Source: a virus
Taxonomy: Duplodnaviria > Heunggongvirae > Uroviricota > Caudoviricetes
Length of the DNA stretch: 37,529 nt
Reading direction: 5' to 3' (one strand)
Virus record (IMG/VR): IMGVR_UViG_2778261576_000005
Span: 1-37,529 of that record
Shown here: positions 1-37,529 of the stretch, piece after piece
Layout of the letters: every line of letters begins with the position of its first letter
Numbering within the stretch: the stretch's first letter is position 1
The notes under the pieces: model-generated
The model's input: the letters and a program-made list of their open reading frames with translations, nothing else
Database searches by the model: none
What the model was told of the DNA's origin: nothing
Position numbers and translations under genes: made by a program

Positions 1-20
1 CACTGTTTATCCATACAGTT
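1..20 (+). promoter_or_regulatory. LexA (SOS) box 1, CTGT-N8-ACAG, upstream of dinI-like gene
   Basis: caCTGTttatccatACAGtt matches the LexA consensus spacing. Confidence 0.6.
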
Positions 21-28
21 AAAAATAA

Positions 29-48
29 TACTGTATACAAACACAGTA
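29..48 (+). promoter_or_regulatory. LexA (SOS) box 2, near-consensus
   Basis: taCTGTatacaaacACAGta; lies 14 nt upstream of the ATG at 62, SD agaggga at 51-57. Confidence 0.7.
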
Positions 49-61
49 TAGAGGGACTTTT

Positions 62-310
62 ATGCGTATTGAAATCTGCATAGCCAAAGAAAAAATGACT
101 AAAATGCCAACCGGTGCTGTGGATGCGTTAAAGGAAGAATTAACCCGACGCATCAGTAAACGTTATGACGATGTAGAGGTGATCGTAAAAGCCACCAGCA
201 ACGATGGCCTTTCTGTTACACGCACCGCAGATAAGGATTCTGCAAAAACTTTTGTTCAGGAGACTCTGAAAGATACCTGGGAATCTGCTGATGAGTGGTT
301 TGTTCACTAA
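62..310 (+). CDS. dinI: DinI-family SOS-response protein (prophage-encoded)
   Basis: 82 aa; MRIE...[10 protein letters not shown] resembles DinI; two LexA boxes directly upstream. Confidence 0.8.
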
Positions 311-413
311 TTAACACGTAAAATCGGTAACGGCTGGAAATCATTCAATACTCGCACTATCGAAAGTTAACCAGCCAGCCGTGGCACGTTCTTGCATACG
401 ACGTGCTACGGTT

Positions 414-611
414 TCATTTATCTCCGACCGGAAACTTCTTATACAAAGTCGATACGCCAACATCATAGATGATCGCTACCTTCTGGCGAGAAACTCCTGA
501 TGCAATTAGTCGTCCAGCCTGCGCCCATTGTTCTGGACAGCGACCTCCAGTTCGTCCCTGTGCGCGAGCAGTTGTAACTTTGCGTTTTTTTCTGGGCAAA
601 TTAACACGCAA
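414..611 (-). pseudogene. Serine DNA invertase (Hin/Gin/Pin family) C-terminal HTH fragment; catalytic domain absent
   Basis: GRTGGR...QWAQAGRLIASGVSRQKVAIIYDVGVSTLYKKFP matches the invertase C-terminal DNA-binding domain; track start is TTG; in-frame stop lies only 17 codons upstream. Confidence 0.55.
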
Positions 612-652
612 TTCTGGGCTGTCAGGTTGTGCGCTCTCCGCCCAGAATTGCG
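607..652. repeat. Perfect 13-bp inverted repeat (cgcaattctgggc / gcccagaattgcg) with 20-nt loop, between tail fiber stop and invertase remnant
   Basis: Arms at 607-619 and 640-652 are exact reverse complements; T-rich run follows on plus strand. Confidence 0.6.
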
Positions 653-670
653 CGTCAATTTGTCAGATTT

Positions 671-2599
671 TTAATCGTCCAGCCCAAATCTGCTGGTAAC
701 TGCTGGCAGCAGCGTAACTTGCAGATTTTTCGTTTCGTGGGTATTCGTTATGCTCAGCATGATAGCTGTTGTTGTGCTTCCCTGGTTCGCAACGGTCACA
801 AATCCGGAATCGACTCCCAGAACTGAATAAGGAGCTCCAAAACTTATTGACACGGATGAACCTACAACCCTGAAAAATCCATCAATTCTGTAGCTGGACA
901 TATTGTTATTTGCAGGGTCACGGATTAGCACCCACAGCGATATCCCCCTGAAAACTAAGTTTTTTACATCTGGTACTGATAGCGAAATAACAGTATTCCC
1001 GCCTGGTATCAGTTGTCCGGCGTATTTAGTTCCGTGCAAGTATTTTCCTGGTAAATCAAGATAATCCGACACCGGGGTCAATAGTGTGGAAACGTGTCGA
1101 CTGTCTGACTGAGTAAATACATTAAAACCTATATTTGCGTAATCGATTATTCTTCCGCCACTACCAGAAATAATGGCTTCTCGTTTCCCGGTATTGTTAC
1201 GTATTATCAGGTCCGTATTGTGATGACGTATAATACCAATAGAATATTTCGATTCTCCGTTCAGGCGATTATTTTCCACTGTTCCGCTAATCAGTGACGA
1301 CAACAGAATATCGTGTTCGTATTCCGGATTACCCGTTGTCAGATTTCCCTGTATATGACAATCGTATGCCCAGCCGACAGGTTCGTCTCCAAATTGCTGA
1401 ACGACTATTCGTTTGGCCGTATTCCCTGCAACCAGAACGTTTCGCACATCGTCAGTCTGGGACGTAATCAAAATTTCGTCGTCAACGGTGTTTCCGCTGA
1501 CAGTGACGTTGCTGCTGTCATCAATCCAGATTTTGCCCCTGAATGCGTTCCCGGAAATTACTGTATTACTGGAATCGTTTTCAACCTCACAGGAGCCATA
1601 AGTATTTCCGTAATCGTAATTACCCTGAACAATCAGATATCCGTTCCCGTTGATAAAATTGTATGAGGTCGCGTTTTTCCCTCCGTGCGTTGAATTGCCG
1701 ACGCACTTTGCGTTGGTTACCCCTATATGCTGAAAGTGCCCGGCGTTTACACCCTCAGGGGCTACTGACGTACAACCAAGTATCAGGGTATCACTGACAA
1801 CTCGATTATCCGGATTGTCAGACATCGCATCGTAATCCCTGGCTGTTATATCAGTTGCGTAGAAAAAACCCGCAAACTTGTTGAACAGGATTTTTATATT
1901 TTTGTAGTCAGATAAGTCCTGGTGGGCATTACACGAAAACGCCCTGGCTGAATGATGGTATTCACGACAGGTCTGCATGCCCGTTAATAACGATGTTATA
2001 TTACTTGATTTTATAACGAATCCGTTGTGAACCAGGTCTGCATCTCCCACCAGAACAATGGGTTTTGACAACGTTACAGTGTCGAACAAATACTTTCCTC
2101 TCCAGAATCCCAGTCGCGATCCTGCCGGAACCGAGTCAATTGCCCGCTGTATCGCCGCAGTGTCGTCAGCAATACCGTCACCGATAGCCCCAAAATCCCT
2201 CACACTAATAATCTCTGCGTTTTTGTCGTGCTGATTTCGGATAACAGCATTCTCCAGGTCCTGTTTAACTGCTACCAGGGAATCCCCGTCATCCGGGTCT
2301 GTAAATCCAAGGTTTTCGAGAGCCGTTGGTACTGTGCCGTCCGATTTGATATCACCAAACGGATTCTTGCGGCTTAACAGCAGCGCACGAAGCGCGGTAA
2401 GCAACTGGTCGTGCCGCTCCTTCTCCAGGCTGGCACCGGAGGCCTCCACCACGCTACAAAGTTCTTCCTGCAACATGTCAAAGTAGTCATCATCCAGATC
2501 GGTGGCAGGTGTGCCGGTCTGGGGGTTACCACGGGTAAAACCGTTCTTACCCGCGCCGAACTTATCCTTCTGCGCGGTTTTCGTGTCTATACGATGCAT
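671..2599 (-). CDS. Tail fiber / tailspike: conserved phage fiber N-terminus plus pectate-lyase-like beta-helix (putative polysaccharide depolymerase)
   Basis: 642 aa; N-terminal [20 protein letters not shown] fiber anchor motif; [22 protein letters not shown] pectate-lyase-type motif; repeated GNT/SGN beta-helix rungs; AT-rich relative to neighbours. Confidence 0.75.
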
Positions 2600-2602
2600 G
2601 GA

Positions 2603-3187
2603 TTACTCCGGATATTTAAAAATTACGTAGGTATGCGAAGGGCAGAGTTTGTTAAGCACACACTCGACAACGGTGTCGCCCCAGATACGCAGTGCGGAAT
2701 CACAGGGATCGCCACATGTCATCCAGGTGGTGTTGGTGGCAGCTGGCATGTTGACCTGCCAGTAATACCGCCATTCCGGCGCATTCACCGCGTCAGTACA
2801 GGCCGATGAGCAGGTGAAGGTGCTTTTGTCGTATCGCGTGATGGTGGCATCTGGTCTGCCCAGGGCAGCAAGCTGTGCAAGATAAAAATCCTCGTTGATG
2901 CCGCCCGCCAGGTTAACCTTCGCATCCAGCCGTTGCTGACGCTGGCGAAGGGTCTGCGTTCCCGCCGGAATACATTCATCCGGCAGACCGCACAGACGCT
3001 CCCAGCGGTTTATCAGTTCGGTGGTGGTGCGCGGATCCAGCTCCCGCATCAGGGCATCCGCACGCTGATGAACACGGGTTAATGATGGTGCTGCACCGGC
3101 AATCGCCGGATCGCTGGCTGACCACGCCGGACCGGGCGGCAACAGTGCTGACAACAGACGGATGTAATCATCGTTTGTCACGTCCAT
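2603..3187 (-). CDS. Tail protein, Mu gp48 / P2 gpI-like (YmfQ-like, DUF2313)
   Basis: 194 aa; position between baseplate J and fiber; resembles e14 YmfQ as recalled. Confidence 0.7.
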
Positions 3188-4236
3188 GAAATCGTCCCCA
3201 GAACCGCCAGTTCGTTTTTCGCAATGGAGATATTGTCTGCCGGTGCAAGCAACTGATGGCTGTATTCCCCGTTCGCACCGGAAATCGCTTCACTGATACG
3301 CGACACCTTCAGCTCTCCCTGCGGATAACCATCACGCAGCAGGAACGAACGCAACTCCGCGGTAATGGCAGCCCGTATTTCTGGTGTGTCCGGCGTCACG
3401 CGGATATGAAAATCCACCGTATGTGCCACCGGCCTGAATACATACAAATCAGAGCCTGCCACCGGGGCCAGTGGCCCGATATGTTGTCTTGCTGCCGTTT
3501 CCGTTGATTCTTCCGGAATGGGATTAATCAGGTCACTGCTGGCAATCATCACACCGACAGTTCCCGTTCCCATCCAGTGTCGGTATGTCCATGCGCGGGT
3601 AATGCCGGGCACTTCTTTAGCCCAGACGACATAGTCCCCGTCAGCCCCGCCCTGAGGCGTCCAGTAATACCGCTCAATGACGCGGGCGCGCCACATTTCC
3701 AGCTCTTCAGTATCAAATCCACCTGTCAGTGTATCTGCCACGCCGGAAGACGGCAGACCATTCACCGGCGTGACCAGGATTAATGACGTACCGTCGTCAG
3801 CGTTACCGACCGCGCCTGCACTTGAGCAGGCGATCGGCACGCGCAGGACACCACCGGAGCTGGTTGCATCGGCAGTTGCCGTGTACTGCACCAGGTCATC
3901 GCGCTGAATAACACTCCCGGCGGTCACCTTCAGGCCATCGCTGACACCTTCCCAGCGCATATACCCGCTGGCAGCCGTGGCCCCCTTGCGCGGACACCGT
4001 TTCATCGCAGCATGTCGCGCCAGCCAGGACTCATCGCACAAGTCAGGCAGCATGTTCATTGCCAGATAATCGATGTACCCGTAAACCGTATGCAGCGCCG
4101 CCGCATACACCTTTGCCCGCACGTCTTCATCCATGCGCCGGAGCGTGTCGCTGACGTCCAGCCTGGCGAATAAATCGTTACGGAGCATACTGATATTTTC
4201 TGCCAGCGTCGGGCGCTGAAATTCACTGTCCGCCAT
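3178..4236 (-). CDS. Baseplate J-like protein (Mu gp47-like)
   Basis: 352 aa; size and position in Mu-type baseplate block. Confidence 0.75.
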
Positions 4237-4651
4237 GCGTTATCGCACTCCACAGATCATCAAAAGAAATCATTACCGGTCCGTCACGACGCCAGAGAGT
4301 GATACTGTTACCCAGTTCATTAATCCCGGTGCGGCGGATATCCAGATCAATACGGGACACCACGCCGTCATCAATCATCCATTGCAGGCATTCGCGGATA
4401 TACCCCCTTACCGTCTGCACCAGCTGATTGGTCAGTTTGCTGCGCTGAAGCAGCCACAGTCGGGAGCCGTAACGGTCATTCTGTACCGCAGGCCAGGTAT
4501 CCCCCCACCATCCCATCGGGACGTCGGCGTTGTCATCAGGCTCCGCCCGCCGCCAGGTAAACAGGGAAATCACCACGGCGCGGGTCAGCGGATCCAGCGG
4601 TGCGCTGGCGCAGGTGCGTTTACCGTTCACCGTCAGCCACAGTTCCATCAT
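4223..4651 (-). CDS. Baseplate protein, Mu gp46-like
   Basis: 142 aa; overlapping coupling with neighbours in the conserved order V-W-J-I. Confidence 0.6.
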   Translation of the reverse strand: MMELWLTVNGKRTCASAPLDPLTRAVVISLFTWRRAEPDDNADVPMGWWGDTWPAVQNDRYGSRLWLLQRSKLTNQLVQTVRGYIRECLQWMIDDGVVSRIDLDIRRTGINELGNSITLWRRDGPVMISFDDLWSAITHGGQ

Positions 4652-5196
4652 GCCTCCATCGCTTTATCAGGTTTGTCGGTGTTACTGCCCTGACCGTTCT
4701 CTCTGTGACGATGCCCGTTATAGGCAAGCCGCATCGCTGACATGGTGGTGCCGCCGGAGTCGCACAGGTCTTTCACCTGTCCTGTCACTTCCAGGTCCAT
4801 TTCAAAACGTGCTTCAGGTGCATTGCGAAACGTGATCGTTTTACCTGCACCGTCCACCACGATCCCCTCCCGGGTCAGCGTCACGGACTGCCCCTGATCG
4901 TCATAGACAGCCACCTCACCCGTCTGCAGCCCTTTCAGGCGGTAGCGCCGGTCCGACACCGTAACAACCACCGCATGAGAACGGTCGCCATCCGGAAACA
5001 ACACCACCGCTTCCGCACCGCTGTTTGCCCTTGCGGTAAAACCGTAGGGTTCAAGATGTTCAACCCCGGCTTTGGGTTCACCGGCAATCAGGGACACATC
5101 CACGGTCTGACATTTCGTGGCGGCACTGATGCTTTTCACCACGGCCCGCCCAATCAGGCCGAGGAGTTGTCGCTGCATGGCTTCAATCGTCCTCAT
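4648..5196 (-). CDS. Baseplate assembly/spike protein V-like (Mu gp45-like)
   Basis: 182 aa; position after hub gene. Confidence 0.65.
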   Translation of the reverse strand: MRTIEAMQRQLLGLIGRAVVKSISAATKCQTVDVSLIAGEPKAGVEHLEPYGFTARANSGAEAVVLFPDGDRSHAVVVTVSDRRYRLKGLQTGEVAVYDDQGQSVTLTREGIVVDGAGKTITFRNAPEARFEMDLEVTGQVKDLCDSGGTTMSAMRLAYNGHRHRENGQGSNTDKPDKAMEA

Positions 5197-6275
5197 CAGA
5201 ACGGGTCCTCCTGTACTCTGGCTTTTTTCTTTTTCCGCGCGCCGGGGGCTTCGGGTTCAGGCAGATAAGCATCAGGCGGGCCGACACGGATTTCCGTCAG
5301 GGTGCCGTTCTGGTCTTGAGTAAACGTGACTTCCGAAACAAGCAGTTCGGTATTGTCGAAACCACAGACCGGATCAAAGACAATCACCCGCTGGTTGGGC
5401 TGCCACAGCGTACCGTTACCCTGTCGCCAGCCCTGCACCACATAGGTGGTTTCATCCGTCCGCGCCGCCCGTTGTCTGGCTTCAAAGTCCGCACGGGCAA
5501 TACAGCCTGCCCCCGTAGCCTGCCCTGTCTGCCTGATATACATCGGACGGTAACGGGCAATAAATGCGTCCTCTGTGCGGGCCCGCAGCGCGGTGGTGGT
5601 GGCCTCACCGAAATCATCGTCGTTTCCGGCACGCTGCCCCGCCACCTGGTAAACAGAAAACCGCTCCCGGATACTCTTCTCCGTATCGCAGGAAAGGATG
5701 TTTTCCCCGAGTACCAGCGCAGTATGTGCCCGCGTTGAGCCAATACCGCCAATCACCAGCCTGCCGTGCGGGTCGTCGTAAGCCAGTGCCTGCTGCTGAC
5801 CGAGTATTTTGTTGATTACCTCAATCACCGTTTCACCGTGATCAGGCTGAACATCAGGAATAACACCCGACGGCGCACCGCTGTTCACCACCTCAATGCC
5901 GAAAGGCGCAGCAAGCGCCTGCGCAATCTGCACCAGCGAGCGTCCGTTAAACTGTGTCGGTTCGGCTGCACAGTCAATCAGGTCAGCCGTCAGACTACGT
6001 CCGGCAATACCGGTGCTGACCGAACGGGAATCGTAACGAACGGGCGTCGCCTCCACCCAGCCGGTGATCACCAGCTCATCACCAATCAGCACTTCCACTT
6101 TTGAACCGTTTTTAATGCGCGGCTGAAGCGTGGTGATACCCTCATCTCCCGGCCACTGGCGGGTGATCTCCACACTGAAATCCCGCGCCAGCCGTTCAAT
6201 ACCGGCACCGATGCGCACCGATGTCCAGCCATTCCACTCCCGGCCATTTACCCGTAGCGTGACATTGTCGTTCAT
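5196..6275 (-). CDS. Tail/baseplate hub protein, Mu gp44 / P2 gpD-like
   Basis: 359 aa; follows the DNA circulation gene as in Mu. Confidence 0.65.
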   Translation of the reverse strand: MNDNVTLRVNGREWNGWTSVRIGAGIERLARDFSVEITRQWPGDEGITTLQPRIKNGSKVEVLIGDELVITGWVEATPVRYDSRSVSTGIAGRSLTADLIDCAAEPTQFNGRSLVQIAQALAAPFGIEVVNSGAPSGVIPDVQPDHGETVIEVINKILGQQQALAYDDPHGRLVIGGIGSTRAHTALVLGENILSCDTEKSIRERFSVYQVAGQRAGNDDDFGEATTTALRARTEDAFIARYRPMYIRQTGQATGAGCIARADFEARQRAARTDETTYVVQGWRQGNGTLWQPNQRVIVFDPVCGFDNTELLVSEVTFTQDQNGTLTEIRVGPPDAYLPEPEAPGARKKKKARVQEDPF

Positions 6276-7600
6276 TGCACTGGCACCTTCAGAGGGATCA
6301 CCGGCACAAAGCCGGGATGCGTAATGGCATTACGCCGGATAATGTCCGCGTCACGCGCCGCGTTATCAAACCAGGTCGCCGCCAGCACCAGCGCGGGTAA
6401 AACCTCATCCGGTGTGCGCTGAATGATCCGTACAGACTGTTCAAGGCGCGTGTTGATATCCGCATTCAGATCTGCTTTCACCCGGCGCAGCGCCAGAAAC
6501 AGCGCATCGCTGGTTGTACGGGACAACTCCTTATCAATTGCCGTATTCAGTGTGTCGCGAATGTCAGTCAGTTCTTCCCACGTCGGCAGGTCAACCGTGT
6601 TTTTCACCGCCGGTGCATTGTTCAGTGCCGGATGCGTGACGGAAGGCCAGCCAGTGCTCTGCGCGGGTGTTGTTGCCTGCCCCACTGCGGAATTCTGCAT
6701 CACCGCGGAAGTTGTTGGCGCAGGCAATCGGGTGACGGCATACGCCGCTTCGCTGATTGCGGTCGTACGAAGGGTGCTGGCAACCACGTTACGCTGCTGC
6801 GTCGCCGTGGCGGTGGTTTTACTGTCCGTTTTCCAGACGCCGCGCGGTTGCAGATCGCTGCCGAGGCTGACACCGGAAAGCGTTTTGATCATGGTGACCA
6901 GGTCGCTGGTGTTACCATAAAGGCGTTTCCCGGTACGCCACATTTTCTGCACCTGCTCAACGAAATTTTTGCCTGACGATGGCGGCGGCAGAAGTACCGA
7001 GATATCCCCCTGCAACAGCCTGGCGGCATCCGATACGGCAGAATCCACCACTTTCATCGCATCAGAAACATACCCCAGCATTATGCTGGCATTACCGATA
7101 ACGTCGTTCTGCACGAAATCCGCCACACCATCGATACTGAAACCGCTGAAGCTGTCACTGATGCAGTCATCCAGTGCAGAACAGGATGACATCAGCGTCT
7201 GCGCCGTCGCCGCACCTGATGTGGGGTAAGAGAGTTCTCCTGCTTCGACAAACTTCAGGTCAAAGCGGACAATACGCCCTTCACTTTTCGATGTGCTGAC
7301 CCGAACTTCCCCGTCAACACAGACTTTCAGCTCACCATATGTCGGGTGGACAAGCGTGCCGGGACCGGGTTTATTCAGCGCTTCAATCAGGCGATCGCGC
7401 TGGTCAAAGCAGTCATCTCCCACCACATAAGCTGTGATGGACGGGCGGAAAGTGACTTTTCCCAGATCTTCGGTATAGGGCTTGTCGCGGTTCGGATATT
7501 CGTGTGTTTCCACACGGCGACCGGTTCCCGCACTTTCTTCTTCAACCTTAAACGGTACGCCGCGAAATGACGCATCCTGAAGCCTGTCTTTCCACGTCAT
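6272..7600 (-). CDS. DNA circulation protein (Mu gp43/N-like)
   Basis: 442 aa; N-terminus ASFRGVPF...HEYPNRDKPYTEDLG is typical of this family. Confidence 0.8.
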   Translation of the reverse strand: MTWKDRLQDASFRGVPFKVEEESAGTGRRVETHEYPNRDKPYTEDLGKVTFRPSITAYVVGDDCFDQRDRLIEALNKPGPGTLVHPTYGELKVCVDGEVRVSTSKSEGRIVRFDLKFVEAGELSYPTSGAATAQTLMSSCSALDDCISDSFSGFSIDGVADFVQNDVIGNASIMLGYVSDAMKVVDSAVSDAARLLQGDISVLLPPPSSGKNFVEQVQKMWRTGKRLYGNTSDLVTMIKTLSGVSLGSDLQPRGVWKTDSKTTATATQQRNVVASTLRTTAISEAAYAVTRLPAPTTSAVMQNSAVGQATTPAQSTGWPSVTHPALNNAPAVKNTVDLPTWEELTDIRDTLNTAIDKELSRTTSDALFLALRRVKADLNADINTRLEQSVRIIQRTPDEVLPALVLAATWFDNAARDADIIRRNAITHPGFVPVIPLKVPVQ

Positions 7601-7614
7601 ATAAACTCCGGATA

Positions 7615-7671
7615 CAAAAAACCCGCCAAATCTGCTTTGTTAGTTATTTACATCGCAGAAGATGTGGCGGG
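7615..7671 (-). terminator. Candidate intrinsic terminator downstream of the tail-operon moron
   Basis: Minus-strand stem CCCGCCA / TGGCGGG with an internally structured long loop, followed by a run of six T. Confidence 0.4.
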
Positions 7672-7690
7672 AACCTAATATTTTTAATTA

Positions 7691-8203
7691 CTATCTGAGT
7701 TGAACATCAATGGAATAAATATTACCACTCTTTATAAATTTAGAATCTGTCCTTTCATCAAAAGATTCAAATGACTGTACCTTTAAAAACTTTTTCATTT
7801 TATTTTCAAAAATACTTTCATTAACACCAGTTAAATACTTGAATGCTCTACCAGCAAGGACCTCATTACTTAAATCCATTGTGTTTTTATTGTCTTTGAA
7901 AAACCAAACAATAACCTTTTGTGGGCATGATGGATTATAAACAGATATATAAAACTGCGGCTCATATTTTTCATCAGCGTCATCACTAAGCATTTCTTCA
8001 GAAGATAATTCTCTTCTGAATTCATATTGCCGCTTAGTTATTCCTTCATCCTTTATTATCTCTTGCTTAACTGGTGCAATACCTATAGAAGAGATTAATT
8101 CTGACTCATTAAAGCTGAACTTACACTCTTCCGCAGCCAAGTTAAAAGATAAAAGTGCAGATATAAAAAAAACAAAGATACGCATAATCATCCCTTCAAT
8201 CAT
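7691..8203 (-). CDS. Moron-encoded secreted protein of unknown function (likely start at 8185)
   Basis: AT-rich insert between DNA circulation and tape measure genes; signal-peptide-like MRIFVFFISALLSFNLA then AEE; two Cys in the mature part; AAGGG SD-like element 6 nt before the third ATG. Confidence 0.6.
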   Translation of the reverse strand: MIEGMIMRIFVFFISALLSFNLAAEECKFSFNESELISSIGIAPVKQEIIKDEGITKRQYEFRRELSSEEMLSDDADEKYEPQFYISVYNPSCPQKVIVWFFKDNKNTMDLSNEVLAGRAFKYLTGVNESIFENKMKKFLKVQSFESFDERTDSKFIKSGNIYSIDVQLR

Positions 8204-8284
8204 TTGTAAGGAATGATTATATTAACTACTTAAAGCTGAAAACCCAAATTATGCCAGACAAAAACACATTAATCATTTTGTACA

Positions 8285-10117
8285 CTACCTGAACCGCGTA
8301 TAGCCAACATCATGGCTGACATCAAAACCGCTGGATCGCGTTTCCATAACCCGCATACCCGGAGGCGAATTCACAAAAGAGACCTTGATCTCACCATCAA
8401 CTTTTGGCGCAGAAGCTTTGTTAATCATGAAGGGATTCTGGCCTGTGGCATCGGAGGCGTTGTTTGACTGAGCCGGATCCACCGCCGGATAAGGTGTGTA
8501 TCCCCGTGCCGGTATTCCCGTCCCATAAGCATCATAAGCACCCGCGCCCCACTGCGCAGAGTTAATGGCATCGACCGTGTCACCGGAACTGTCGGTAAAC
8601 CACTCAATAATTGGCTTCAGCTTGTCCCACATATCCTGAAACCACTTAACAACCGGTCCCCAGTTATTGATTACCATCCCCAGCGGCGACCAGGCAAAAA
8701 CCTTCTTCAGAAGTTCCCAGCCAGCCTCAAAATAAGGACCAATGGTTTCCCAGAGCTTCTTGAAATAAGGTCCGACAACATCCCAGTTAGTGATAATTAA
8801 TCCCGCAGCCAGGGCTATCGCCGTCGCAATCATGCCAATCGGCGTCATCGACATGATCCTGCTGACAATACTGATGGCACCGCCAACGCCCATCAATCCC
8901 AGTTTCAGAATCGCAAGACCGGCAGCAAGCCCGACGACGCCGCGAATAACCCGGGGATTTTCATCCGCAAACTTCGTGAATTTCTCCCCCAACTCCCCCA
9001 GCCATTGTGTGATATTTTTAGCGTCACCAGAAAATGCGCCGCCAATAGCCGCAAGGCCGTTAGTTGCGGTCCCTGTCATTGCCTCCCACAGGTTGGACAG
9101 CGTACCAAGCTGTGCCTGAACACGTTTATTCAGGCTGGCCTGTTTATTCATCTTCTGCTGGATCTGATCGTAGCCATCCTTTCCTTTATCGATTAGTGCA
9201 TTGACCACCTGAAGAGTTTCGGCATCATCACCAAATATTGCCTTAAGTACACCTGTTCGCTTAACGTCGGTCAGTTTTCGCAGCTTTGCCAGTTGCCTGA
9301 ACATGTTATCAAGACCGCCAAAACTCCCTTTGCCGTCAGTAAAATCGAGCTGTACCCCGAGTTTCTGGCGGGCCATGATTTTATTAACGTCCCTGATTTT
9401 CTTAACGCTTAATCCGGACTGGATAACTTTTCGCAGGGCATTACCTGCCGACTCCCCGTTCATCCCCATCTGATCCATCATGACGCTGATGGGGGCAAGG
9501 CTCTGTGCAGCCTGAAGACCATCCTTGTTCACCATCTTCAGAACAGAACTGGTTTTAGTGAAGAAGGACAACATGTTGGTATCGTCAACGCCCAGATAAA
9601 ACGCCTTCTGGATAGTGTCGAACAGCCCCATCATGTCTTCTGACGCCGTTCCGGTAGCATCCTGCATCTTTGCAGCAAACTCAGCAGCCGCTTCCGGTGT
9701 TTTTTTCAGTTGTACCGCAAGATAAGCTGTCGCTTTACCCACACCACCCAGAATGTTTTCTGCCGGGATCCCCTGACGCACCAGCATCTGCATCATGTTC
9801 TGGAAATCAGCCGTTGTACCGGGTAGCTGGTTACCCAGGCCAATAGCCAGTTTATTGATGTCCTGAAAGCGCTTTCCAACCTCGCCGTTCGCATCCATCA
9901 TGGCGACTTTCAGCCCGGTGGCGGCGTTTTCCTGATCGGCATAAGATTTCAGGGAAAGCGTCAGACCCGCAGCCAGTCCGCCACCAAGCGCCAGCCCACC
10001 CTGTGACGCTTCTTCCGCCTGGCGTTTAAATCCCCGGATTTTCTTTTGCATTTTCGACAGCGCGGGAGAAAGCCTGTCGACACCGGTGATCAACGCCTTA
10101 AGCTCAAATTCAGCCAT
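8285..10117 (-). CDS. Tail tape measure protein
   Basis: 610 aa; Gly/Ala-rich with hydrophobic segments; follows the frameshifted chaperone pair. Confidence 0.85.
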   Translation of the reverse strand: MAEFELKALITGVDRLSPALSKMQKKIRGFKRQAEEASQGGLALGGGLAAGLTLSLKSYADQENAATGLKVAMMDANGEVGKRFQDINKLAIGLGNQLPGTTADFQNMMQMLVRQGIPAENILGGVGKATAYLAVQLKKTPEAAAEFAAKMQDATGTASEDMMGLFDTIQKAFYLGVDDTNMLSFFTKTSSVLKMVNKDGLQAAQSLAPISVMMDQMGMNGESAGNALRKVIQSGLSVKKIRDVNKIMARQKLGVQLDFTDGKGSFGGLDNMFRQLAKLRKLTDVKRTGVLKAIFGDDAETLQVVNALIDKGKDGYDQIQQKMNKQASLNKRVQAQLGTLSNLWEAMTGTATNGLAAIGGAFSGDAKNITQWLGELGEKFTKFADENPRVIRGVVGLAAGLAILKLGLMGVGGAISIVSRIMSMTPIGMIATAIALAAGLIITNWDVVGPYFKKLWETIGPYFEAGWELLKKVFAWSPLGMVINNWGPVVKWFQDMWDKLKPIIEWFTDSSGDTVDAINSAQWGAGAYDAYGTGIPARGYTPYPAVDPAQSNNASDATGQNPFMINKASAPKVDGEIKVSFVNSPPGMRVMETRSSGFDVSHDVGYTRFR

Positions 10118-10292
10118 GTGTGCGTTTCTCCTGCTCTATCCTGTTTGCCTGACTGACCAGCAAGGGAATTTCACTGATCGGCATACTCAGCAATTCGAAG
10201 GGATTAATGCGCCAGTAGCTGGCGCAGTCAAAGAAGCGATCAGTGAGGTATTCAGCCGTCAGGCCTGGAGGAAAAAACCAGCCACAAGCCAC
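10110..10292 (-). CDS. Tail assembly chaperone -1 frameshift extension (G/GT-like pair)
   Basis: -1 frame ORF overlapping the 3' end of the upstream chaperone ORF and ending at the tape measure start. Confidence 0.55.
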   Translation of the reverse strand: MACGWFFPPGLTAEYLTDRFFDCASYWRINPFELLSMPISEIPLLVSQANRIEQEKRTHG

Positions 10293-10528
10293 GCCGCTGC
10301 ATTCAGGTCTGCCGGAGACATCTGGTCGACAGAGCTTTGCGGCACTTTCGCCAGCCGCACAATGTATTTCGACACCACATGAGCCAGAAGTCTGACGGAC
10401 TCATCCTGATTCATCTGGTAGGGATACCCCAGCTCGCGGACATCCTTCCCGGTGGGCTCATCAAACTCCAGTACGGAGAGTGTCTCGCCATGAGCAGTAA
10501 TCGGTTTCTTTAACTCAAGCTCTTTCAT
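10259..10528 (-). CDS. Tail assembly chaperone (Mu gp41-like)
   Basis: 89 aa; lies between tube and tape measure; contains the slippery site. Confidence 0.65.
   Translation of the reverse strand: MKELELKKPITAHGETLSVLEFDEPTGKDVRELGYPYQMNQDESVRLLAHVVSKYIVRLAKVPQSSVDQMSPADLNAAAWLVAGFFLQA
10271..10277 (-). other. Slippery heptamer T_TTT_TTC for programmed -1 ribosomal frameshift
   Basis: Minus-strand ggT TTT TTC in the zero frame, 6 codons before the chaperone stop; -1 frame continues as FFPPGLTAEY... Confidence 0.55.
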
Positions 10529-10884
10529 TACTGGTAATCCCCTTCTTCACCGTGGAACTCAAGATCAACCGTGCCTTCTTCGGCATTATGGTTCGCTTCG
10601 CCGTGCAGCCAGGCAGACGACAGTACATAGACCTGACCGTTCGCCAGCTCGGCAGTGATAGTCATCTCATCAGACGAGGTGATTTTGTTCACCGGAAAAT
10701 TCTTCGGCACCTTGAAAGTCCCTTTGACATAAGGCGCACGGTGAGTTTCCTTGCGGTCCACTGAACCGTCCAGGCCGATGATGTCATCATTGACCGTCCT
10801 GTTCATGGGCACCTCAATGCCGCCGGTCAGCGATAGCTGTTGACCGTCAATTTTGAAATAACAGGTTCCCCCGATACGGGCCAT
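10528..10884 (-). CDS. Tail tube protein
   Basis: 118 aa; immediately downstream of the sheath gene. Confidence 0.75.
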   Translation of the reverse strand: MARIGGTCYFKIDGQQLSLTGGIEVPMNRTVNDDIIGLDGSVDRKETHRAPYVKGTFKVPKNFPVNKITSSDEMTITAELANGQVYVLSSAWLHGEANHNAEEGTVDLEFHGEEGDYQ

Positions 10885-12380
10885 TATGCAGACTCCTCTG
10901 AATACTGAAGACGGAACTGGTTAACCACGGCAAAGACACGCAACTGGTTAACATAGTCAGGCGGGAACAGCGTGTTCAGGCGGTTCGGATCGCTGGCATC
11001 ACGCTCCACAACCAGGTACTGCTTAAACAGTTCGTAGTTTTCCACGATCCCCGCACGCTCAAGCTGACGGTAGGTTGCCAGCAGTTCCCCTTTGATCACC
11101 GCCGGTGTGACAATCGCCTGACCGGAACCAAAGCGGGTACCGTCGCTGGCAAGCTTGTGACGCCCGTACTTACTGGTAATGACGGATTTCAGTTTGCGCA
11201 GCACATACGCGCTGGTATGCAGCGTCTCGCTGTCGAGGTAGCTGTTATCCGCAACACCGTAAGCGTTTTTCCTGTACGTGGTGACATCACGCTGAATGCG
11301 CAGCACCCCGCTTTCGACATACGCCGTTGCCACACCATGAGACAGCAGGGTCTGTTGTTCGGTCATCGTGAACCGTTTCCCCTTCGGCGCAGGCAGCATA
11401 CCCACCAGCTCACCGGTCTGCGTGGGACGTGCCGGATCGTTGCGAATAAACACAGCTGCGCGGGCGGTACGGCTTGCCGCCAGCTCGTCGGCTGGCGTCT
11501 GGGTCTCTTTTTCGTACCCCGCCAGGGTGATGTGCTGCTGGTTAAACTGGTCACCTGCGTTCACCAGTTCTGACAGTGTGCCGGTCTTTGCCGTATACAC
11601 ATGACCATACAGCTGACGCGCATAGCTCCAGCGACCGCTGGTATCGTTCATCTCGGTCACCAGCGTGTTAACGGAGGCCGTGTCGTTGAACGGCAGACCA
11701 ATATAATCAAACGGCTCATCCGCCATTGCAGCCACCGCGCCGGTGAGAACCGGAGCGCCCGTTCCGGCGGTCCCCGTCGCCACGGCAATCTGTACGCCCG
11801 CTGGCAGCACTTCGCCCCCACCGAAGCCGTAGTAATTGAGGCTGACAGGAATTTCATTCCCGCAAAGCCCCTTATGGCGAGCGGTCAATGTAACCACACC
11901 AGCCGAAGATGAGGCCGTAAACGGCAGGGCCGGAACGGCATTGATGGCATCCTGGATACTGCTGGCAATCGTCGCGACGTTATCGCCGTTGGTCACCGGT
12001 GCCTGCACGCGGGTACGTCCCACATAAACATTCACCGTGCCGGTTTCGGTTGCTGCCCCGGTCACCGTCAGCGTAACTGTTGCCGCCGCGCCTGTGGATT
12101 CAGGAACGGCAATCACATACAGCTCGCCAAACGGGTCGGTCTGGCGATAAGCCTCGACCATACGCGCCAGCTGACTTCCCGCACCACAAATCTGGCGTGC
12201 ATAGTCTGCCGACGGCATCAGCACCAGACTGTTGGCAATAATCTCTGCACCGTTATTGGCGTGACCAATCAGCAACGATGCCCCGCTGTCCTGTGCAGTA
12301 TTCGCCGCCTGGTTATCCATTTCCGCATAAAACAGCGGAACCAGCGTATTCGACGGAATGGTGTTAAAGCTTATCGTCAT
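10884..12380 (-). CDS. Contractile tail sheath protein
   Basis: 498 aa; size and position typical of Mu/P2-type sheath. Confidence 0.85.
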   Translation of the reverse strand: MTISFNTIPSNTLVPLFYAEMDNQAANTAQDSGASLLIGHANNGAEIIANSLVLMPSADYARQICGAGSQLARMVEAYRQTDPFGELYVIAVPESTGAAATVTLTVTGAATETGTVNVYVGRTRVQAPVTNGDNVATIASSIQDAINAVPALPFTASSSAGVVTLTARHKGLCGNEIPVSLNYYGFGGGEVLPAGVQIAVATGTAGTGAPVLTGAVAAMADEPFDYIGLPFNDTASVNTLVTEMNDTSGRWSYARQLYGHVYTAKTGTLSELVNAGDQFNQQHITLAGYEKETQTPADELAASRTARAAVFIRNDPARPTQTGELVGMLPAPKGKRFTMTEQQTLLSHGVATAYVESGVLRIQRDVTTYRKNAYGVADNSYLDSETLHTSAYVLRKLKSVITSKYGRHKLASDGTRFGSGQAIVTPAVIKGELLATYRQLERAGIVENYELFKQYLVVERDASDPNRLNTLFPPDYVNQLRVFAVVNQFRLQYSEESA

Positions 12381-12534
12381 CGGTGTTCACCTTTTTATTC
12401 ACGCGCCGGATATCACCCGCTGCTTCACGGCGCAGCCAGTAGTTGTTCTCGTCAACATTTCGCCCTTCGGTGGGCAAAAGGTCACCGCGGGCAGGGTCAG
12501 GCACTGACCGCCCTTTAACAGGTTTCACAAACAT
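12364..12534 (-). CDS. Small basic protein (56 aa), possibly the DUF2635-type ORF conserved upstream of Mu-like sheath genes
   Basis: Not in the ORF track (under 60 aa); ATG at 12534, stop at 12364; MFVKPVKGRSVPDPARGDLLPTEGRNVDENNYWLRRE...; weak SD. Confidence 0.4.
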   Translation of the reverse strand: MFVKPVKGRSVPDPARGDLLPTEGRNVDENNYWLRREAAGDIRRVNKKVNTDDDKL

Positions 12535-12542
12535 GAAGATTC

Positions 12543-13103
12543 TCAGGAAGGAAGGGTTATTTCGGTGTGATGTTCGATATCGCCGTCAGGCCCGTTACCG
12601 GGATCGAGATAATCAACATCAATCGCCAGCGTTCGCAGTTCATCCAGACTGTTCAGGTCATCCTGCTGGCGGGTATCGTCTTCGGTCAGCTCGCTGATGA
12701 CCGAAAAATCGAACTGATAAATCAGCTCATGACGATTCAGATCCAGCAGCGTGCCGCCGTCATAGGTAATCGGGTTACCACACGCTTCCGGGTTCCAGCC
12801 CAGCAGAGCCTTAAAGAGCATCTGCCGGACATCGTCCACCACATCATACGAGGCAAACTGACCGCGCTCATCACGCCCGTTACTCAGTATGACAACCACG
12901 GAGAAGCCCTCTTTCAGCTCCTGCCAGTAGTCGGTCTGGCTTTTGTTTTCTCCCGGAGAGTCATCACCCGGTACCACATATGCCGCCGGGAGCTTCAGCT
13001 TTCCGACCTCCGGCAGATTTTTGAACTGGGCCGCGCCTGCCACCCGGTTTTCAAAATACGGACAGCGGGCACGCAGCGCAGCAATAACAGGCGTCAGTTT
13101 CAT
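12543..13103 (-). CDS. Mu gp37-like protein (DUF1834-type), tail/neck associated
   Basis: 186 aa; position between head-tail joining genes and sheath. Confidence 0.55.
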   Translation of the reverse strand: MKLTPVIAALRARCPYFENRVAGAAQFKNLPEVGKLKLPAAYVVPGDDSPGENKSQTDYWQELKEGFSVVVILSNGRDERGQFASYDVVDDVRQMLFKALLGWNPEACGNPITYDGGTLLDLNRHELIYQFDFSVISELTEDDTRQQDDLNSLDELRTLAIDVDYLDPGNGPDGDIEHHTEITLPS

Positions 13104-13606
13104 CTGTGTCGTCGCTCCGGCTTCAGTGATTTACGCAATTCCCGCGCCAGAAAATAGCGTGTCCAGCTGCGGTTCTTTTCAAGAGTTTCCACCATAAAGT
13201 TATTACGTGGAGCCAGCCGCCAGCCGCTGCCACCGGACGCACCACGATGATGACTGCGACGACGTTTTGCTCCTCCCCGGACACCAAAAAACAGAAACGC
13301 CGGATAGAAGTCACCAGAGATCATCCGGTTCCCCTTCCCGTTGCGCTGGTTAGGGGCAATGCGTGTCATAAAACCGGCTCGCTTTTTACTGGCTCTCGGC
13401 ACCATGTAACCAATCGAACGAGCCAGGCGTCCGGTCTGATAACCGGGGTTTTCACCCGGTGCCGACCGCGCACGGCGCATCACCAGCCGACGGGCATCAC
13501 GCATATGACGCTGCCCAATCGTGACAAACGCCCGCCGGACACGGGCGCGGTTAAAGCGCATCTCCGCGGGCTGCTGAACATCAACGTGAAAAAAGGGAGT
13601 CGCCAT
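13100..13606 (-). CDS. Virion morphogenesis / tail completion protein (HK97 gp10-like)
   Basis: 168 aa, basic; overlapping coupling with neighbours. Confidence 0.5.
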   Translation of the reverse strand: MATPFFHVDVQQPAEMRFNRARVRRAFVTIGQRHMRDARRLVMRRARSAPGENPGYQTGRLARSIGYMVPRASKKRAGFMTRIAPNQRNGKGNRMISGDFYPAFLFFGVRGGAKRRRSHHRGASGGSGWRLAPRNNFMVETLEKNRSWTRYFLARELRKSLKPERRHR

Positions 13607-13991
13607 TGCTGCCTCCGTGACTCTGCGTAAATTCGCCCAGTTCCGTACACTCCAGTAGCAGAAAGCGCCGCGCCCCGTTCAGATCGCGCTGACGTTTCAC
13701 CCGGTACACACTGTCATCACAGACCACCTCATAATCAGCAGTGATCCCCCGGCGGTAGCGAATGGTGATGTAATGGGTGATGGCATCTCCGGTCTGCGCG
13801 GTTTCCTGCCAGGTGGTGGCACTGGTCTGGATAACCTTCGCCCATGCCCGGAACGCAACCGGGTATAGAGGCTCCACGCCAAAGTTATCCGCGGGCATAT
13901 CCACCCGCTGGCGGATCAGGACGCGTTTATTCAGTTCGCCGGGGTCCGGCAGAATGTAGGTTGCGCTGGTCTGCGCCTGACGAATTTTCAT
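13581..13991 (-). CDS. Head-tail adaptor / head closure protein
   Basis: 136 aa; position downstream of the gp6-like connector. Confidence 0.55.
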   Translation of the reverse strand: MKIRQAQTSATYILPDPGELNKRVLIRQRVDMPADNFGVEPLYPVAFRAWAKVIQTSATTWQETAQTGDAITHYITIRYRRGITADYEVVCDDSVYRVKRQRDLNGARRFLLLECTELGEFTQSHGGSNGDSLFSR

Positions 13992-14311
13992 AGTGGTATA
14001 AGGCGATAAGGAGCAACCAACCAGTTAAAACTCATTGGCAACTCCATTTTCTCAACGTCTGTAACCGTTGAGCGGTTTTCGTAGAAATGGCTGATAAGCA
14101 TCAGCATCCCCAGACGAATATCATCCGGCAGGTGCAGCCCGTCCGGATCGCTGTCCGGAATGGTTTCATCCGGTGCATAGAGCTTCCGGTTCAGATACGT
14201 TTCCGTCCGCTTTTGCGCCGCACAGGCCAGCAGTTGCAGATGGCGGTCATCAGCATCGAAATCCTCATCCAGCCGGAGTTGGGCTTTAATCTCTTCCATT
14301 GTCAGAAGCAT
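13988..14311 (-). CDS. Head-tail connector protein (gp6-like)
   Basis: 107 aa, acidic; position after capsid gene. Confidence 0.55.
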   Translation of the reverse strand: MLLTMEEIKAQLRLDEDFDADDRHLQLLACAAQKRTETYLNRKLYAPDETIPDSDPDGLHLPDDIRLGMLMLISHFYENRSTVTDVEKMELPMSFNWLVAPYRLIPL

Positions 14312-14313
14312 AC

Positions 14314-14514
14314 TCAGCCCTCTTTACTGGTCGTGGCTTTTTTCTCTTTTGCCGCTTTACTGCTTTTTGCACTGATTCCGCGCTCTGCTAACCCGGCCTG
14401 AAGTGCAATCTCCTGCACCCGGGCAGGAAGCGCCCCGTCGTCATACTCACCGGCCCGAATGACCTCAACACGCATACCGTCCGGTGACCATTTCAGATCT
14501 TGTTTCAGGATCAT
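14314..14514 (-). CDS. Small hypothetical head-module protein
   Basis: 66 aa; tightly packed between capsid and connector genes. Confidence 0.4.
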   Translation of the reverse strand: MILKQDLKWSPDGMRVEVIRAGEYDDGALPARVQEIALQAGLAERGISAKSSKAAKEKKATTSKEG

Positions 14515-14563
14515 GATTCTTCACCCGTCAGAACAGGGGGCGCGGTTCCGCGCCCCTGAGTGA

Positions 14564-15772
14564 TTACGCCGCTGCAATCTTCAGCAGTTTGATGGCCTGC
14601 GAATCGACCAGCATCCCGCCGGTGCGCTTGGTGGTATAAAAACCGACAAACGGTTTATTGGTGTACGGGTCACGCAGAATGCGGGTGCCGATACGGTCAA
14701 CGATGGTGTAACCCCGTTTGAAGTTACCAAATGCAATGGCTTTCGCATCAGCGGCGATATCCGGCATCTGTTCGTTTTCAGCGATACCGTAACCCGCCAG
14801 AGAGGACGGCTGCCCCAGTTCCAGCCCCGGACGCCACAGATAGTTACCCTCGGTGTCTTTCAGCAGACGGATGGCAAACAGGCTGTTGTTGTTCATCATG
14901 AACTTCGCGCCAGTGCGGTGTGCCTTACGCAGCGTGTAAATCAGTTTGATAATGGCGTCTGCGGTCACCGCGGTCGCTTCGCCGGATACAATATGCTGAA
15001 GTTTGCCGAACGCCCGGACCTTGTCGGTTTCATCAGTGGATTCATACGCCAGGAACCCTTTCGGCTTCTTGGTGCCATCGCCTGAGGTAAAGGCAATTTC
15101 TTCCTGTTCGGCAAATTCGGTTGCCAGCTCGCTGTTAATCCAGGCCTCCACGTTGAAGAAGGCATCGTCCAGCATTTTCTGGGTAGCCTGCGGGTTGCCG
15201 TAGATTTCCCCCATGAGAGGTTCAATCAGCTCCAGTCTGGAGGTGGCAGTCTGGGATCGCGTATCCGTTTCCCCCACCCATCCGGAAGCCGTACCGCCCA
15301 GATTCACCAGTTTTTTGTAGTCGGAACCGCCAACGGTGATCACCGTGGCTTCCTGACGCATCACCACTTCATCTTTCAGCAGGTTAAGAATGTTGCGATC
15401 CAGTTCTTCCGGCACGGCGTAGCCACCGTCTTCATCGGTACCCACCTGCAATGCCTTACGCTCCAGATCGCGCAGACCGTCTTCACGGCCTTTACGTAGA
15501 AAGCCCACAAACGCCTCTTTATGCTCGGTGGCCAGTTTATTTTGCGCTCCACCTGCCGGACGTTTCAGCTCAAGCAGCTCTTTTTCAAGGTCGCTTTTGA
15601 GATTTTCCAGCTCGCTGAGTTTTCCGTTCAGGGTTTCCACCTGCCCGGCAAGCTTGCCTTTTTCCTGCTCAATCGCATCCACGCGCTTGTCGTTCTTTGC
15701 TTTGAAGTCGTCAAACTTCTGCTGCAGCTCCTGCGCGACCTGTTCGACATCTTTAATATCAACCGCCATCAT
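14564..15772 (-). CDS. Major capsid protein, HK97 family
   Basis: 402 aa; N-terminal coiled-coil delta-like domain then capsid fold region; follows prohead protease. Confidence 0.85.
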   Translation of the reverse strand: MMAVDIKDVEQVAQELQQKFDDFKAKNDKRVDAIEQEKGKLAGQVETLNGKLSELENLKSDLEKELLELKRPAGGAQNKLATEHKEAFVGFLRKGREDGLRDLERKALQVGTDEDGGYAVPEELDRNILNLLKDEVVMRQEATVITVGGSDYKKLVNLGGTASGWVGETDTRSQTATSRLELIEPLMGEIYGNPQATQKMLDDAFFNVEAWINSELATEFAEQEEIAFTSGDGTKKPKGFLAYESTDETDKVRAFGKLQHIVSGEATAVTADAIIKLIYTLRKAHRTGAKFMMNNNSLFAIRLLKDTEGNYLWRPGLELGQPSSLAGYGIAENEQMPDIAADAKAIAFGNFKRGYTIVDRIGTRILRDPYTNKPFVGFYTTKRTGGMLVDSQAIKLLKIAAA

Positions 15773-15783
15773 ATTTCTCCTGA

Positions 15784-16470
15784 TTAGAAGTTCAGATTTT
15801 TCAGTGCATTCAGTGCAGAGCCCACATCCTCAGCGTCGCGCAGGGACAGTGCGCCATAGCCCCCGGCCATGAATGCTTTGGCCTGGGTACGGGAGAGTCC
15901 GACATCACGCAGGACTCTTTCGATTTTTTTCTGTTCGGGGATTTCCCCGCGGGCCAGCGCGTTCTTGACGTCGCTGATCCGCGCCTCGTCGTTAGACGGA
16001 AACGTCACCAGACTGACTTCCCAGAGGTCGATTTCTTTCAACAGAAAGGCTTCTTTGCTCCGGTCGTATTCCCAGTCTTTCAGGACGTACCCAATAGAAA
16101 GGCCGGTTAACGAACCGGCCTTCATGTGTGCATGTGCGCGTTTTGCGAGGGGATCATCATCAATGAGCAACCGCCCCCTGACGTAAAGCCCGACATCGTC
16201 TTCCTTCATTTCGGTGTAAACACCGATGGGTTCATCCATGCGGTGCTGCCAGAGCAGCGCAGGTAACGCTTTTCTGTCACTCCACGCCCGCAGGGAAGCA
16301 GCAAATGCCCCGGACATCACCACATCATCGTGGCTGTCCTTTACACCAAAGACGGAGCCATACCCTTCAAACTCACCGGAGTCACTGACAGATTTCAGAC
16401 TCAGCGGTACATCAAGACGTTGTTTCGTCTGCATTGGCGTTATCCTTCTGCTTACCGGCTTTACTGCCAT
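15784..16470 (-). CDS. Prohead protease, HK97 family (likely start at 16434)
   Basis: 228 aa ORF; AAGGA SD precedes the internal ATG at 16434; lies between portal and capsid. Confidence 0.8.
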   Translation of the reverse strand: MAVKPVSRRITPMQTKQRLDVPLSLKSVSDSGEFEGYGSVFGVKDSHDDVVMSGAFAASLRAWSDRKALPALLWQHRMDEPIGVYTEMKEDDVGLYVRGRLLIDDDPLAKRAHAHMKAGSLTGLSIGYVLKDWEYDRSKEAFLLKEIDLWEVSLVTFPSNDEARISDVKNALARGEIPEQKKIERVLRDVGLSRTQAKAFMAGGYGALSLRDAEDVGSALNALKNLNF

Positions 16471-17653
16471 CGGAGGGTTTCGTGGTCATGTTCATCGGTG
16501 TGAGATAGACATCCCCACCGGGACGCGGATTCATATCTTCCAGGTCGCGGCAGTCATTGGGAGAGTAAATTCCCCAGTTAATCCCGGTGGCGTAGGCTTC
16601 AAAACGGGACTTCATATCCCCGCGCAGTAACGCCCCGGCGTTAAATTTGGCGTAATAAACGCCCTGCTTACTTTTTCGTACCAGTCCGGTGTTGATCCGC
16701 TGCTCAATGCGGGTCAGATACGGCACCAGTGAATAGTTGATAAATCCGAGCCCCAGCTCTTCGATATTGTTGAAGGTGGCGCGATCGGTGTTCTGCACCA
16801 TGTGCAATGGCACACGGAACAGACGACAAATTTCTTCAAGCTGAAACTTGCGGGTTTCCAGGAACTGGCTGTCCTCTGCGTTCAACGCCATCGACTTCCA
16901 GTCCAGCCCCATCTCAAGGATCATCGGGCGGTGAGCATTGCCAAGCCCGGTGTGACGCTCCTCAAAATCTTTCTTCAGGCGCTCATAAGCCTGATCCGAC
17001 AGCGTCTGCTCTGTACGCAAAACACCCGACGTCACCGCGCCATTGCTGAACAGTCTGGCCCCGTGCTCTTCGGTCGCTGCCGCCAGCGATATTGCCTCGC
17101 GGGCATAGGCGATGGGATTCAGCCCCACCAGTCCGTCCAGCGTCAGCGTACGCACATGCCAGATATCCTCTTGGCTCAGTACATCCGTGGAGCCATCCGG
17201 GAATGTGACCTGATAGATCGGCTCCCAGCTACTGTTAAGCTTCGGTACCACACAGCCGGGATCGACGGGCAGCAGTTCAGCCACTTCGCCAAATGCTTTC
17301 ACTTTGTAGGCGTAAAAGTTTCCCCGCAGGCACAGACAGGTGACCACCAACTCCCAGAACTCCTGCGGCGTCATATAGCCATTGGGATGCGTGGAGATCA
17401 GCTTATGCAGACGTTCGCCAGTGGCTCTCTGCTTCAGGCTGCCGTTCAGGTGATACAGATTGCAGGGCAACATCCCGACCGACTCTGCCAGCACCCTGAC
17501 GCAGGAAAAAACCGCCGTCAGTCGCATGGCCCGCTGGCTGCTGATCTGCTTTCCGGTATAGGTGTCGTATGACAGCCCGATAGCATCCGCCAGCTCTGCT
17601 GGCGTGGTCACCGGTGTGTCACTTTTTCGTTGAAATAATCCCGAAAAGAACAC
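16412..17653 (-). CDS. Portal protein, HK97 family
   Basis: 413 aa; GTG start with GGAGG SD 6 nt upstream; follows TerL. Confidence 0.85.
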   Translation of the reverse strand: MFFSGLFQRKSDTPVTTPAELADAIGLSYDTYTGKQISSQRAMRLTAVFSCVRVLAESVGMLPCNLYHLNGSLKQRATGERLHKLISTHPNGYMTPQEFWELVVTCLCLRGNFYAYKVKAFGEVAELLPVDPGCVVPKLNSSWEPIYQVTFPDGSTDVLSQEDIWHVRTLTLDGLVGLNPIAYAREAISLAAATEEHGARLFSNGAVTSGVLRTEQTLSDQAYERLKKDFEERHTGLGNAHRPMILEMGLDWKSMALNAEDSQFLETRKFQLEEICRLFRVPLHMVQNTDRATFNNIEELGLGFINYSLVPYLTRIEQRINTGLVRKSKQGVYYAKFNAGALLRGDMKSRFEAYATGINWGIYSPNDCRDLEDMNPRPGGDVYLTPMNMTTKPSDGSKAGKQKDNANADETTS

Positions 17654-17835
17654 TATTTACCTCCACCAACAGACATCTGTGTACGGTCGAGATATCGCGC
17701 CACCAGCCACGACCAGAACAGGCACAACGCCCCGGCAACAACAAACCCCGCAGGGGGATAAATCAGCCAGGCACCATACGCCAGCAAAAGCACCCCCAGC
17801 ACGCCCACCAGAGGCGCGAGAATCAGCATGATCAT
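17653..17835 (-). CDS. Small two-helix membrane protein between terminase and portal
   Basis: 60 aa with two hydrophobic helices; GAGG SD; its stop overlaps the portal GTG (TAGTG). Confidence 0.5.
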
Positions 17836-17846
17836 AATTACCTCAG

Positions 17847-19580
17847 TTAAAGCGAGCGGATCCCGTAGGACTCAATGTGATCAGACAGCGTGTCTTCTTT
17901 CTCGTACAGCATGGCTCTGCCAACCGCCATAATCAGCGCAACTGCACCGTCAATTTTGTTTTCCGCCTGCTCTTTGACGGGTTTCACCACATCATCGTTA
18001 CCCGGCATGTTTTTGCCGACCACGTTGCCGATACACCAGGTCATGATGGGATTGCCGTCATGATGAAAGCGTCCCGATTCAATCGCTGCTTCCAGCTCTT
18101 TCATCGGATCGGACATATTGGCGAAGTTCTGGACGATAGTGACGGGATTCAGATCTTCATCAGCAAGGTCATGTGACAGCCCGGTCGCCCCGAAGGGGTC
18201 GATGGGTGACTCACTGACCGGGCTGATTTTGTTCGCCGCTTTGGCCTCCTCGAGGATGTAGCGATAATCCACCTCTGCACCATCGGTAACGGTCAGGACG
18301 CCCATTTCCACCCATTTCTGAAAGCGTTCGGCTGTCCGTCTATCTTCATTTTTCTCGACGCTGTACACCGTGTCATACGGTACCCAGAAGCGCGGGGCCA
18401 CACTGTAGTAATGCGTTTTACCGTCAATCTCGCGGGTATAAAGTCGCGCCATGCTGTTCATATCCAGCTTACGCGCCAGGTCAAAGGCCAGAATGCACGG
18501 CTGCCCCTCGAACTGCTCAAGGGTCAGTGATTTATCCTCGCAGCTCTGCCAGCTCACCAGGTTGAAATACGCCGAACGCGCCGACACCCAGATATTGAGG
18601 TGTTTTGTTTTAAAGACGTTTGCCAGACGGGCGTTATTTTTCGCACGCTGCTGCTGACTTAACAAAAATTCGCGATAAACCGACACGCCAATATTTGGAT
18701 TGGCTTTTTCCAGCACCTGCGGGTCGGTCCAGTCGTCACCTTCATCAACGGTATAGATGATCCCGAACAGTTCATCGTTAGGCACCGAGCCGTTGAGCAT
18801 CTCGATGACTTCCCGCCGCTTGTCGTAGCACGGCCCCTCAATGTTGTACCCGGCGGTGGTGATGGCCCACATCAGTGGCTGACGTCGCGCCCCCATCCCG
18901 GTAAGCATTGTGGTATAAAGCGCATCGGTGGCATGCTCGTGATATTCATCAACCACGGCACAGTGGGGTGATGAACCATCACCTGGGTTGCCGATCAGCG
19001 GTTCAAACCGCGCGCCATCCTCCGGACGGTTCATGTTTGAGGCGTTAACCTCAATCCCGAACGCTTCCGTCAGCATGGGGGTGCGTTTACACATCAGTCG
19101 CGCCGGGCGAAAGACTTCCCACGCCTGTTTCTCTGTCGTGGCACCGGAATACACTTCCGCGCCAAACTCGTTATCACAGGCAAAACAATACAGGGCAACA
19201 CCGGCAGAGATTGCTGATTTGCCGTTCTTACGGGGGATTTCGGTGTACACCTCCCGGAAGCGGCGCAACCGGGTGCCTTTATTGACCCAGCCAAACGCAC
19301 AGCAGATCACAAAGAGCTGCCACGGCTCCAGCGTGATGGGCATCCGTTTGAATGCCCACTCCCCCTTGGTGTGCGGCAACAGCTGAATAAATTTCGCGGC
19401 CCGTTCAGCCAGGTCCTTGTCGAAGCGGTAACGAAACGACTTACTTTTTTCCGCCATCAGGTCATCAAGATGGCGCTGGCAGGCCTGAATCACAAACTGG
19501 CAGGCCACAATCTTTCCGCGCACGACATCACGGGCATACTGATTGGCTGCATTTACGTTGGGGTAAGATTTCCGGCTCAT
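17847..19580 (-). CDS. Terminase large subunit
   Basis: 577 aa; ATGA overlap with TerS stop; canonical position. Confidence 0.9.
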
Positions 19581-20080
19581 GATTCGATAATTTTCAGAAA
19601 CGGGTTAGTGGCTTTCTTCTGCCCCGCCAGGCCAATCAGACGCTGGCGGCTGCTGGGGTCGAGTCCGAGCATTGCCCCCGTGCTGCTCATCTCGGACTCC
19701 TGTTCTTTCTTGGCGGTCAGCTCCGGATTTTTGACCATACCGCCCATTGCACCGGTGATGGTGTTGCCCTGGCTGGCAATATTTTTCACGGCACGTCGCC
19801 AGAACTCATAGGCTACGCACCACCGCTCAAGCACCGCGAGGTCAGTCACGCACAGCAGGCCCTGACCGCAGAGTTCTTTGGTTGTCAGTTGCCACATGAT
19901 CGTGGCGAGAGGGAGATTTTCTTCTGCGAACCACTCCGGTGGCTCAACGCCTTTGATGGGCGTAAAAACAGGTTCATCTTTGTTCAGGGCTCGCTTGCCG
20001 GGGTTTCCGGCCAGCGCCTTGCGCGCCGTTGGCTTGGGGCGACGCCCGGAACGCCCCGCCGTTCCAGCCATATGCGGCAC
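19577..20080 (-). CDS. Terminase small subunit, P27 family (likely ATG start at 20071)
   Basis: 167 aa ORF; basic N-terminus GRSGRRPKP; AGGAG SD upstream of the ATG at 20071. Confidence 0.8.
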
Positions 20081-20196
20081 TCCTGGTTAAATTTCATTTT
20101 TCGCGGGTATAAAAAAACGATGGGGCGGGCAGTCCGGAAGACGTCAGGCTGCAGGGATTTGACCCGCCCCTCCCCTCAGACAGTTGAGAATTATTA
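20081..20196. other. GC-rich inverted repeat between HNH and TerS; candidate cos / packaging site or terminator
   Basis: ggggcggg at 20122-20129 and cccgcccc at 20163-20170; A-run adjacent; HNH-cos-TerS order is typical of HK97-like phages. Confidence 0.3.
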
Positions 20197-20547
20197 TCAC
20201 TTAAGCCGTTCACGGGCCGTCTTCGCCTTATGACACGGCCAGCACAGACTCTGCAGATTACAGTCGGCATCAGTGCCGCCATGCGCTTTAGGGATGATGT
20301 GGTCAACAGTTTTCGCCTCACGCACCACACCAGCACGCAGACATAACTGACACAGGCCTTTGTCACGCTTCAGGACACGCGCGCGGATACTGTCCCACTT
20401 CGAACCGTAGCCGCGCTGATGACGGGATTGTCCAGGTTTGTATTGCTTCCAGCCTTCGCTTTTGTGGCTTTCGCAGTAGCCTGAAGGGTCTGTGGTTGTA
20501 TGGCGGCAGCCGCGAACACGGCAGGCTTTCGGGGTTCGTGGCGGCAT
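20197..20547 (-). CDS. HNH endonuclease (terminase-associated)
   Basis: 116 aa; DHIIPKAHGG...CWPCHKAK HNH motif plus N-terminal Cys cluster. Confidence 0.85.
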   Translation of the reverse strand: MPPRTPKACRVRGCRHTTTDPSGYCESHKSEGWKQYKPGQSRHQRGYGSKWDSIRARVLKRDKGLCQLCLRAGVVREAKTVDHIIPKAHGGTDADCNLQSLCWPCHKAKTARERLK

Positions 20548-20901
20548 ATGTACTAATCTCCGATTTATCCAAATTTCACTGCCATAATGCCGACATTCTC
20601 TGCCATTATTGGCTCCGTTTATCCGTTAAAAGGGATATCAGTTAAGTTATCCCGTGTAGGGTATAAGCCATTGTCGAGACCACTCATTGAATGGCCTCTG
20701 CAATAACCGATGTCTTTCCATCAGTCCGCCACCACAAAGAATCTTTTTTGCCATAAGGCAGGAGGTTCATCTTTCAGTGTCTGCCAGTGTTATTTCCCCA
20801 CTTACTGGCTTGGGTCGTTTCGCTGTACTGCCGTAACTGGTTACCCAGAATAAATCACGGTTTCATTATCAAGCCAACCCGTAGATAGGCTTTGTAATGA
20901 C

Positions 20902-21090
20902 TTACCCCAGCTTTGCTCGCACCAGTGCATCTTTAGCTTCGAGCAGCTTGCGGAGACCTGCTGACTTTTCAGCACTGTCAGGCAGTGATTCATCCATCAG
21001 TGTCGCAAGGTCACCGATTGGCTTACTTACTTCCTGCAGATGCGCGGGGAGGTGTTGATAAGCGAAATACTTCATGATTGGAGATGACAT
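20902..21090 (-). CDS. Small hypothetical protein after the lysis cassette
   Basis: 62 aa; GAGG SD; follows an intrinsic terminator. Confidence 0.45.
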   Translation of the reverse strand: MSSPIMKYFAYQHLPAHLQEVSKPIGDLATLMDESLPDSAEKSAGLRKLLEAKDALVRAKLG

Positions 21091-21104
21091 TATTTACCCT
21101 CGGT

Positions 21105-21132
21105 TAGTAAAAAGCCTCGCTATTACGAGGCT
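21105..21132 (-). terminator. Intrinsic terminator downstream of Rz
   Basis: Minus-strand hairpin AGCCTCG-loop-CGAGGCT followed by TTTTT. Confidence 0.6.
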
Positions 21133-21140
21133 ATGATTGT

Positions 21141-21602
21141 TCATTTCAGGCATTGCGTCCTGATGTACTCCTGCAGGTAGTTAACCTGCGCGGTTATCCT
21201 GTCGATTCCACTTCGGAGACGGTAATAATTGAGTTCAGCATCTGCTGTAAGTCCTGGACTTTCTCCATCGCCCATGCCGCTGGCTCCGGTCGTTGACTTT
21301 GCACAGGTGGCGGCGACTTGCAGGCGCTTACGACCAGCAGAAACATCAGCACGGAGACTTTCGATAGTCGCGTTAGCATCAGCAAGCTCCTTTGTATATC
21401 TGGCATCGAGTTCTGCTACGTCACGTTGACGCTTCTGCATATCAGAGATCGTCGCCATAGCCGAATCTAATGCCATAGCGTTTTCGTCGCGCTGTTTTTT
21501 GTATTCAATGGCTTTATTGTGATAATGATTAGCTGACCAGACAAGACCACCAGCAATACAAGCAATAAACGTTAAAATGAGCGCCCAATAACTCATCTTC
21601 AT
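21141..21602 (-). CDS. Rz-like i-spanin
   Basis: 153 aa; N-terminal TM then coiled-coil; follows endolysin; contains embedded lipoprotein ORF. Confidence 0.7.
   Translation of the reverse strand: MKMSYWALILTFIACIAGGLVWSANHYHNKAIEYKKQRDENAMALDSAMATISDMQKRQRDVAELDARYTKELADANATIESLRADVSAGRKRLQVAATCAKSTTGASGMGDGESPGLTADAELNYYRLRSGIDRITAQVNYLQEYIRTQCLK
21194..21406 (-). CDS. Rz1-like o-spanin lipoprotein embedded in Rz (+1 frame); true start probably internal
   Basis: Lipobox LVVSAC followed by Pro-rich segment KSPPPVQSQRPEP. Confidence 0.55.
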   Translation of the reverse strand: MPDIQRSLLMLTRLSKVSVLMFLLVVSACKSPPPVQSQRPEPAAWAMEKVQDLQQMLNSIITVSEVESTG

Positions 21603-22213
21603 ACCAGCAGCGCCGCCCGCGCCTTGTTGTATCGGACCTTACGATCCTCAATACCGTTCAGACCGCCGTTAATGATGCGCGTAACACGGTTAATATCGGC
21701 ACCGTAGATCATGCAACCTTTAGAGGTGTAGAACCATGCAGCTGAGCGCGCAGCCTGTAGTTCCTGTTCCAGTTGTTCAGGTGAAGTCACCAGATCTAAC
21801 TTCAGCGCCGCGCCACAGATGCGATAATTATGGAGGCCAGTGATTTGAATTAATCCTCTACCACGATATTTCCAGCCATCACCTAGTGCTTTGTTACCCA
21901 GTCGGTTGCTATACACCAGATTGGCAATAGCATCCTGACGAGCTGCATGTCCGGATGTTCTGCCAAGGGCATCAGCCTGCTGCTGTGTGATCCTCTTTCC
22001 GAACGTCGCCACAAGCGCAGATGGTGTGTAGTTAAGATTTTCAACTACGGCGCTAAACCCCATCGACTCATGGCCTGCCTGAGCGATAAACATTGCCTGA
22101 TCCGCTGGTGCTGTAATGCCGAATTCCTTCATCGCCGCATCAATGTGCGGAAACCAGCGCGCAGCCAGCCCGGCGCTAATACCAGCCGCCTTTTGAAATA
22201 ATTGTTGGTTCAT
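21599..22213 (-). CDS. Endolysin, glycoside hydrolase family 19-like
   Basis: 204 aa; position between holins and Rz; family assigned from recalled similarity. Confidence 0.75.
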   Translation of the reverse strand: MNQQLFQKAAGISAGLAARWFPHIDAAMKEFGITAPADQAMFIAQAGHESMGFSAVVENLNYTPSALVATFGKRITQQQADALGRTSGHAARQDAIANLVYSNRLGNKALGDGWKYRGRGLIQITGLHNYRICGAALKLDLVTSPEQLEQELQAARSAAWFYTSKGCMIYGADINRVTRIINGGLNGIEDRKVRYNKARAALLV

Positions 22214-22494
22214 TAGTGCCTCAGATGATCAACCAGACGTGCAACGTTGCCTCTGACGGCCACCAGCACGGAAAGAAAAATAGTATTCGCCACGATAATG
22301 GGCCATGAGGAATGGGGATAAATCCCACAGAGATAGGCCAATGGAACAGCACTGTATGTAACAGTAATCAGCCAGGCTAAACGTGAAACCCAAGGACGAT
22401 GCCGCGAATCACCACGACGATAAAACATCAGAGTAATAACAACACAAGCACATAACAGCGCATTTATAGTTGCTGTCGGGTCATTTAGCTCCAC
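22213..22494 (-). CDS. Holin / lysis membrane protein
   Basis: 93 aa with 2-3 hydrophobic helices directly upstream of endolysin. Confidence 0.55.
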   Translation of the reverse strand: MELNDPTATINALLCACVVITLMFYRRGDSRHRPWVSRLAWLITVTYSAVPLAYLCGIYPHSSWPIIVANTIFLSVLVAVRGNVARLVDHLRH

Positions 22495-22867
22495 CTGAAC
22501 CTCCCCGGCGCGTTATGAGCGCCACCAGCGAGCCGATATCCTGATTATTCAGGAACGTCAGGATTTTAACGGCTAAAGCAGAGACGATTACGGCACCAAT
22601 AGCATCCAGAGGTTTATCACTGTATCCGGTCAAGTTCGCCAGCTTGGAGCCAACCAACCCAGAGCAAAGGATCCCGGCAATATATGACACGATAAAATAT
22701 GCCAGTCGGCGCGATGCTCTCAGATCTGCTGCTGTTGCTATGTAGAATACAGCCCCTGCAAATGCGCCAAATACAACGCCGTAATCAGTTCCGGTCAGCA
22801 GTCCATAAACACTGGCACCCGTCAGGGCACCACCAGCCAGCCCAGTACCGGAAATCGGATCGGACAT
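22481..22867 (-). CDS. Holin-like membrane protein
   Basis: 128 aa, Gly/Ala-rich with 3-4 predicted TM helices; GAGGGGG SD. Confidence 0.55.
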   Translation of the reverse strand: MSDPISGTGLAGGALTGASVYGLLTGTDYGVVFGAFAGAVFYIATAADLRASRRLAYFIVSYIAGILCSGLVGSKLANLTGYSDKPLDAIGAVIVSALAVKILTFLNNQDIGSLVALITRRGGSGGAK

Positions 22868-22946
22868 TTAGCCCCCTCTTAATTGCTGTTGGTCCTCTCA
22901 GATATGAGGGGAAGGGATCTTAATGACAGTCTGTTTATTATTTCAG

Positions 22947-23204
22947 TCAAACACTACCCTGTTGATGATTTCTCAGAAGCGAACTTGACTCCCAAGGGAA
23001 ACTCAACTTTCCGTTAAAACCACCAGCAGACATTCGTTCAATTTCCACAGAAATATCACTGAGCCGTTCTTCAAGCTCTGCTTTTTCTTTTACCAGACGG
23101 TTATAGCGGCTTAGATGAAGCTTTTGCTGCTCCAGCCAGTCTTCAAGCTGTTCAACAGTCATACCAGGGTTAAAAAAATATGGCTGCTGCTTTTCGCCCT
23201 GCAT
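22947..23204 (-). CDS. First late-operon gene, hypothetical (85 aa from ATG 23204)
   Basis: GGAGG SD 6 nt upstream of ATG at 23204; the longer track ORF would run through tR'. Confidence 0.45.
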   Translation of the reverse strand: MQGEKQQPYFFNPGMTVEQLEDWLEQQKLHLSRYNRLVKEKAELEERLSDISVEIERMSAGGFNGKLSFPWESSSLLRNHQQGSV

Positions 23205-23223
23205 TATTGACCTCCAGAAAAGC

Positions 23224-23247
23224 AAAAACCCCGCCGAAGCGAGGTTT
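23224..23247 (-). terminator. tR'-like intrinsic terminator in late leader
   Basis: Minus-strand CCTCGC-TTCG-GCGGGG hairpin followed by TTTTT, about 45 nt downstream of the PR' -10. Confidence 0.65.
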
Positions 23248-23294
23248 GTTATGATTTCGTTAACGGCAGACATACAAAGCCCATCGTTAGGAGA

Positions 23295-23323
23295 ATCCTA
23301 ACCATATTTTTTGAAAAATGCAA
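23295..23323 (-). promoter_or_regulatory. PR' late promoter (TTGCAT-17-TAGGAT), qut expected here
   Basis: Hexamers with 17-bp spacer about 30 bp downstream of the Q stop. Confidence 0.55.
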
Positions 23324-23354
23324 GCATCATGTCGCCATCTTCGGCGAAAATCAT

Positions 23355-24107
23355 TTATCTTGTCACTTTTCTCAATTGTGTCTCTGCATATGCTTCTTCC
23401 TGCCAGCACTTTGTAACCAGTTTATCAATGACATCTGCATATCCTTTGTACCACTGATAATCCGTCAGATCCGGTACCAGCTTCTGGACATGATGCCGCG
23501 CCAGTGTGGTTGGTAAACGGCTAAACCGGTTTCCATTGCAACGCCCACAAATCTTATAAACAGGCGCACCATGAAGCCGGGTTCTTTTTTCATCCAGTAC
23601 AATACCTTTCCCCTTGCACCCTCTGCACGCTGTGCTGACTTCTCCCTTACCATGACAATGCTGACATAGTTCCTTCACCCACTCTTCCTTGATAACAGAT
23701 TCCCCGCTTCTGGAGTGTTTCACCACTTCGCGCAATACATTATGAAATCCAGTACCAGCACAATGCTCACAGCGAGCCTTACTTGCCGCAGACCTGGAAT
23801 AATCAGCAAAGGCAAAATTCACAAGGTAAGGGATGATCTGTAACCGGGTTTCTTCACTCAATTTGTTCAATGTCGGGTTATCCAGTGCCATCGCGTAATT
23901 GAGCAGACCTTCAATCGCAAACTGAGGATCCTGAACACCAACTTTTGCCAGGAATAAGGCAAACCCAAGCGGTGCTTTCGACTGCACCATCCCCTGCGCA
24001 GCCATTACATCCGTAATTGTTAAACCACCAGAGCCTGTCGCCGGTGCGTCATCGCTCAATTTTGGAGATTTTGGGGAGTAATATTTTGGTAAGGCTTCAA
24101 GGTTCAT
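23355..24107 (-). CDS. Late antiterminator Q-like protein (QuuQ-type, 250 aa)
   Basis: Directly upstream of PR'/tR'/lysis genes; four CxxCxGxG-type motifs; DUF968 gene adjacent as in Qin prophage. Confidence 0.65.
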   Translation of the reverse strand: MNLEALPKYYSPKSPKLSDDAPATGSGGLTITDVMAAQGMVQSKAPLGFALFLAKVGVQDPQFAIEGLLNYAMALDNPTLNKLSEETRLQIIPYLVNFAFADYSRSAASKARCEHCAGTGFHNVLREVVKHSRSGESVIKEEWVKELCQHCHGKGEVSTACRGCKGKGIVLDEKRTRLHGAPVYKICGRCNGNRFSRLPTTLARHHVQKLVPDLTDYQWYKGYADVIDKLVTKCWQEEAYAETQLRKVTR

Positions 24108-24120
24108 GCTCGTTCTCCAC

Positions 24121-25116
24121 TTACGCCAGTACGCCTATTGCCAGCGCACAATCGATAAAACGAAATATCAGCTCCAGCTGGGAGCCATACTTCTCTTCAA
24201 ATGCCACGGTATCCGCATGCAGCTCGTCGTGATGCTTTCTGCACAAAGGCAACACAAAGAGGTCATGCGCTTTTGTACCCATTCCCCCCTGACCGTGGCC
24301 TATCAGGTGGTGGGGATCATCAGCAGGCTTTCCACAACATGCACACGGCTGTGTCTTAACCCAGCGTGTGTACTTTTCATTAACCCAGCGGCGACGTTTT
24401 GGGCGTAACATAAAAGACTCCGGCGACTCCGGATCCACTTTCAGCGCCAGCACCTTTTTCGCTTTATCCTGGATGATGCTGGTGGCAGGAACCGAAGGCA
24501 CAAGGTCACTTTCCCGGGTGACAGACGGCACAACAGGCTTCGGTAATCTCAGTGCCTTACGGGCTGCACTTTCCGGTAAGGCATCCGCCAGGTCATTACG
24601 AATCAGCCACCAGCACAGTTCCGGCATTGTCACAACGTGACTGTCATCAAAACCGAGATCCCGACGCACAACAGACAACACCCAGCGGGCACAGTTATCC
24701 GTTGCCATTGATTCCAGCCGTTCCGTGAACTGATCGCGCAGCTGGTTATCGCAGTGCCAGCACAGACGGATTGCGCCCGGAGCGTGTCGCATTGTTGTCA
24801 TGTTCTCGCTGTGCCAGTCGGAATGAGGCCACTGGCAGCCTTTTTCACGAAGTAACCAGCTTTCAAGACATTCCACGCCACCAGCACGACGGATCACTGC
24901 CTCATTGCGGAACACGGCCCGAACGGCAGGATCATCCGCCAGCGGTTGTGATGCCGCCGGAACGGCACCACTGGCGAAAGATGAATAACGCTCCGGCTCA
25001 GGCTCCAGCAGGACACGCCCCTGCATAAACAGGGGCATCAGCTCTGAACCTGGCCTGAACAATACGATCCCCATACGCGGGGCAATTTCAGGGGTCAGTA
25101 GTGCTCTCACGGTCAC
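24121..25116 (-). CDS. DUF968-like protein with C-terminal HNH-like Cys/His cluster
   Basis: 331 aa; CACCGKPADDPHHL...CRKHHDELH. Confidence 0.6.
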   Translation of the reverse strand: MTVRALLTPEIAPRMGIVLFRPGSELMPLFMQGRVLLEPEPERYSSFASGAVPAASQPLADDPAVRAVFRNEAVIRRAGGVECLESWLLREKGCQWPHSDWHSENMTTMRHAPGAIRLCWHCDNQLRDQFTERLESMATDNCARWVLSVVRRDLGFDDSHVVTMPELCWWLIRNDLADALPESAARKALRLPKPVVPSVTRESDLVPSVPATSIIQDKAKKVLALKVDPESPESFMLRPKRRRWVNEKYTRWVKTQPCACCGKPADDPHHLIGHGQGGMGTKAHDLFVLPLCRKHHDELHADTVAFEEKYGSQLELIFRFIDCALAIGVLA

Positions 25117-25117
25117 C

Positions 25118-25927
25118 TCAATGAACGGTATCGAGCAGCTTTAACAGCTCAGGGAATCGGGATTCGAAGAAATGCGGCTGCGTCTCGCGCGGATTTGCGG
25201 GACTGGTGATGTTCTTGCCGAACATGCAACCTTTCGCTGTCAGCGACCAGAATTTTTTGATGTTGTTAATCGCGGTACGGCTGTATCGTTCGCGCTGCTC
25301 GACGATCCCCAGCTTCACCATCTGGTGATATGCCTGATTAGCTGTCAGGCGGATACCATACTGTTTCAGCAGTGCACTCAGTGACAGTGTCGGGCGACTT
25401 GAGCCATCGTGTGCATCAGCAGGAGCATCAATGGCATAGCGCGGTGCCAGATTCGGTAAGCCAACAGCCTCCTGGAGTTTCTGACAGGCACCAAGCACAG
25501 ATGAGTTAGACAGGTTTAACTCCCGACGCATAAAGTCCAGCAGAATCACACCAGCCTGCATCTTGTCAGCAGCCTGTCCGGATAATTTTTCCGGTGCGCT
25601 GGTTACCATATCGAAAGTACGGATCACCTTCAGATGGAATGACGGGCTGATCCACATTGCATAGGCATACACCAGTTCCTTGCAGACATACGTTCCCCGT
25701 TCATTTCCCCCATGAATCACACTCACCGGGTCAACACCCAAATTCTGGGTGTTGGTCAATTCATGAACAAGCTCAACAGTTTGTTGGCTGGAAAGAAACT
25801 TTCCCGGCTCCTTGGTTCTGGCATTTGCACCAGATGCTACTGCTGCGCGATGCAGATCGTTCAGGCTGTAACGCCCATAAGCATCACGACGAACTTCAAT
25901 ACCATCAATGACCATCAGATTATTCAT
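25118..25927 (-). CDS. KilA-N domain protein
   Basis: 269 aa; N-terminal MVIDGIEVRRDAYGRYSLNDLH-type KilA-N region. Confidence 0.6.
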   Translation of the reverse strand: MNNLMVIDGIEVRRDAYGRYSLNDLHRAAVASGANARTKEPGKFLSSQQTVELVHELTNTQNLGVDPVSVIHGGNERGTYVCKELVYAYAMWISPSFHLKVIRTFDMVTSAPEKLSGQAADKMQAGVILLDFMRRELNLSNSSVLGACQKLQEAVGLPNLAPRYAIDAPADAHDGSSRPTLSLSALLKQYGIRLTANQAYHQMVKLGIVEQRERYSRTAINNIKKFWSLTAKGCMFGKNITSPANPRETQPHFFESRFPELLKLLDTVH

Positions 25928-25946
25928 ACTTCGTTTCTCCTCTTAA

Positions 25947-26336
25947 TCAGGCGGCTGCACCCGCCGTTTTCTCGTACTTACTGATAGTGATCTCGACCTT
26001 CCCTTCCGGGATAACCGGTCCCCACTCCACCAGCATTCTTTTCACCTGACTGTCGTTCTCCCACACACCCGCGTGGGTCAGGGCGTCAAACAGCGCCTTG
26101 TTATAGTTGTCCAGATCGCGGATCCGGTTATCCGGAGGAAACAACACGATCTCCACTGAAGCAGGTGCCGACGTTGGTTTTGGCAGACGACGTAACTGCT
26201 CAACTATTGCTGCACACGCCGCGCTCTGGAATTTTCGCCCCGCCGCGCTTATCAGGCTCTTACCTGCAAACGCCCCTTTGTTGGGGTGTCGCCAGTACGT
26301 GTTCACGCTGGGCGGAAAAGGCAGTATTAGCTTCAT
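25947..26336 (-). CDS. rusA: RusA Holliday junction resolvase
   Basis: 129 aa; PPSVNTYWRH, RDLDN and FDALT motifs. Confidence 0.85.
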   Translation of the reverse strand: MKLILPFPPSVNTYWRHPNKGAFAGKSLISAAGRKFQSAACAAIVEQLRRLPKPTSAPASVEIVLFPPDNRIRDLDNYNKALFDALTHAGVWENDSQVKRMLVEWGPVIPEGKVEITISKYEKTAGAAA

Positions 26337-26659
26337 ACTTTCAGGCCCCTCTCATGTAACCAGTGGGTTGCACGCAGCCTTGCGTTTTCCTCACCGGCAA
26401 GCAGTGCGCGGATAATCCCGACCGCCTCGCTGTCGTCGTCCTTCACCGCGGTATGAAGCGTTATCCCCCGGGCCACGCCACGCTTTATCGTGATGACGCC
26501 TTTTTTCTCCAGTGCGCGAAGATGCTCCACTGCTGCATTCACTGAACGATATCCCAGCATGGTTGCCACCTCCTGATTGGTTGGCGGGAAGCCACGTTCT
26601 TTCTGGTAAGAAATCAGCATATCCAGCACCTGCTGCTGGCATTGAGTTAACGTCGTCAT
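26333..26659 (-). CDS. LexA N-terminal DNA-binding domain protein lacking the S24 peptidase domain
   Basis: 108 aa; QQQVLDML...GFPPTNQEVATMLGYRSVNAAVEHLRALEKKGVI closely parallels the LexA winged HTH; no Ser-Lys dyad region. Confidence 0.65.
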   Translation of the reverse strand: MTTLTQCQQQVLDMLISYQKERGFPPTNQEVATMLGYRSVNAAVEHLRALEKKGVITIKRGVARGITLHTAVKDDDSEAVGIIRALLAGEENARLRATHWLHERGLKV

Positions 26660-27309
26660 GCCGCCATCTCCCTGACCAGTTTTTCTGCCTGCTGGCGAAC
26701 CTGCGCCAGAAAGGCCTCACCACATGCCTCAAGTTCATCGCGCCCGATGTAGCTGATTGCCGGTCCCTTCCAGGTCTTGTCGAAAACAGCAATAGCACCA
26801 GCGAAGAAAGCGCCTGTCGGCACCTGCTTCTCATCCTTCGGGATAAACCAGGCAGGCAGTTCAAAACCAATACGCCCGCGAATAAAAGCAATATGATCTG
26901 CATCTTCCGGCCACCACACTTCGCTGGTGGCAGCTTTGATCAGGAAAACATAGCGCCCGCCTTTATCACGCATGGCACTGGCATGCTTCATGATGTAACG
27001 CATGCCGGTGATGTATTGCCCCTCATGCTGACTGGCGCGGCTGTATGGGGGATTACCAAAGGCAGCACCTTTAAGCTCCGCAAGGCGTTCTGACCAGTCA
27101 TGCGCCAGCGCGTTGTCTTCCGCCGTGTAATACGCAGCACATTTGGCGTTATCACCGTCAGTGAACAGATCCAGAACAAACGGGCCAAACAGGGTGTTAA
27201 TTCCCCAGAAAATGTTGTCCGGCGTGCGCCACTGATCGCCCACTTCCTTCAGTTCATGGGCTGGTTTGTTCCGCAGTTCCGCCAGCGCCTGGCAATATTT
27301 ATTACTCAT
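26656..27309 (-). CDS. Phage N6-adenine DNA methyltransferase (Dam-like)
   Basis: NPPY catalytic motif; TAATG stop-start overlap with upstream gene. Confidence 0.8.
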   Translation of the reverse strand: MSNKYCQALAELRNKPAHELKEVGDQWRTPDNIFWGINTLFGPFVLDLFTDGDNAKCAAYYTAEDNALAHDWSERLAELKGAAFGNPPYSRASQHEGQYITGMRYIMKHASAMRDKGGRYVFLIKAATSEVWWPEDADHIAFIRGRIGFELPAWFIPKDEKQVPTGAFFAGAIAVFDKTWKGPAISYIGRDELEACGEAFLAQVRQQAEKLVREMAA

Positions 27310-27803
27310 TAAGCCCCCACGTAATTCCCTGAGAGATACCACTCTTCACCTGATGCAGCCCGCTTACTGCTTTTCCGTAAACACCGTTCACGACGCGCCA
27401 GAAAATTGTTTCGTTCTGGCTGGGAGTGGCTTTCACGGAATGCCGCCATCCACACCGTTGCAGCACGACGGTATAAGCCCCTCGACTCCAGTTCTTCAGC
27501 CTGGCGGGTCAGGCACAAAATCACCCGGGGGTCGTTAGTGCCGACATAGAACTTGCGCACAGGTCTGGTTTCACGAACTGGTTGTGGTTCCGGCTCCTGC
27601 GCTCTCTCAGTCAGGCGCGAGAAATGTCTGCGTGTATCTCCTTCACAACGGTGAGCCACACGCCCACTCTGACGTAACTTGCTTGCTGACTGCAGAACGC
27701 GCTGCCGTGAGTAACCTGCAAAAGCATCCGCAATGTCTCCGGAAGTACACCCCGGATGGGCTTCAATGAATTTCTGAACTTCATTCAAAAGACTCATGAT
27801 CAC
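27309..27803 (-). CDS. PerC/ANR-like regulator domain protein
   Basis: 164 aa; C-terminal GLYRRAATVWMAAF...RRERC resembles PerC family. Confidence 0.45.
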   Translation of the reverse strand: MIMSLLNEVQKFIEAHPGCTSGDIADAFAGYSRQRVLQSASKLRQSGRVAHRCEGDTRRHFSRLTERAQEPEPQPVRETRPVRKFYVGTNDPRVILCLTRQAEELESRGLYRRAATVWMAAFRESHSQPERNNFLARRERCLRKSSKRAASGEEWYLSGNYVGA

Positions 27804-28618
27804 CCCCTGAATCCTGCCGGGATCTGGCTGTAGTCCACGTTGTCGTAACTGGCTTTGAAGTACGGGTCCTCGCGTCTGGCTGCAGATACCGCAGGAACTT
27901 CCCAGAATTCTTCGAAATGACGATCCGGACCAAAGAACGTGACAGCCTGTTTCACAAATTGTGTGCCGCTGTTACCCATCGCAGATACCCATCCCGCGTA
28001 GCGTTTCACACCTTCCAGCATGGTTTCGGGGTTTACTCCCTCATTCAAACGGGCTTTCCAGGCTTTGAAGGCTGCAGATTTTGAATTGCCACCAGCACGT
28101 TTGGGATATACCAGCCATGCCTGCTCAAACTCCGGAGAGTATTCCGGTCGGTTTGAACGAACTCGCACGGACTCATCAACTGATGCACCAACAGCTATTG
28201 GTTCATTGACTGGTTCTTTGACTGGTTCAAAAGAGTGACTGGTTCTGGGTGAATCTCCTGCACTACCCCCTGGTGCAACTCCTGCACTACCTGGTGAATT
28301 TGCTGCACCAGATAGTGAATTATTTGCACTACCCCCTAGTGAATCTCCTGCACCATCCAGATGAAGGAGATAGATATTACTTGAGTTACCTTTTTCACCT
28401 TTCCGGGTGACTTTTTTTACCAGCCCGGACTCACAAAGGGCCGCAATATGATTCATCACAGAACGTTTGCTAATCTCGCACTGGTCAGCAATATGCTGAT
28501 AGCTGGGCCAGCACTCACCCTGATCGCTGGCATTATCAGCCAGCTTGATCAGAACCAGTTTTCGCAATGGATTACCCACTCGAATTTTCATCGCTTTAAC
28601 CATCAGCTCCATACTCAT
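27800..28618 (-). CDS. Replication initiation protein (O-like; winged-helix N-terminus, internal iterons)
   Basis: ATG at 28618 with GGAGG SD; N-terminal HTH; low-complexity Gly/Ser/Ala linker encoded by the iterons. Confidence 0.65.
   Translation of the reverse strand: MSMELMVKAMKIRVGNPLRKLVLIKLADNASDQGECWPSYQHIADQCEISKRSVMNHIAALCESGLVKKVTRKGEKGNSSNIYLLHLDGAGDSLGGSANNSLSGAANSPGSAGVAPGGSAGDSPRTSHSFEPVKEPVNEPIAVGASVDESVRVRSNRPEYSPEFEQAWLVYPKRAGGNSKSAAFKAWKARLNEGVNPETMLEGVKRYAGWVSAMGNSGTQFVKQAVTFFGPDRHFEEFWEVPAVSAARREDPYFKASYDNVDYSQIPAGFRG
28245..28357. repeat. Five direct iteron-like repeats (core GGTGAATnTnCTGCAC), candidate replication origin
   Basis: Copies start near 28245, 28268, 28291, 28312, 28335; preceded by three GACTGGTTC repeats; AT-rich stretch at 28358-28410. 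Confidence 0.6.
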
Positions 28619-28839
28619 GCTGCACCTCCGAGATGCTTCATGTTTTTTCCGGAGCAAAAGGCTATAAGCGGCATACTGACGCGGTAATTACGGCCCAGCG
28701 GTTCACAAACCACCTTCTGACATTCACGGTCAACCAGGCTAACACGTAGAACATGCCCTGCAGGCGTGGTGTACCACTGACCGGGGCGAGGACAACGGAA
28801 AGTCTGATTGGTAAATCGTTTGAAAATATTCCGGATCAT
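28615..28839 (-). CDS. Small Cys-containing basic protein, translationally coupled between Rha and replication gene
   Basis: 74 aa; ATGA overlaps at both ends; four Cys residues. Confidence 0.45.
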   Translation of the reverse strand: MIRNIFKRFTNQTFRCPRPGQWYTTPAGHVLRVSLVDRECQKVVCEPLGRNYRVSMPLIAFCSGKNMKHLGGAA

Positions 28840-29987
28840 TTGCGCCCCCTTACCTCTGAAGAGTTCAGCGACGAATGAATAAGACGGGCAAGAAATGCCG
28901 CATCGTTAATTCGGTCATACAGACTTACAGCCAGCGGTGATTCAGCTTTTTCCAGCATGGGATAAAGCTGCTGCAACCAGACCTGATGAATTGATGAAAT
29001 GTAGGAACAGAGAACGCTGGCGTTATGTGCAACGTCGCTCGGTACAGCGGGCTTTGAAAGCTGTTTCTCCATCTGGTTAAAGGCATTGATATATGCCTCT
29101 TTGAACTGGGCAGCACGTTTACCCGTGAAACCCATAGCAAGAAACGCAAAACCGTCGCGTGTGATTTGGTAGCAAGGAAGTTTGCGACCTGTGCAATCAG
29201 TGTAATCACTCACCGAAAAATTGCGGGCAGTGAATGATGCTGAGCATTCAAGCGTGCGGATCTTTTTCAGTACATCGTCATGACGTTTGGAGAAGAAGTT
29301 GGCAACAGCCAGGGATGAAGTAACAGCCTGACCATCAACGATGGCAATTTCAGGTTGAGTGAGGGTTGGGATCGTAGCCATGATGGCAGCCTCTTTGGTG
29401 ATTTTTAATAACTCACCACCAAGGCTTTCCACGACCTTATTGGTGGTGAGACATACAGGGGTGGAAATACCGGTCACCAAAGAACCCGGCCCAACCGAAG
29501 TTGGCCCTGCACGCCCCACCATAATTTGGGCGTAATGCTGCTCATGACACAAAAAAACCGCAAGAGCGCGGTTGTGCGCTTTGGTGAATTCCGGGTTTCC
29601 ACGCCCGGCACCCGTTTTATAAGGTGCCTGAACAGTGTAACGTCCCGGAATGGCAGAATCAATGTGCTGGTGGTCCTTCACACTCAACAAAATCACGCCT
29701 GAATTTCCACAAAGGACTAAAGCACTCATGCGGGTAGTCTTTGCGAAGATAGATAACGCGCTGTGTTTCTGGCTCCCAACGAATAACATGAACATAAAGT
29801 CCTCTTCCGTCACGAAACCAGCGGTTAAGTTCCTGCACAACTCGCCCCCCACAGTCAGGTAAAGTTCTCTGTGGTTACTTACAGCCAGGTGATTTGGTAA
29901 TCTGCATTCATGCCGTAACAACAGGTGTGCAGCGACACTGACCACCAGCTGTTGCGACAAACGGTTATTTGCCGTTAAACTGTTCAT
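28836..29987 (-). CDS. Rha-family regulatory domain protein (Rha domain from internal ATG 29381; 202-codon open N-terminal extension)
   Basis: Rha motifs in the C-terminal half; ORF start at 29987 makes an ATGA overlap with the upstream gene stop. Confidence 0.55.
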   Translation of the reverse strand: MNSLTANNRLSQQLVVSVAAHLLLRHECRLPNHLAVSNHRELYLTVGGELCRNLTAGFVTEEDFMFMLFVGSQKHSALSIFAKTTRMSALVLCGNSGVILLSVKDHQHIDSAIPGRYTVQAPYKTGAGRGNPEFTKAHNRALAVFLCHEQHYAQIMVGRAGPTSVGPGSLVTGISTPVCLTTNKVVESLGGELLKITKEAAIMATIPTLTQPEIAIVDGQAVTSSLAVANFFSKRHDDVLKKIRTLECSASFTARNFSVSDYTDCTGRKLPCYQITRDGFAFLAMGFTGKRAAQFKEAYINAFNQMEKQLSKPAVPSDVAHNASVLCSYISSIHQVWLQQLYPMLEKAESPLAVSLYDRINDAAFLARLIHSSLNSSEVRGRK

Positions 29988-30568
29988 GCGTTAGTTTCTC
30001 CACAACCAGAAGCAATCGACGCCACGACGCCCGGAGCTGCACACTCGCGGGCGTTACTCTTTTCCGGCGCACAAAAAACACGAAATAACAGTGTTAAATG
30101 CTCCTGCCACTTCGCCATTACTTGGTAGCTGTTCTCTTCGATTTGCTCACGCTCAGCTTGGTCAATAACTCCATCAGCAGTTGCCTTGCGTAAGTACTGG
30201 GAATGCTTGCCAATCCATTCTATTGACTCCATCAGCCGCTGATTAATGTCACCATTGTCAATGTCATCAATGACCACCAGCGGCACAAACACCCCATTAC
30301 TACGACGGGCTATTGCATCTGTTACATGCCTGGTACCACTGGCATCCTGTAAAACCATGGCCCACTCAAGTGGAAAAATTTGATCCCCACCGCTACGCAG
30401 TCTGTTATGCAATTGATCTTTTGCTGGGGTGATATCATCAGATTTATACAAACCAAGAATTTCTGCTGCTTCCTCATAGCCATGAGGTAAATCAGCAATC
30501 GTTCTTCGTATTGCTGCCACCAGCCATGCTGGTTGTTTATCAACTTTCCATTCAGGTTCTTTACCCAC
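29984..30568 (-). CDS. YmfL-like early regulator (cII-position gene)
   Basis: 194 aa directly downstream of cro-like gene. Confidence 0.45.
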   Translation of the reverse strand: MGKEPEWKVDKQPAWLVAAIRRTIADLPHGYEEAAEILGLYKSDDITPAKDQLHNRLRSGGDQIFPLEWAMVLQDASGTRHVTDAIARRSNGVFVPLVVIDDIDNGDINQRLMESIEWIGKHSQYLRKATADGVIDQAEREQIEENSYQVMAKWQEHLTLLFRVFCAPEKSNARECAAPGVVASIASGCGETNA

Positions 30569-30595
30569 GGTTAATTCCTCATTTCTGTGGTGTTT

Positions 30596-30793
30596 TTATG
30601 CCGCAGCACTGTTAGTCTTTTGATATAAAGACACGTCAACTTTCAGTTTCCCGTTAGTAATTTTTTCTAACTGGTACGCTCGGCCTTCAGGAATAATCTC
30701 AGGCCACTCTGAAACAGACGGATGCTTAATACCTAGGGCTTCGGCGGTTTTACAAACTCCGCCGAAATAATTAATCACGTCGGATTTCCGCAT
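30596..30793 (-). CDS. Cro-like repressor (YdaS/Cro family HTH)
   Basis: 65 aa; divergent from the CI gene across the operator region; GGAGA SD. Confidence 0.7.
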   Translation of the reverse strand: MRKSDVINYFGGVCKTAEALGIKHPSVSEWPEIIPEGRAYQLEKITNGKLKVDVSLYQKTNSAAA

Positions 30794-30825
30794 TTCTGTC
30801 TCCCGTTAAATTACGTTAAGCAGAA

Positions 30826-30890
30826 ATGTAGGATATCCAACATACCAATGTCAAGAATCCTACATGGGCATGTGGTAGGATTGCCTACAT
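30826..30890. promoter_or_regulatory. OR region: three operator repeats with divergent PR (minus) and PRM (plus)
   Basis: ATGTAGGATATCCAACAT at 30826-30843 plus two related sites at about 30848-30865 and 30870-30890; minus-strand TTGACA-17-CTACAT upstream of cro. Confidence 0.6.
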
Positions 30891-31542
30891 GATGAACATG
30901 AGTGATCGTATTCGCCAAAGGCGAAAAGAACTGAACCTGACACAACAAGCACTGGCTGATTTGACTGGTGTGAACCGTGTCACGGTTACTGGATGGGAAA
31001 AGGACGACTACCAACCAAATGGAGCCAACCTTCAAGCCCTAGCCAACGCACTTAAATGCGATCCTCTGTGGCTTGTTAGCGGAAAAGGCTCGCCTGAACC
31101 AAAGATAAATCTAAAACCTGAAATATTCGCAGTTAAAAAAGTCCCCCTCATCTCGTGGGTTCAGGCGGGTTCATGGACAATGACGGAGCCTGGTGTCAGG
31201 AAAGAAGATGCTGAAGAGTGGGTTTATACTACCGCCCTTGTATCAGAAATGGCATTTGCACTACGGGTCCGTGGTGATTCAATGACCAATCCCCTCGGCT
31301 CACCATCGATACCAGAAGGTTCTATCGTTATCGTAGAGCCAGATATTATTGATACAGAGTGTATTAACGGAAAAATCGTTGTTGCCCATATCAATGGTGG
31401 GCAAGAAGCGACACTCAAAAAATTTGTTGAGGACTGGCCGAACAGGTATCTCGTCCCACTAAATCCTAACTATAAAACTATTGAATGCGGTGAGAACTGC
31501 AGAATAGTTGGTCTTGTCAAACAAGTAATAATGGATTTTTGA
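30889..31542 (+). CDS. CI-type prophage repressor (HTH plus S24 LexA-like autopeptidase)
   Basis: N-terminal XRE-type HTH; C-terminal GDSM Ser nucleophile and conserved Lys. Confidence 0.85.
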   Translation: MMNMSDRIRQRRKELNLTQQALADLTGVNRVTVTGWEKDDYQPNGANLQALANALKCDPLWLVSGKGSPEPKINLKPEIFAVKKVPLISWVQAGSWTMTEPGVRKEDAEEWVYTTALVSEMAFALRVRGDSMTNPLGSPSIPEGSIVIVEPDIIDTECINGKIVVAHINGGQEATLKKFVEDWPNRYLVPLNPNYKTIECGENCRIVGLVKQVIMDF

Positions 31543-31566
31543 CACATCTTCCTCACTATCGCAAAA

Positions 31567-31588
31567 CCGGGGTATCCCCGGTTTTTTT
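31567..31588 (+). terminator. Intrinsic terminator after the CI gene
   Basis: CCGGGG-tat-CCCCGG followed by seven T. Confidence 0.7.
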
Positions 31589-31604
31589 ATGAGCCTATCT
31601 TTTT

Positions 31605-31658
31605 ATGTAGGATAACCAACATAAACTCTTGACACTCACATGTTGGATATCCTACATT
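31605..31658 (+). promoter_or_regulatory. OL/PL: two operator repeats bracketing TTGACA-N18-TACATT
   Basis: ATGTAGGATAACCAACAT at 31605-31622 and its near reverse complement at 31640-31657; -35 at 31629-31634. Confidence 0.6.
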
Positions 31659-31663
31659 TGTTT

Positions 31664-31752
31664 TTAGAGTTGTGGTGAATGCGCAGGCTGATGCGCGAAA
31701 GACATTGCAGCTATTGCGGAAAAGAGCTGTTCGGCGGGGCCATTAAACGCCC
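31664..31752 (+). repeat. 89-bp direct repeat, copy 1
   Basis: Identical to 32292-32380 except two mismatches; contains a GCGCA-N6-TGCGC hairpin and a GCTCTTTT-complement motif. Confidence 0.85.
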
Positions 31753-31856
31753 ATATCTGGAGGTTAAAGAACAAAATGAAAGTCCAGATTTTAAACAATA
31801 ACTGTGAAGTCGTTTGGGCGTAAAACATGACCGCGCGTAGACCAAGGGAGGAAAAA

Positions 31857-32033
31857 GTGGGAATAGTTAGAAATCAAGCAGATATATTGAAAATCAGCTC
31901 TGAATTGCTTGGAGTTTTGAAAAGTGAGCTCACCGCACATGGCATCGAGCCCACTGACGAAAATTTAAGTTGGGTTTTGTCGATTATTCAACAATCACTC
32001 AAGCCCAGCCTCAGCAAACTTTTTATCGAGTAG
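31857..32033 (+). CDS. Small hypothetical protein (58 aa from GTG 31857; alternative ATG 31827 gives an Arg-rich N-terminus)
   Basis: GGGAGG SD 5 nt before GTG; within the AT-rich cassette; 3' end overlaps the convergent ORF. Confidence 0.4.
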   Translation: MGIVRNQADILKISSELLGVLKSELTAHGIEPTDENLSWVLSIIQQSLKPSLSKLFIE

Positions 32034-32186
32034 TGCTTCGAACTTATCGTAAAGCTTGCTTATGTCGTCTATCGGGTTTTCTGACGTACTGTAATTTTTA
32101 TCTGATGTCATGGCAGCAGTCTGATATGCAGTGTGAGTCTTAACCGATAGTTGGAATAAATAAAGAATTTTTTCTTCTTTGGTCAT
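31995..32186 (-). CDS. Small hypothetical protein (63 aa)
   Basis: AAGGAAA SD 5 nt before ATG at 32186; MTKEEKILYLFQL...; within the AT-rich cassette. Confidence 0.45.
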   Translation of the reverse strand: MTKEEKILYLFQLSVKTHTAYQTAAMTSDKNYSTSENPIDDISKLYDKFEALLDKKFAEAGLE

Positions 32187-32291
32187 AACTATTTCCTTCT
32201 TGGCTATATGAAAACACCAAGATACCACCGAGCCTGAAGTGGTGAAAAGACAGGCACATAACAGCTAAGTATTTTCAACCAGAGAGAATCC

Positions 32292-32380
32292 TTAGCGTTG
32301 TGGTGAATGCGCAGGCTGATGCGCGAAAGACATTGCAGCTATTGCGGAAAAGAGCTGTTCGGCGGGGCAATTAAACGCCC
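32292..32380 (+). repeat. 89-bp direct repeat, copy 2
   Basis: See copy 1; the copies flank a roughly 540-bp AT-rich segment. Confidence 0.85.
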
Positions 32381-32627
32381 GTGAGAGTCTGAAATAACCG
32401 CAAGCCGGAGATCAGCACCGGTCACCACAACAGCCACTGCTTTGGCGGTACCAGTTTGTACACTTGCTTCCGGCTGGTACCGCTCTTTTTACAAAACAGA
32501 GAAGAGCATCACCGGACGACGGGCTCATAACCCAATCCATCCGGGCGTCTGCCACCGCAGGTGTTCTTCTCTGTTTTGTGGAGAAACCAACCGACCTTGC
32601 AGGGTCGATATGATGAGGAGCAGCAAA

Positions 32628-32990
32628 ATGGCTAGCGAACGCAGTACTGATGTGCAGGCATTTATCGGGGAGCTGGACGGCGGCGTATTTGAAACCAAAA
32701 TCGGCGCAGTTCTCAGTGAAGTCGCTTCCGGTGTGATGAACACGAAAACCAAAGGTAAGGTCTCGCTCAACCTGGAAATCGAACCGTTTGATGAGAACCG
32801 TGTGAAAATAAAACACAAACTCTCATATGTTCGCCCGACTAACCGCGGGAAAATTTCCGAAGAAGACACCACCGAAACGCCGATGTATGTCAATCGCGGT
32901 GGTCGCCTGACTATTCTGCAGGAAGACCAGGGACAATTACTGACTCTTGCCGGTGAGCCTGACGGAAAACTCCGCGCAGCAGGTCATTAA
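32628..32990 (+). CDS. YfdP-like early protein (120 aa)
   Basis: AGGAG SD 7 nt before ATG 32628; size and position match the KplE1 yfdP-yfdQ-yfdR order as recalled. Confidence 0.5.
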   Translation: MASERSTDVQAFIGELDGGVFETKIGAVLSEVASGVMNTKTKGKVSLNLEIEPFDENRVKIKHKLSYVRPTNRGKISEEDTTETPMYVNRGGRLTILQEDQGQLLTLAGEPDGKLRAAGH

Positions 32991-33055
32991 TATCGTTCTT
33001 AATTAACTGATTATTTATCTCATCATTGAATATCTTTATATAGTGAGGACTTATT

Positions 33056-33880
33056 ATGTCTCAGAACTTAGACGCAACCGCAATTAATCAAATTCATGCC
33101 CTTATTTCTGCTCAGGGTGTTAATGAAATTATCAGTAAGATTGGTGCCGATGCTGTGGCATTGCCTGAGAATTTCCGCATTCATGATCTGGAAAAATTTA
33201 ATTTAAATCGCTTCCGTTTCCGTGGTGCACTTTCCACTGCCAGCATCGATGATTTTACCCGTTATTCTAAAGATCTTGCAGATGAAGGCACCCGCTGCTT
33301 TATCGACGCCGATAATATGCGTGCCGTCAGTGTACTTAACCTGGGTACTATCGATGAACCAGGTCACGCAGATAACACCGCCACTCTCAAACTGAAAAAG
33401 ACAGCACCGTTCTCTGCCCTGTTGTCTGTTAACGGCGAGCGTAACTCCCAGAAGTCACTGGCAGAATGGATTGAAGACTGGGCCGACTACCTTGTGGGCT
33501 TTGATGCTAATGGTGACGCCATTCAGGCAACCAAAGCGGCTGCGGCGATCCGTAAAATCACAATTGAAGCGAACCAGACAGCTGATTTTGAAGATAATGA
33601 CTTCAGCGGCAAACGCTCCCTGATGGAGTCAGTCGAAGCGAAGACCAAAGACATTATGCCAGTGGCATTTGAATTTAAATGCGTTCCGTTTGAAGGCCTG
33701 AAAGAACGTCCGTTTAAATTACGCCTCAGCATTATCACTGGCGATCGTCCTGTACTGGTTCTGCGCATTATTCAGCTGGAAGCGGTGCAGGAAGAAATGG
33801 CTAACGAATTTCGTGATCTGCTTGTTGAGAAATTCAAAGACAGCAAAGTCGAAACCTTTATTGGTACTTTCACCGCCTGA
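33056..33880 (+). CDS. YfdQ-like protein (DUF2303-type, 274 aa)
   Basis: Size and position; acidic protein. Confidence 0.55.
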
Positions 33881-34007
33881 TTTCATTACTGCAAATGCCC
33901 CTGCGGGGGCATTTATGGAAACGTAATTAACTCAATAATCACCGGATGGTGAGAGCTTCCTTTTACCAGAATTCAGCGCGGTGCAGCGCATATACGTGGA
34001 GAACAAA

Positions 34008-34544
34008 ATGTCATTTATTAAAACTTTTTCCGGGAAGCATTTTTATTATGACAAGATAAATAAAGACGACATCGTGATTAACGATATCGCAGTTTCCCTC
34101 TCAAATATCTGTCGCTTTGCAGGGCATCTTTCACACTTCTACAGCGTCGCCCAACATGCGGTGCTTTGCAGCCAGCTGGTACCGCAGGAGTTTGCTTTCG
34201 AAGCGTTAATGCATGATGCAACAGAAGCATATTGCCAGGACATCCCCGCGCCACTGAAACGACCTCTTCCTGACTATAAACGGATGGAAGAAAAAATAGA
34301 CGCCGTAATCCGTAAGAAATACGGGTTACCCCCGGTTATGAGTACGCCCGTGAAATATGCCGATCTAATCATGCTGGCAACCGAACGCCGTGATCTCGGG
34401 CTTGATGATGGCTCTTTCTGGCCTGTACTGGAAGGCATCCCGGCAACAGAGATGTTCAACGTGATTCCACTGGCACCGGGCCATGCCTACGGGATGTTTA
34501 TGGAACGCTTCAACGAGTTATCGGAATTACGCAAATGTGCATAA
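34008..34544 (+). CDS. HD-domain phosphohydrolase, YfdR-like 5'-deoxynucleotidase
   Basis: GGAG SD 6 nt before ATG 34008 (178 aa); H...HD...D metal-binding motif (LMHDATEAY). Confidence 0.7.
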   Translation: MSFIKTFSGKHFYYDKINKDDIVINDIAVSLSNICRFAGHLSHFYSVAQHAVLCSQLVPQEFAFEALMHDATEAYCQDIPAPLKRPLPDYKRMEEKIDAVIRKKYGLPPVMSTPVKYADLIMLATERRDLGLDDGSFWPVLEGIPATEMFNVIPLAPGHAYGMFMERFNELSELRKCA

Positions 34545-35413
34545 CTCATGTAGTTAGTTTTTCTGGCGGGAGAACATCTGCATATCTTGTTCACCTGATG
34601 GAAGAACAAAGAAAGGCTGGCAATAACGTCTGCTACATCTTTATGGATACCGGTTGCGAACATCCGCTGACATACCGCTTTATTCGGGAGGTTGTGAAGT
34701 TCTGGGGCATACCGCTAACTGTGTTGCAGGTCGATATAAATCCAGAGCTTGGGCAGCCAAATGGTTATACGGAATGGGAACCAAAGGATATTCAGACACG
34801 AATGCCGGTGCTTAAACCGTTTATGGACATGGTAAAAAAATATGGCACGCCATACATCGGCGGCGAGTTCTGCACTGACAGATTAAAACTCACCCCCTTC
34901 ACAAAATACTGCGATGACCATTTCGGACGAGGGAATTACATCACATGGCTGGGTATTCGTGCAGACGAACCTCGTAGGCTGAAACCGAAATCAGGCGTCC
35001 GGTATCTTGCCGAGCTATCTGATTTTGATAAGTCGGATGTTATCCGGTGGTGGCATAAACAACCTTTTGATTTGCAAATCCCGGAGCACCTCGGGAACTG
35101 TGTTTTCTGCATCAAAAAGTCCACGCAAAAGCTGGGGCTTGCATGTAAAGACGAACCTGGTCTGATGCGAGTTTTTAATGAGCTGGTTACAGGTAAACAC
35201 GTCCGGGATGGTCACCGAAAGACAAATAAAGACGTTATGTACCGTGGTCATCTGAGCCTTGACGGGATTGCCAGAATGTATGCCGACAGCGACTACAGAA
35301 ATTTGTATCAGGCGATGGTGCAAGCCAGGCGATTCGATACCGGCTCGTGTTCAGAGTCATGTGAAATCTGGGGTGATCAATTGGAATTGAAATTCGAAGA
35401 GGTGGTGGCATGA
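34535..35413 (+). CDS. PAPS reductase-like PP-loop ATP pyrophosphatase family protein
   Basis: SFSGGRTSA PP-loop motif near the N-terminus; 292 aa. Confidence 0.75.
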   Translation: MCITHVVSFSGGRTSAYLVHLMEEQRKAGNNVCYIFMDTGCEHPLTYRFIREVVKFWGIPLTVLQVDINPELGQPNGYTEWEPKDIQTRMPVLKPFMDMVKKYGTPYIGGEFCTDRLKLTPFTKYCDDHFGRGNYITWLGIRADEPRRLKPKSGVRYLAELSDFDKSDVIRWWHKQPFDLQIPEHLGNCVFCIKKSTQKLGLACKDEPGLMRVFNELVTGKHVRDGHRKTNKDVMYRGHLSLDGIARMYADSDYRNLYQAMVQARRFDTGSCSESCEIWGDQLELKFEEVVA

Positions 35414-35613
35414 CAATCGTAAAAACCCATACCGGCATTGTGATCACCAAAGACGGCCCGCAGGTAAAAAAACTTCACCAGACAGAGCGGATGTGGGTCG
35501 TCGGCAAAAACGAGTTTTACCACAAAGAAACCGGACGCCGCCACTTTGCAGAAAATACGCGCCGCCGACTACTGATCGACACCATCAAGCCTATCGAGGT
35601 GAAGCATGTTTAA
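35410..35613 (+). CDS. Small hypothetical protein (67 aa)
   Basis: ATGA overlap with upstream stop; GAGGTGG SD. Confidence 0.45.
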   Translation: MTIVKTHTGIVITKDGPQVKKLHQTERMWVVGKNEFYHKETGRRHFAENTRRRLLIDTIKPIEVKHV

Positions 35614-35845
35614 ACAGAACGAAAAATCTATCGCTCAAATTGCTGAGTATATCCCGCGTGCGTGCCGGGGTATGCAGTTGCAGGAAGCCAAAGCGCGCCT
35701 GGAGAAAAAAATTGCGCTCTATATCGATGACGGCTGTGATGCTGCCGTTCTTAACGCGGCGTTCGCGCCAGCTCTTAACAGTCATACGCGGGAGTCTTTT
35801 TTTTCGCGCATCGCAGCGCAGATCCGTAAAGGAGGCAACCAGTGA
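35606..35845 (+). CDS. Small hypothetical protein (79 aa)
   Basis: Coupled to neighbours by overlapping stop/start. Confidence 0.45.
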   Translation: MFKQNEKSIAQIAEYIPRACRGMQLQEAKARLEKKIALYIDDGCDAAVLNAAFAPALNSHTRESFFSRIAAQIRKGGNQ

Positions 35846-36153
35846 GCAATTATCTGTACTGGTCTGGCTTAGTGGCTAACATTGCGCTCATGTTGTTCGT
35901 GGCTCTTTGCATCTGGGTTTGGTTTATCTGGCCTTTTGTAGAGGCTATGAGCATAACTCGGTGCTTTATTTGCGCATCAAAGACTTCTGGATGCAAACCA
36001 ACTGTAAGAGCAATTATCAGAACTTTAAAATACTGGTATCTGGATTTGCTTTTCGGCAGGGGCTGGACGCGAATTAGTAACCGCCAGTTTGAATGGGAAG
36101 GCGTCGGTAACTGGCGAATTCACAGCAGCAAAGAAACGCAGGAGGTGAAGTAA
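35842..36153 (+). CDS. Small membrane protein (103 aa, one N-terminal TM)
   Basis: GTG start with AAGGAGG SD; hydrophobic segment LVANIALMLFVALCIWVWFIW. Confidence 0.5.
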   Translation: MSNYLYWSGLVANIALMLFVALCIWVWFIWPFVEAMSITRCFICASKTSGCKPTVRAIIRTLKYWYLDLLFGRGWTRISNRQFEWEGVGNWRIHSSKETQEVK

Positions 36154-36725
36154 TGAACAACTTAATGATCGACCTTGAGACGATGGGGAAAAATAAGGAT
36201 GCACCAATCGTTTCCATTGGCGCGGTGTTCTTCACCCCAGAAACCGGAGACATCGGACAAGAATTCTATACGGTTGTCAGCCTGGAAAGTGCTATGGAGC
36301 AAGGGGCCACACCTGACGGCGATACCATCCTGTGGTGGTTGAAACAGAGCCCTGAAGCACGAGCTGCAATCTGTATTGATGATACTTTGTCGATCAGCGA
36401 TGCACTCTCTGAACTGAGCCATTTCATTAATCAGCATGCAGACAATACAAAATATTTAAAAGTCTGGGGTAACGGGGCCACCTTCGACAACGTAATTTTA
36501 CATGGAGCTTATGAGCGAGCAGGACAAATCTGCCCGTGGGCATACTGGAATGACCACGATGTACGCACGATCGTTACGCTTGGGCGTTCCATCGGATTCG
36601 ACCCCAAAATGGACATGCCCTTCGATGGCGAACGGCACAACGCCCTGGCCGATGCCCGTCATCAGGCAAAATATGTTTCCGCTATCTGGCAGAAATTAAT
36701 TCCTGCCACCAGCACAGAATTATGA
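36153..36725 (+). CDS. 3'-5' exonuclease, DEDD family
   Basis: MIDLETMG acidic motif I, later conserved His/Asp (ERHNALADARHQ); 190 aa. Confidence 0.7.
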   Translation: MNNLMIDLETMGKNKDAPIVSIGAVFFTPETGDIGQEFYTVVSLESAMEQGATPDGDTILWWLKQSPEARAAICIDDTLSISDALSELSHFINQHADNTKYLKVWGNGATFDNVILHGAYERAGQICPWAYWNDHDVRTIVTLGRSIGFDPKMDMPFDGERHNALADARHQAKYVSAIWQKLIPATSTEL

Positions 36726-36761
36726 TTTTCCCGGGTGCAGCCGGTTTTGATGGAGAAAATT

Positions 36762-37034
36762 ATGAACACCTTGTTTTTACTGATGGCTGAATTCAATACC
36801 CCTAACATTGAACTCTCAGCAGTTAGCCAAAAGTACTTTGGCATGAGTCCAGCCACGGCAGAAGCAAAAGCAAACGCTTGTAAGTTGCCCGTTCCAACAT
36901 ATCGCATCGGCACATCACAAAAAGCAAAACGTTGCATCAATATTCAGGATCTTGCGGAATACATAGACAAAAGGCGAGAAGAAGGGCGTGCTGAGTGGGA
37001 AAGGGTCAGAACCCATAAACAAAGGCTCATTTAA
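36762..37034 (+). CDS. Excisionase-like DNA-binding protein (PrtN family)
   Basis: GGAG SD 6 nt before ATG 36762; about 90 aa; last gene of early-left operon before the expected int. Confidence 0.5.
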   Translation: MNTLFLLMAEFNTPNIELSAVSQKYFGMSPATAEAKANACKLPVPTYRIGTSQKAKRCINIQDLAEYIDKRREEGRAEWERVRTHKQRLI

Positions 37035-37041
37035 ATAGAAT

Positions 37042-37075
37042 ATGAATAAACCCATCCAAAGATGGGTTTATTCAT
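37042..37075. terminator. Perfect 15-bp stem hairpin between convergent xis-like gene and the 153-aa ORF
   Basis: atgaataaacccatc-caaa-gatgggtttattcat; no clean T-run on either side. Confidence 0.5.
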
Positions 37076-37529
37076 AATGTTGAAGAGCAGCGAGTATCAG
37101 TTTTTTATGCCGTTTAACCATAGTTTTAGATATCTCAACTGCACATCGAACTTGTCTCATACAATGATCTGTAATGCGACCTTTTAGCACGTCACCATAT
37201 TGGATGGCTATTTTCTCTTTAATAATTTCAAGATCGAAAGCAGCATGAGCCTCAATGCAATTAACAAATGAGTCCCATTTAAGAAAATCATGGTCCTCTC
37301 TATTAATTTCGACCTGACAAGCCATAAGATCATTGTTTCTCTTAATAAATTCATTTATATCTGAATTTATTAGAAGAACTAAAAGAGGTTCACAGCAAAC
37401 AACCACCATATATTTTACTTTAGGTGGGGTCGTAAAATCACAATGAAGATACAATACATCACCGGGTGATATACCTCTTTCACGACTAAAATTAGCCTTA
37501 AAATCAGGAGGGAAACAATCACCCAGCAT
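37068..37529 (-). CDS. Hypothetical protein encoded on AT-rich DNA (153 aa), unknown function
   Basis: ORF runs to the window edge, which ends exactly on its ATG; convergent to the early-left operon. Confidence 0.5.
   Translation of the reverse strand: MLGDCFPPDFKANFSRERGISPGDVLYLHCDFTTPPKVKYMVVVCCEPLLVLLINSDINEFIKRNNDLMACQVEINREDHDFLKWDSFVNCIEAHAAFDLEIIKEKIAIQYGDVLKGRITDHCMRQVRCAVEISKTMVKRHKKLILAALQHYE

Follow-up and report, generated by a model that had tools for sequence, protein, structure and literature searches.

A prophage dinI gene behind two LexA boxes and ahead of a conserved two-hairpin RNA element: a candidate SOS-controlled accessory cassette

Prophage dinI homologues under LexA control

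LexA-repressed dinI homologues of prophages are already established, with Gifsy-1, Gifsy-2, Gifsy-3, PhiKO2 and 186 (tum) as documented cases. In the three Gifsy prophages, which are of Salmonella, the dinI homologue has a LexA box in front of it, its tagged product builds up upon mitomycin C treatment, and replacement of the LexA-box region abolishes damage-dependent activation; deletion of the dinI homologue itself has no measurable effect on induction (PMC3121763). Nalidixic acid induces the Gifsy homologues 4.6- to 23-fold, and a single box lies some 19 bp away from the ATG of each (PMC8072944, Table 1). The dinI-like gene of PhiKO2 is under LexA control (cited in PMC7556043), dinI-like genes are generally present in temperate phages (PMC7556043), and the dinI-like gene c0943 of strain CFT073 co-varied with sulA, umuD, recN and dinI on microarrays (PMC2817434).

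The locus described here lies at the start of a 37,529-nt stretch of prophage DNA that was analysed as a whole (hereafter the window) and that is 100% identical to DNA of Escherichia coli KE51. A dinI-like gene (62-310, + strand; 82 aa, ATG start, WP_001217553.1) stands behind two LexA boxes and is followed by a structured 3' region. Given that LexA control of prophage dinI genes has been established before, the arrangement is in this respect an ordinary one. As in the Gifsy loci, a DinI-family gene of a prophage has a LexA box shortly before its ATG and a -35/-10 promoter ahead of that; the Gifsy genes are damage-inducible and are expressed from an otherwise repressed prophage. The differences concern the number of boxes, two here against one in Gifsy, and the company the gene keeps. 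The Gifsy homologue heads an operon that includes an antirepressor gene (gfoA or gftA) and irsA, in prophages whose repressors are not cleaved. The window gene is monocistronic, followed by a structured RNA and a probable terminator, and the prophage repressor is, unlike those of Gifsy, of the S24 type.

These differences bear directly on one way of reading the locus, namely as an antirepressor operon of the Gifsy/186 type, in which the dinI homologue would share a transcript, or be fused, with a small antirepressor able to inactivate a repressor that is not cleavable. The resemblances just listed notwithstanding, we consider this extremely improbable, and reject it on anatomy. Neither of the defining features of such a module, an antirepressor reading frame downstream of or fused to dinI and a repressor devoid of a self-cleavage domain, was found. 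No + strand ORF of at least 30 aa lies between the dinI stop codon (310) and hairpin 2 of the 3' region (positions 311-421 scanned), and the 82-aa protein aligns end to end with the 81-aa DinI of K-12, which leaves no extra domain. The CI-type prophage repressor (30889-31542, + strand) combines an HTH_3 domain with a Peptidase_S24 domain (E = 3.7e-25) and carries both a cleavage-site motif (VQAGSW, with the AG pair) and a catalytic motif (GDSM). On account of these domains and motifs, the repressor is likely to be cleaved directly with the help of RecA*, and the prophage is presumably induced in this way.

Two LexA boxes over a predicted promoter

The window starts with the sequence cactgtttatccatacagttaaaaataatactgtatacaaacacagtatagagggacttttATG. 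The pattern CTGT-N8-ACAG occurs three times in the 37,529 nt (3-18, 31-46 and 29869-29884), against 0.44 occurrences expected from shuffled sequences. The first two are the cores of box 1 (1-20, + strand; CACTGTTTATCCATACAGTT) and box 2 (29-48, + strand; TACTGTATACAAACACAGTA), both within 61 bp of the ATG, and thus where the earlier note had placed a pair of such boxes. Sites were scored by heterology index (HI) with a Berg-von Hippel matrix built from 16 experimentally known E. coli LexA boxes (PMC3009722, Table 4). Box 1 has an HI of 6.8 and box 2, the best site in the window, one of 3.6; both fall inside the range covered by the 16 known sites when each is left out in turn (0.5-12.9). Both are 20-bp sites of the TACTG(TA)5CAGTA type that defines operators of the E. 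coli LexA regulon, and the central part of box 1 is similar to the sulA box, TACTGTACATCCATACAGTA.

Boxes 1 and 2 are the two best-scoring sites on either strand of the window, the next best (30527-30546) having an HI of 11.65, and no site with an HI of 7 or less turned up in 300 dinucleotide-preserving shuffles of the window. The third CTGT-N8-ACAG has an HI of 17.7 and lies inside a gene for a Rha/Ash-domain protein (28836-29987, - strand); we discarded it as a chance match. The site at 30527-30546 is the best one in the immunity region, in which the matrix scan recognized no LexA-like site. Because that scan, over both strands of the 37.5 kb, yielded no further LexA-like sites besides boxes 1 and 2, the dinI promoter (PdinI) is predicted to be the sole direct LexA target of the prophage.

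The two boxes sit squarely on the predicted promoter. Its -35 hexamer, a perfect TTGACA, straddles the left end of the window: the first 4 bases are upstream (contig L001, 3997-4002 for the whole hexamer) and the final CA makes up window positions 1-2 (+ strand). A consensus scan places the -10 hexamer at 21-26 (AAAAAT, + strand), with a spacer of 18 and 10 of 12 consensus matches over the two hexamers; an alternative, TAAAAA at 20-25 (+ strand), would give a spacer of 17. A diverged relative (L183) reads AATAAT at the position homologous to the -10. Transcription is predicted to start at about 32-35 (+ strand), and a Shine-Dalgarno sequence, GAGGG, can be read at 51-55 (+ strand), 6 nt upstream of the ATG. 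A promoter is annotated at the same place in the record of phage mEp460. Box 1 therefore fills the -35/-10 spacer of the predicted promoter and box 2 covers its +1, which puts the operators over the predicted promoter of the regulated gene, as expected of a member of the SOS regulon. Such positions, in the spacer and over the start site, would be classic for repression.

Two operators at one promoter are familiar from the SOS regulon. The lexA and recN promoters of E. coli are multi-operator SOS promoters. In Salmonella, recN, dinI and lexA belong to this class (PMC8072944, Table 1). The window promoter resembles them in having two LexA boxes over core promoter elements, an arrangement associated with tight repression; it differs in its spacing, 28 bp from centre to centre here and 22-28 bp among relatives, with no obvious conservation of helical phasing or cooperativity. 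The chromosomal dinI of K-12, a LexA-regulon member by sequence as is the window gene, has a single box, ACCTGTATAAATAACCAGTA, 39 bp before its ATG.

It could be argued that the palindromes are chance matches, or that they are operators not for LexA but for a phage protein such as the integrase, an excisionase or the phage repressor. They do come directly after the int gene, and the two boxes are alike, forming an 18-nt inverted repeat pair. Against this, no shuffled sequence contained such sites, both boxes fit the matrix of the host LexA as well as proven sites do, and the same arrangement is found before dinI-like genes that lie behind unrelated upstream DNA, with homology beginning at the -35. 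Box sequences specific to one clade or another, moreover, always retain CTG-N10-CAG. We thus give hardly any credence to a non-LexA origin of the sites. The LexA control implied in the earlier note holds at the level of sequence, where it is strongly supported: the boxes score like proven sites, overlap the core promoter, have invariant cores and recur as a pair.

The recurrence of the pair emerges from a survey of related loci. A protein search of genome contigs recovered only 4 loci, while an alignment-based scan of viral sequences recovered 80 near-identical ones; diverged loci came from queries with diverged paralogues and with a loop motif of the 3' region. Among 21 distinct close variants of the promoter, all four CTGT/ACAG half-site cores are unchanged, and substitutions are confined to the -35, the internal spacer of box 1, the stretch between the boxes and the outer flanks. 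Three more diverged relatives, whose proteins are 62-72% identical to the window protein, keep the two-box layout with different box sequences: L183 (71%) has CACTGTATAAATAACCAGCC and AACTGTACATCTAAACAGTT, with HI values of 5.2 and 5.5, and L218 (72%) and L177 (62%) have two boxes each. The layout extends to a second DinI clade, which is MsgA-like (MFVELVYDK...MWLVSD; L253, L239, L270, L286 and others) and only 29-30% identical to the window protein. There a -35, TTGAAT, abuts TACCGGATAAAAACACAGTA, which is followed by TACTGTATATCCATCCAGTA and then by the Shine-Dalgarno sequence; in one subgroup the first box is a perfect consensus (score 0.0) and a second CTG-N10-CAG comes directly after it. 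In this clade, too, the order is -35, two LexA boxes, gene and two-hairpin element. CTG-N10-CAG is thus kept throughout while box sequences differ between clades and box offsets range over 22-28 bp. The conserved trait is the coverage of promoter elements, not helical phasing, and the double-operator promoter is the conserved design of prophage DinI paralogues. Set against the single box of chromosomal dinI, this design is useful for annotation.

Upstream of the window lies a dusA-type tyrosine integrase gene of 1098 bp (L001, 2903-4000), whose TGA stop codon overlaps the first four bases of the -35; window position 1 is, in KE51, the first base past that stop codon. The integrase gene adjoins dusA in KE51, from which it follows that the prophage is integrated at dusA and that dinI is the second gene from attL. 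The description of dinI as lying at the prophage edge was accordingly correct only in rough terms, in that the 1.1-kb integrase gene, outside the window, comes between the two. Read-through from that gene, with its stop codon inside the -35, could add some LexA-independent transcription. Many other provirus contigs in IMG/VR likewise have their first base at the ATG of dinI or 61 nt upstream of it. Boundary calls of this kind remove the promoter on which LexA is predicted to act.

A DinI paralogue and the proposed SOS cassette

The product of 62-310 had been taken for a DinI-like protein, and this identification is confirmed. It matches Pfam DinI (PF06183) with E = 1.1e-19 and a score of 70.9 bits (cutoff 24.2), its residues 16-80 covering profile positions 1-63 of 63 and hence the whole domain. 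It is 46% identical to K-12 DinI from end to end (the K-12 sequence was checked against the genome record), matches the solved DinI structures (PDB 1GHH and 7YWA) over its full length with E = 3.7e-13, and is named 'DinI-like family protein' in RefSeq. With the NCBIfam equivalog for chromosomal DinI (NF007893/PRK10597) it scores 73 bits, short of the cutoff of 111. This shortfall, the location in a prophage and the 46% identity make it a DinI-family paralogue by sequence rather than the chromosomal orthologue, and its activity on RecA may, in view of the same shortfall, differ from that of true DinI.

The features shared with K-12 DinI (PDB 1GHH) go beyond membership of one fold family and include the N-terminal MRIE and the acidic C-terminal helix with the pattern TWESAD-WF. 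Both are conserved among the paralogues, in which the latter reads TWESADEWF; residues W73, E74, A76, D77, W79 and F80 are invariant in 12 paralogues. The last 16 residues align with ILQETWESADDWFVSE of DinI and would form the negatively charged C-terminal helix through which members of the family contact RecA (Voloshin 2001, cited in PMC3121763). Modulation of RecA by the 82-aa protein is what the 46% identity to DinI would lead one to expect.

Across unrelated upstream DNA, homology between copies of the locus begins at the -35 and ends past the second 3' hairpin. These limits define a compact promoter-gene-terminator unit of about 425 bp. Independent units of this kind are known from lambdoid phages as morons, a concept reportedly put forward by Juhala, Hendrix and others in 2000. 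The dinI unit is like a moron in being compact, in having its own promoter and terminator, in lying between integrase and tail-fibre genes, and in occurring in unrelated backbones: siphoviruses (mEp460, cdtI and many Stx phages) and, here, a prophage with Mu-like baseplate and tail genes. It departs from the type in showing no marked GC contrast with neighbouring DNA and in that its 3' element is found alone in phages devoid of dinI. Window positions 1-310 are present in 1802 of 5426 complete E. coli genomes, a third of them, in up to 7 copies. A separate set of DinI paralogues (L166-L174; P0108 type, at least 1000 contigs), 67-82% identical, lacks the two-hairpin element and carries another conserved downstream sequence, CTAAAAAACGTCAACATGCAGAAAACTCGC...

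The account that we favor, and in which we place considerable confidence, is that window positions 1-421, together with the 4 bases upstream, constitute a self-contained dinI accessory cassette held by LexA, with a product that tunes RecA. The cassette would be an accessory unit, or moron, of the dusA-integrated prophage, and its strong sigma-70 promoter, with a consensus -35, would be kept shut by the host LexA at two operators. In undamaged cells both operators would be occupied and basal expression would be very low. Upon DNA damage, RecA* would trigger self-cleavage of LexA, LexA levels would drop and the promoter would fire. The 82-aa DinI-like protein would then be made and, by homology, bind RecA filaments via its acidic C-terminal helix, tuning filament stability and co-protease activity as DinI does. 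The transcript would run on through the two-hairpin element and most likely end at hairpin 2. The prophage repressor, with its S24 self-cleavage domain, would answer the same RecA* signal, and the DinI-like protein might have an effect on prophage induction. The link to host SOS dynamics drawn in the earlier note is conjectural, given that the Gifsy deletions left induction without measurable change. Against this scheme count the weakness of the -10 (AAAAAT), the fact that the start site is a prediction, the possible read-through from the integrase gene and the shortfall of the protein against the equivalog cutoff. If correct, the LexA-held cassette would be a further case, and a very common one, of an accessory gene of a prophage tied into the SOS regulon of its host, and could help in models of which genes of a prophage are turned on in antibiotic-induced SOS, and at what time.

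The two-hairpin element and its surroundings

Downstream of dinI, the 68 nt past the stop codon are retained even in paralogues of 71-74% protein identity. An unannotated element in the 3' UTR of dinI, at about 317-421 (+ strand), folds into two adjacent hairpins. Hairpin 1 (332-376, + strand) has a GGCTGG/CCAGCC stem and a nearly invariant 33-nt loop (338-370). Hairpin 2 (377-413, + strand) has a 14-bp stem and a conserved loop, CUUGCAUAC, and is followed by a U-rich tail, UUUCAUUUA, up to position 421 (+ strand). K-12 dinI, by comparison, has a short 3' UTR that lacks the two-hairpin element and carries an ordinary terminator made up of a GC hairpin and a T-run.

Covariation in an alignment of 52 distinct copies demonstrates that the structure is real. 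Stem cells pair in 88.7% of cases, compensatory double changes are seen in 15 of 19 stem pairs (5 of 7 in hairpin 1 and 10 of 12 in hairpin 2), and none of 500 shuffles reached the observed score; structures with the partners slid by 1-3 columns pair in only 26-57% of cases. Mean column identity is 0.94 in the loop of hairpin 1 and 0.90 in that of hairpin 2, 0.79-0.87 in the stems and 0.46-0.62 in the flanks. In hairpin 2, G-U cells outnumber A-C cells by 56 to 18, which favors an RNA read from the + strand, that of dinI.

Hairpin 2 and its tail are the probable terminator of the dinI transcript. A simple terminator scan did not call the hairpin, as its loop exceeds the limit of the scan, while folding reveals it clearly. 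Five or more U within 8 nt after the hairpin are present in only 15 of the 52 copies, so that hairpin 2 is not always a canonical terminator. A further indication comes from Rfam, whose sole match here is a partial one, on the opposite strand, to CssrB, a chromosomal sRNA of Shigella (window 380-436, - strand; also in the K-12 Qin locus L349 at 4534-4671, - strand), with 31.7 bits against a gathering score of 76. The 3' terminator of CssrB is the reverse complement of hairpin 2, for which reason hairpin 2 probably terminates transcripts arriving from both directions. On the strand of the element itself, Rfam 15 gave no match at E ≤ 1, and for the K-12 copy none at E ≤ 10.

The element might also have a promoter of its own. 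A TAAAAT hexamer (319-324, + strand) lies 7 nt before hairpin 1, and TAnAAT or TAnACT occupies this position in 45 of the 52 copies; it may be the -10-like part of an internal promoter or, alternatively, an AU-rich processing site. In the MsgA-like clade the hexamer is preceded by a -35-like sequence (TTGAAC-N16-TACAAT), which suggests a promoter proper to the element. The corresponding -35 in the window is weak, making read-through from PdinI the likelier source of the RNA there.

The distribution of the element is much wider than that of the cassette. A scan of viral contigs with the loop-1 motif gave at least 119 matches; those listed include places behind the DinI clade of the window, behind the MsgA-like clade and at sites without dinI. 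The element is found in 196 phage records, that of phi80 included, and in 5386 of 5426 complete E. coli genomes (99%), where the median copy number is 2 and the places add up to 15558, almost none of them annotated. The HK97 copy follows directly on sib, an annotated site, and is downstream of int and attP. That of lambda, in which stem 1 is weakened, occupies 24169-24256 on the leftward (minus) strand and falls between ea31 and ea47. The K-12 copy is in the Qin prophage at about 1632470-1632570, next to what looks like the decayed 3' end of a dinI gene. Supplements and the old literature on the lambda b region aside, we found no published description of the element or of an sRNA beside a prophage dinI. 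The PasB sRNA (Pas preprint) is probably distinct, to judge by its description as embedded among structural genes and having 1158 matches, compared with 15558 places for the element.

[quoted passage not shown] The element is like DinR in lying at the 3' end of a dinI transcript under presumptive LexA control, just upstream of the terminator or including it. The two differ in that DinR derives from the chromosomal dinI, makes use of a stretch specific to Klebsiella and base-pairs with the ribosome-binding site of ftsZ, whereas the element lacks ftsZ complementarity, occurs without dinI in lambda and HK97, and consists of two hairpins with conserved loops. For loop 1, no significant complementarity to the translation initiation region of K-12 ftsZ (-60 to +30) was detected, since the best duplex, at -8.4 kcal/mol, is equalled or bettered by 77 of 84 background start regions; this pairing was rejected. 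So was a pairing of loop 1 with the start of dinI, which includes an 8-nt exact complement (UUCAAUAC/GUAUUGAA) and reaches -13.3 kcal/mol: among the 84 other start regions of the window, 17 pair at least as well, as do 11% of shuffled loops.

One could envision that what has been selected in the cassette is not, or not only, DinI, but the structured RNA at its 3' end. On this view the purpose of LexA control would be the synthesis, upon DNA damage, of a regulatory RNA that, by analogy with DinR, either arises from the dinI mRNA by processing or has a promoter of its own. Several observations speak for such a role. No other part of the cassette is as conserved as the element, which two DinI clades of 29% protein identity have in common; it persists in Qin beside the dinI remnant; it is present in 5386 E. 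coli genomes, as opposed to 1802 for the dinI cassette; and its stems covary strongly while its loops hardly change. However, no target was found for it, the pairing of loop 1 with dinI being at background and that with ftsZ below, a good U tract follows hairpin 2 in only a minority of copies, the lambda and HK97 copies have no linked LexA boxes, and the element could be mainly a terminator or a stabilizer of mRNA 3' ends. On balance it seems unlikely that the RNA is the payload of the cassette, and we retain the account in which LexA-held expression serves the DinI-like protein.

[quoted passage not shown] If so, Rfam and genome annotation would lack an RNA that about 99% of E. coli genomes, and lambda too, contain. 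Should it prove to be a regulatory RNA, phage-host RNA biology would gain a widespread component that is easy to test.

Beyond the element, the stop codon of a Pin/Hin-type DNA invertase remnant (414-611, - strand), convergent with dinI, abuts hairpin 2. The remnant is a 65-aa ORF with the C-terminal HTH_7 domain only, a pseudogene in RefSeq; in related prophages the equivalent position is taken by an intact pinE, also convergent with dinI. A 23-nt inverted repeat (597-619 and 640-662; 91% complementary, 20 nt between the arms) lies between the remnant and the stop codon of the tailspike gene, and could be a terminator or a leftover from the boundary of an invertible segment. The adjoining 642-aa ORF (671-2599, - strand) has a pectate-lyase/GH55-like domain (Pfam PF12708) and has the look of a mosaic tailspike, with a depolymerase domain substituted for the invertible tail-fibre tip; RefSeq splits the same DNA in KE51 into a 510-aa GH55 protein and an stfP pseudogene fragment. 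Toward the other end of the window, a block of accessory early genes (33056-37034, + strand) encodes DUF2303, YfbR-like (below the Pfam cutoff), PAPS-reductase-like and Rv2179c-like 3'-5' exoribonuclease proteins.

Follow-up and report, generated by a model that had tools for sequence, protein, structure and literature searches.

In the virus analysed here (an E. coli prophage; Caudoviricetes; the whole stretch of 37,529 nucleotides is called the window), an ancestral host-range switch has been frozen and largely deleted, leaving a dead 3' stub of the invertase gene and half of one crossover site, and beyond its first ~98 residues the only fiber is now a P22/Sf6-type beta-helix tailspike domain. 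Between fiber gene and stub, at 573-662, lies a segment that we identify from its sequence as the right end (attR) of a Mu-like transposable phage family, and as neither a terminator nor a crossover relic. We think, at odds of roughly two in three, that a Mu-like phage with a chaperone-free tailspike transposed into pin, that recombination then deleted the intervening DNA, and that a single fixed tailspike is what this left behind. Which hosts a phage can infect depends on the swapping of receptor-binding modules, a process at the heart of engineering phages for therapy, yet the DNA events that bring it about can seldom be seen. In this case each joint is resolved to a single nucleotide: the first coincides with an invertase crossover core, the second with the terminal base of a transposable-phage end within an invertase gene. 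The features concerned are as follows.

380..436, minus strand: stem-loop just 3' of the invertase stop codon, belonging to the recipient prophage lineage.
414..573, minus strand: 3' remnant of a Pin/Gin-type serine invertase, 53 codons with the HTH domain only; a pseudogene.
573..597, minus strand: R1-like terminal repeat of the putative Mu-like right end, in fiber sense GCCCAGAAAAAAACGCAAAGTTACA, its outer CA abutting invertase codon ~128.
597..662, minus strand: R2-like and R3-like repeats in inverted orientation around a 20-nt loop, from alignments to Mu-like ends.
671..2306, minus strand: tailspike receptor-binding module, fiber residues ~99-642, with an Sf6-like linker, a right-handed beta-helix and a C-terminal beta-sandwich.
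2297..2322, no strand assigned: relic of a Din-family crossover (pix) site, GTCTGTAAATCC AAGGTTTTCGAGAG, from comparison with e14 pixL/pixR.
2304..2410, minus strand: conserved block just N-terminal to the crossover site, shared with the fiber genes of Mu-like phages.
2313..2599, minus strand: StfP-type N-terminal fiber anchor, residues 1 to ~96, which attaches to a Mu-type baseplate; from DNA and protein identity.
2603..4236, minus strand: context genes directly upstream of the fiber, YmfQ (Mu gp48-like) and baseplate J (Pfam Phage_Mu_Gp48, 9e-27; Baseplate_J, 2e-52; names from PGAP).

The ORF at 671-2599 (minus strand) encodes one intact fiber of 642 amino acids, wrongly annotated in RefSeq as a pseudogene plus a 'GH55' protein. 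Its beginning is that of a short tail fiber of the StfP/e14-SfI kind: an StfP-homologous anchor adjoins ymfQ, positions 2304-3300 are 97% identical in DNA to e14 stfP/ymfQ, and residues 1-99 are 97% identical in protein to the short tail fiber of phages SfI and SfIV. The rest bears out the earlier note, which had proposed a single fiber ORF ending in a pectate-lyase-like beta-helix. Indeed, the fiber hits Pfam Pect-lyase_RHGA_epim at 1.7e-9, an AlphaFold (AF2) model of the monomer has a high-confidence beta-helix over residues 128-486 (pLDDT 80-96 over 130-480), and the best Foldseek matches of that model are tailspikes, with Sf6 first (4.7e-11) and HK620, CBA120 and Klebsiella depolymerases after it. 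The linker of the Sf6 tailspike is matched by residues 101-161 (4e-13), and the protein has both the linker and the right-handed parallel beta-helix receptor-binding domain of P22-like tailspikes; their N-terminal head-binding domain, PF09008, is missing from it and present in tailspikes of P22-like E. coli prophages that are 54% identical to the module. The protein database holds no relative of the module between 97% and 54% identity, and because its nearest tailspike relatives reach only 54% we think that its specificity probably differs from theirs. We predict that the module is probably a polysaccharide depolymerase, with O-antigen the most likely substrate, and the fiber is an uncharacterised candidate of this class. 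The earlier note had also seen no fiber assembly gene, and none is to be found: no tfa gene is annotated anywhere in the prophage, as judged from the 100% identical RefSeq record (E. coli KE51). Such spikes are known to have passed to other morphotypes (e.g. Det7). The modularity of tailspikes has been reviewed (PMC10408124).

The joint between anchor and tailspike falls at the crossover core, and it is there that homology to e14 ends. The relic at 2297-2322, located by comparison with e14, has a constant half identical to e14 pixL and a degenerate variable half (7/12 matches), and at 16/20 positions it is the best consensus match of the window, a score equalled in 3 of 200 shuffles. No partner site was found in the window, where the next-best matches lie at chance level, nor does the window contain a Mu gix with up to three mismatches; the residual gix/pix-like site that had been anticipated does exist, but as a half-relic of pix type standing alone. 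Invertible segments of the G/C/P type are defined by alternative fiber ends and tfa genes enclosed between a pair of inverted 26-bp sites, and this arrangement is absent. The conserved block beside the relic (2304..2410) is 88-89% identical over 107-113 nt to the fiber genes of the Mu-like prophages of E2348/69, Ec55 and R4, and in a blastn search with the window's first 14 kb it is, the right end aside, the sole DNA shared with Mu-like phage fibers. Strain 51489 has the same module (99% identity) on a P2-type fiber. In both cases the joint falls immediately after CCTTGG, the constant half being of e14 type in the window and of P1 cix type in the P2-like prophage of 51489.

Could an invertase alone have done this? 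Pin or Cin, perhaps that of another prophage, might have joined a fiber site to a quasi-site in tailspike DNA, the truncation of pin and the Mu-end being later and separate matters. The exactness of the fusion to two unrelated constant parts, which share no flanking homology upstream of the site, speaks for such a capture, as does the likeness of the variable half, with the consensus positions it keeps, to the Mu gix half-site TTTACAGGAA; moreover, some 15% of the fibers with this constant half-site turn non-canonical right at the core, in a sample of viral contigs that is biased, the search pattern having ended at the core. The variable half may, however, have been kept for protein reasons, the motif G-(F/M/L)-TD recurring in invertase-less fibers, and wild-type Din invertases have a strong preference for inverted sites that lie in cis and are accompanied by an enhancer. 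The right junction is left unexplained, and we regard capture by an invertase as an unlikely account of the whole, while it is quite compatible with transposition into pin as the second step of that process.

Homology to related prophages extends up to the pix core on the fiber side and resumes from invertase codon ~128 on the other, so that everything between has been replaced by the tailspike domain. The classical layout, seen in e14, is stfP-tfaP / tfaE-stfE / pinE; among the dusA prophage relatives, 19-5 and FG31-1 have an intact recombinase and an invertible fiber/tfa segment at the same place, CX12 and CE0021a have decayed versions of that segment there, and relatives carry intact pin across the insertion point. 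Mapping the breakpoint against e14, as the earlier note had advised, gave these same two joints (the pix core and, in the pinE alignment, residue ~128), and its proposal that an invertible host-range segment was replaced is supported.

A Pfam search of what survives of the invertase, at 414-573 (minus strand), recovered HTH_7 (4.5e-11) and detected no resolvase catalytic domain. Judged as a member of the Din family (Gin/Cin/Pin/Hin), the stub keeps the C-terminal HTH DNA-binding domain, with residues ...QKVAIIYDVGVSTLYKKFP aligning to PinE, and lacks the N-terminal catalytic domain with its active-site serine. Its DNA is 79% identical to the 3' end of e14 pinE and represents PinE residues ~128-184 minus a 12-nt in-frame internal deletion, and the alignment to e14 pinE and to CX12 pin holds up to 573 and diverges beyond. 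A remnant of the 3' end was thus rightly recognised, although its length is that given above and not the 45 or so codons first suggested; PGAP labels it 'missing N-terminus', and the longer, TTG-started ORF at 414-611 is probably spurious, extending into foreign sequence. The stem-loop 3' of the stub is probably the pin terminator: its region is 93-98% common to relatives with longer or intact pin, and in Rfam it matches only the 3' hairpin of CssrB (31.7 bits against a gathering score of 76). As a source of the stub we can discard phiSTEC1575-Stx2k, which shares the dusA integrase and DinI and has a right-end scar, but has no pin stub, so that the stub is native to the e14-like lineage. The biology of Pin is covered elsewhere (PMC12529663).

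The perfect 13-bp inverted repeat to which the earlier note drew attention is indeed at the junction (607-619 / 641-653) and proves to be the core of 23-nt arms (597-619 / 640-662). Perfect 13-mer repeats with a spacer of up to 60 nt occur at a mean of 0.03 per shuffled window, and the hairpin folds at -45 kcal/mol (z = -6.9). The segment 573-662 contains three TTCTGGGC repeats and ends in ...GTTACA, and all three copies of this repeat in the 37.5-kb window lie at 590-647. Compared with the terminal 47 nt of the Mu-like prophages, positions 573-619 are 89% identical to those of Ec55 and R4 and 87% identical to that of E2348/69, and in the window and these three complete prophages alike the similarity stops at one shared nucleotide, just outside TGTAAC. 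The segment has, in other words, the terminal repeats common to both ends of bona fide prophages, and CA at its boundary. A cognate transposase and a left end in the same element are missing; since the prophage has no transposase gene and no TTCTGGGC beyond 590-647, the right end here is a scar and not an active element. Relative to R1, the R2-loop-R3 unit is flipped in comparison with bona fide Mu-like ends, its loop being the reverse complement of theirs, which implies at least one further rearrangement.

A more prosaic account would have a plain illegitimate deletion or replacement that chanced to end in pin, with the repeat serving as the terminator or RNA-stabilising hairpin of the incoming gene. 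In the fiber sense the RNA hairpin is very stable, fully paired when G-U pairs are included; it stands 8 nt after the fiber stop codon, and related hairpins are found just 3' of stf/tfa in several lambdoid prophages. A rho-independent terminator it is not, however: on the fiber strand it is followed by CCCAGAAAAAAACG, with no U-tract, and a terminator scan finds nothing there. Further, hairpin and 24-nt tail match the termini of transposable prophages and end at exactly their last nucleotide, and the P22-like prophage with the nearest tailspike relative (patchy DNA similarity of ~70%) has no such element downstream. We give this account little credence. In Rfam the hairpin found no real family, just sub-threshold matches of microRNA shape, and a reading of arm and tail as decayed invertase coding sequence (translations such as 'PRIVRQLAQ') became too weak to keep once the Mu-like ends had been matched.

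The family to which we assign this end is clearly transposable. The prophages of E2348/69, Ec55 and R4 encode a Mu transposase (that of the E2348/69 family being WP_000500007.1), a MuB-like ATPase, Mor and a gpT head protein, and they sit inside eutC, ypdF and a TonB-receptor gene with direct duplications CACT, CGCT and CATT, that is, 4 bp under the TG...CA reading as against the 5 bp of Mu. The left end of the family occurs in 49 genomes at many loci and always starts at the same nucleotide. The TTCTGGGC repeats number three per end and, just as in Mu, the innermost one at the right end is inverted; E2348/69 has seven copies in 46 kb, six of them at the ends of the prophage. Ec55 and R4 have the architecture of a donor: they have no invertase and no tfa, just one 792-aa fiber followed by the right end, and that fiber has the same ...ALENLG block as the window and a Peptidase_S74 intramolecular chaperone. 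From stop codon to right end there are ~130 nt in these two prophages, compared with 8 nt in the window. Searches of 5,426 E. coli genomes, of IMG/VR, of the GTDB representative genomes (which gave no match in the donor search), of JGI metagenomes and of a set of 5.8 billion proteins brought up no Mu-like prophage with this very tailspike, and for this reason we infer the donor from relatives with other receptor-binding domains.

The arrangement itself recurs in 12 complete E. coli genomes, five IMG/VR viral contigs and one 210-kb metagenome contig, so that it is real and the assembly artefact that the earlier note had feared is not its cause. It is rare all the same (13/5,426 genomes), the IMG/VR matches representing the same prophage only and the JGI metagenomes the same prophage plus one deletion derivative. 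Carriers of the fiber include urinary, canine and poultry isolates of E. coli; KE51, TUM12368 and ATCC BAA-2469 are among the strains with the prophage. The same junction, with the same 12-nt deletion, is present in three different prophage backbones, and this argues for a single origin. Not every junction of the tailspike cassette is a clean transposon end: the P2-like prophage of 51489 lacks the R1 repeat, and where its cassette meets the remnant of another invertase the joint resembles microhomology (GGCTAATT). One might also suppose that the scar already stood beside the fiber module in a non-transposable prophage and came with the tailspike by homologous cassette exchange, with no transposition into pin in this lineage, and it is true that right-end scars adjoin stf/tfa in lambdoid prophages (the hairpin has hits in 667 of 5,426 genomes, or ~12% of complete E. 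coli genomes) and that the cassette has clearly moved between backbones; but this is very improbable, given that the sequence outside the R1 terminus is pin of the recipient lineage itself, running on without a break into that lineage's terminator, DinI and integrase, and that import by flanking homology would need the same joint already and merely shift the transposition to an earlier e14-like host.

Returning to transposition into pin, for which the anatomy, the homologies, the exact end points and the donor family's ability to transpose are established, the order of events that we infer would begin with a donor from the Mu-like family, whose single-ORF, invertase-less fiber ended in this tailspike just inside the right end. 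Such a phage, inserting itself by transposition into pin of an e14/SfV-like prophage and pointing the same way as the fiber operon, would have created the junction of ...GTTACA with pin codon ~128. Several points count against this model: the window has a single transposon end and thus no flanking target duplication that would prove transposition, no donor with this tailspike came to light, the duplications around the complete prophages are 4 bp and not 5 bp, the R2-loop-R3 unit is flipped, the junction in 51489 lacks R1, and the fiber stop codon is much closer to the right end than in Ec55 and R4. A second recombination, between resident stfP and the incoming fiber gene, would then have deleted all that lay between: the former variable segment together with the tfa genes, pixR, the part of pin comprising codons 1-127, and the remainder of the Mu-like genome. 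Its site may have been the shared block of ~107 nt, or directly repeated pix-type sites acted on by a Din invertase in trans. The product would have arisen once and spread between e14-like backbones by homologous recombination, and a derivative would have reached the P2-type fiber, joined exactly at that fiber's cix-type crossover core. Today the prophage would display one fixed receptor-binding protein, an StfP anchor of ~98 residues in a Mu-type baseplate carrying what is predicted to be a trimeric beta-helix tailspike; the spike is predicted to bind, and probably cleave, a surface polysaccharide, O-antigen most likely. Tailspikes of this class fold without a Tfa chaperone, and host-range switching is gone.

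If this is right, a Mu-type transposase, Din invertase sites and homologous recombination between tail genes are linked in one event, and orphan ends with TTCTGGGC repeats offer a simple sequence signature by which further cases might be recognised. The right-end scars that stand just 3' of stf/tfa in lambdoid prophages invite a wider and more tentative thought, to which we would give somewhat less than even odds: Mu-like phages may deliver receptor-binding cassettes by random insertion, also into resident non-transposable prophages, with recombination at the conserved block or the Din site fixing the fiber end and an orphan attR, and this may be a recurrent and hitherto unrecognised route to a new host range, of which orphan Mu-ends would be a datable footprint. 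Module swapping is already known; the transposon-end scar as its signature appears to be new, and a limited literature search, which is no proof of novelty, found no description of Mu-end scars beside fiber cassettes.

How, then, does this fiber locus compare with systems already known? Like the invertible segments of e14 (P, PinE), Mu (G, Gin) and P1 (C, Cin), it has a crossover site at the boundary of constant and variable parts and a stub of the same invertase family, and with e14 it shares the fiber anchor and the ymfQ/baseplate context at 97% identity; unlike them, it has no catalytic domain, second site, alternative fiber end or Tfa, and its variable part is a tailspike. Recombination of Cin at quasi-sites and the mosaicism of tail fibers at crossover sites were reportedly described by Iida and Hiestand-Nauer and by Sandmeier and colleagues. 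As in the Cin cases, new sequence is fused here to the constant fiber part at the crossover core and leaves a hybrid site; unlike in those cases, the cassette also carries a transposon end, and a part for an invertase in the joint can at most be suggested. The right end resembles Mu attR and the right ends of E2348/69, Ec55 and R4 in having three terminal repeats, the innermost inverted, and a terminal CA. Its TTCTGGGC repeat is, however, unrelated to Mu's own MuA sites, and it differs from the three prophage ends in being an orphan inside another prophage, with the flipped unit described above. Finally, the fiber has the Sf6-like linker, right-handed beta-helix and C-terminal beta domain of the podovirus tailspikes of P22, Sf6 and HK620, but has a myovirus StfP anchor instead of their N-terminal head-binding domain, adding to the P22-like, T7-like and CBA120-like anchors on which this tailspike domain family is also found.

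The window comprises an entire prophage (about 37.5 kb), 100% identical to the dusA-integrated prophage of E. coli KE51 (its integrase stop codon ends one base before position 1). Its regulators are lambdoid, its head is of HK97 type, and its contractile tail and baseplate are of Mu type (DNA circularization protein, gp46, baseplate J and YmfQ). The fiber and invertase region, encoded on the minus strand, closes the late operon at its distal end. We see the same arrangement in 12 complete genomes, in five IMG/VR contigs and in one 210-kb metagenome contig, so an assembly artefact can be ruled out; the tailspike module itself is rare (13 of 5,426 genomes). Elsewhere in the window, a perfect palindrome between convergent genes (37041-37076; ATGAATAAACCCATC ... 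GATGGGTTTATTCAT) looks like a bidirectional terminator, and a separate perfect 13-nt inverted repeat lies at 32493-32505 / 32565-32577, with a 59-nt spacer.

The earlier note proposed that a chaperone-independent, depolymerase-type fiber had replaced an invertible segment, leaving an invertase remnant and no fiber assembly gene. This picture is supported: an e14-type anchor leads into a tailspike domain, a stub of pin survives, and no tfa (fiber assembly) gene is annotated anywhere in the prophage. The two genes concerned are as follows.
414-573, minus strand: HTH tail of a serine invertase (HTH_7, 4.5e-11)
671-2599, minus strand: fiber ORF, intact, 642 aa
The stub aligns with PinE residues ~128-184 at 79% DNA identity and carries a 12-nt in-frame deletion (window ~536-541, with loss of the codons for RPKLT) that is common to all e14-type tailspike carriers; decayed invertases are common among the relatives sampled. 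Past the invertase stop lies a stem-loop at 380-436 (minus strand), probably just the pin terminator; against the Rfam sRNA family CssrB it scores 31.7 bits, below the gathering score of 76, and the similarity is confined to that family's terminal hairpin.

Over residues 1-99 the fiber shares 97% identity with e14 StfP and the SfI/SfIV short fiber, and from about residue 100 it resembles, at 54% identity, the tailspikes that P22-like E. coli prophages carry behind the head-binding domain PF09008; this tailspike domain family is found on T7-like and CBA120-like anchors too. Residues 101-161 match the Sf6 tailspike linker (4e-13). An AF2 model, which begins after the N-terminal 127 residues, gives a confident beta-helix at residues 128-486 and is confident for most of the C-terminal beta domain, and the top Foldseek match is the Sf6 tailspike (4.7e-11), ahead of spikes from Acinetobacter, Phi92, CBA120, Klebsiella and HK620 and of polygalacturonases. 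Linker, model and ranking thus agree on the C-terminal beta-helix that had been predicted. Spikes of the P22, Sf6 and HK620 class fold without a separate Tfa. In annotation, PGAP divides the intact ORF into an 'stfP pseudogene' and a 'GH55 family protein', and in all carriers RefSeq/PGAP gives the fiber (L001 3671-5599 in one comparison locus) as 'stfP, incomplete' plus 'glycoside hydrolase family 55 protein'; in strains Ec55 and R4 the Mu-like prophage fibers are likewise split. Two variants deserve mention. In P0002 (759 aa) the DNA-circularization protein contributes the N-terminus, which runs in frame into the tailspike from about residue 265; together with a metagenome contig bearing the same break (L151 1-2926), this fusion is a deletion derivative of the window prophage from which the whole baseplate has gone. 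In the sister dusA prophage FDAARGOS_1059 (L017 1428-2528, minus strand), the StfP anchor is joined at the same point to another domain (270 aa, glycine-rich, Pfam Gly_rich_2), and the locus has no invertase.

At the left joint, the e14 crossover site pixL reads CTCTCGAAAACCTTGG|TTTGGGAGAA, with an inverted partner upstream of pinE, and the window at the same place reads CTCTCGAAAACCTTGG|ATTTACAGAC. The suggested comparison with e14 did map the breakpoint: homology to e14, CX12 and FG31-1 ends at the window's crossover core, and pin resumes at about codon 128. The residual crossover site that had been anticipated is there in part, the constant half-site being intact, since window and pixL agree up to the core, while the variable half retains 7 of 12 positions and the window holds no partner site. 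Our survey of the sequence following the constant half-site is biased, the search pattern having stopped at the core. In strain 51489 the same module (99% identity) sits on a P2-type tail-collar fiber whose segment adjoining the joint is of P1 S-gene type, with the site CTTGATTACCTTGG|ATTTACAGAC against TTAATTACCTTGG|TTTGGGAGAA in a P1-like plasmid. The two sites show one module attached, each time at the crossover core, to constant parts that are unrelated to each other.

At the right joint, the perfect 13-bp inverted repeat noted earlier lies at 607-619 / 641-653, within longer arms of 23 nt whose core it forms; it is far beyond chance, and the hairpin has neither a following U-tract nor a terminator call. 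By BLAST, 667 of 5,426 E. coli genomes have sequence related to window 574-672, typically directly 3' of stf/tfa genes and close to prophage ends; the tail GCCCAGAAAAAAACGCGAAGTTACA is conserved after the hairpin in every copy, and similarity ends past ...TACA. One copy lies at the extreme end of a prophage inserted in eutC in strain E2348/69, which is Mu-like (Mu transposase, MuB-like ATPase, Mor and gpT head protein), has three TTCTGGGCG repeats at its left end, and at its right end shares Mu's own R1, R2, inverted-R3 layout, a hairpin of two inverted repeats plus a terminal repeat. Two further complete prophages of this family, in ypdF (Ec55) and a TonB-receptor gene (R4), terminate at the same nucleotides. 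Short direct duplications (CACT, CGCT and CATT) flank the three, the last repeat base being T in all; they appear to be 4 bp if the ends read TG...CA, unlike the 5 bp of Mu, which only E2348/69 fits (the other flanks are in locus pairs L145/L147 and L146/L148).
L142 9931-9936 / 45671-45676: direct repeats flanking the E2348/69 prophage
The left end was found at a wide variety of loci in 49 genomes, its first base always the same.

These termini share 89% identity with window 573-619, and in a four-way alignment (window, E2348/69, Ec55 and R4) all diverge exactly outside TGTAAC. Beyond the terminus, the window continues with pin from about codon 128, then its terminator, DinI and the integrase, a stretch common to relatives with an uninterrupted pin. 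Given the terminus match and the native pin sequence outside it, the junction repeat is, on sequence comparison, an orphan Mu-like right end, joined at its tip to the middle of the invertase gene; a single element end survives in the window. In the window (597-662) and in 51489 (L004 ~6010-6075) the R2-loop-R3 unit points the opposite way, with respect to R1 and the fiber gene, from that in all bona fide ends; its loop is the reverse complement of theirs, which suggests a flip between the 23-nt arms. The P2-like 51489 copy is without R1 and adjoins a different, shorter invertase stub at GGCTAATT microhomology, marking it as a secondary event.

Orphan Mu-like right ends (R3-loop-R2-R1, ending GTTACA) also lie directly 3' of stf/tfa in non-transposable prophages, for example the O157 and DA33133 prophages at ompW, phage phiSTEC1575-Stx2k, SerU-LTIIb and ECL27977, and in JNE21-009 one stands beside a reversed fiber module, next to a DNA-circularization gene.
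L013 3001-3075: orphan right end
L014: orphan right end
L015 3501-3577: orphan right end
L016 3486-3570: orphan right end
L152 ~3501-3544: orphan right end
L153 ~3501-3550: orphan right end

The Ec55 and R4 phages have neither invertase nor tfa, and carry one 792-aa fiber that combines the same conserved block as in the window with another receptor-binding domain and a Peptidase_S74 intramolecular chaperone; directly after it comes the right end. Besides the right end, the first 14 kb of the window share only one block of DNA similarity with the Ec55, R4 and E2348/69 phages.
Just upstream of the crossover site, fiber strand: 107-nt shared block, 88-89% DNA identity
The E2348/69 Mu-like prophage is another frozen switch, with a full S-U-U'-S' type segment and canonical pix sites, and an invertase cut to 31 codons (L012 2868-2960 = L142 45461-45553) directly before the right end.

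We consider it likely that a Mu-like phage with a tailspike-ended fiber inserted itself by transposition within the pin gene of an e14-like prophage, oriented like the fiber, and that recombination between the two directly repeated fiber genes, either in the 107-nt block or at pix-type sites, would then have deleted the DNA between them. Lost would be the old variable segment, the tfa genes, pixR, pin codons 1-127 and the Mu-like genome, and what remained would be anchor, tailspike, attR (the Mu-like right end) and pin stub. No donor with this exact tailspike turned up in any collection searched. Since the joint and the 12-nt deletion are common to all e14-type carriers, in three different backbones, comparison of the carriers points to a single origin and later spread. 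During packaging, Mu takes in host DNA flanking its right end, and one might speculate that this aided the spread of the joint.

In its overall make-up the prophage is a hybrid of the same kind as e14, SfV and SfI. We found no description in the searchable literature of a transposable-phage end at a fiber-module joint. Podovirus spikes on myovirus tails, and module exchange, are well known (PMC10408124); the unexpected part is that one joint is a transposable-phage end and the other an invertase crossover core.

Follow-up and report, generated by a model that had tools for sequence, protein, structure and literature searches.

A variable slot in the tail module of an SfV-like Escherichia coli prophage holds an AT-rich cassette encoding a predicted periplasmic protein

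Introduction

Why should a markedly AT-rich piece of DNA lie between two tail genes of a temperate phage, and what does it encode? This question is raised by a window of 37,529 nucleotides (37.5 kb; the whole stretch of DNA that was analysed), in which 684 nt separate the gene for the tail tape measure protein from that for a DNA-circulation protein. An earlier note had taken this block for a classic moron coding for a secreted protein of no recognisable family. According to the Juhala/Hendrix definition, a moron is extra DNA of deviant composition which possesses its own promoter and terminator and is expressed in the prophage (PMC3594210).

Results

Composition and boundaries of the cassette

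The block and its two neighbours are arranged as follows:

7601 to 8284, no strand assigned: AT-rich cassette, occupying all the DNA between the two genes below
8285 to 10117, minus strand: tail tape measure gene (610 aa, PF10145), upstream edge of the slot
6272 to 7600, minus strand: DNA-circulation (Mu gpN-like) gene (442 aa, PF07157), downstream edge of the slot

The GC content of the block is 31.1%, compared to a mean of 51.6% (sd 5.2) over all 684-nt windows of the 37.5 kb and to 56.1% and 51.8% in the flanking genes, and the 684-nt window of lowest GC content in the entire sequence begins exactly at position 7601, such that the earlier description of an AT-rich block of about 680 bp at this place is confirmed. 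The tail genes nearby abut or overlap one another, and transcription of the DNA-circulation gene must pass through the cassette.

On one side, the segment exchanged among phages takes in about the last three to four codons of the tape measure gene; on the other, it reaches to the T-run that precedes the ribosome-binding site of the DNA-circulation gene. Neither terminal inverted repeats nor a target duplication were found at the cassette edges, which rules out the insertion of a transposable element; the boundaries are situated within conserved flanks, in agreement with a cassette exchange by homologous recombination. The tail module of this SfV-like temperate phage, an E. coli prophage, is Mu-like and has a conserved variable slot, in which the block is an exchangeable accessory cassette.

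Occupancy of the slot in related phages

Comparing tail modules for presence or absence of the insert, as had been proposed earlier, proved informative. In SfV, SfI, SfII, and vB_EcoM-689R6 the junction is empty; the flanks are 96-97% identical, and the span is 1,280 nt, compared to 1,901 nt with the insert. Among 1,097 E. coli genomes having this junction, the insert is present in 84-85, and the slot is usually empty; in total, 85 of 5,426 complete E. coli genomes (approximately 1.6%), many of them from poultry and livestock, carry the gene. Since SfV, SfI, SfII, and most junction-bearing E. coli prophages lack it, the gene is dispensable for the phage. Wherever the E. coli cassette is complete (84 genomes), both flanking tail genes are kept over the 1.9 kb tested, so that there is no sign of domestication.

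More than 50 loci with relatives of the gene were found, in Escherichia, Kluyvera, Atlantibacter, and the Pantoea phage AH07. Wherever the context is available, the relative occupies the slot between these two tail genes and is encoded on their strand, and the homologues exhibit 31-41% GC in every lineage. Identity of the ORF among relatives (42-62%) tracks that of the flanks and is lower than in the tape measure (69-76%) and hub (69-83%) proteins, indicating faster evolution. The same slot in all relatives and a divergence in step with the tail module argue against a recent random insertion.

Within E. coli the slot is polymorphic: it is either empty or filled with a gene from a set of at least three that are unrelated to each other. 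Their products all have envelope-targeting N-termini; one begins with a signal or anchor sequence, the OW1E2 type is a lipoprotein (lipobox LLGGC), and another is an OB-fold protein anchored in the membrane. Homology among these cargo families is ruled out by an hhalign probability of 1.4%. The AF2 model of the H10407-type protein, which is of lower confidence, likewise exhibits another order of secondary structures than the cassette protein.

Coding sequence and predicted protein

The block contains a single substantial ORF:

7691 to 8185, minus strand: PHROG 8976 coding sequence (164 aa), with the stop codon TAG at 7693-7691
8129 to 8185, minus strand: signal peptide (residues 1-19, MRIFVFFISALLSFNLAA), identified by inspection, with a predicted type I cleavage before EEC

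The true start is the ATG at 8185 (MRIFVFF...), preceded at a distance of 6 nt by GAAGGG, since the PHROG profile and all homologues begin at this residue. Signal peptide features were judged by inspection and from the alignment of homologues. The N-terminus consists of M-R, a hydrophobic core of 15 residues (IFVFFISALLSFNLA, mean Kyte-Doolittle 2.3), and LAA followed by EEC; the charged n-region, the h-region, the small residue at -1, and the lack of Cys at +1 all agree with cleavage by signal peptidase I. A lipobox is absent from LAAEEC, the Cys being situated at +3 and not at +1. The 11 homologues share this pattern, mostly as V/S/I-x-A before and E-x-C after the cleavage site, and N-terminal hydrophobicity is conserved among homologues despite variable sequence. 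As far as inspection and alignment can show it, the N-terminus therefore carries every feature of a Sec signal peptide. The signal-peptide-like N-terminus noted previously is thus confirmed, with an n-, an h-, and a c-region, whereas cleavage, formerly placed after A18, is more likely to occur after A19 according to the alignment. Export of the protein to the periplasm is predicted, and this wording is to be preferred to the former "secreted", as nothing points to release from the cell.

The mature protein would comprise around 145 aa (17 kDa, pI 5.1) and is free of histidine. The two cysteines described before for the mature part are C21 and C87, both invariant in the 11 aligned homologues; altogether, 45 residues are invariant and the ORF is conserved at full length from Escherichia to Pantoea. 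Compared to a 96%-identical allele, dN/dS amounts to 0.20 (11.7 synonymous and 10.3 non-synonymous differences). An intact coding sequence is annotated in every carrier genome listed among the 85 E. coli genomes, and at 43 of 46 further loci the ORF appears intact, the three loci that look disrupted being metagenomic or draft sequences. These data show a real gene under purifying selection and effectively refute the reading as a non-functional leftover, i.e., a decaying ORF in AT-rich junk DNA, for which the lack of a known function and of a detected promoter and the three disrupted loci could be put forward and against which the confidently predicted fold also stands.

Concerning that fold, the AF2 model exhibits a detached N-terminal helix of low confidence and a confident globular domain (pLDDT 87). 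The structure prediction suggested earlier thus yielded a usable model, whereas the fold search did not find any PDB match under E = 0.05 with Foldseek, DcrB and RseB appearing at an insignificant level only. In BFVD there was one match, an "ABC transporter periplasmic binding protein" of an uncultured virus (E = 1.5e-6, TM 0.62, 14% identity). Searching the PDB by sequence profile returned only noise (E >= 0.016 over short stretches).

The earlier statement that no family is recognised holds for Pfam (no match at E <= 1), NCBIfam (no match), and PADLOC-DB, in which zero families were found at E <= 1 for the cassette protein and for three alternative slot proteins; it does not hold for PHROG 8976, a tiny family without functional annotation, whose profile (positions 1-164 of 164) matches residues 7-170 of the long ORF at E = 5e-107. 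An HMM search of 1.84 billion protein representatives revealed only 12 relatives (at 50% identity), none of them seen outside the slot and none bridging to any known family, and tblastn against 50,697 phage records matched only SKA5 and Pantoea AH07. Neither the protein accessions nor PHROG 8976 nor phage SKA5 are mentioned in any paper found. Likewise, no catalytic-type motif or enzyme fold match was found for the cassette protein, nor any sequence or fold link to known exclusion proteins.

Terminator, promoter, and ribosome-binding site

The signals considered for expression of the gene are the following:

7616 to 7671, minus strand: terminator-like hairpin (CCCGCCA...TGGCGGG, with an extended interrupted stem) and T6
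8216 to 8221, minus strand: perfect TATAAT, a promoter candidate only, overlapping the 5' arm of the RNA hairpin, with a non-matching GGTTTT at -35 and no TG extension
8184 to 8220, minus strand: predicted 13-bp RNA hairpin (arms 8220-8208 and 8196-8184), pairing the Shine-Dalgarno sequence and the first bases of the AUG
23355 to 24107, minus strand: Q-like late antiterminator (phrog_127); the lysis, head, and tail genes follow downstream on the same strand

Downstream of the coding sequence, the terminator-like hairpin (7671-7622) and its T6 (7621-7616) are followed by GGAG (7609-7606) and the ATG (7600) of the DNA-circulation gene. An equivalent terminator precedes the DNA-circulation gene in phages with an empty junction (annotated in SfII) and is found behind every alternative cargo. 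The hairpin and T-run previously noticed after the gene are hence real, but constitute a feature of the junction and are not specific to the insert. Q antiterminators are known from the biology of lambdoid phages to allow read-through of terminators, and from the presence of the Q-like gene we infer that the junction terminator is read through in this way during lytic growth.

A sigma-70 consensus scan of positions 7300-8700 yielded no site, compared to 3.1 expected by chance. By eye, ATGATT and CATAAT, separated by 17 nt, agree with the consensus at 8 of 12 positions. In Pantoea phage AH07, the homologue is situated only 16 nt after the tape measure gene and possesses a good Shine-Dalgarno sequence; this spacer leaves no room for a promoter there. 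No promoter having been detected and the AH07 homologue lying in the late operon, expression in the prophage state, on which classical exclusion depends, is hypothetical.

Concerning translation, the Shine-Dalgarno sequence GAAGGG (8197-8192) is predicted to be paired within the RNA hairpin. The predicted opening energy of the ribosome-binding site (13.5 kcal/mol) is the highest among the 37 genes of the window, and its mean P(unpaired) is 0.02, the next lowest value among these genes being 0.23. When the 5' end of the RNA is truncated to 8207-8210, the predicted P(unpaired) rises up to approximately 0.46. Members of a 62%-identical clade possess a hairpin of their own with unrelated sequence (P(unpaired) 0.08-0.15), whereas values of 0.31-0.46 are predicted for AH07 and two further loci (L006, L009), such that the occlusion is not conserved family-wide. 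Supportive covariation was not found for the hairpin, as there is too little variation within clades and the clades are mutually unalignable; the one stem change in the 96%-identical E. coli allele weakens the pairing rather than compensating. Rfam contained nothing close to threshold. An RNA thermometer is ruled out, since the modelled hairpin stays closed throughout 20 to 50 C.

Taken together, the interpretation as a classic moron stands in part: the gene is dispensable and absent from close relatives, its base composition is deviant, and its product is predicted to be exported, but no sigma-70 promoter was found in the scan, the terminator belongs to the junction, the insertion is not recent, and the ribosome-binding site is predicted to be the most occluded among the 37 genes.

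Discussion

A possible role in superinfection exclusion

We tentatively favour, at somewhat less than even confidence, a function of the protein as a periplasmic superinfection-exclusion factor directed against incoming tails, similar to T4 Spackle or HK97 gp15. Cleavage by signal peptidase I would give rise to an acidic alpha/beta periplasmic protein of about 17 kDa with one disulfide, which might bind and inhibit a component brought into the periplasm by the contractile tail of an incoming phage with the same type of module, the candidate targets being the tail tip and the products of the tape measure and gpN-like genes. Penetration or DNA entry of the incoming phage would thereby be blocked. 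The lack of histidine, of a catalytic-type motif, and of an enzyme fold match argues for a binder rather than an enzyme. Its location beside genes for ejected proteins could keep the excluder linked to the specificity of its target through mosaic recombination.

Concerning its expression, the gene should necessarily be part of the Q-antiterminated late transcript, on which the hairpin-locked ribosome-binding site would allow only a low output. More speculatively, a transcript that begins within the hairpin, past the TATAAT (8221-8216), might leave the site open and thus permit expression in the prophage state.

A broad exclusion of all related phages is opposed by the observation that double lysogeny for this tail module is commoner among carriers, a second junction being present in 18 of the 60 best carrier genomes versus at most 118 of 1,045 other records in counts which ignore phylogeny.

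Similarities to and differences from known systems

The arrangement resembles that of HK97 gp15, a moron beside the tape measure gene that confers a tail-dependent block of DNA entry (Cumby et al. 2012; PMC3594210). Both genes deviate in GC content, are situated in the tail operon adjoining the tape measure gene, are missing from close relatives, and have a product belonging to the envelope (by prediction in the cassette protein), and for gp15 the specificity of exclusion is set by the tail region of the incoming phage. Despite this general similarity, there are differences: HK97 gp15 belongs to the YebO family, is small and resides in the inner membrane, and its gene has its own promoter and many chromosomal homologues, whereas the cassette protein is predicted to be a soluble alpha/beta domain of 145 aa with a cleavable signal peptide and exhibits no similarity to YebO (no Pfam match at E <= 1, and homology searches returning slot relatives only).

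T4 Spackle (gp61.3) resides in the periplasm after cleavage of its signal peptide and carries a single disulfide; by binding and inhibiting gp5, the lysozyme of an incoming contractile tail, it stops penetration (PMC7677548). The cassette protein is likewise small and phage-encoded, with a predicted cleavable signal and a conserved Cys pair. However, Spackle is a helical bundle of 75 aa made early by a virulent phage, whereas the cassette protein is predicted to be alpha/beta and is twice as large, and no sequence or fold match was found between the two.

T5 Llp is a receptor-blocking lipoprotein (PMC9586334). Like Cor of phi80 and N15, it is an envelope protein encoded beside the tail or receptor-binding gene of matching specificity, by which phages of the same type are kept out. 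These proteins are lipoproteins, whereas the cassette protein lacks a lipobox; the OW1E2-type occupant of the slot possesses one. Sim of P1, a Sec-processed periplasmic protein of a temperate myovirus, stops infection at a step between adsorption and DNA entry; no similarity to it surfaced in the general tblastn search of 50,697 phage records, where SKA5 and Pantoea AH07 were the only matches. Finally, bor and lom of lambda are also AT-rich late-region add-ons for envelope proteins, but they are documented independent units expressed by the prophage, whereas the cassette has at most a candidate promoter and its terminator is common to empty junctions.

Alternative functions

A plausible though unlikely alternative is a lysogenic-conversion or host-fitness factor apart from phage competition, on the model of lambda Bor or prophage SodC, e.g., for resistance to stress or serum, for immunity to a toxin acting in the periplasm, or for host colonisation. 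Genes of this kind usually have chromosomal or scattered homologues, whereas the cassette family is tiny, is confined to one slot, and diverges with it. Furthermore, all structural matches stay under a meaningful level, and, with the flanking tail genes retained in 84 of 84 E. coli genomes with a complete cassette, there is no sign of domestication.

Rather improbable, in our view, is an accessory protein of the late lytic cycle, expressed from the late operon only and active in the periplasm of the dying cell, where it might mask receptors or debris (as T5 Llp), exclude superinfecting phages late, or tune the breakdown of the envelope. The gene is situated on the strand of the tail genes inside the late transcript that runs on to the baseplate genes, no promoter of its own was found, the AH07 homologue with its good Shine-Dalgarno sequence and open ribosome-binding site follows the tape measure gene after 16 nt, and T5 Llp provides a precedent (PMC9586334). 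For a protein made late only, however, a ribosome-binding site predicted to be closed on the late transcript, both in the allele of the window and in the 62% clade, would be odd, and close relatives are viable without the gene.

A structural or assembly component of the tail, such as a chaperone or minor tail protein working with the tape measure protein, is very improbable: its place between two virion-protein genes is strictly conserved across genera, but SfV, SfI, and SfII make functional tails without it from nearly identical flanking genes, the predicted cleavable signal peptide and the conserved Cys pair suggest a periplasmic location although tail assembly is cytoplasmic, and the slot is also filled by unrelated proteins.

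Returning to exclusion, a far-reaching extension, which we regard as a long shot, would see the gap between tape measure and gpN genes of Mu-like tail modules as an "entry-guard" slot of interchangeable and unrelated envelope proteins, co-evolving with the ejected tail proteins, that block genome delivery by kin phages. The cassette protein would then represent a new periplasmic anti-injection fold, and its translation might be switched by the choice of the 5' end, with the ribosome-binding site locked by the hairpin on the late transcript produced by Q antitermination, but open on a short one made in the prophage from a start inside the hairpin.

Implications

In case the protein is a host-fitness factor instead, it would be one present in approximately 1.6% of complete E. 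coli genomes. The occluded ribosome-binding site might constitute a simple case of quieting, or of selective expression, of a cargo gene in a late operon. If the exclusion function holds true, the protein would represent an uncharacterised periplasmic fold halting genome delivery by contractile-tailed temperate phages of Enterobacteriaceae, and the slot would be a predictable source of further such factors, with at least four families already visible. This would bear on the competition among SfV-like serotype-converting and related prophages, on host-range failures of phage therapy in E. coli and Shigella, and on the periplasmic roles of ejected tape measure and gpN proteins.

The AT-rich block and its gene

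The phage genome is complete and temperate, of the SfV-like kind, with Escherichia phage SKA5 as nearest record and SfV, SfI and SfII as close relatives, and nearly all of its late genes lie on the minus strand. The AT-rich block at 7601-8284 occupies all the space that separates the tape measure gene from the DNA-circulation gene, and its GC content (31.1%) is the minimum, reached exactly at 7601, of all 684-nt windows (mean 51.6%, sd 5.2). The following features are referred to below:

6272-7600: DNA-circulation gene (PF07157, Mu gpN-like), one border of the block
7671-7622, minus strand: hairpin CCCGCCA...TGGCGGG, followed by T6 (7621-7616) and then directly by GGAG and ATG, with which the DNA-circulation gene starts being translated
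7691-8185, minus strand: slot ORF
8220-8208 and 8196-8184: arms of a predicted 13-bp RNA hairpin, in which the Shine-Dalgarno sequence and start codon of the slot ORF are base-paired
8285-10117: tape measure gene (PF10145), other border of the block
23355-24107: Q-like antiterminator gene, upstream of the lysis, head and tail genes

The block contains a single substantial ORF, on the minus strand. Its mechanical start is at 8203; the true start is the ATG at 8185, because GAAGGG is situated 6 nt upstream, the PHROG profile starts there, and all homologues start with MR at this position. Every feature described in the earlier note (AT-rich block, exported-type ORF, two Cys, hairpin with T-run) is present. 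The precursor has 164 aa, and residues 1-19 look by inspection like a Sec signal peptide (M-R, then a hydrophobic core of 15 residues averaging 2.3 on the Kyte-Doolittle scale, and a small residue at -1). The signal-peptide-like N-terminus noted earlier thus exists, but cleavage is more likely after A19 (LAA↓EEC) than after A18 according to the homologue alignment, in which this region reads V/S/I-x-A↓E-x-C. A lipobox is absent, the first Cys being at +3. The mature protein (145 aa, 17.0 kDa, pI 5.1, zero histidine) contains C21 and C87, which are invariant across the 11 aligned homologues, as are 43 further positions; conserved motifs are YEPQFY, DNxNT and RAFKYLTG. At the level of sequence, the product bears the hallmarks of Sec export and of a periplasmic disulfide.

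The only family matched is PHROG 8976 (function unknown; E = 5e-107), with no match in Pfam, NCBIfam, PADLOC or PDB sequences, and no paper dealing with the protein, with its PHROG or with phage SKA5 came up in a literature search. An AlphaFold2 model from the homologue alignment is confident (pLDDT 87, pTM 0.79) and consists of a floppy N-terminal helix and an alpha/beta domain built from seven strands plus four main helices. Foldseek returned no match under E = 0.05 in the PDB and one match, an uncharacterised viral protein, in BFVD; the modelled fold has no convincing relative.

Two further places in the genome deserve mention. A second strongly AT-rich block (37001-37529, 34% GC), with which the window ends, carries a minus-strand ORF (37068-37529, 153 aa) with no PHROG or Pfam match, a candidate for another cargo gene. 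Between the Q-like antiterminator and the holin gene (22481-22867), the position of classical lambdoid morons, a 108-aa ORF is found (22947-23273, minus strand; phrog_3501, unknown function, no Pfam match) in a GC dip of 42%. HNH endonuclease genes (phrog_96 and phrog_144) lie on the minus strand at 24121-25116, adjoining the Q-like gene, and at 20197-20547, just upstream of the terminase region.

Occupants of the slot in E. coli

The tape measure / DNA-circulation junction is present in 1,097 of 5,426 complete E. coli genomes, with the following contents.

Occupants of the junction (number of E. coli genomes)
Cassette of the window, always at this junction: 85
ETEC H10407-type gene, 176 aa, different from that of the window: 179
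Membrane-anchored OB-fold protein (PF12869), 148 aa, opposite strand: 79
Lipoprotein, 225 aa, LLGGC lipobox: 55
Remainder by subtraction, mostly empty: ~700

Empty junctions of the SfV, SfI and SfII kind hold only a 60-70-nt spacer with a terminator. All four cargo types start with an envelope-targeting sequence. Kinship of the H10407-type and window families was rejected (hhalign probability 1.4%, differing predicted secondary structure); the former is also restricted to the slot in Leclercia and Lelliottia prophages, at ~53% identity. The OB-fold gene (tRNA_anti-like; at 1012-1458 of the E. coli LD91-1 locus) runs opposite to the tail genes and must therefore have its own promoter.

According to the variant alignment, the swapped segment extends from the last few tape measure codons to the T-run before the DNA-circulation ribosome-binding site, and no transposon-like ends are found at its borders. 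The tape measure 3' end (window ~8285-8400) is mosaic: one allele is common to the window and the empty SfII junction, and a second one to the H10407, OB-fold and lipoprotein variants. In a prophage remnant of E. coli CFSAN061772 (NZ_CP042893.1, 1125044-1127079), the H10407-type gene is an intact CDS (WP_001560827.1), both flanking genes are annotated as truncated pseudogenes, and a DNA cytosine methyltransferase gene adjoins; this hints that slot cargo can outlive its phage. Furthermore, an Atlantibacter locus (6980-8778) and three Leclercia-type loci (~6013-7820) possess two added genes (~505 aa and ~93 aa, no Pfam match) between the DNA-circulation and hub genes, which looks like a second variable position of the same tail module.

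Distribution and evolution of the family

The slot-ORF family is tiny: 5.8 billion proteins yield 14 clusters of it at 90% identity, and an exhaustive profile search of 1.84 billion proteins gave 12 representatives at 50% identity. Each member with obtainable context sits between the PF10145 and PF07157 genes on the tail-gene strand: in Pantoea phage AH07 (42% identity), at three metagenomic or genomic loci including an Atlantibacter MAG (57-62%), in a Kluyvera genome, and on 44 IMG/VR contigs. At all these loci the slot gene is AT-rich (31-41% GC vs 47-58% in the flanks).

Protein identity to the window at homologous loci
Slot ORF: 42-62%
Tape measure: 69-76%
DNA-circulation: 51-76%
Tube: 79-92%
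Hub: 69-83%

Slot-ORF identity follows the divergence of the neighbouring tail proteins yet is consistently lower; the gene is therefore no recent random insertion but a long-standing resident of the slot, with a higher rate of evolution than the structural genes. Comparison with an E. coli allele of 96% identity gives 11.7 synonymous and 10.3 non-synonymous differences (dN/dS 0.20), whereas the neighbouring DNA-circulation gene hardly differs (dS 0.003); hence the slot gene is under purifying selection, and its alleles spread by recombination. The ORF is damaged at 3 of 46 related loci (IMG/VR contigs L049, L061 and L064) by loss of the start codon or by frameshift or truncation to 114 codons, which may be true decay or draft-sequence errors.

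Transcription and start of translation

The earlier note had read the gene as a classic moron. Extra DNA and deviant composition agree with this; a promoter and a terminator of its own, as well as expression in lysogens, are putative. A consensus promoter scan of 7300-8700 gave 0 sites vs 3.1 expected by chance. Inspection by eye shows a perfect TATAAT at 8221-8216 that lacks both a usable -35 and a TG extension; farther upstream lies an 8-of-12 candidate. The hairpin and T-run after the ORF are real, but homologous loci have a canonical ACCCGCTTCGGCGGG-T7 at the corresponding spot, and a separate version, TCCCACTCCGGTGGGA-T6, is annotated as terminator at the empty junction of SfII. The terminator thus probably belongs to the junction and gives no evidence for the insert as an independent unit. 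Lambdoid Q antitermination lets late transcripts be expected to read through terminators, as the late transcript presumably does here in lytic growth. No alternative promoter for the baseplate genes was seen, and the slot ORF must therefore lie on this transcript.

Concerning translation, a uniform calculation over the 37 minus-strand genes of the window shows that the start of the slot ORF exceeds all others in opening energy (13.5 kcal/mol, median ~6.3) and falls far below them in mean unpaired probability (0.02; next lowest 0.23, median ~0.42), although the surrounding AT-rich sequence folds weakly. The hairpin is a solid prediction for the window allele. A thermometer-like function was rejected, as the model shows no opening of the hairpin up to 50 C; in an RNA beginning at 8207-8210, as from the TATAAT, the ribosome-binding site is predicted to be open (0.46). 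In the ~62%-identical clade a hairpin, unrelated in sequence to that of the window, likewise covers Shine-Dalgarno sequence and AUG (0.08-0.15); a TGnTATAAC overlaps the 5' arm of this hairpin. Starts are ordinary in the remaining slot-ORF clades (0.31-0.46) and open in the three alternative cargo genes (0.56-0.71). Within-clade variation of the hairpin is too small for a covariation test, and in one E. coli allele a change weakens the stem. A promoter-dependent ribosome-binding-site switch is our hypothesis.

Possible function

The slot ORF is real, selected, dispensable and slot-specific. Virions assemble in the cytoplasm, and phages without the gene make tails from near-identical flanking genes; an exported protein would therefore be no tail part but an accessory factor with a role in the envelope. 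The best fit, held tentatively, is superinfection exclusion, in which the protein would bind or inhibit the entry machinery of related phages: the family occurs solely next to genes whose products are ejected into the periplasm when a tail contracts, its divergence goes along with that of these genes but is faster, the same slot gathers other, unrelated envelope proteins, and no catalytic signature was seen. Against it count the failure to find homology to any excluder and the putative nature of expression in the prophage state. Any such exclusion cannot be broad, since carriers are more often doubly lysogenic for the tail module: a second junction occurs in 18 of the 60 best carrier genomes vs at most 118 of 1,045 other E. 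coli records (raw counts, phylogeny ignored). Two copies of the window's cassette were found in one E. coli genome only.

That the protein serves host fitness or immunity in a way unconnected with phages is rather unlikely, since the family keeps strictly to the slot and lacks chromosomal homologues. A purely late lytic-cycle role, e.g., masking debris or receptors, would suit the operon position and the arrangement in AH07, where 16 nt separate the tape measure gene from the homologue, but with the ribosome-binding site predicted to be closed on the late transcript we give it somewhat less credit still. A structural or assembly role in the tail is highly improbable, and junk even more so.

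In layout, the slot ORF resembles HK97 gp15, likewise a tail-operon add-on and a precedent for such exclusion: gp15, a moron, adjoins the tape measure gene and blocks DNA entry, and which incoming phages it stops depends on their tails (PMC3594210). A second precedent, T4 Spackle, is periplasmic and signal-cleaved and has one disulfide; it inhibits the tail lysozyme (PMC7677548). Membership in the gp15/YebO, Spackle, Llp/Cor and PADLOC families was tested and failed in each case on sequence, fold or lipobox. The slot ORF represents an uncharacterised family of putatively exported cargo in a recognisable variable slot, set apart by a fold without relatives, a slot shared by several families, and an occluded ribosome-binding site.

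Follow-up and report, generated by a model that had tools for sequence, protein, structure and literature searches.

YmfR, a small predicted membrane protein encoded between the large terminase and portal genes of HK97-type prophages, and its linkage to the portal gene

The small ORF located between the large terminase (TerL) and portal genes of the prophage analyzed here (a window of 37,529 nucleotides, IMG/VR record IMGVR_UViG_2778261576_000005) is, as judged by sequence comparison, the intact-prophage ortholog of YmfR of Escherichia coli K-12. The ORF comprises 60 sense codons plus a TAG stop codon at positions 17653..17835 of the minus strand, and its product has the same length as K-12 YmfR and is identical to it at 58 of 60 residues. 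In addition, it matched phrog_502, a family annotated as "membrane protein", with an E value of 7e-28 over residues 1-55 of 60. All the traits of YmfR were found together in this ORF, namely a length of about 60 residues, two hydrophobic helices, the turn signature of the family and a site between TerL and a PF04860 portal. The gene is thus already known: it was named in K-12, its product falls in a PHROG family, and several GenBank records annotate it as putative integral membrane protein (SfII_03, ST64B sb3, and P27 L37). We are highly confident of this identity taken jointly with the expression logic and the linkage to the portal gene that are set out below, and more guarded about what the protein does.

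The preliminary description considered a membrane protein in the DNA packaging block to be unusual. This appraisal was not sustained, as the gene is named ymfR, is present in about a quarter of complete E. coli genomes and is one member of a superfamily that occupies this site and counts 450 clusters or more. Of 5426 complete E. coli genomes, 1336 contain a gene with the PGAP label ymfR, among them that of MG1655, in which ymfR (b1150) is carried by the e14 cryptic prophage and flanked by a truncated TerL on one side and a truncated portal gene on the other. The K-12 protein and that of the window, which is a SfI/SfII/SfIV/ST64B/phiP27-like prophage, are therefore the same protein at the same TerL-portal site; however, the neighbors of ymfR in e14 are truncated pseudogenes, whereas the whole head module is intact in the window.

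Position and expression of the gene

The remaining observations made on the 17653-17835 ORF were upheld in all their elements by direct reading of the sequence. The ATG start codon is at 17835-17833 and the TAG stop codon at 17655-17653, both on the minus strand. The ORF has, as proposed, its own Shine-Dalgarno (SD) sequence, GAGGT (17844-17840, minus strand), 4 nt before the ATG and immediately 3' of the TAA stop codon of TerL (17849-17847), the interval between the TerL stop and this SD being given as six bases. The claimed overlap with the portal gene was also confirmed. The portal gene (16412..17653, minus strand; PF04860, E value of 6e-108) starts with GTG, and the G of TAG at 17653 is the first base of this codon, the overlap being of 1 nt. 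The 3' end of the ymfR ORF reads GGT GGA GGT AAA TAG, and the SD of the portal gene, GGAGGT (17659..17664, minus strand), lies inside codons 57-59, which accounts for the C-terminal Gly-Gly of the protein. The 1-nt stop/start overlap, together with a portal SD within the last codons of the ORF, bears out the translational coupling to the portal gene that had been suggested. As regards the public records, those of SfV and SfIV leave the small ORF unannotated and the portal start of SfV is wrongly placed.

The order of genes on the minus strand is HNH endonuclease (20197-20547), small terminase (19577-20080), TerL (17847..19580; PF03354 and PF20441), the 60-codon ORF, portal, prohead protease (15784-16470), and major capsid protein (14564-15772). 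YmfR is most probably synthesized in the late phase of lytic growth, from a Q-dependent late operon of which ymfR is one cistron; ribosomes would start at the ymfR SD and, on termination, be positioned at the portal start codon. In support of such a cistron, the ORF has no promoter-like site, its G+C content is normal (0.58 vs. 0.51-0.60 in the flanks), and both a Q-like antiterminator and the lysis cassette (21141-22867, minus strand; two holin-family genes, endolysin, and Rz/Rz1) are located upstream on the same strand. Concretely, a simple consensus scan, which weak promoters could escape, identified no sigma-70-like site in the 500 nt preceding the ORF on its coding strand, and the total number of such sites was that expected by chance. 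There is also no room for a terminator, since the stop codon overlaps the portal start, and the sole hairpin, in the 5' part of the ORF, is no more stable than those of shuffled sequences (z = -0.84). The rho-independent terminator placed inside the ORF by the authors of the SfII genome corresponds to a hairpin of -17.2 kcal/mol with this same z value, and it was rejected as a special structure.

These data bear on the hypothesis that ymfR is a host-benefiting moron, expressed from the repressed prophage and conferring some membrane-related advantage on the lysogen. In PHROGs, phrog_502 is placed in the category "moron, auxiliary metabolic gene and host takeover", the e14 copy has survived intact beside TerL and portal genes reduced to pseudogene fragments, and the gene is absent from related phages (HK97 and 25 of 80 sampled modules), so that it is extra DNA. 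Nevertheless, a moron is marked by its deviant G+C content, by a promoter and a terminator of its own, and by being expressed from the prophage (PMC3594210). Judged by those marks that could be tested (PMC3594210), the ORF does not behave as a moron, given its normal G+C content and the lack of both a promoter-like site and a terminator. In addition, treatment with an SOS-inducing drug raised the mRNA of e14 ymfR about 23-fold along with that of the other e14 genes (PMC10012262), as expected under prophage repression. Likewise, no phenotype has been reported for the ymfR deletion in K-12, where the locus has been used as a neutral integration site (PMC9145139), although e14 is defective and, as a consequence, this lack of phenotype says little. 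As for the intact e14 copy, 183 nt is a small mutational target whose survival may be due to chance, and two frameshifted copies exist elsewhere. A moron function is, with these data, improbable.

Selection on the peptide and predicted membrane topology

About 20% of shuffles of this sequence stay open over 60 codons and, for this reason, the open frame alone is not significant and the status of the ORF as a gene rests on its conservation. The refuting observation foreseen in the preliminary description was absence from close relatives with an unchanged portal start, and the opposite was found, since the ORF is intact in every one (80 of 80) of the viral contigs that share at least 99% portal identity with the window. 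A wider, species-representative set consisted of 80 genomes found by portal profile, 55 of which have the ORF; it is intact in 53 of these 55 loci, the two frameshifted copies being those of Shigella flexneri (L089) and Xenorhabdus bakwenae (L115). Pairwise dN/dS was 0.29 over the full ORF, 0.22 when restricted to residues 1-46, and 0.08 in the adjacent portal gene, and third codon positions of the ORF were twice as variable as first and second ones. Purifying selection on the peptide is strongest in the membrane core, whereas the C-terminal tail evolves freely, and residues G11, G14, G21, P27/P28, G30, G35, C38, W41, and S42 are invariant or nearly so. All these results argue that the small ORF is a genuine gene with a selected peptide.

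The possibility that the ORF is simply a coupling leader was consequently rejected on the basis of this purifying selection and of the invariant Gly, Pro, Trp, and Cys positions, even though the ORF does hold the portal SD and the start overlap. A more elaborate version is that the gene is an expression device, whose strong SD loads ribosomes for the weak GTG of the portal gene and sets the portal:TerL ratio, the peptide being of little function. This would fit with the conservation of the 1-nt overlap and of the portal SD inside the ORF in all Enterobacterales loci, with the fact that in loci lacking the ORF it is the TerL stop that overlaps the portal start in the same way, and with the Gly-Gly end as an SD by-product. 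However, it leaves aside the selection acting on the peptide, mainly in its membrane core, the motif kept across at least 450 clusters and a hydrophobicity far above that of shuffled open frames. Moreover, some members of the family do not overlap the portal gene at all, the two genes being separated by 12 nt in L258 and by 25 nt in L265. We thus give the expression device as little credit as the moron, and both are less likely than the portal role and the late membrane effector considered below. Co-translational tethering of the polysome through SRP was also contemplated and rejected by reasoning, as a product of 60 residues is released before much of it leaves the ribosome.

The prediction of a small two-helix membrane protein was corroborated by an AlphaFold2 model, which gave a hairpin with helices at residues 2-25 and 27-57 (mean pLDDT of 72, i.e., moderate confidence), and by the absence of charges in residues 1-46. 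The only charged residues of the protein are R47, D50, R51, and K60, and its GRAVY value is 1.30. Helix 1 (residues 2-25; 17761..17832, minus strand) contains the conserved G11-x-x-G14...G21, whereas the membrane part of helix 2 (residues 27-46; 17698..17757, minus strand) has conserved G30, G35, C38, L39, W41, and S42. The conserved 12-residue signature of the family is located at the hairpin turn (residues 20-31; 17743..17778, minus strand). The basic tail, predicted to be cytoplasmic (residues 47-60; 17656..17697, minus strand), is poorly conserved and its dN is saturated. Within it, codon 54 (17674..17676, minus strand) is hypervariable, with seven codons for six amino acids among relatives about 98% identical, and this residue varies even when the portals are 99% identical; the last codons of the tail are, on the other hand, constrained by the portal ribosome-binding site. 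According to the positive-inside rule, the basic flanks and the uncharged turn imply that both ends of the hairpin should face the cytoplasm (N-in/C-in), and the basic N-terminal extensions of distant family members are in line with the same topology.

Database searches with the ORF of the window gave no significant match in Pfam (none at E ≤ 1) and no match among NCBIfam, PADLOC, and PDB sequences, while the corresponding ORF of SfV gave only sub-threshold matches in NCBIfam (E values of 0.6 and 0.9). A fold search using the AlphaFold2 hairpin, a bare hairpin being a poor query, had its best hits at an E value of about 1 against viral models and of 9 against PDB.

Distribution of the family and linkage to the portal gene

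An exhaustive profile search retrieved 450 cluster representatives (E ≤ 1e-3; clusters at 50% identity). Nearly all are stand-alone proteins of 45-90 aa; no domain fusions were found among them, and three are tandem double-hairpin variants. Distant members carry the motif D-x-x-G-L-x-G-A-x-L-x-x-YGAWLIY-x-PAGFIV-x-G, usually after a basic N-terminal extension. Ten distant representatives were inspected in their genomic context. Eight are directly upstream of a PF04860 portal and one is just after TerL at the end of a contig, while the neighbors of the tenth (P0170) match nothing in Pfam or PHROGs. The proteases beside these distant members belong to three families (S78, ClpP, and S49).

One of the related forms is found in SfV, which has an unannotated 53-aa two-helix ORF (2289-2450), assigned to phrog_7105, between a TerL of the window type and a portal only 27% identical to that of the window. 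Annotated members of phrog_7105 occupy this position in Edwardsiella, Klebsiella, and E. coli phages, and a related form of 63-69 aa is found in Pseudomonas prophages and in phage VW-6S. These ORFs (that of SfV, CFHODIGL_00003 of EPP-1, and VW6S_50 of VW-6S) share with ymfR the site, the hairpin and the translational coupling. However, they lack the YPPAGF turn motif of YmfR and overlap the portal gene by 4 or 11 nt instead of 1, and the Pseudomonas forms have an N-terminal extension of 15-25 residues, presumably cytoplasmic, and portals 55-57% identical to that of the window. Direct comparison of YmfR with the SfV ORF gave only a BLASTP E value of 0.99 and an hhalign probability of 23%, and homology was settled through intermediates. 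The alignment of a diverse set (A4) with the YmfR clade (A2) had an hhalign probability of 99.7%, that with the SfV/Pseudomonas clade (A3) one of 94.5%, and the alignments were in register over both helices. As the diverse set matches both clades, phrog_502 and phrog_7105 are, at the level of profile comparison, one superfamily. The family is far larger than annotations suggest, and its only constant neighbor across very different phages is the portal gene.

Among 80 contigs sharing the TerL of the window, 65 have YmfR with the window-type portal, eight have the SfV-type ORF with the SfV-type portal, and seven are truncated; mixed combinations of hairpin and portal were not found in any of the 73 loci with this same TerL. 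Conversely, loci selected by their portal keep the ORF beside four types of TerL (99, 82-89, 58-62, and 36-38% identity), that is, TerL is exchangeable without loss of the small ORF. The mosaic boundaries in SfV, SKA5, phi467, and 606R7 are all upstream of the ORF as well. These observations indicate that the ORF travels with the portal gene and not with TerL. It must be considered that the ORF harbors the ribosome-binding site of the portal gene, so that the two would be expected to stay physically linked to some degree regardless of what the protein does.

The ORF is not universal in these modules. In HK97 it is absent and TerL and portal directly overlap, and the same arrangement is seen in 25 of the 80 sampled modules; the portals of these 25 share 55-71% identity with that of the window. 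The modules without it come from Gilliamella, several marine gammaproteobacteria, Acinetobacter, and one Pseudomonas locus. The gene is therefore accessory, and any role in the head is dispensable. A portal feature correlated with the ORF was sought in the N-terminal motif of the portal protein, which proved to be identical with or without the ORF.

Possible roles and comparison with known systems

Taken together, YmfR may be described as a 60-residue helical hairpin of the inner membrane with both ends in the cytoplasm, and its superfamily as an old one, which contributes to HK97-type head modules an optional cistron directly preceding the PF04860 portal gene. As only the membrane core and the turn are conserved, the protein probably acts within the membrane, where the glycine-rich helices may allow the hairpin to self-associate, as the tandem-duplicated relatives also suggest. 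The reading that we tentatively place first, by analogy with gp40 of T4, is that YmfR is an accessory, non-essential factor serving either the portal or the early steps of head assembly at the inner membrane, in which case it would be neither a lysis nor an exclusion factor. Even so, we hold such a role as possible rather than probable, and the E. coli form exposes to a cytoplasmic portal only a 14-residue tail that evolves freely, which argues against it, as does the dispensability of the gene in sister lineages. A more specific version, in which YmfR hairpins build an oligomeric inner-membrane platform that nucleates or holds the portal ring or the nascent prohead, is more doubtful still; were it correct, a whole element common to many "canonical" head modules would have escaped notice through its small size and frequent lack of annotation. 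If the hairpin works with the portal, it would be a missing accessory part of one of the best-studied virus assembly pathways. If its function is not linked to the portal, it is one more small late membrane protein.

Nearly as likely as the portal or head role is that YmfR is a late inner-membrane effector foreign to the head, which tunes holin triggering or blocks the entry of superinfecting DNA, its site being that of an old insertion inseparable from the portal ribosome-binding site. The size, the two helices, the N-in/C-in topology, and the basic C-terminal tail fit both class II holins and small exclusion proteins. An intramembrane target would suit a protein whose conserved part is intramembrane, the presence/absence pattern is that of an accessory gene, and the hypervariable residue of the tail could reflect an arms race. 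Furthermore, there is a precedent in gp15 of HK97, a small inner-membrane exclusion protein encoded within a structural operon (PMC3594210). Nevertheless, the exclusion or lysis-timing factor advanced in the preliminary description is not favored, since no promoter, terminator or compositional island sets the ORF apart, the window has a separate lysis cassette, and the gene is found with unrelated holins and with myovirus and siphovirus tails alike. In this sense, a Klebsiella siphovirus keeps YmfR (68% identity), portal (81%), and major capsid protein (84%) but has no relative of the lysis genes of the window, and the same lack was observed in Pseudomonas phage VW-6S. The retention of the hairpin in both phages shows that the ORF is tied to neither a holin nor a tail type. 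In addition, no similarity to holin or defense families was found in PHROGs, Pfam, NCBIfam, or PADLOC, and two holin-family genes, an endolysin, and a spanin pair are already present in the window. The lack of a promoter for expression from the prophage does not favor an effector either, and the position of the gene, unlike that of typical morons, is kept across a very deep divergence. The ASKA clone of ymfR passed a growth-based first-round selection at 0.1 mM IPTG (PMC10299036), so the protein is not overtly lethal, although this is weak evidence against an effector. Literature searches on small membrane proteins encoded in the terminase-portal interval yielded nothing beyond generic text on holins.

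Several known systems are useful for placing YmfR among small late phage proteins. Lambda gpW (PF02831) is encoded, like YmfR, by a small gene that is comparable in length and flanked by the large terminase and portal genes, and this positional resemblance is the reason why some YmfR homologs are labeled "head-tail joining protein W" in GenBank. However, gpW is a soluble protein, whereas YmfR is predicted to be a membrane hairpin. BLASTP gave no alignment between them at E ≤ 100 and Pfam no match at E ≤ 1; this identity was therefore rejected as a mis-annotation for lack of sequence similarity.

Class II holins and pinholins, such as S68 of phage 21, have about 60-70 residues, two transmembrane helices, an N-in/C-in topology, and a basic C-terminus. 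YmfR resembles them in its two predicted helices, its likely N-in/C-in topology, and its charged C-terminus, but differs in being encoded outside the lysis cassette and in having no similarity to holin families. As for exclusion and defense proteins, neither PADLOC nor NCBIfam gave any match for the ORF of the window. The product of HK97 gene 15, a YebO-like moron acting in superinfection exclusion, is similar to YmfR in that it is a small inner-membrane protein encoded in a late structural operon (PMC3594210). However, gp15 is encoded in the tail operon and has its own promoter and terminator, a deviant G+C content, expression from the prophage and non-phage bacterial homologs (PMC3594210), and the ORF of the window shares none of its features in position, promoter, terminator, or G+C content. 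A YebO-like gene and a YmfR homolog coexist in a Klebsiella phage, so that these two genes are distinct.

Finally, the only known model for a membrane protein linked to the portal is gp40 of T4, a phage-encoded, membrane-associated chaperone of the portal initiator gp20, with which it acts at the inner membrane as head assembly begins (PMC9958956). The T4 portal initiator is membrane-bound and depends on gp40 (PMC9958956). The T4 head, in contrast to that of the phages carrying YmfR, is not of the HK97-module type. YmfR shares with a gp40-like class its probable association with the membrane and its genetic tie to the portal, the likeness being one of presumed function. If YmfR hairpins do form a platform for the portal ring or the prohead, a large group of HK97-type phages would, like T4, start building their heads at the membrane.

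Late-control and lysis genes

The window contains a complete late-control and lysis block at positions 21141-24107 on the minus strand, upstream of the packaging genes. On this strand, 23355-24107 encodes a Q-like antiterminator, 22481-22867 and 22213-22494 are both genes of the holin family, 21599-22213 encodes a GH19-type endolysin, and Rz (21141-21602) has Rz1 embedded within it (21194-21406).

Variation within the small ORF and its hairpin

Among relatives with about 98% identity, the 60-aa membrane protein gene located between TerL and the portal gene (17653-17835, minus strand; the homolog of ymfR) presented a hypervariable codon, codon 54 (17674-17676, minus strand), for which the counts were TCG 59, CTG 13, ATG 12, CCG/CCA 12, CAG 3 and ACG 1. 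In these relatives the variation affected the first and second positions, the third being nearly fixed, and nearly all the changes outside this codon were either synonymous or singletons. The site belongs to the cytoplasmic tail of the product and the portal start lies 22-24 nt downstream. The hypervariability could be due to diversifying selection, to a mutational hotspot or to selection on the portal initiation region.

A G+C-rich hairpin followed by TTTT was also identified inside codons 7-19 of the gene (17790-17817, minus strand). The equivalent hairpin of phage SfII was annotated by its authors as a rho-independent terminator. The stability of the hairpin in the small ORF was no different from that of shuffled sequence (z = −0.84).

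Annotation and attribution of public records

Between its TerL and portal genes, phage SfV (U82619.2) has a 53-aa ORF with two helices (2289-2450) that is left without annotation. The portal start annotated for this phage, GTG 2392, is probably placed 48 nt too far upstream. Translation from GTG 2440 gives MLLDALFRSKS, which agrees with other portals, and produces an 11-nt overlap, the same as that annotated in EPP-1, 733R5 and VIPKPNMC05. The small ORF is also wholly unannotated in the SfIV records (KC814930 and NC_022749). In GenBank ON470603, ON470584, ON470580 and PQ793804 the YmfR homologs are labeled as head-tail joining protein W; since they showed no similarity to lambda gpW, this label was rejected as a positional mis-annotation.

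Enterobacterial-type TerL/YmfR/portal sequence was found in records whose stated source is Gram-positive or alphaproteobacterial, namely the 1764-bp record OR844959.1 ("Enterococcus phage Efm 3-10", 84.5% nucleotide identity), a "Bacillota bacterium" MAG contig (L087; portal with 99% aa identity) and a "Martelella alba" contig (L100; portal with 78% aa identity). These attributions likely result from contamination or mis-binning.

Intact, broken and tandem versions of the gene

Frameshifted small ORFs were present in only two of the 55 species-representative loci having the gene, the second copy of Shigella flexneri SFBU0723 (L089) and Xenorhabdus bakwenae (L115), and in both the TerL frame was intact. 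In the e14 prophage of E. coli MG1655 (L169, 4868-6605) ymfR is intact, the adjoining TerL lacking its N-terminus and the portal its C-terminus; ymfR may have been retained or, being a target of 183 nt, may have survived by chance.

The YmfR family also includes four-helix proteins of 102-122 aa in which the hairpin is doubled in tandem (P0154, P0170 and P0266; loci L255, L256 and L262), two of the three directly upstream of a portal gene. Finally, Klebsiella phage ST101-KPC2phi6.3 (L251) bears, adjoining its tape measure gene, a small YebO-like gene resembling HK97 gp15 (8374-8607) and, upstream of the portal gene, a homolog of YmfR; both kinds of small membrane gene therefore coexist in this phage.

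Follow-up and report, generated by a model that had tools for sequence, protein, structure and literature searches.

Introduction

The structural paradigm of the Q-lambda family of late-gene antiterminators is Q-lambda itself, a short-form protein of 207 aa with several solved structures (PDB 4MO1 and 7UBJ-7UBN, deposited as 6VEU-6VEW in the preprint). The Q protein of phi80 has reportedly been studied biochemically by Guo and Roberts (2004). In lambda, Q loads at a sigma-dependent pause element, the sequence AACGAT at +1 to +6 (PMC9388147). The N-terminal segment of Q-lambda refolds with NusA into a torus or 'nozzle' at the RNA-exit channel, and residues 110-112, 117 and 122-126, the neighbours of the first zinc knuckle, touch the zinc-binding domain (ZBD) of β'; an E134K substitution raises DNA binding/affinity (PMC9388147). 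The Q proteins of phages 82 and 21 constitute separate Pfam families, PF06323 and PF06530 respectively (PMC9388147). In Gifsy-1, IsrK controls an antirepressor and, through that, the Q-like protein AntQ (PMC4825925). DnaJ-type motifs in Q are also already known: they are flagged by domain databases, and the CXXCXGXG motifs of a Q-lambda-matching protein were mentioned in passing in a phage-genome paper (PMC5313236).

Here we compared these systems with a Q gene and its late promoter located in a stretch of 37,529 nt of prophage DNA, referred to below as the window.

The Q gene and its relatives

The gene and its N-terminal segment were located as follows.

23355..24107, minus strand: Q gene, a single 250-aa ORF in the ORF listing; Q-lambda family, SfV/QuuQ/ydfT type
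23976..24107, minus strand: N-terminal torus segment, residues 1-44, homologous to Q-lambda 1-44

A first-pass annotation of this DNA had described a 250-aa protein with four named Cys motifs, strand unstated, and had called it a Q-type late regulator. The protein was found on the minus strand, and it was assigned to the Q-lambda family by a Pfam scan, in which PF03589 (Antitermination protein Q) matched the ORF with an E of 1e-53 and 179.7 bits against a cut-off of 26.7. The profile phrog_127 ("anti-termination protein Q-like", 253 positions) covered the protein end to end (E 6e-109), and the best solved-structure matches were chains of Q-lambda (7ubm, E 4e-38; also 4mo1 and 7ubj). Using HMMER, two stretches were aligned to lambda, query residues 1-120 with lambda 1-125 and query residues 160-250 with lambda 117-207, the latter ungapped. 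The four-helix HTH body fold of Q-lambda was present in the 250-aa protein. Residues 1-44 were aligned with lambda 1-44 without gaps (22 of 44 identical, G39 conserved) and belonged to the best-conserved parts of the family. The Pfam scan returned PF03589 and PF00684 only, with no match of Q to the Q21 and Q82 models. The alignment with phage 82 and 21 Q proteins that had been proposed would therefore be uninformative, since these belong to separate families.

We found that Q was 99.2-99.6% identical at the protein level to the annotated Q of SfV, mEp460, SKA5, PhiR47_1 and fifteen Stx2c-converting phages, and 98.8% identical to the Q of phiSTEC1575-Stx2k and Ayreon. The 1.4 kb around Q was 100% identical in E. 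coli ETEC1703, and part of this 1.4-kb query was matched in 3187 of 5426 complete E. coli genomes, the gene often being named ydfT by PGAP. A literature search on QuuQ/ydfT yielded nothing relevant. The order of genes around Q was RusA, KilA-N, DUF968, Q, two holins, GH19 endolysin and spanin, which leads from nin-type early genes to the lysis cassette. The 250-aa protein is a late regulator of the Q-lambda family, and its gene is a Q allele that is known, already annotated and very common.

Four cysteine motifs and an extra segment in the zinc-ribbon arm

The four motifs and the two segments that they delimit were mapped to the following positions.

23748-23771, minus strand: motif 1, CEHCAGTG, residues 113-120
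23643-23666, minus strand: motif 2, CQHCHGKG, residues 148-155
23604-23627, minus strand: motif 3, CRGCKGKG, residues 161-168
23526-23549, minus strand: motif 4, CGRCNGNR, residues 187-194
23628..23771, minus strand: segment absent from Q-lambda, residues 113-160 (motif 1, a 27-aa β-hairpin, motif 2 and a 5-aa linker); predicted extra Zn(Cys)4 ribbon
23526..23627, minus strand: lambda-type zinc-ribbon arm, residues 161-194 (motif 3, an 18-aa helix-containing arm and motif 4)

Three of the four motifs were perfect CxxCxGxG, and motif 4 was CxxCxGxR, with R in place of the final G. None of the eight Cys varied among 32 representatives (28-60% identity) or among 119 homologues (36-98% identity), so that the motifs are not a product of chance. 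The presence of the motifs in homologues had been suggested as a check, and they were found in the Q of SfV, mEp460, 2H10 and the Stx2c and Stx2k phages (97-99% identity) as well as in phi80 Q.

Motifs 3 and 4 corresponded to the zinc ribbon of lambda. C161, C164, C187 and C190 were aligned gap-free to lambda C118, C121, C144 and C147, with the same 26-residue spacing. In a MAFFT alignment of 50%-identity representatives, lambda knuckle 1 (RCRDC) fell on motif 3 (ACRGC; CRC in many homologues) and lambda knuckle 2 on motif 4, with an 18-residue linker of constant length between them. Since the lambda knuckles fell on motifs 3 and 4, the extra material consists of motif 1, its linker, motif 2 and five residues; the alignment gap placed an insertion of about 48 residues relative to Q-lambda in the zinc-ribbon arm. 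The spacing from motif 2 to motif 3 was 13 residues in nearly all homologues (11 in a few), and that from motif 3 to motif 4 was 25 or 26 in nearly all, as in lambda. From motif 1 to motif 2 it was 35-60, with only 14 in some representatives. Residues 121-147 were the most variable sequence of Q and held 44 of the 61 insertion columns of the alignment. AF2 models of the full-length protein and of the arm were concordant. Two strands of 11 residues each (121-131 and 137-147) were predicted between motifs 1 and 2, short strands were predicted beside each knuckle, and a lambda-like strand-helix-strand was predicted between motifs 3 and 4. R177 of Q occupied the position of lambda E134.

The first-pass annotation had likened the motifs to the DnaJ cysteine-rich zinc finger. 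DnaJ_CXXCXGXG (PF00684) matched residues 148-193 with 31.2 bits, just below the Pfam cut-off of 32.7, and was listed for most homologues in precomputed Pfam tables. No J-domain or DnaJ C-terminal domain was found in Q by the Pfam scan. The zinc topology of DnaJ is nested, with motif 1 paired with motif 4 and motif 2 with motif 3. For Q, the AF2 layout and the lambda homology of motifs 3 and 4 lead us to infer two zinc ribbons in series (motifs 1+2 and motifs 3+4), an arrangement that is more likely than the nested one. When module 1-2 was compared with module 3-4 by hhalign, no whole-module internal duplication was found, the only match being one of 16 columns between motif 1 and motif 4 (74% probability). 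The likeness to DnaJ holds for the motifs, which are of the CxxCxGxG type, and is weak for the fold, the nested two-zinc topology probably not being shared.

The long form was widespread. Profile searches returned four-motif proteins of 250-280 aa throughout Enterobacterales, in genera that included Providencia, Xenorhabdus, Yersinia, Proteus, Morganella, Photorhabdus and Erwinia. In E. coli, two clusters of 273-aa long forms comprised 3739 and 4648 member sequences, and phage records with long forms included ST104 gene 23, mEp237, SF6 and Stx2a-converting phages. All 119 aligned homologues and phi80 Q carried the second invariant Cys4 module that the short-form paradigm does not have; the long form is not peculiar to the present prophage. 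No description of a role for this second module was found in the literature searched.

Late promoter, pause element and terminator

The elements downstream of the Q gene were assigned as listed below.

23323-23318, minus strand: -35 hexamer of PR', TTGCAT, the same as in the annotated phi80 pR'
23317-23301, minus strand: 17-nt spacer of PR', presumed Q-binding element (QBE; 13 bp in lambda), placed by position and by the annotation of the phi80 record
23300-23295, minus strand: -10 hexamer of PR', TAGGAT, followed by the 6 nt TCTCCT
23295..23323, minus strand: PR' as a whole, downstream of the TAA stop of Q
23288-23280, minus strand: putative sigma-dependent pause element, AACGAT + GGG, AACGATGGG; inferred +1 at 23288
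23247-23226, minus strand: hairpin of terminator tR', AAACCTCGC-TTCG-GCGGGGTTT, with a 9-bp stem and a UUCG loop
23218..23247, minus strand: tR' with its T-tract, which runs to about 23218; about +42 to +71
22947..23204, minus strand: 85-aa ORF, the first gene downstream of tR', with a strong RBS, GGAGG, at 23215-23211

The promoter with its presumed Q site, the pause element and the terminator formed a cis cassette directly downstream of Q, whose elements lined up with those of lambda PR' and of the annotated phi80 pR'.

This window: -35 TTGCAT, spacer 17 nt, -10 TAGGAT, gap 6 nt, AACGAT+GGG
SfV: -35 TTGCAT, spacer 17 nt, -10 TAAGAT, gap 6 nt, AACGAT+GGG
phi80: -35 TTGCAT, spacer 17 nt, -10 TAGATT, gap 7 nt, AACGCT+GGG
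lambda: -35 TTGACT, spacer 17 nt, -10 TAAATT, gap 6 nt, AACGAT+GGG

The identical pause nonamer was present in lambda PR' at the same distance from the -10, and the phi80 pause sequence, AACGCTGGG, sits one base further from its -10. Compared to consensus, the hexamers of PR' matched at 3 of 6 (-35) and 4 of 6 (-10) positions, and the third base of the -10 was G here versus A in SfV and mEp460. PR' was not called by a generic promoter scan because only three positions of its -35 agree with consensus; the sole promoter-like match of the scan was at 22965-22937, at the end of the 85-aa ORF. The identity of PR' is therefore a positional one, suggested by homology to lambda and phi80 PR' and not by consensus strength. 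Rfam gave no family over the PR' leader.

The terminator tR' was a strong one of the intrinsic type. Folding of its hairpin gave -13.1 kcal/mol and a z of -4.1, a value matched by 0 of 200 shuffles. Position 23224, at which the first-pass annotation had begun its region, lies inside the tR' T-tract. That annotation had described both promoter and terminator as well-formed, which is generous for the promoter, whose support comes from homology. It had also described the PR'/tR' module as intact, and on this point our results agree. The 196 nt that separate Q from the next ORF equalled the SKA5 record except for one base upstream of the -35 hexamer, and were nearly identical in Salmonella phage 118970_sal3. 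The PR' and tR' elements themselves were 100% identical to the SKA5 record, and because of this match we regard the cis module as intact.

Terminators were located at the equivalent place in SfV (annotated, rho-independent), mEp460, the Stx2k phage, 2H10 and phi80 (annotated), with differing sequences. Homology to most phages with this Q ended at about 23262, just ahead of the terminator. This end of homology, with a terminator of its own in each phage, reads as a typical mosaic joint.

An inverted repeat, TCGCC-GAAGAT-GGCGA, was noticed at 23331-23346 on the minus strand, between the Q stop codon and the -35, and lambda has the inverted repeat TTGCCA-CGGA-TGGCAA at the equivalent place (locus L002, about 818-835). 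The folding of the repeat between stop codon and -35 was not significant (z about -1.3), and it may be due to chance or may be a small conserved site.

Prophage context

The structural module around Q was that of an SfV/SfII-type myovirus (97-98% identity), and its ETEC1703 counterpart is located in dusA. The window encodes a LexA-type repressor and, besides Q and cro, carries genes for replication and lysis and a complete set of structural genes, and the lysis, head and tail genes were complete and 97-98% identical to those of SfII, SfI and SKA5. No integrase was seen within the 37,529 nt of the window; in ETEC1703 the integrase lies next to dusA, beyond the tail-fibre end. Several accessory early-left genes are annotated as pseudogenes in ETEC1703, the closest genome. 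The first-pass annotation had concluded from the late switch that the prophage is inducible. This does not follow, in that an intact late switch is necessary and not sufficient for inducibility; it is compatible with an inducible prophage.

At the prophage edge, a 105-nt 5' fragment of dusA was found at window positions ~37300-37430 (right end; L001 34519-34623). An intact dusA and a tyrosine integrase lie at the opposite end in ETEC1703, and with this arrangement of the two edges the prophage is taken to integrate in dusA. The left end of the window departs from ETEC1703 in the tail-fibre region, with a 642-aa ORF at 671-2599.

Located between Q and the holins, the 85-aa ORF starts 14 nt past the tR' T-tract. 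It matched phrog_3501 (unknown function; E 1e-54), is annotated as a hypothetical protein, and had no Pfam or NCBIfam match. The ORF occurs in SKA5 and in Salmonella phage 118970_sal3; its position is occupied by other cargo in mEp460, 2H10 and Stx phages, stx2 further downstream included. The tandem holin genes (22213-22867, minus strand) overlap by 14 nt and encode Phage_holin_8 (128 aa) and Phage_holin_3_7 (93 aa) proteins, and are followed by the GH19 (chitinase-class) endolysin and then the spanin. The upstream neighbour of Q (24121-25116, minus strand) lies 13 nt away from it and codes for a DUF968 protein of 331 aa (PF06147, E 1e-80), with HNHc_6 at threshold and with several CxxC/HH motifs in a C-terminal region that resembles HNH. 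The order KilA-N, DUF968, Q is kept in SfV, mEp460 and the Stx2k phage. Beside rusA in the nin-like region, a 108-aa 'LexA family transcriptional regulator' (26333-26659, minus strand) apparently consists of a DNA-binding domain only, and is not the same as the prophage repressor near cro, a LexA-type protein of 217 aa. Two Rfam matches at gathering level were obtained on the minus strand, a C4 antisense RNA at 29439-29526 (81 bits) and an isrK Hfq-binding sRNA at 29551-29627 (68 bits). They lie just downstream of cro, within a PGAP YmfL-family CDS of the identical ETEC1703 prophage, the isrK-like match being about 5.4 kb from Q.

Discussion

Our results indicate with good confidence that the 250-aa protein serves an SfV-like temperate phage as its late-gene antiterminator, would act in the manner of Q-lambda, and carries a second, predicted Zn(Cys)4 module in its arm. 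Membership in the family, the fold, the invariance of the eight Cys and the conservation of the cis elements were established here. We infer zinc binding, the pairing of the Cys and antitermination activity of Q, and the following course of events is proposed. RNA polymerase would initiate at PR' at about 23288 and pause when sigma70 re-binds the -10-like AACGAT at +1 to +6. The HTH body and zinc-ribbon arm of Q would bind the DNA site in the -35/-10 spacer, with the zinc ribbon contacting the β' ZBD and the arm tip contacting the repositioned sigma region 4. Residues 1-44 and NusA would then form a torus, making the RNA-exit channel narrower and keeping the terminator hairpin from forming, and the terminator at +42 to +71 would be read through into the 85-aa ORF, the holins, endolysin and spanin and the structural genes. 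The long hypervariable β-hairpin would be clamped by motifs 1 and 2, which make up the second Zn(Cys)4 module, and this module would be arranged in tandem with the lambda-type ribbon of motifs 3 and 4. The weak hexamers of PR', and TAGGAT as its -10 in place of the TAAGAT of SfV and mEp460, count against this explanation.

The remnant of a decayed prophage, with a late switch that no longer operates, would account for some of the same observations. Many matching E. coli genes are named ydfT by PGAP, and quuQ/ydfT lies in the defective Qin prophage of K-12. Of the many complete E. coli genomes with partial matches, a large number must carry cryptic prophages, and the pseudogenes annotated in the early-left region of the closest genome and the G in the -10 fit decay as well. 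However, the Q ORF was of full length, with one or two substitutions compared to the Q of SKA5, SfV and mEp460 and with all Cys intact, the PR'/tR' elements were those of the SKA5 record, and the lysis, head and tail genes were complete, which makes a dead switch very improbable. The four motifs could also represent a true DnaJ-type cysteine-rich domain inserted into Q, paired 1+4 and 2+3 and perhaps capable of DnaJ-like protein or peptide binding. Such nested pairing gains some support from the 13 residues between motifs 2 and 3, a spacing like that of the single zinc site of anti-TRAP, to which HMMs align these two motifs. Since motifs 3 and 4 are homologous to the lambda zinc ribbon, and the AF2 layout is read as two ribbons in series, we consider a DnaJ-type domain unlikely.

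A broader activity was also considered, in which Q would in addition antiterminate host transcription units in general and be toxic like AntQ of Gifsy-1. Over-expressed AntQ is toxic to Salmonella and to E. coli lacking prophages, and the cells are rescued by Rho or RNase H (PMC4825925), and isrK-like and C4-like RNA genes were present in the same window. However, AntQ is not necessarily a member of the present Q subfamily, and its toxicity is an over-expression phenotype. The isrK gene adjoins antQ in Gifsy-1, whereas here the isrK-like match is remote from Q and near cro, and Q has its cognate PR' module immediately downstream, as do operon-specific Qs. Such an activity is very unlikely, and operon-specific antitermination at PR' by a lambda-like mechanism is the reading that we retain.

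Promoter geometry was essentially alike whether the Q was short (lambda) or long (phi80, SfV), save for one extra base after the -10 in phi80, so that the extra module would leave the basic loading geometry unchanged. The module sits immediately before the knuckle equivalent to the one that contacts the β' ZBD in lambda, and by analogy a contact of the module itself with RNAP, sigma or DNA is conceivable. That the second ribbon and the hypervariable hairpin form a distinct functional module, which adds or retunes a contact with RNAP, sigma region 4, NusA or upstream DNA, is a tentative idea and on balance a doubtful one. If it were true, long-form Qs (SfV, phi80 and many Stx-phage alleles) would load unlike lambda, and variation of the hairpin would set partner or promoter specificity.

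The late-gene switch of this SfV-like E. coli prophage is an ordinary one, already known, and matters little as a discovery. What interest remains concerns how the second zinc module is built and what it does. In Stx2c- and Stx2k-converting phages, late transcription is driven by this exact Q/PR' allele, and the antitermination efficiency of this Q may bear on Shiga-toxin output.

Comparison with known systems

The DnaJ cysteine-rich domain (PF00684; 1EXK) occurs in a J-domain and chaperone context, whereas Q has neither and carries its module inside an antiterminator that binds DNA and RNAP. DnaJ also pairs its zinc ligands in a nested manner, whereas the pairing in Q is likely to be tandem and its score fell below the Pfam cut-off. 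The anti-TRAP protein of B. subtilis has a single zinc site, the one aligned by HMMs to motifs 2 and 3 of Q.

Among the Q systems, the closest are SfV Q (NP_599078) and the Q of mEp460, SKA5, Ayreon, 2H10 and the Stx2c and Stx2k phages, together with PGAP ydfT, all with the same 250 aa and 96.8-99.6% identity. This group shares the order KilA-N, DUF968/HNH, Q with the present locus, as well as PR', the first ~26 nt of the transcript and a short terminator at equal distance. Most of its phages have another terminator sequence and other cargo downstream (a methylase, csp genes or stx2, versus the 85-aa ORF here), and the -10 is TAAGAT or TAAAAT versus TAGGAT here. The whole segment is common to the present locus, SKA5 and Salmonella phage 118970_sal3.

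phi80 Q (gp17, 269 aa) is a long-form member of the Q-lambda family with the motifs CDCCDGGG, CKPCNGKG, CRCHGKG and CDRCGGRG, and its identity to the present Q is ~40%, a figure estimated from relatives of similar length. The phi80 pR' has the same -35, a 17-nt spacer with an annotated Q site and, beyond the -10, its pause sequence; its terminator lies at about +46. phi80 Q differs in a longer hairpin between motifs 1 and 2, in motif 3 (CxC versus CxxC) and in the sequence of the spacer (QBE).

Q-lambda belongs to the same Pfam family and has in common with the present Q the N-terminal torus segment, the HTH four-helix body and one zinc-ribbon arm, with 42% identity over aligned columns. It has no equivalent of residues 113-160, the second zinc module and hairpin, and carries E134 at the arm tip, whereas the present Q has R177. 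Lambda PR' has the same architecture, with AACGATGGG at +1 to +9, and lambda tR' lies at about +194 (lambda 6S RNA), versus +42 here.

Follow-up and report, generated by a model that had tools for sequence, protein, structure and literature searches.

A small prophage gene in the window (the whole stretch of 37,529 nucleotides analysed here) encodes a LexA DNA-binding domain without the autocleavage domain; it is coupled at its two ends to genes for a Dam-family methyltransferase and a RusA resolvase, and it occupies a nin-like position. The role that we favor for its product, with a probability of about 0.45, is that of a LexA surrogate proof against RecA, which would shut LexA-box promoters down again. 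Such a role is plausible on sequence grounds: the DNA-contacting residues are conserved, palindromes spaced by 8 nt are enriched among related loci, and some relatives have operons with a LexA box and a dinI-like gene. Binding to LexA boxes, dimerization by way of the C-terminal tail, the repression itself and whatever the phage may gain from it are inferred. The gene and its parts are as follows.

26333..26659, minus strand: LexA-like gene, 108 aa plus stop, ATG start; PHROG 362, ‘LexA family transcriptional regulator’ (ORF list; Pfam, PHROG, NCBIfam and PDB matches; annotated homologues)
26656..26659, minus strand: ATGA overlap of Dam stop and LexA-like start (TCAT on the plus strand; read from the sequence)
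26333..26336, minus strand: ATGA overlap of LexA-like stop and RusA start (TCAT on the plus strand; read from the sequence)
26450..26659, minus strand: codons 1-70, LexA-type winged helix-turn-helix, with helices 6-22, 28-35 and 40-52 and wing strands 56-58 and 66-68 (AlphaFold2 model; Foldseek to 1lea/3jso)
26504..26545, minus strand: codons 39-52, recognition helix SVNAAVEHLRALEK (LexA: SPNAAEEHLKALAR) (alignments; family-wide residue counts)
26336..26437, minus strand: codons 75-108, helical hairpin, helices 75-87 and 93-103 (AlphaFold2 model); family-specific, in place of the S24 domain

A preliminary description of this DNA had proposed that the 108-aa protein parallels the LexA N-terminal winged helix-turn-helix and that its gene is translationally coupled to Dam and RusA. 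Pfam and structural superposition agree on the first point, and the ATGA overlaps at both ends bear out the second; a Shine-Dalgarno sequence, GGGAG, can be read 8 nt upstream of the ATG. Pfam LexA_DNA_bind (PF01726) is matched from end to end (1-65/65, E 2.9e-19, 69 bits with a cutoff of 23.7) and PDB 1lea at 6e-16. The alignment to E. coli LexA, which the preliminary description had suggested as a check, runs gap-free over residues 2-70, with 50% identity over residues 1-70 (35/70, counted from the alignment). The AlphaFold2 model (pLDDT 80) superposes on LexA N-terminal structures, including the DNA complex 3jso, with an rmsd of 1.1-1.3 Å over 66-69 residues at 50-52% identity (Foldseek). 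PDB 8trg is also listed among the PDB/Foldseek matches.

Five residues of LexA helix III contact DNA: S39, N41, A42, E44 and E45 (PMC3091678). The window protein keeps four of them (S39, N41, A42 and E45); the fifth, E44, is Val. The family was compared over 14 clusters with 158 distinct proteins: S39 and N41 never change, A42 hardly ever, and conservation extends to H46, K53 and R64. E44 is retained in none of the 158. In several clusters E45 has become L, D, A, I or S; one of these is cluster 3, which has the upstream LexA box. Position 7 is Cys in the window subclade, and Arg in LexA and in all other clusters.

Past a flexible linker (residues 71-74) comes the helical hairpin, proposed here as the dimerization element. 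Peptidase_S24 has no Pfam match anywhere in the 108-aa protein, and of the lexA equivalog TIGR00498 only model positions 1-91/203 are covered, at 70.5 bits where the cutoff is 110.95; the absence of the S24 peptidase domain, also noted in the preliminary description, is thereby upheld. What the protein shares with the equivalog is the winged helix-turn-helix; it has no S24 domain, scores below the cutoff and has no conserved Ala-Gly site. HMMER aligns residues 79-90 (GIIRALLAGE) with LexA 75-86 (LVGRVAAGE), so that A88-G89 of the window protein falls on LexA A84-G85. Across the family this pair reads SG, EG, AD, NG, DD, HN, TR, SC and others; since it differs between clusters, A88-G89 was rejected as a conserved site for cleavage in trans.

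The tail, about 35 residues, is itself conserved in relatives of 39-52% identity, with dN/dS of 0.07-0.36 (N-terminal domain, 0-0.25); both halves of the protein are under purifying selection. One might then suppose that the tail is the business end: the hairpin would dock on host LexA, on RecA filaments or on some other host protein, and the LexA-like protein would act as a decoy or tether and change the way LexA is cleaved. The conservation of the tail under selection, its alignment to the LexA segment with the Ala-Gly pair, and the presence of a dinI-like RecA modulator as operon partner in one clade would all fit. The Ala-Gly pair is not kept across the family, however, and the AlphaFold2 model predicts the segment to be helical, unlike the LexA cleavage region, which is a strand-loop. 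RecA filaments, moreover, engage the LexA C-terminal domain, which the LexA-like protein does not have. Docking of this kind seems to us very improbable.

Least credible of all is the idea that a lexA was once captured and that the gene is what remains of it, in decay and functionless at present. It does resemble lexA truncated just past the cleavage site, and frameshifted or fused copies are found in databases (P0023 and P0033; Dam fusions P0025, P0092 and P0098). The selection and conservation data nonetheless largely refute decay: dN/dS is 0.00 in the N-terminal domain at dS 0.11 for the window-type cluster, and 0.19-0.36 elsewhere; full-length relatives with the same architecture extend down to 39% identity; the Shine-Dalgarno sequence is good and the start and stop codons are coupled; and the module is carried by 2673 of 5426 complete E. 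coli genomes.

It is also present in phages SfII, SfV, mEp460 and Stx2c, and nucleotide identity to the phage genes of mEp460, SfII, SfV (orf42), Stx2c and phage cdtI is 95-98.5%. PHROG 362 is matched full-length, tail included (1.2e-59; residues 1-108 against profile 1-106/106), as it is by the distant member P0139 (3.4e-38, profile positions 2-105). Among the lambdoid phage proteins that match only PHROG 362 and PF01726, such as the ‘LexA DNA binding domain protein’ of mEp460, the window gene is a typical member, with no difference. It is thus not new, although the preliminary description treated it as a discovery: the annotation ‘LexA family transcriptional regulator’ is already attached to it in thousands of genomes, and both the existence of the gene and the missing S24 domain are in public annotation. 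Labels within the family are inconsistent (‘transcriptional repressor’, ‘SOS-response repressor and protease LexA’, ‘RecA-mediated autopeptidases’); those that name a protease or an autopeptidase are wrong, as the protein has no S24 domain. Full-text literature searches found catalogue entries only, and no functional study of the PHROG 362 family.

No relatives of P0213 were found in viral contigs, and the cluster-3 protein, compared with genome contigs, retrieved mostly genuine lexA of Vibrio and Photobacterium and three prophage copies only. PADLOC defense models gave no meaningful match (a weak CARF3 hit, 3.6e-4, over the helix-turn-helix region), and membership in a known anti-phage defense system was rejected. 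E. coli K-12 data are uninformative at the LexA-like locus: its prophage CPS-53 retains yfdO and yfdN, yfdM is truncated, and the block that would follow has been lost by deletion.

The gene sits in the delayed-early block, upstream of Q, of an mEp460-like prophage. Its mapped neighbors, and the prophage repressor, are these.

26656..27309, minus strand: phage Dam-family N6-adenine methyltransferase, upstream neighbor (Pfam Dam 1.2e-45)
25947..26336, minus strand: RusA Holliday-junction resolvase, downstream neighbor (Pfam RusA 2e-14)
25118-25927, minus strand: KilA-N protein (Pfam), first in 23355..25927, the remainder of the delayed-early block
24121-25116, minus strand: DUF968/HNH protein (Pfam)
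23355-24107, minus strand: Q-type antiterminator (Pfam)
30889..31542, plus strand: cI-type prophage repressor, HTH_3 plus Peptidase_S24 (Pfam)

For Dam, the mechanical ORF reaches a GTG at 27342; the shorter extent given here rests on the PADLOC MTase_II match, which begins at residue 12, and on the annotated length in locus L001. The full minus-strand order is an HTH_36/DnaD_N replication-type protein, a PerC-like protein, Dam, the LexA-like protein, RusA, KilA-N, DUF968 and the Q antiterminator; this order confirms the nin-like placement of the preliminary description. The position agrees with that of PHROG 362 at large, whose members lie after the replication genes and before Q in the nin-like region, as a rule immediately upstream of rusA and/or DUF968.

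The company the gene keeps suggests another reading, in which the protein would be a DNA-binding accessory of the nin-region processing genes (RusA, the DUF968/HNH nuclease, Dam), serving recombination, replication restart or methylation, not transcription. The gene overlaps Dam at its start codon and RusA at its stop; of 260 related loci, 210 have RusA no more than 60 bp downstream and 235 no more than 800 bp, even in relatives of 39-52% identity whose replication and Q modules differ; DUF968 follows downstream in all loci inspected. This reading is weakened by clusters 3, 7 and 13, which have no RusA downstream (in L019, the locus of this group read in detail, the LexA-like gene lies between dinI/orfX and DUF968), and by an upstream neighbor that may be Dam, a cytosine-type methylase, a replication protein or orfX. 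The conserved sequence-reading residues, too, argue for sequence-specific binding. Lambdoid nin gene order is conserved through mosaic inheritance and does not necessarily reflect common function. We regard an accessory role as quite improbable.

The search for LexA boxes in the window gave two strong sites, both in front of a dinI-like gene.

1..48, plus strand: twin canonical LexA boxes over the dinI-like promoter, 1-20 CACTGTTTATCCATACAGTT and 29-48 TACTGTATACAAACACAGTA (pattern search; PWM)
62..310, plus strand: dinI-like gene, 82 aa (Pfam DinI 1.1e-19)

Both boxes are perfect CTGT-N8-ACAG sites, with PWM scores of 21.3 and 23.8, within the range of known E. coli boxes; the PWM was built from E. 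coli boxes, and its scores were compared with the range of shuffled sequence. The region is an annotated promoter in mEp460 and a putative SOS box in VT1-Sakai, and the dinI-like gene is 99.7% identical to the DinI-like locus of mEp460. The twin boxes before a DinI-family gene, as first reported in the preliminary description, are thus sound, and they are a candidate phage target of the LexA-like protein. A window-wide PWM scan found no LexA box near the LexA-like gene: only the two dinI boxes, 26 kb off, scored above the shuffle range. A third perfect CTGT-N8-ACAG, at 29869, was taken as chance (PWM 6.9, within an Ash/Rha ORF).

Related loci differ in this respect. The 1 kb upstream of the gene holds no LexA box in any of the 80 window-type loci; in clusters 3, 6, 7, 12 and 13, from Klebsiella/Enterobacter-type prophages, it holds a strong box in 28 of 29 loci. 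In most of these the box offset is near-fixed, at about -437 to -458 or at -534 to -615, and the spacer sequence differs between loci. A sigma-70-like promoter adjoins the box and is itself preceded by what looks, by eye, like a terminator hairpin. Of the 21 loci in clusters 3, 7 and 13, 19 have a dinI-like gene (Pfam DinI 8e-22) as the first one past the box; next come orfX, which encodes a small protein of PHROG 1813, and then the LexA-like gene. Such operons, with a LexA box and often a dinI-like gene, tie the dinI and LexA-like genes together, and they are a specific new lead. The window-type dinI, with its boxes, is present in at least 29 of the 49 full phage records that carry the window-type LexA-like gene; many phages carry dinI without a LexA-like gene.

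CTGT palindromes were also counted over 269 related loci. They are enriched at a spacing of 8, with 87 distinct sites where the controls average 29, and at none of the other spacings from 2 to 14 nt. A changed dimer geometry, marked by some other CTGT spacing, was accordingly discarded.

These counts bear directly on another alternative, namely that the protein is a phage-specific transcription factor in the manner of gp6 of phage GIL01: a LexA domain retargeted to a site in its own genome, near late or moron promoters for example, there to activate or repress, with no general effect on SOS boxes. The sole characterized truncated LexA homologue of a phage, gp6, does activate late genes from a distinct site at P3, and specificity could have shifted here as well, with E44 lost family-wide and E45 variable. 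In almost every locus the gene comes just before Q, the regulator of the late genes; PHROG and NCBI labels say simply transcriptional regulator or repressor. Yet the helix pattern S-x-N-A-A-x-E-H-L is kept, S39 and N41 without exception, as against the changed SHKTAHRYL of gp6, and the 269 loci show no enriched palindrome with a non-LexA spacing and no conserved alternative site among CTGT half-site palindromes, the only type scanned. BLASTP gives no alignment of the LexA-like protein with gp6 at E ≤ 100; descent from gp6 was rejected, the origins are independent and gp6 serves as an analogy only. A gp6-like role is unlikely in our estimation; were it correct, the gp6 principle would have evolved twice, independently, and the gene would be the second example.

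The favored surrogate would operate in the following way. The operon with the LexA-like gene would be freed by the S24-type cI repressor, a switch that can be cleaved; once this repressor is inactivated, the gene would be transcribed with the other delayed-early genes; the winged helix-turn-helix, with its kept LexA residues, would read the CTGT half-site; the helical hairpin would replace the S24 domain as dimerizer; finally, the dimer would occupy CTGT-N8-ACAG boxes. As the protein has neither a catalytic Ser/Lys domain nor a conserved Ala-Gly site, activated RecA would be unable to remove it, and LexA-controlled promoters would consequently be shut again while the damage signal lasts. The targets would be the prophage's own dinI-like gene, with its boxes at 1-48, and host SOS genes.

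Several points count against this proposal. Among them are the lack of a LexA box near the gene in the window-type loci, the loss of E44 and the Cys at position 7 of the window subclade. The upstream box may serve host LexA only, as E45 varies even in the box-bearing cluster 3. A different dimerization module could impose another half-site geometry. Shared ancestry is a confounder of the co-occurrence with dinI. Self-repression in the operons with box, dinI and LexA-like gene would throttle Q downstream, an awkward logic; and gp6, the one analogue that has been studied, activates transcription with altered specificity.

A broader version supposes an ‘SOS-off’ device in many enterobacterial prophages, with carriers in about half of the complete E. 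coli genomes and Stx2c-converting phages among them: during lytic development the uncleavable surrogate would re-repress the host SOS regulon together with the LexA-controlled genes of co-resident prophages, and in Klebsiella and Enterobacter it would belong to a self-limiting LexA-box operon with a DinI-like RecA modulator and the PHROG 1813 protein. This version we hold to be possible, though doubtful. If it is true, prophages would actively manage how long SOS lasts and to what extent they cross-induce one another. SOS-box binding by an uncleavable protein would in itself mean that a very common prophage gene could end or blunt the SOS response from within the cell. It would then bear on the duration of SOS mutagenesis and on the activity, after DNA damage, of toxin genes, colicins and the LexA-controlled antirepressors of neighboring prophages; it would bear on Shiga-toxin phage induction as well. 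The carriers include Shigella serotype-converting and Stx2c phages.

Three known systems invite comparison. With the N-terminal domain of E. coli LexA (residues 1-84) the protein shares the winged helix-turn-helix fold, the residues S39, N41, A42, E45, H46 and L47, and the wing residues K53 and R64. Unlike LexA, it lacks the S24 peptidase/dimerization domain, with Ser119 and Lys156; E44 is replaced; and a helical hairpin of about 35 residues, absent from LexA, follows the wing. Its gene belongs to a prophage delayed-early operon, whereas lexA of E. coli is an autoregulated host gene.

The non-cleavable Ind- mutants of LexA (S119A, G85D; PDB 1jhh, 1jhf) bind operators and cannot be inactivated by RecA*, so that SOS genes stay repressed or are repressed anew. 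By analogy, the working principle proposed for the LexA-like protein would be the same. The Ind- proteins are full-length, however, and dimerize through the S24 domain; the LexA-like protein is without that whole domain, and its dimerization element, if any, is a different one.

The third is gp6 of GIL01, a tectivirus of Bacillus thuringiensis: a truncated LexA homologue that activates the late promoter P3 (Fornelos et al. 2018, PMC6182141), binding a distinct, non-LexA site over the P3 -35 element (PMC6182141). It has 66 aa, of which the last 14 form the wing according to its authors, and a diverged recognition helix in which K38 is essential (PMC6182141). Both proteins are phage-encoded LexA DNA-binding domains without a cleavage domain, and gp6 is expressed with early genes, a further likeness to the LexA-like gene. 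They differ in that gp6 ends at the wing, whereas the LexA-like protein, at 108 aa, adds the helical hairpin and keeps a LexA-type recognition helix.

The minus-strand gene lies exactly where the preliminary description put it, at 26333-26659 with a product of 108 aa. Its surroundings, assigned with Pfam, are as follows.

26333..26659, minus strand: LexA-like gene, ATG start, 108 codons (ORF list)
Minus strand, first part in order: CII/CP76-like, Ash/Rha, HTH_36/DnaD_N replication-type, PerC-like (yfdN type)
Minus strand, second part in order: Dam, LexA-like, RusA, KilA-N, DUF968/HNH, Q-type antiterminator, later lysis genes
30889-31542, divergent: cI-type repressor, HTH_3 + Peptidase_S24

On the plus strand, TCAT at 26656-26659 marks the overlap of the Dam stop with the LexA-like start (as ATGA), and TCAT at 26333-26336 that of the LexA-like stop with the RusA start (again ATGA); a Shine-Dalgarno sequence, GGGAG, stands 8 nt 5' of the LexA-like start. 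The overlaps on both sides bear out the proposed translational coupling to Dam and RusA. These neighbours and the divergent S24-type cI make this a gene of the delayed-early (‘nin-like’) block of a prophage with lambdoid organisation, released on loss of the cleavable repressor; the gene order from replication-type protein to Q agrees with the placement first suggested. Also on the minus strand, the 383-aa ORF at 28836-29987 reads through, without a stop codon, from an Ash-family region (117-213) into a Rha domain (223-308); the mechanical ORF finder may have merged two genes, the Rha part starting near MATIPTL.

The protein matches the Pfam LexA_DNA_bind model in full (1-65/65, E 2.9e-19) and PHROG 362, ‘transcriptional repressor’, end to end (1.2e-59). 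Residues 2-70 align without gaps to solved LexA N-terminal domains (1lea, 6e-16); by hand count from that alignment, 35/70 residues are identical to LexA. The lexA equivalog model TIGR00498 is matched at positions 1-91 of 203 only, with 70.5 bits against a curated cutoff of 110.95, and a Pfam search of the 108 aa gave no match to Peptidase_S24. The AlphaFold2 model (mean pLDDT 80) has helices at 6-22, 28-35 and 40-52 and a two-stranded wing (56-58, 66-68), then a low-confidence linker (71-74) and extra helices at 75-87 and 93-103; in Foldseek the first 66-69 residues superpose on LexA structures, the DNA complex 3jso among them, at 1.1-1.3 Å and 50-52% identity. Taken together, these matches confirm, far beyond chance, the LexA N-terminal winged HTH and the absence of the S24 peptidase domain. 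The protein is a typical member of PHROG 362, the lambdoid-phage family whose proteins have PF01726 only.

Full-length relatives at 39-52% identity, found by exhaustive HMMER searching, share the two-part build, a LexA domain followed by a tail of pattern EAVxLLRALLAxExxARxRAxxxLxxxG. The family sample, from public assemblies and IMG/VR, comprises 269 loci and 158 distinct proteins, in 14 clusters at 75% identity. LexA helix III is reported to contact DNA through S39, N41, A42, E44 and E45 (PMC3091678).

Conservation of LexA residues in the LexA-like family
S39: invariant (158 distinct proteins)
N41: invariant (158 distinct proteins)
A42: nearly invariant (158 distinct proteins)
E44: replaced throughout by A, V, T or F
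E45: retained by the majority of clusters; elsewhere D, L, A, I or S
H46: conserved in the majority of clusters, but Met in clusters 2 and 4
K53: invariant
R64: conserved

At the contact positions the window protein reads S39, N41, A42, V44 and E45; four of the five LexA contacts are kept, and E44 is replaced by Val. Nei-Gojobori dN/dS ranges over 0.00-0.25 in the domain and 0.07-0.36 in the tail, so both are under purifying selection. That selection and the conservation contradict the idea of a dead remnant of lexA, which we consider extremely improbable. A decoy acting through its tail on LexA or RecA is also very unlikely. RecA filaments engage the LexA C-terminal domain, the very part that the window protein lacks; the tail segment is predicted to be helical; and the Ala-Gly pair (A88-G89) that aligns with the LexA cleavage site varies freely across clusters. 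The pair reads as a relic, not a working cleavage site.

Two departures from the common build were seen. Cluster 5 (L046-L053) encodes a 158-aa variant with the LexA domain and a different, longer C-terminal region devoid of the helical-hairpin motif; rusA still follows within 60 bp, and ~800 bp past the gene start there is a weaker LexA-like box (TGCTGGATGTTTGTTCAGTG). Eight proteins of 140-350 aa (P0132, P0133, P0148, P0151, P0153, P0156, P0159, P0163) carry two LexA_DNA_bind stretches in tandem, and would be single-chain pseudo-dimers of the LexA domain.

The 1.5-kb Dam/LexA-like/RusA segment occurs in 2673 of 5426 complete E. coli genomes at 95-99% identity, and in 51 phage records (mEp460, SfII, SfV, SfIV, cdtI, Kati, Stx2a_1447 and fifteen Stx2c phages among them). 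Across the family, RusA is found at most 800 bp downstream in 235 of 260 loci, as might be expected of an accessory of RusA, DUF968 or Dam; RusA is absent, however, from the dinI-linked clusters, and such a role is improbable. In E. coli K-12 MG1655, the cognate cryptic prophage CPS-53 (L320, 2472112-2473246) retains yfdO, the PerC-like yfdN and, as a truncated form of Dam, yfdM (276 bp), homologues of the genes 5' of the LexA-like gene; it stops at yfdM, and the LexA-like gene is therefore missing at that locus, the LexA-like/RusA/KilA-N/DUF968/Q block being deleted and tail-fibre remnants standing in its place.

LexA boxes were scored with a weight matrix (PWM) built on an approximate set of twenty E. 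coli boxes from the literature. In the window, only two sites score in the range of real boxes.

1-20: LexA box, PWM 21.3
29-48: LexA box, PWM 23.8
62-310: DinI-family gene, preceded by both boxes

The twin boxes claimed before the dinI-like gene are thus present; the mEp460 annotation has them as a promoter, that of VT1-Sakai as a putative SOS box. Identity to mEp460 is 99.7% at this dinI end of the window and 98.5% for the LexA-like gene. A third perfect CTGT-N8-ACAG, at 29869-29884, scores 6.9 and is intragenic (Ash/Rha ORF). The scan found no LexA box near the LexA-like gene in the window, nor within 1 kb upstream in any of 80 window-type loci with enough flank.

The relatives supply an association. 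Over all 269 loci, CTGT palindromes are enriched at spacing 8 only, with 87 distinct sites against a mean of 29 in composition-matched controls. In clusters 3, 6, 7, 12 and 13, whose proteins have 112-135 residues and mostly an N-terminal extension, a strong box (scores 17-30) stands no more than 1 kb upstream in 28 of 29 loci. Its offset is near-fixed in most (about -437 to -458 or -534 to -615); its spacer varies in sequence from locus to locus, which favours selection on the site over recent common descent. The box adjoins a sigma-70-like promoter (TTGCAA-17-AATAAT in locus L007) oriented toward the LexA-like gene, with a terminator-like hairpin, read by eye, 5' of the promoter. In clusters 3, 7 and 13 a dinI-like gene (Pfam DinI 8e-22) comes first past the box in 19 of 21 loci, followed by a small conserved ORF (orfX, PHROG 1813) and the LexA-like gene; in L019, read in detail, these are followed by DUF968 and a Q-like gene. 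Judged by species-level genomes, the clade belongs to Klebsiella and Enterobacter. The two genes linked in the original proposal, 26 kb apart in the window, are therefore operon partners behind a LexA box in these relatives. Of 49 full phage genomes that have the window-type gene, at least 29 possess the window-type dinI and its boxes as well; many dinI phages lack the LexA-like gene, and the sample is phylogenetically redundant.

The orfX product (L019 5483-5788; L007 5713-5961; L009 5724-5951) has 75-101 aa, the motif YxxIRCxDxxxVAxxxSFP...YRRGxxVSFxPL and no Pfam match; in the SOS-promoter clades its gene always comes after the box or dinI-like gene and before the LexA-like gene; an informal look at the window's ORF translations revealed no counterpart.

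Boxes also recur elsewhere. L001 (25196-25215) and 24 window-type IMG/VR loci (e.g. L215 3546) have a strong canonical one, TACTGTATGTAAAAACAGTA or, on the opposite strand, TACTGTTTTTACATACAGTA, inside the cI-type repressor gene, ~210 nt from the start of a 230-aa allele found in related prophages; the window's allele lacks it. In L215 (8765-8784), L195, L204, L228, L229, L242, L243, L248, L251 and L258 the box TACTGTATTTATGAACAGTG follows a hairpin right behind rusA and precedes the gene of a different, 271-aa protein in place of KilA-N; that gene would therefore have its own SOS-controlled promoter; the window's KilA-N gene begins only 19 bp past rusA with no box between. L009 (8739-8758) and ~25 window-type loci have a box (C/TACTGTAAAAATAAACAGTG) downstream of Q, +3900 to +6100 from the gene; in L009 it immediately precedes an N6_N4 methyltransferase gene. 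The window has a degenerate relative (GTCTGTTTATTATTTCAGTC, PWM 9.3) at 22929-22948, flanked by a 108-aa ORF and the holin gene. Morons under LexA control seem to be frequent among these phages.

The reading we prefer, at a probability of about 0.45, is that of a RecA-proof LexA surrogate that re-represses LexA-box promoters during lytic growth. The analysis shows the fold, the missing domain, the conserved residues, the place in the operon, the purifying selection and the association in genomes with LexA boxes and dinI; DNA binding, dimerisation, repression and a benefit to the phage are inferred. In this reading, once the cI-type repressor is inactivated, the delayed-early transcript would yield the protein; its LexA-like recognition helix would read CTGT half-sites; the conserved amphipathic hairpin would provide the dimer contact for which LexA uses its S24 domain; the dimer would occupy CTGT-N8-ACAG boxes; RecA* could not remove it, because the protease domain and a conserved scissile bond are absent; finally, LexA-controlled promoters would be shut again, those of the prophage dinI-like gene and host SOS genes and, in Klebsiella-type operons, its own. 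Several points tell against the surrogate. E44 is lost everywhere in the family. Cluster 3 has Leu45 yet keeps the upstream box, which may then serve host LexA only. Codon 7 (26639-26641) is Cys in the E. coli-type subclade that includes the window, against Arg in LexA and in every other cluster. With a new dimer module the half-site spacing might be altered, and self-repression in box-headed operons would limit downstream Q too.

The gene's existence and domain content are already public. Homologues appear as ‘LexA family transcriptional regulator’, ‘LexA DNA binding domain protein’, ‘LexA-like protein’ or ‘transcriptional repressor’; a Stx-phage survey catalogues the protein merely as a pham with pfam01726 (PMC8136144). 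Other labels seem to be mistakes: ‘SOS-response repressor and protease LexA’, ‘RecA-mediated autopeptidases’ and ‘LexA repressor’ on S24-less homologues, and ‘phosphoadenosine phosphosulfate reductase’ for the adjacent Dam gene in some RefSeq phage records. The full-text literature searched held no functional study of the family, and neither the conservation analysis nor the box/dinI-like/orfX/LexA-like operon. The gene is widespread, has a medical connection by way of Stx2c and Shigella phages, and lends itself to direct testing; as a mechanism it is of a kind to be expected, with a key property that we infer.

Compared with LexA, the protein fails on the S24 domain, the TIGR00498 cutoff score and the cleavage site, and by these sequence measures is not a LexA orthologue. 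In concept it goes with gp6 of phage GIL01, also a phage-encoded truncated LexA homologue, of 66 aa, an activator of the late promoter P3 that works at a non-LexA site (PMC6182141). By analogy the window protein could be a phage regulator similarly retargeted, an unlikely though not negligible prospect. The recognition helices differ (SHKTAHRYL in gp6, SVNAAVEHL in the window protein, SPNAAEEHL in LexA) and BLASTP gives no alignment of gp6 to the window protein, so gp6 is an independent invention and an analogy only. The window protein differs from it in origin, in its LexA-like recognition helix and in its family-specific helical hairpin.

Follow-up and report, generated by a model that had tools for sequence, protein, structure and literature searches.

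The region 28199–28353 of the window, the window being the whole stretch of 37,529 nucleotides analysed here, is probably (about 80%) the vegetative replication origin of an SfV-like phage, located inside the linker-coding part of the phage's own initiator gene. It would be a widely distributed origin of an already known type, in which five iterons are flanked by a conserved array of short tandem repeats; the novel feature is this invariant block, for which no description was found. The preliminary description had proposed an iteron-type origin embedded in the initiator gene, and this proposal is supported by selection at the DNA level, by the covariation of the repeats with the recognition helix of the initiator, and by changes in repeat copy number.

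The window belongs to an SfV-like temperate phage or prophage, whose structural genes are 97–98% identical to those of SfII, SfI, SfIV and SKA5. The genes of the minus strand follow the order cro, cII-like, Rha, 74-aa ORF, initiator, PerC-like, Dam, LexA-like and RusA, and cI is divergent, on the plus strand; the early-left operon contains yfbR-like, DUF2303 and PAPS-reductase genes. The start codon of the initiator (28618) shares ATGA with the stop codon of the 74-aa ORF upstream. The initiator is 98–99% identical to orf39 of SfV, a "replication protein", and the same gene is present in mEp460, Ayreon, cdtI, Stx2c phages, Stx2a_WGPS2 and Stx2a_1447. In RefSeq it is labelled only "helix-turn-helix domain-containing protein". 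In the GenBank record of SfV, operators, promoters and terminators are annotated, but orf39 has no feature inside it.

Directly downstream of the initiator there is a PerC-like gene and then Dam, with no P-type loader gene at this place, and a helicase, loader or primase domain was detected in none of the other ORFs that lie between 20 and 37.5 kb and are 150 aa or longer. The window thus fits the "O-only" lambdoid module as defined in the accessible sections of PMC12315714, i.e., a single gene for an origin-binding protein in a replication module devoid of helicase and loader. Site scans detected no DnaA box, IHF site or GATC inside the origin region, and no DnaA box or IHF site in the window. 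A promoter scan of 27700–28900 detected no sigma-70-like promoter. The coordinates of the features are given in Table 1.

Table 1. Features of the putative origin and of the initiator gene that contains it (positions in the window; iterons are numbered in gene order).
Feature	Position	Strand	Description
Replication initiator gene	27800–28618	-	272 aa; ATG at 28618; matches in Pfam, PHROG and SfV orf39
N-terminal winged helix-turn-helix coding region	28358–28618	-	aa 1–87; Pfam and AlphaFold2
Moderately AT-rich tract	28360–28420		35–38% GC; codes for the wing of the winged helix (KKVTRKGEKGNSSNIYLLHL)
Iteron 1	28339–28353		coding strand GTGCAGGAGATTCAC
Iteron 2	28315–28329		coding strand GTGCAAATAATTCAC
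Iteron 3	28294–28308		coding strand GTGCAGCAAATTCAC
Iteron 4	28273–28287		coding strand GTGCAGGAGTTGCAC
Iteron 5	28249–28263		coding strand GTGCAGGAGATTCAC; ends 2 bp from the conserved element
Conserved element	28199–28248		coding strand CC AGAACCAGTCAC TCTTTT GAACCAGTCAA A GAACCAGTCAA T GAACCA
C-terminal helical domain coding region	27803–28153	-	aa 156–272; swapped as a module independently of the N-terminal part

The initiator matches the Pfam family HTH_36 (PF13730) at residues 17–67 (E = 1.8e-11; 44.1 bits for a cutoff of 25) and PHROG 270, "replication initiation protein", at residues 3–271 (E = 9.9e-88); its N-terminus also has a weak match to DnaD_N. The AlphaFold2 model has a mean pLDDT of 60 and was obtained from a shallow, mostly C-terminal alignment. 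In this model, the N-domain consists of two helices (17–31 and 38–63) and two strands (67–73 and 79–85); the predicted recognition helix, S50-KRSVMNHI-A59, is followed by a β-hairpin wing. Most of residues 88–155 have a pLDDT below 50, i.e., the linker is predicted to be disordered, and it would therefore be able to tolerate a sequence driven by the DNA. The helical core of the C-domain, at about residues 160–230, is confidently modelled (block-mean pLDDT 69–89). A Foldseek search of the PDB returned nothing with an E value below 0.1, and only a weak winged-helix likeness to ORC2 and to the N-domain of DnaD. Sequence searches of solved structures gave no meaningful match for the initiator, and the C-domain alone has no match in Pfam.

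The iterons are five imperfect palindromes of 15 bp, GTGmA-N5-TkCAC, which span positions 28249–28353 and read as GTGAAnnTnnTGCAC-like 15-mers on the plus strand. Their start-to-start spacings are 24, 21, 21 and 24 bp. The sequence GTGAANNTNNTGCAC, with at most one mismatch, is found six times in the 37.5-kb window, where 1.2 matches are expected; five of the six are the iterons, and none of 100 shuffles gave six matches. Similarly, five of the 13 occurrences of GTG-N9-CAC in the window lie within 105 bp (Poisson P = 5e-10). The iterons and the GACTGGTTC array are the only tandem repeats reported by Tandem Repeats Finder over the whole window. As in iteron-type origins, for which at least three initiator-sized sites about two helical turns apart are expected, the array repeats a site of this size at this distance.

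All the repeats together encode residues 88–131 (GAGDSLGGSANNSLSGAANSPGSAGVAPGGSAGDSPRTSHSFEPVKEPVNEP), within the disordered linker. The five iterons share one reading frame and encode residues 88–113, rich in Gly, Ser, Ala and Pro, and the GAACCAGTC units encode EPVKEPVNEP. The preliminary description had reported five direct repeats in the coding sequence of the initiator, three copies of GACTGGTTC and a low-complexity linker encoded by the repeats. These elements are all present, the exact copies of GACTGGTTC being located at 28208–28216, 28220–28228 and 28237–28245. Its repeat unit of about 22 bp, on the other hand, has to be replaced by a 15-bp dyad located about two helical turns from the next one. 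A 10-nt inverted copy of ACTGGTTCTG at 28550–28559 was rejected: it encodes a KLVL motif, and it is considered to occur by chance because its codons vary among relatives.

Homologues were gathered by the similarity of their N-terminal protein sequence only, and the DNA repeats played no part in this selection. One set consists of 15 phage records (30–99% identity), another of 80 IMG/VR contigs with identical N-domains, and the last of 80 genomes, one per species, from Enterobacterales, Pseudomonas, Shewanella, Vibrio, Aliivibrio, Aeromonas, Marinomonas, Xenorhabdus, Halomonadaceae and others. For the family comparison, 160 of about 830 loci were kept, and counts of homologues are not counts of independent events, since the homologues are related to one another. 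The layout is the same in every member: the winged helix is followed by the repeat-encoded linker, and then by the peptide PRTSHSFEPVxEP.

In 89 non-identical genes of Gammaproteobacteria, the linkers contain 349 occurrences of GTG-N9-CAC (30.2 per kb, usually four or five sites per gene) and six more lie outside the linkers (0.1 per kb), which is a 300-fold enrichment. The distance between adjacent sites is 21–24 bp in 269 of 287 pairs, and 90 of these 269 pairs are spaced by 22 or 23 bp, distances that three does not divide. In 54 of 80 genes, the sites do not all share one reading frame, and both orientations occur within one array in 25 genes. Because frames, orientations and non-triplet spacings differ, the iteron DNA is translated into unrelated peptides (GAGDS, VVQEIH or VNLLH), either between genes or inside a single gene. 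These data rule out a purely protein-level repeat, and the comparison shows that selection acts on the dyad-symmetric DNA site, repeated at about two helical turns, and not on the peptide.

The half-sites vary together with the recognition helix. GTG[CA]A half-sites are paired with the helix S[KR]RSV[MI]xH, where x is Asn56 in the window, while GTGAC-N5-GTCAC sites are paired with Arg at position 56 (..MR[HAK]) in about five lineages that are otherwise divergent (the Erwinia/Izhakiella group, Aliivibrio, Vibrio D67, Vibrio D79 and mEp010). The Erwinia/Izhakiella group is nearly identical to class A save for the presence of Arg instead of Asn56. The site GTGCC-N7-GGCAC is paired with SKSAV[RK] and an insertion in the wing (S135, RothC, L157, L175), and the repeat of a Pseudomonas group with DRSTVRKH is different again. 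This covariation is indirect evidence that the iterons are the predicted binding sites of the initiator, and so is the 300-fold enrichment of the sites beside the DNA-binding domain encoded by the gene itself.

The number of repeats changes by whole units. Among the contigs with identical N-domains, 71 of 80 have five iterons and the rest have four, six or seven; phage cdtI has eight, via a 66-bp duplication. Near-identical phages have two to five 12-mers. Such changes are the behaviour that would be expected of initiator binding sites. The reading frames, the orientations, the spacing, the covariation with the helix and the whole-unit copy number all agree with the earlier idea that DNA and protein constraints are superimposed in this region.

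The conserved element beside the iterons contains exact GAACCAGTCA units at 28236–28245, 28219–28228 and 28207–28216, and a degenerate fourth unit, TGGTTC, at 28199 (plus strand). With at most seven edits allowed, 89 of 95 genes have the block AGAACCAGTCACTCTTTTGAACCAGTCAA, whose frame is 0 in 81 of them and 2 in eight, and in 71 of 76 genes it starts 2 bp past the last dyad. Six intact genes read the first half of the block in another frame, as PEPVTL and not PRTSHSF, and the DNA is kept. The codons were compared in 76 non-identical genes, a same-gene comparison which controls for kinship only in part. In the 55 codons of the winged helix, the pairwise identity is 0.80, 0.85 and 0.42 at positions 1, 2 and 3, and the fraction of same codons among same-residue pairs is 0.42, compared to 0.85, 0.85 and 0.81 and a fraction of 0.91 in the 14 codons of the element. 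The Arg of the element is encoded by AGA in 73 of the 76 genes, and two Ser codons, AGT and TCT, are each used in 74 of 76, Pseudomonas included. These computations show that the element is kept at the DNA level, independently of the reading frame.

The consensus of the block over 212 non-redundant contexts is CaCCCAGAAcCAGTCACTCTTTTGAACCAGTCAanGAACC, with two to five GAACCAGTCA units per origin (three in 127 of the 212). When IMG/VR was searched by the DNA pattern alone, 120 loci were found, of which 111 were assessable. All 111 encode the winged-helix motif at most 480 nt upstream, and no other initiator family was found to precede the element. Folding of its single strands gave no secondary structure (z about 0), which makes a hairpin-type primosome assembly site unlikely. 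No promoter-like, DnaA, IHF or GATC site was found in the element, the comparison with Rfam gave only a chance, sub-threshold microRNA match, and a literature search for the sequence returned unrelated primers only, with no relevant context. This element of about 50 bp, which is near-identical in related prophages across many genera, appears not to have been described previously.

The preliminary description also placed an AT-rich tract beside the repeats. This tract (28360–28420) does exist, its GC content being well below the window mean of 51%, and 28350–28400 is locally the least stable DNA (95th–98th percentile of the least stable 40-mers). But it is only moderately AT-rich, and it tracks the GC content of the host and the amino-acid composition: family-wide, the wing-coding tract is 8–9 GC points below the gene mean, and its GC content follows that of the gene and host (0.33, 0.42, 0.51). 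In the window, the 12-mer block has about 42% GC and is at about the 87th percentile of instability. Neither tract is strongly AT-rich, and 28360–28420 is much less so than the AT-rich tract of lambda. Family-wide, the block is the least stable segment of the gene, 12–13 GC points below the gene mean, and its GC content stays at 0.35–0.42 while that of the gene goes from 0.41 to 0.59. The block is the better unwinding candidate because its GC content is constantly low in the family and because it flanks the iterons on the side where lambda has its AT-rich region. Tandem 11- to 13-mers are present both in that region of lambda and in oriC. It is therefore the GACTGGTTC block that we favour, at roughly even odds, over 28360–28420 as the putative unwinding or helicase-entry element.

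Five or more unrelated classes of C-terminal domain are joined to the N-module, which consists of the winged helix, the iterons and the block, and the join is right after the block. The C-domain of the type found in the window is followed by IstB/DnaC-like and DnaB genes in the Aeromonas phage AsXd-1, whose initiator is 68% identical overall, and in Stx2_12E129, which has an unrelated N-domain and its own four tandem 12-mers. In RothC, the C-domain is DnaT-like and precedes a homologue of lambda P, and another C-class is followed by DnaB. The fact that the type of C-domain varies with the downstream loader gene suggests that this domain recruits the loader and the helicase; in "O-only" phages, we infer that these would be the DnaC and DnaB of the host.

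Initiation could proceed as follows. Dimers of the N-terminal winged helix would bind the five dyads and form a nucleoprotein complex similar to the "O-some" of lambda. This complex would destabilise the adjoining low-GC 12-mer block, whose single strands are free of secondary structure, and the first 48 residues of the initiator, which are almost invariant, may hold the strands once they are melted. The C-terminal domain would bring in a pair of loader and helicase of the DnaC/DnaB type, which would be those of the host because the phage encodes none. The helicase-loading step is purely deduced, since DnaA boxes, IHF sites and genes for a helicase, loader or primase are all absent from the window. 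Transcripts of the early operon that come from the cro side would cross the site, as happens at lambda ori.

A more specific hypothesis, built by analogy, is possible but doubtful. The 40- to 50-bp GAACCAGTCA block would be a sequence-specific unwinding and helicase-entry element of the origins of many Gammaproteobacteria prophages. The first 48 residues of the initiator would bind it in single-stranded form, a recognition modelled on the DnaA-trios or on the binding of Rep to the 13-mers of unwinding elements, while the iterons and the recognition helix diversify around it. The whole would form a portable "origin cassette" for any C-domain that recruits a loader. A literature search returned no report of initiator binding, unwinding or autonomous replication for this family, and no small plasmid using the module was found in PLSDB, where the 36 matches are mostly phage-sized circles of about 25–55 kb, and some much larger ones.

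The gene had been described as O-like and the origin as lambda-like. The resemblance is one of layout, with the origin inside the initiator gene, and not of homology. The initiator belongs to HTH_36 and has no match to PF04492 (Phage_rep_O) in the Pfam scan, whereas lambda O itself matches PF04492 at 5.7e-36. The hhalign alignment of the N-domain with lambda O has a probability of 6%, with no detectable homology. The best reading is that of a lambda-like origin by analogy, in which the iterons would be adjacent to an unwinding or helicase-entry element. Lambda ori is likewise located inside the initiator gene, between the DNA-binding N-domain and the partner-binding C-domain. Both origins have four or five dyad-symmetric sites 20–24 bp apart (four iterons in lambda) and a low-stability tract immediately downstream in the direction of translation, and in both initiators the N- and C-terminal parts are modular. 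However, the dyads of lambda are 18 bp long (ATCCCTCAAAACGAGGGA) and those of the window 15 bp (GTGmA-N5-TkCAC), the flank of lambda is a visibly AT-rich run while that of the window is a sequence-conserved 12-mer array of about 42% GC, and lambda has the P loader gene downstream, whereas the window has neither P nor another loader.

Iteron plasmids (RK2 oriV/TrfA, F/RepE, pPS10/RepA) have a winged-helix initiator, repeats about two helical turns apart and, adjoining them, tandem 12- to 13-mers in the unwinding region. Their rep gene does not contain the iterons, which usually act together with DnaA boxes. The window shares this type of initiator and has a spacing of about 22 bp and tandem 12-mers, but its origin is a coding sequence and has no DnaA box. 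In iteron plasmids, Rep binds the 13-mers of the unwinding element as single strands, according to the accessible part of PMC4081077.

Origin repeats inside the initiator gene have also been described in gene 18 of P22 and in gene 18 of phage L (PMC8022706). As in the window, these initiators belong to lambdoid early-right operons and have family-specific repeats in the coding region, and the specificity differs between phages (PMC8022706). In contrast with the window, P22 and phage L have a DnaB-type helicase (gene 12) beside the initiator, and no invariant flanking element is described for them (PMC8022706).

The accessible sections of PMC12315714, which classify gene content, report the "O-only" module (LLS group) in 34 of 314 lambdoid phages of Enterobacterales; none of these phages has been studied, and their replication is said to be "not yet understood". 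Similarly, in the text available from PMC8951638, also a classification by gene content, the replication region of the "Eru6" Stx phages consists of Rha and HTH_36, and "no knowledge" of their replication is stated. The window has the same gene content as "O-only" and "Eru6" phages, with a single HTH_36 initiator after cI-cro-cII-like-Rha, no loader or helicase, and the yfbR-like, DUF2303 and PAPS-reductase genes in the early-left operon. Stx2a_WGPS2, the representative of Eru6, carries a 97% identical initiator. Term searches found no mention of iterons in the accessible text of PMC8951638, nor of repeats in that of PMC8044961, and nothing relevant was found in the literature on iterons for SfV, ST64B, mEp460 or yfdO.

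The repeats could be explained without a replication origin. One may consider them as a low-complexity protein linker generated by slippage, whose DNA has no function: they encode a disordered and compositionally simple linker, and their copy number varies in slippage-like steps. This is extremely improbable, for the same 15-mer is kept in two frames and in both orientations, where it gives unrelated peptides, its spacing is held at 21–24 bp, non-multiples of three included, it is enriched 300-fold in the linker, and its half-site co-varies with the recognition helix, all of which contradicts a protein-only reading. It is also improbable, if less so, that the repeats are initiator-binding sites for the autoregulation or copy control of the early operon and that the true origin is elsewhere in the genome. 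Intragenic winged-helix sites might in principle influence transcription, as a roadblock or an operator, and the covariation of helix and half-site shows binding specificity, not replication. The minimum of the cumulative GC skew is at 30–33 kb, away from the repeats at 28.3 kb, but it is uninformative about the site of the origin because it coincides with the cI/cro switch of transcription direction. Moreover, there is no other tandem repeat array within the 37.5-kb window, and the layout matches that of the annotated lambda ori, including the low-stability tract beside the sites. Both annotation and clustering place the protein family among replication initiators, and the genes that come after it in relatives are DnaC/DnaB, P or primase-helicase genes.

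Another question is whether the GAACCAGTCA block takes part in unwinding. The main alternatives are that it is a stretch of shared homology at the boundary of the N- and C-modules, kept by phage recombination, or a binding site for a conserved host factor. The block sits where the similarity between relatives ends (the tblastn matches of the N-module stop at residues 136–142), at least five unrelated C-terminal classes come after it, and it is not strongly AT-rich in the window. This explanation is nonetheless unlikely, since recombination alone would not keep 40 bp near-invariant from Pseudomonas to Vibrio when the third positions of the adjacent domain are only 42% identical. The block is made of two to five tandem units, like a binding or unwinding array, and in 71 of 76 genes exactly 2 bp separate its start from the last iteron; it was found with no other initiator family, and neither a DnaA nor an IHF consensus occurs in it. 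The boundary and unwinding readings are compatible, since crossovers would also be favoured at a block conserved for its function.

Of 5,426 complete E. coli genomes, 925 carry the putative origin sequence, in up to four copies per genome; it is also present in Stx2c, Stx2a, cdtI and serotype-converting Shigella phages. The accessible part of PMC8044961 links the replication of Stx phages to toxin output and virulence, and a defined origin would provide concrete reagents for work on Stx phage replication and toxin production. In addition to the conserved element, the region offers a testable specificity code, in which Asn56 or Arg would match GTG[CA]A or GTGAC, respectively. It is also an unusually clean natural case of a coding sequence shaped by a constraint on the DNA, since one 15-mer is translated in different frames and in either orientation. 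If the hypothesis of the portable "origin cassette" is true, this cassette would let "O-only" phages use the DnaC and DnaB of the host directly.

The repeats of the predicted origin vary in number between phages whose initiators have identical N-terminal domains (Table; L-numbers are initiator loci from phages, IMG/VR and genomes). Among the IMG/VR loci (L016-L095) are further contigs with 4, 6 or 7 iterons and two to five 12-mers. The initiator of Stx2_12E129_yecE (L014 1997-2905) shares its C-domain with the window protein but has an unrelated N-terminal domain; its gene also contains GGGAAACC-type repeats, located upstream of the tandem 12-mers. Iterons with tandem 12-mers after them may therefore be an arrangement that other initiator families have as well.

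Two alleles, L114 from Pseudomonas bharatica and L150 from Erwinia tracheiphila, are frameshifted inside the iteron array, and their reading frames end shortly past the conserved block (…HPEPVTLLNQ). Both have the look of prophage copies in decay, with the origin DNA still kept.

A part of the conserved block, ACTGGTTCTG (window 28238-28247), has a perfect 10-nt inverted copy at 28550-28559, in the winged-helix coding region, where the encoded peptide is KLVL. This copy is probably fortuitous, since relatives differ in codons at that position. The terminator-like hairpin is antisense to the initiator gene; in the terminator scan, about one such site is expected by chance in the region. A Dam methylase is encoded downstream of the initiator. 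The predicted origin (28199-28353) contains no GATC, and Dam/SeqA-type control of it therefore seems unlikely.

Table. Features of the window and of related initiator loci
Feature	Location	Strand	Remarks
Tandem 12-mers, Stx2_12E129_yecE	L014, gene nt 453-500		four, ACAGAGAATACC-like; immediately before C-domain junction
Phage cdtI	L002 1501-2385		8 iterons, by a 66-bp, three-unit duplication
PhiR63_1	L015 2501-3331		four GAACCAGTCA units
PerC/ANR-like regulator, 164 aa	window 26333-27803	-	directly downstream of initiator
Phage Dam methylase	window 26333-27803	-	downstream of initiator
LexA-like winged-helix protein, 108 aa	window 26333-27803	-	downstream of initiator
Terminator-like hairpin, then T-run	window 28395-28419	+	TCACCTTTCCGGGTGA CTTTTTTT; inside AT-rich tract
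Longest ORF, 383 aa	window 28836-29987	-	Rha domain match
Early-left operon	window 31500-37529	+	ORFs 33056-33880, 33981-34544, 34535-35413, 36153-36725

The Rha domain match starts only after an internal Met at 29381. At the same position, the annotated gene of SfV is 837 nt long, whereas cdtI has a 1149-nt 'antirepressor'. Given these differing annotations and the internal Met, the true start may differ from that of the longest ORF, or the ORF may be a fusion.

The early-left operon encodes a DUF2303 (yfdQ-like) protein, a YfbR-like 5'-deoxynucleotidase, a PAPS-reductase-domain protein and an Rv2179c-like 3'-5' exonuclease, and no recombination module is recognisable in it. This gene set agrees with the 'LLS/ST64B functional type', which PMC12315714 ties to host-recombination-dependent growth.

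The 301-bp origin region is carried by 925 of the 5,426 complete E. coli genomes, in up to four places in a single genome. Prophages co-resident in one E. coli would thus have a common initiator-iteron specificity and might cross-activate one another or be incompatible.

Follow-up and report, generated by a model that had tools for sequence, protein, structure and literature searches.

A predicted immunity region of the P22/phage 21 type with its own operator half-site, and a covarying RNA motif downstream of PL, in an enterobacterial phage genome

We analyzed a stretch of 37,529 nucleotides from IMG/VR virus record IMGVR_UViG_2778261576_000005 (hereafter, the window). The repressor gene cI (plus strand) and the cro gene (minus strand) are divergent and lie 95 bp apart with three operator-like sites between them, and two further sites are located downstream of cI. 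The features of the region are as follows, counted from the first letter of the window.

29984 to 30568, minus strand: gene for a CII-like activator (194 aa), the second gene of the PR operon; Pfam Phage_CP76 (E = 1.3e-6) and phrog_101 'CII-like transcriptional activator' (E = 3.4e-62).
30596 to 30793, minus strand: cro (65 aa); Pfam P22_Cro (E = 7.6e-22).
30825 to 30854, minus strand: PR, with TTGACA (30854–30849), an 18-nt spacer and TACATT (30830–30825); predicted start at about 30817–30821.
30826 to 30843, no strand: OR1, ATGTAGGATATCCAACAT, spanning the PR spacer and −10.
30848 to 30865, no strand: OR2 (weak), ATGTCAAGAATCCTACAT, 22 bp from OR1.
30873 to 30881, plus strand: candidate extended −10 of PRM (TGgTAGGAT), read from the sequence and invariant in relatives.
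30873 to 30890, no strand: OR3, TGGTAGGATTGCCTACAT, lying over the cI start codon and the candidate −10 of PRM, 25 bp from OR2.
30889 to 31542, plus strand: cI repressor gene (217 aa); Pfam HTH_3 and Peptidase_S24.
31563 to 31590, plus strand: cI intrinsic terminator, AAAACCGGGG-TAT-CCCCGGTTTTTTT and then a U-run.
31605 to 31622, no strand: OL2, ATGTAGGATAACCAACAT, 35 bp from OL1.
31629 to 31658, plus strand: PL, with TTGACA (31629–31634), an 18-nt spacer and TACATT; predicted start at about 31660–31666.
31640 to 31657, no strand: OL1, ATGTTGGATATCCTACAT, the exact reverse complement of OR1, spanning the PL spacer and −10.

CI carries an N-terminal HTH, an Ala93-Gly94 cleavage site and a Ser131/Lys178 dyad, and A93, G94, S131 and K178 all fall in invariant columns of the repressor alignment. 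Its first 65 residues match the DNA-binding domain of P22 c2 (2r1j; E = 5.7e-14), and the protein also matches full-length lambda CI (3bdn; E = 7e-25) with the VQAG site, the GDSM serine and the LKK lysine aligned. The closest named repressors are that of mEp390 (61% identity), followed by P22 c2 and phage 21 CI (44–46%; 45% overall in the case of c2), and Cro shares 48% identity with its counterpart in the P22-like phage Phi75. The gap between cro and the CII-like gene measures only 27 nt, and the ORFs downstream of PL had no Pfam match.

The initial annotation described an 18-bp near-palindromic operator occurring three times in OR and twice in OL, with one of the OL copies inverted. When the 37.5-kb window was searched for the 18-mer with up to three mismatches, strong near-palindromes were found at three places only, namely 30826–30843 (OR1, exact match), 31605–31622 (OL2, one mismatch) and 31640–31657 (OL1, an inverted copy without mismatch), against 0.01 expected in shuffled sequences; each place matches on both strands because the sites are near-palindromic. 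The description of OL was therefore confirmed, whereas OR contains one strong copy only, and its two further sites, OR2 and OR3, are degenerate. A weight matrix derived from the six strong half-sites, ATGT(A/T)GGAT, gave the strong sites 27–29 bits (OR1 29.2, OL1 29.2 and OL2 27.3), and OR3 (14.5 bits) and OR2 (11.7 bits) ranked fourth and fifth in the whole window; the five top matches in 37.5 kb all fall inside the two expected intergenic regions. OR3 deviates from the symmetric consensus at four positions and extends over the cI ATG; OR2 deviates at five, with one perfect half-site, 14.6 bits for its right half, and a left half that coincides with the PR −35. Among the sites, the outer positions (TGTAGG) are conserved and the centre is variable (ATAT in OR1 and OL1, ATAA in OL2, ATTG in OR3). 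Centre-to-centre spacing is 22 and 25 bp in OR, and 35 bp between OL1 and OL2, the only two OL sites found.

The same arrangement was found in phage mEp390, Yersinia phage YeP1 and a prophage of Enterobacter sp. kpr-6. These have the operator layout of the window and half-sites of the GTAGGAT type, their recognition helices are almost the same, and their CI proteins are only 61–65% identical to that of the window. Note that a wider profile search of genome contigs with the CI alignment returned mostly distant repressors, and that the Enterobacter prophage alone was informative. In the shared layout, OR1 has the form TAGTAGGATATCTnACAT, a half-site adjoins the PR −35, a nearly invariant OR3 (TGGTAGGATTRCCTACAT) lies over the repressor ATG, and a terminator precedes a pair of OL sites on either side of TTGACA. 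The PL hexamers and their spacing (TTGACA-18-TACATT) are identical in all three relatives. They differ from the window in the outer operator bases (TAGTAGGAT, AAGTAAGAT) and in PR, which reads TTGACY-18-TACTAT. In alignments of the four lineages, the half-sites and promoter hexamers are invariant, whereas the spacers between sites differ.

These data bear on whether the right operator is tripartite, since OR1, OL1 and OL2 might be the only real repressor sites and OR2 and OR3 incidental half-site matches. The two scores are unexceptional on their own, as the best site per shuffled window averages 12.9 bits, and the left half of OR2 is simply the PR −35, while its length varies among relatives (19 bp, not 18, in mEp390 and Enterobacter). 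However, the fourth and fifth best matches of the entire window both lie within the 47 bp separating OR1 from the cI start, the distances of 22 and 25 bp agree with P22, and OR3 is the most conserved intergenic block in the four lineages; the right half-site of OR2 is also largely kept in relatives (invariant TCC.AC). Because of this position, P22-like spacing and conservation, we took OR2 and OR3 as real sites and regard an incidental origin as unlikely.

A promoter scan of 30400–32500 detected PR and PL as the sole two promoters matching 10 of the 12 consensus positions. In agreement with the earlier statement that the two are identically built with an operator in the spacer and −10, both read TTGACA-18 nt-TACATT with the operator in that place, and a comparison of coordinates showed that operators overlap the −35 or −10 of the early promoters. 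The repeats are thus located at lambdoid operator positions, over strong promoters of the sigma-70 type directed away from cI, which supports, at the level of sequence, the interpretation as an immunity region. PR and PL are also the arms of a 40-nt inverted repeat with 83% identity that reaches beyond the 18-mer, as would be expected if one promoter had recently been duplicated in inverted orientation and the likeness had nothing to do with operator function. Yet the two-promoter design, OL2 and OR3 are kept in relatives with CI proteins of 61–65% identity, and it is mainly the half-sites and hexamers that are conserved, so that we consider such a duplication very improbable. An origin of the palindromes by chance or as restriction sites was ruled out by the shuffles and by the conservation in relatives.

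PRM was not called in the promoter scan because a −35 match is absent, and no PRM −35 element was found. The candidate extended −10 of PRM would yield a leaderless cI mRNA starting at A30889. The block 30873–30890 (TGGTAGGATTRCCTACATG) is the most conserved part of the cro-cI spacer in the four lineages and combines OR3, the possible TGnTAGGAT element and the cI ATG, which also suggests a leaderless cI mRNA.

On the other side of cI, the terminator lies between the cI stop (31542) and OL2, and consists of a hairpin (AAAACCGGGG-TAT-CCCCGGTTTT) followed by T's (−17 kcal/mol, z = −3.9); OL begins 15–20 nt further downstream. The OL copies had been placed downstream of the CI terminator, and the coordinates (hairpin and U-run at 31563–31590, OL2 and OL1 at 31605–31657) agree with this. 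A hairpin with a T-run occupies the same place after cI in the three relatives.

The initial annotation had also proposed a comparison of the operator with known lambdoid immunity groups, which gave a P22/21-type format and spacing with a half-site different from that of P22. The synthetic P22 operator consensus is ATTTAAGATATCTTAAAT, and each half of the symmetric consensus of the window, ATGTAGGATATCCTACAT, departs from it at positions 3 and 6 and nowhere else. Specifically, the half-site is ATGTAGGAT in the window and ATTTAAGAT in P22, with changes of T to G at position 3 and of A to G at position 6. P22 combines the half-site TTTAAGAT with the recognition helix SNVAISQWE, whereas NRVTVTGWE is the helix of the window and of mEp390, and SRVTVTGWE that of YeP1, and all three carry GTAGGAT-type half-sites. 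In place of the ATTTAAG half-site and SNVAISQ helix of the P22/21 specificity group, the window has ATGTAGG and NRVTVTG; since both half-site and helix are unlike those of P22/21, the window would have a different specificity and is presumably hetero-immune.

The correspondence between operator type and CI recognition helix across phages also argues against the palindromes serving a regulator other than CI and Cro, for example host LexA or a Rha/antirepressor module. The TGT...ACA in the site superficially resembles an SOS box. However, TGT and ACA are 8 nt apart in the LexA consensus and 10 nt apart here (TGT-N10-ACA), so that a LexA box was ruled out, and the arrangement of the sites is the canonical one for CI and Cro; another regulator is therefore hardly credible.

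As in P22 and phage 21, whose immunity regions are almost identical to each other, the operators of the window are 18 bp long with two-fold symmetry, conserved at the outer positions and variable in the centre, the repressor has a homologous DNA-binding domain, Cro belongs to the P22_Cro family, OR3 adjoins the repressor start codon, and OL1 lies over the PL spacer and −10. In a scan applied uniformly to all, OR spacing was 22/25 bp in the window and 23/25 bp in both Phi75 and imm21, and OL spacing was 35 bp throughout. The P22 repressor binds six rotationally symmetric sites, contacting operator positions 2–7 and 12–17, and reads the uncontacted centre (positions 8–11) indirectly with a preference for A/T (PMC4267663). 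Besides the half-site and the recognition helix, three differences from P22 were found. First, P22 immC has OL1–3, while two OL sites were found in the window. Second, OR2 lies in the spacer and OR1 at −10/+1 of P22 PR, whereas OR1 lies in the spacer and −10 and OR2 over the −35 of the window's PR; the PR hexamers of the window are ~13 bp nearer to cro than those of P22, and therefore OR1 rather than OR2 fills the spacer. This construction, in which OR1 is placed at PR as OL1 is at PL, is common to the window and the three relatives. Given this placement, the affinity order and PRM activation of P22 are not simply transferable. Third, P22/21 relatives have boxA/boxB after PL, where the window has an RNA motif and a terminator and where no N/nut module was seen.

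The likeness to phage lambda is more general and concerns the gene order and logic, including cI followed by OL/PL on the same strand, and the C-terminal S24 domain of CI, for which the alignment spans 200 residues and includes the Ala-Gly site and the Ser/Lys dyad; a leaderless cI mRNA, as in lambda, is plausible in the window. On the other hand, the 17-bp operators of lambda have an unrelated sequence, its Cro is of another fold family than the Cro of the window, and rexAB lies between its cI and OL.

Taken together, the region is most probably (we estimate about 0.87) the immunity switch by which a temperate enterobacterial phage chooses between lysis and lysogeny, structurally of the P22/phage 21 type but with an operator specificity of its own. 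We infer the binding of CI and Cro, the order of affinities, cooperativity, the transcription starts and PRM, and such a switch would work as follows. CI dimers would bind the 18-bp two-fold symmetric operators with the half-site ATGT(A/T)GGAT. Since OR1 and OL1, with their A/T centre (ATAT), lie over the spacer and −10, bound CI would exclude RNA polymerase from PR and PL. OR2, 22 bp from OR1 with one good half-site and located over the PR −35, would be filled cooperatively. OR3 would be a weaker site at which excess CI, or Cro, turns off cI, a negative autoregulation expected from the overlap of OR3 with the cI ATG and the candidate extended −10. Upon SOS induction, RecA would stimulate self-cleavage of CI at Ala93-Gly94 via Ser131 and Lys178, after which PR and PL would fire and Cro (P22_Cro family) would take the same sites.

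The immunity region is present at 99% identity or more in vB_EcoM-720R4, SKA5, Lys8385Vzw and several Stx2c-converting phages, and in 140 of 5426 complete E. coli genomes (~2.6%). The GenBank records of vB_EcoM-720R4 and Lys8385Vzw contain no operator or promoter annotation here, the operator 12-mer and the RNA core strings occurred in no paper of the literature searched, and none of the mEp390 papers found was about immunity. As judged from sequence, the window is a member of the P22/21 structural family with a separate immunity specificity, and would add a new operator specificity, common in E. coli, to a well-understood kind of repressor switch. The operator sequence and promoters are thereby defined for an immunity group that is found in ~2.6% of complete E. 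coli genomes and to which Stx2c-converting phages belong, and the change from SNVAISQ to NRVTVTG provides a natural specificity variant of the P22 repressor-operator pair that is useful for recognition-code studies.

The more unusual feature of the locus, compared with the ordinary immunity switch, is the RNA motif that follows PL. The corresponding features are as follows.

31669 to 31752, plus strand: truncated 5' copy of the RNA motif, with the P1 5' strand, the P2 hairpin and part of the insert, 3–9 nt past the predicted PL start.
32297 to 32431, plus strand: complete RNA motif, with P1 (GTTGTGG/CCACAAC), P2 hairpin (loop GGCTGA), insert and P3 hairpin (loop AGATCAGCA).
32444 to 32492, plus strand: terminator-like 13-bp hairpin and U-run between the RNA motif and yfdP (yfdP/yfdQ/yfdR); z = −2.6.

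An 89-nt direct repeat (31664–31752 and 32292–32380) begins directly after PL. In the complete unit at 32297–32431, the outermost 10 nt at each end form a perfect inverted repeat, and the parts are a closing stem P1, a P2 hairpin (loop GGCUGA), a variable insert of ~10–230 nt that is sometimes a whole tRNA, and a P3 hairpin (loop AGAUCAGCA). The two loops are conserved, and UCAGC in P3 is complementary to GCUGA in P2 over 5 nt; as this GCUGA/UCAGC pairing is invariant, it is conservation that supports it. The terminator-like hairpin at 32444–32492 stands ahead of the yfd genes, implying that early-left expression needs read-through. Its 3' side (CGCTCTTTTTACAA) resembles boxA. The two copies of the direct repeat enclose a 539-bp insert (31753–32291), which is shared with Shigella phage SfII and contains ORFs of 68 aa (31827–32033, plus strand; phrog_15476) and 77 aa (31995–32228, minus strand; phrog_2605). 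Lys8385Vzw and the Stx2c phages have one repeat copy and lack the 539 bp, apparently a cassette that was acquired by recombination via the 5' part of the RNA motif.

Copies more than 96% identical to the RNA motif were found in P1-like phages (80 nt after tRNA-Thr), the virulent phage IME207, mEp460 and Stx2a phages, as well as, unannotated, in 849 of 5426 E. coli genomes, with one to three copies per genome. More distant phages retain the two ends alone, with a middle part of different sequence and length. Exact-pattern scans of IMG/VR with the 5' module and the 3' module each gave at least 120 loci, and 126 distinct instances of 64–296 nt were extracted from the matches listed. P1 occurs as GCAGA/TCTGC, TTGGA/TCCAA, GTAGG/CCTAC, GGTC/GACC and others, and P2 as GCGCA/TGCGC, GCGTA/TACGC, GAGCA/TGCTC, GCACA/TGTGC and GCCCG/CGGGC. 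An alignment of 67 sequences had double changes at 14 of 22 pairs, a score reached by none of 500 shuffles, and pairing dropped from 96% to 25–47% when the partners were slid. Note that the instance finder had demanded pairing, which biases this count, and the test was therefore repeated with instances anchored on the two exact conserved modules only. In these, the inner five P1 pairs were paired in 89–98% of instances (49–86% with shuffled partners) with three or four Watson-Crick pair types at each position, and P2 pairs 2–5 were always paired with two to five pair types each. All three helices (P1, P2 and P3) covary, and G-U pairs favour the PL-transcribed strand. Single-sequence folding was uninformative (z = −0.4 to −2.5).

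As for the surroundings among the 126 instances listed, a same-strand tRNA lies within 600 nt in 22 (occasionally the insert itself is a full tRNA), a terminator follows in 29, and a ribosome-binding site with a start codon follows in 40. A boxA-like GCTCTT is found upstream of the motif in only 18 of 124 instances, and some such stretches directly follow a tRNA 3' end. In the virulent Klebsiella phage BUCT_49532 (L090, 560–1141 and 1201–1350), the motif follows an HNH endonuclease gene at a distance of ~60 nt, and a strong terminator marks its end.

The RNA motif of the window had no match in Rfam 15 at the gathering score, nor at E ≤ 5 in a search of 31540–32460; the sole match in that search was a chance-level Termite-leu (31548–31630, minus strand, E = 0.05) away from the motif. 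In eight further loci, Rfam 15 matched only tRNA and an IS frameshift element. Other identities were rejected as well. A small gene was excluded as the 25-aa ORF MRRLMRERHCSYCGKELFGGAIKRP is lost in divergent copies and has no PHROG match, and ARAGORN found no tRNA in the window. The motif shares with YrlA a closing stem of the 5' and 3' ends around a sometimes tRNA-like module, but the GNCGAA signature and an Rfam YrlA match are absent. With HK022 put it shares the position of a promoter-proximal structured RNA at the PL start ahead of a terminator, but no HK022 match was present among 51 BLAST records, and, in contrast to put and YrlA, the motif also occurs in virulent phages and beside tRNA genes. 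A high-copy MITE is unlikely given one to three copies per genome and ends that covary rather than being conserved. The motif is new relative to Rfam 15, and it may be among the thousands of unnamed phage candidate RNAs catalogued from IMG/VR (PMC10690425).

In the phage of the window and its relatives, the RNA motif stands between PL and the terminator preceding the early genes. Tentatively, and with more doubt than confidence, we suggest that the first segment transcribed from PL belongs to a widespread, undescribed class of structured phage RNAs without an assigned function. One possibility is a stable RNA made at the immediate-early stage, such as a decoy or an anti-defence RNA; another is a cis-acting control of read-through at the downstream terminator, taking the place of N/nut. 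If functional, it would constitute a new phage RNA class tied to early transcription and tRNA regions. The PL leaders of YeP1 (L004, 2828–2900) and Enterobacter (L010, 1965–2040) share CAACAGCGAACAGGCAGGACGCCCACGAAGTAGC, a sequence similar to the CAGCAGGACGC leader that precedes nutL in P22 and phage 21; in the window, a leader of this type is replaced by the RNA motif.

A further RNA-related observation was made in the PR operon, where Rfam matches to C4 antisense RNA (29439–29526, minus strand, 81 bits) and isrK (29551–29627, minus strand, 68 bits) lie inside the N-terminal half of an apparent 383-aa ORF (28836–29987), exactly at a Pfam 'Phage_ASH' match. This suggests that the 'Ash' protein match is a translated RNA gene, and the Rha-family antirepressor in this ORF probably starts near residue 213. 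The region looks like a P1/P7 immI-like RNA-controlled antirepressor module, which, if true, would constitute a second layer of immunity.
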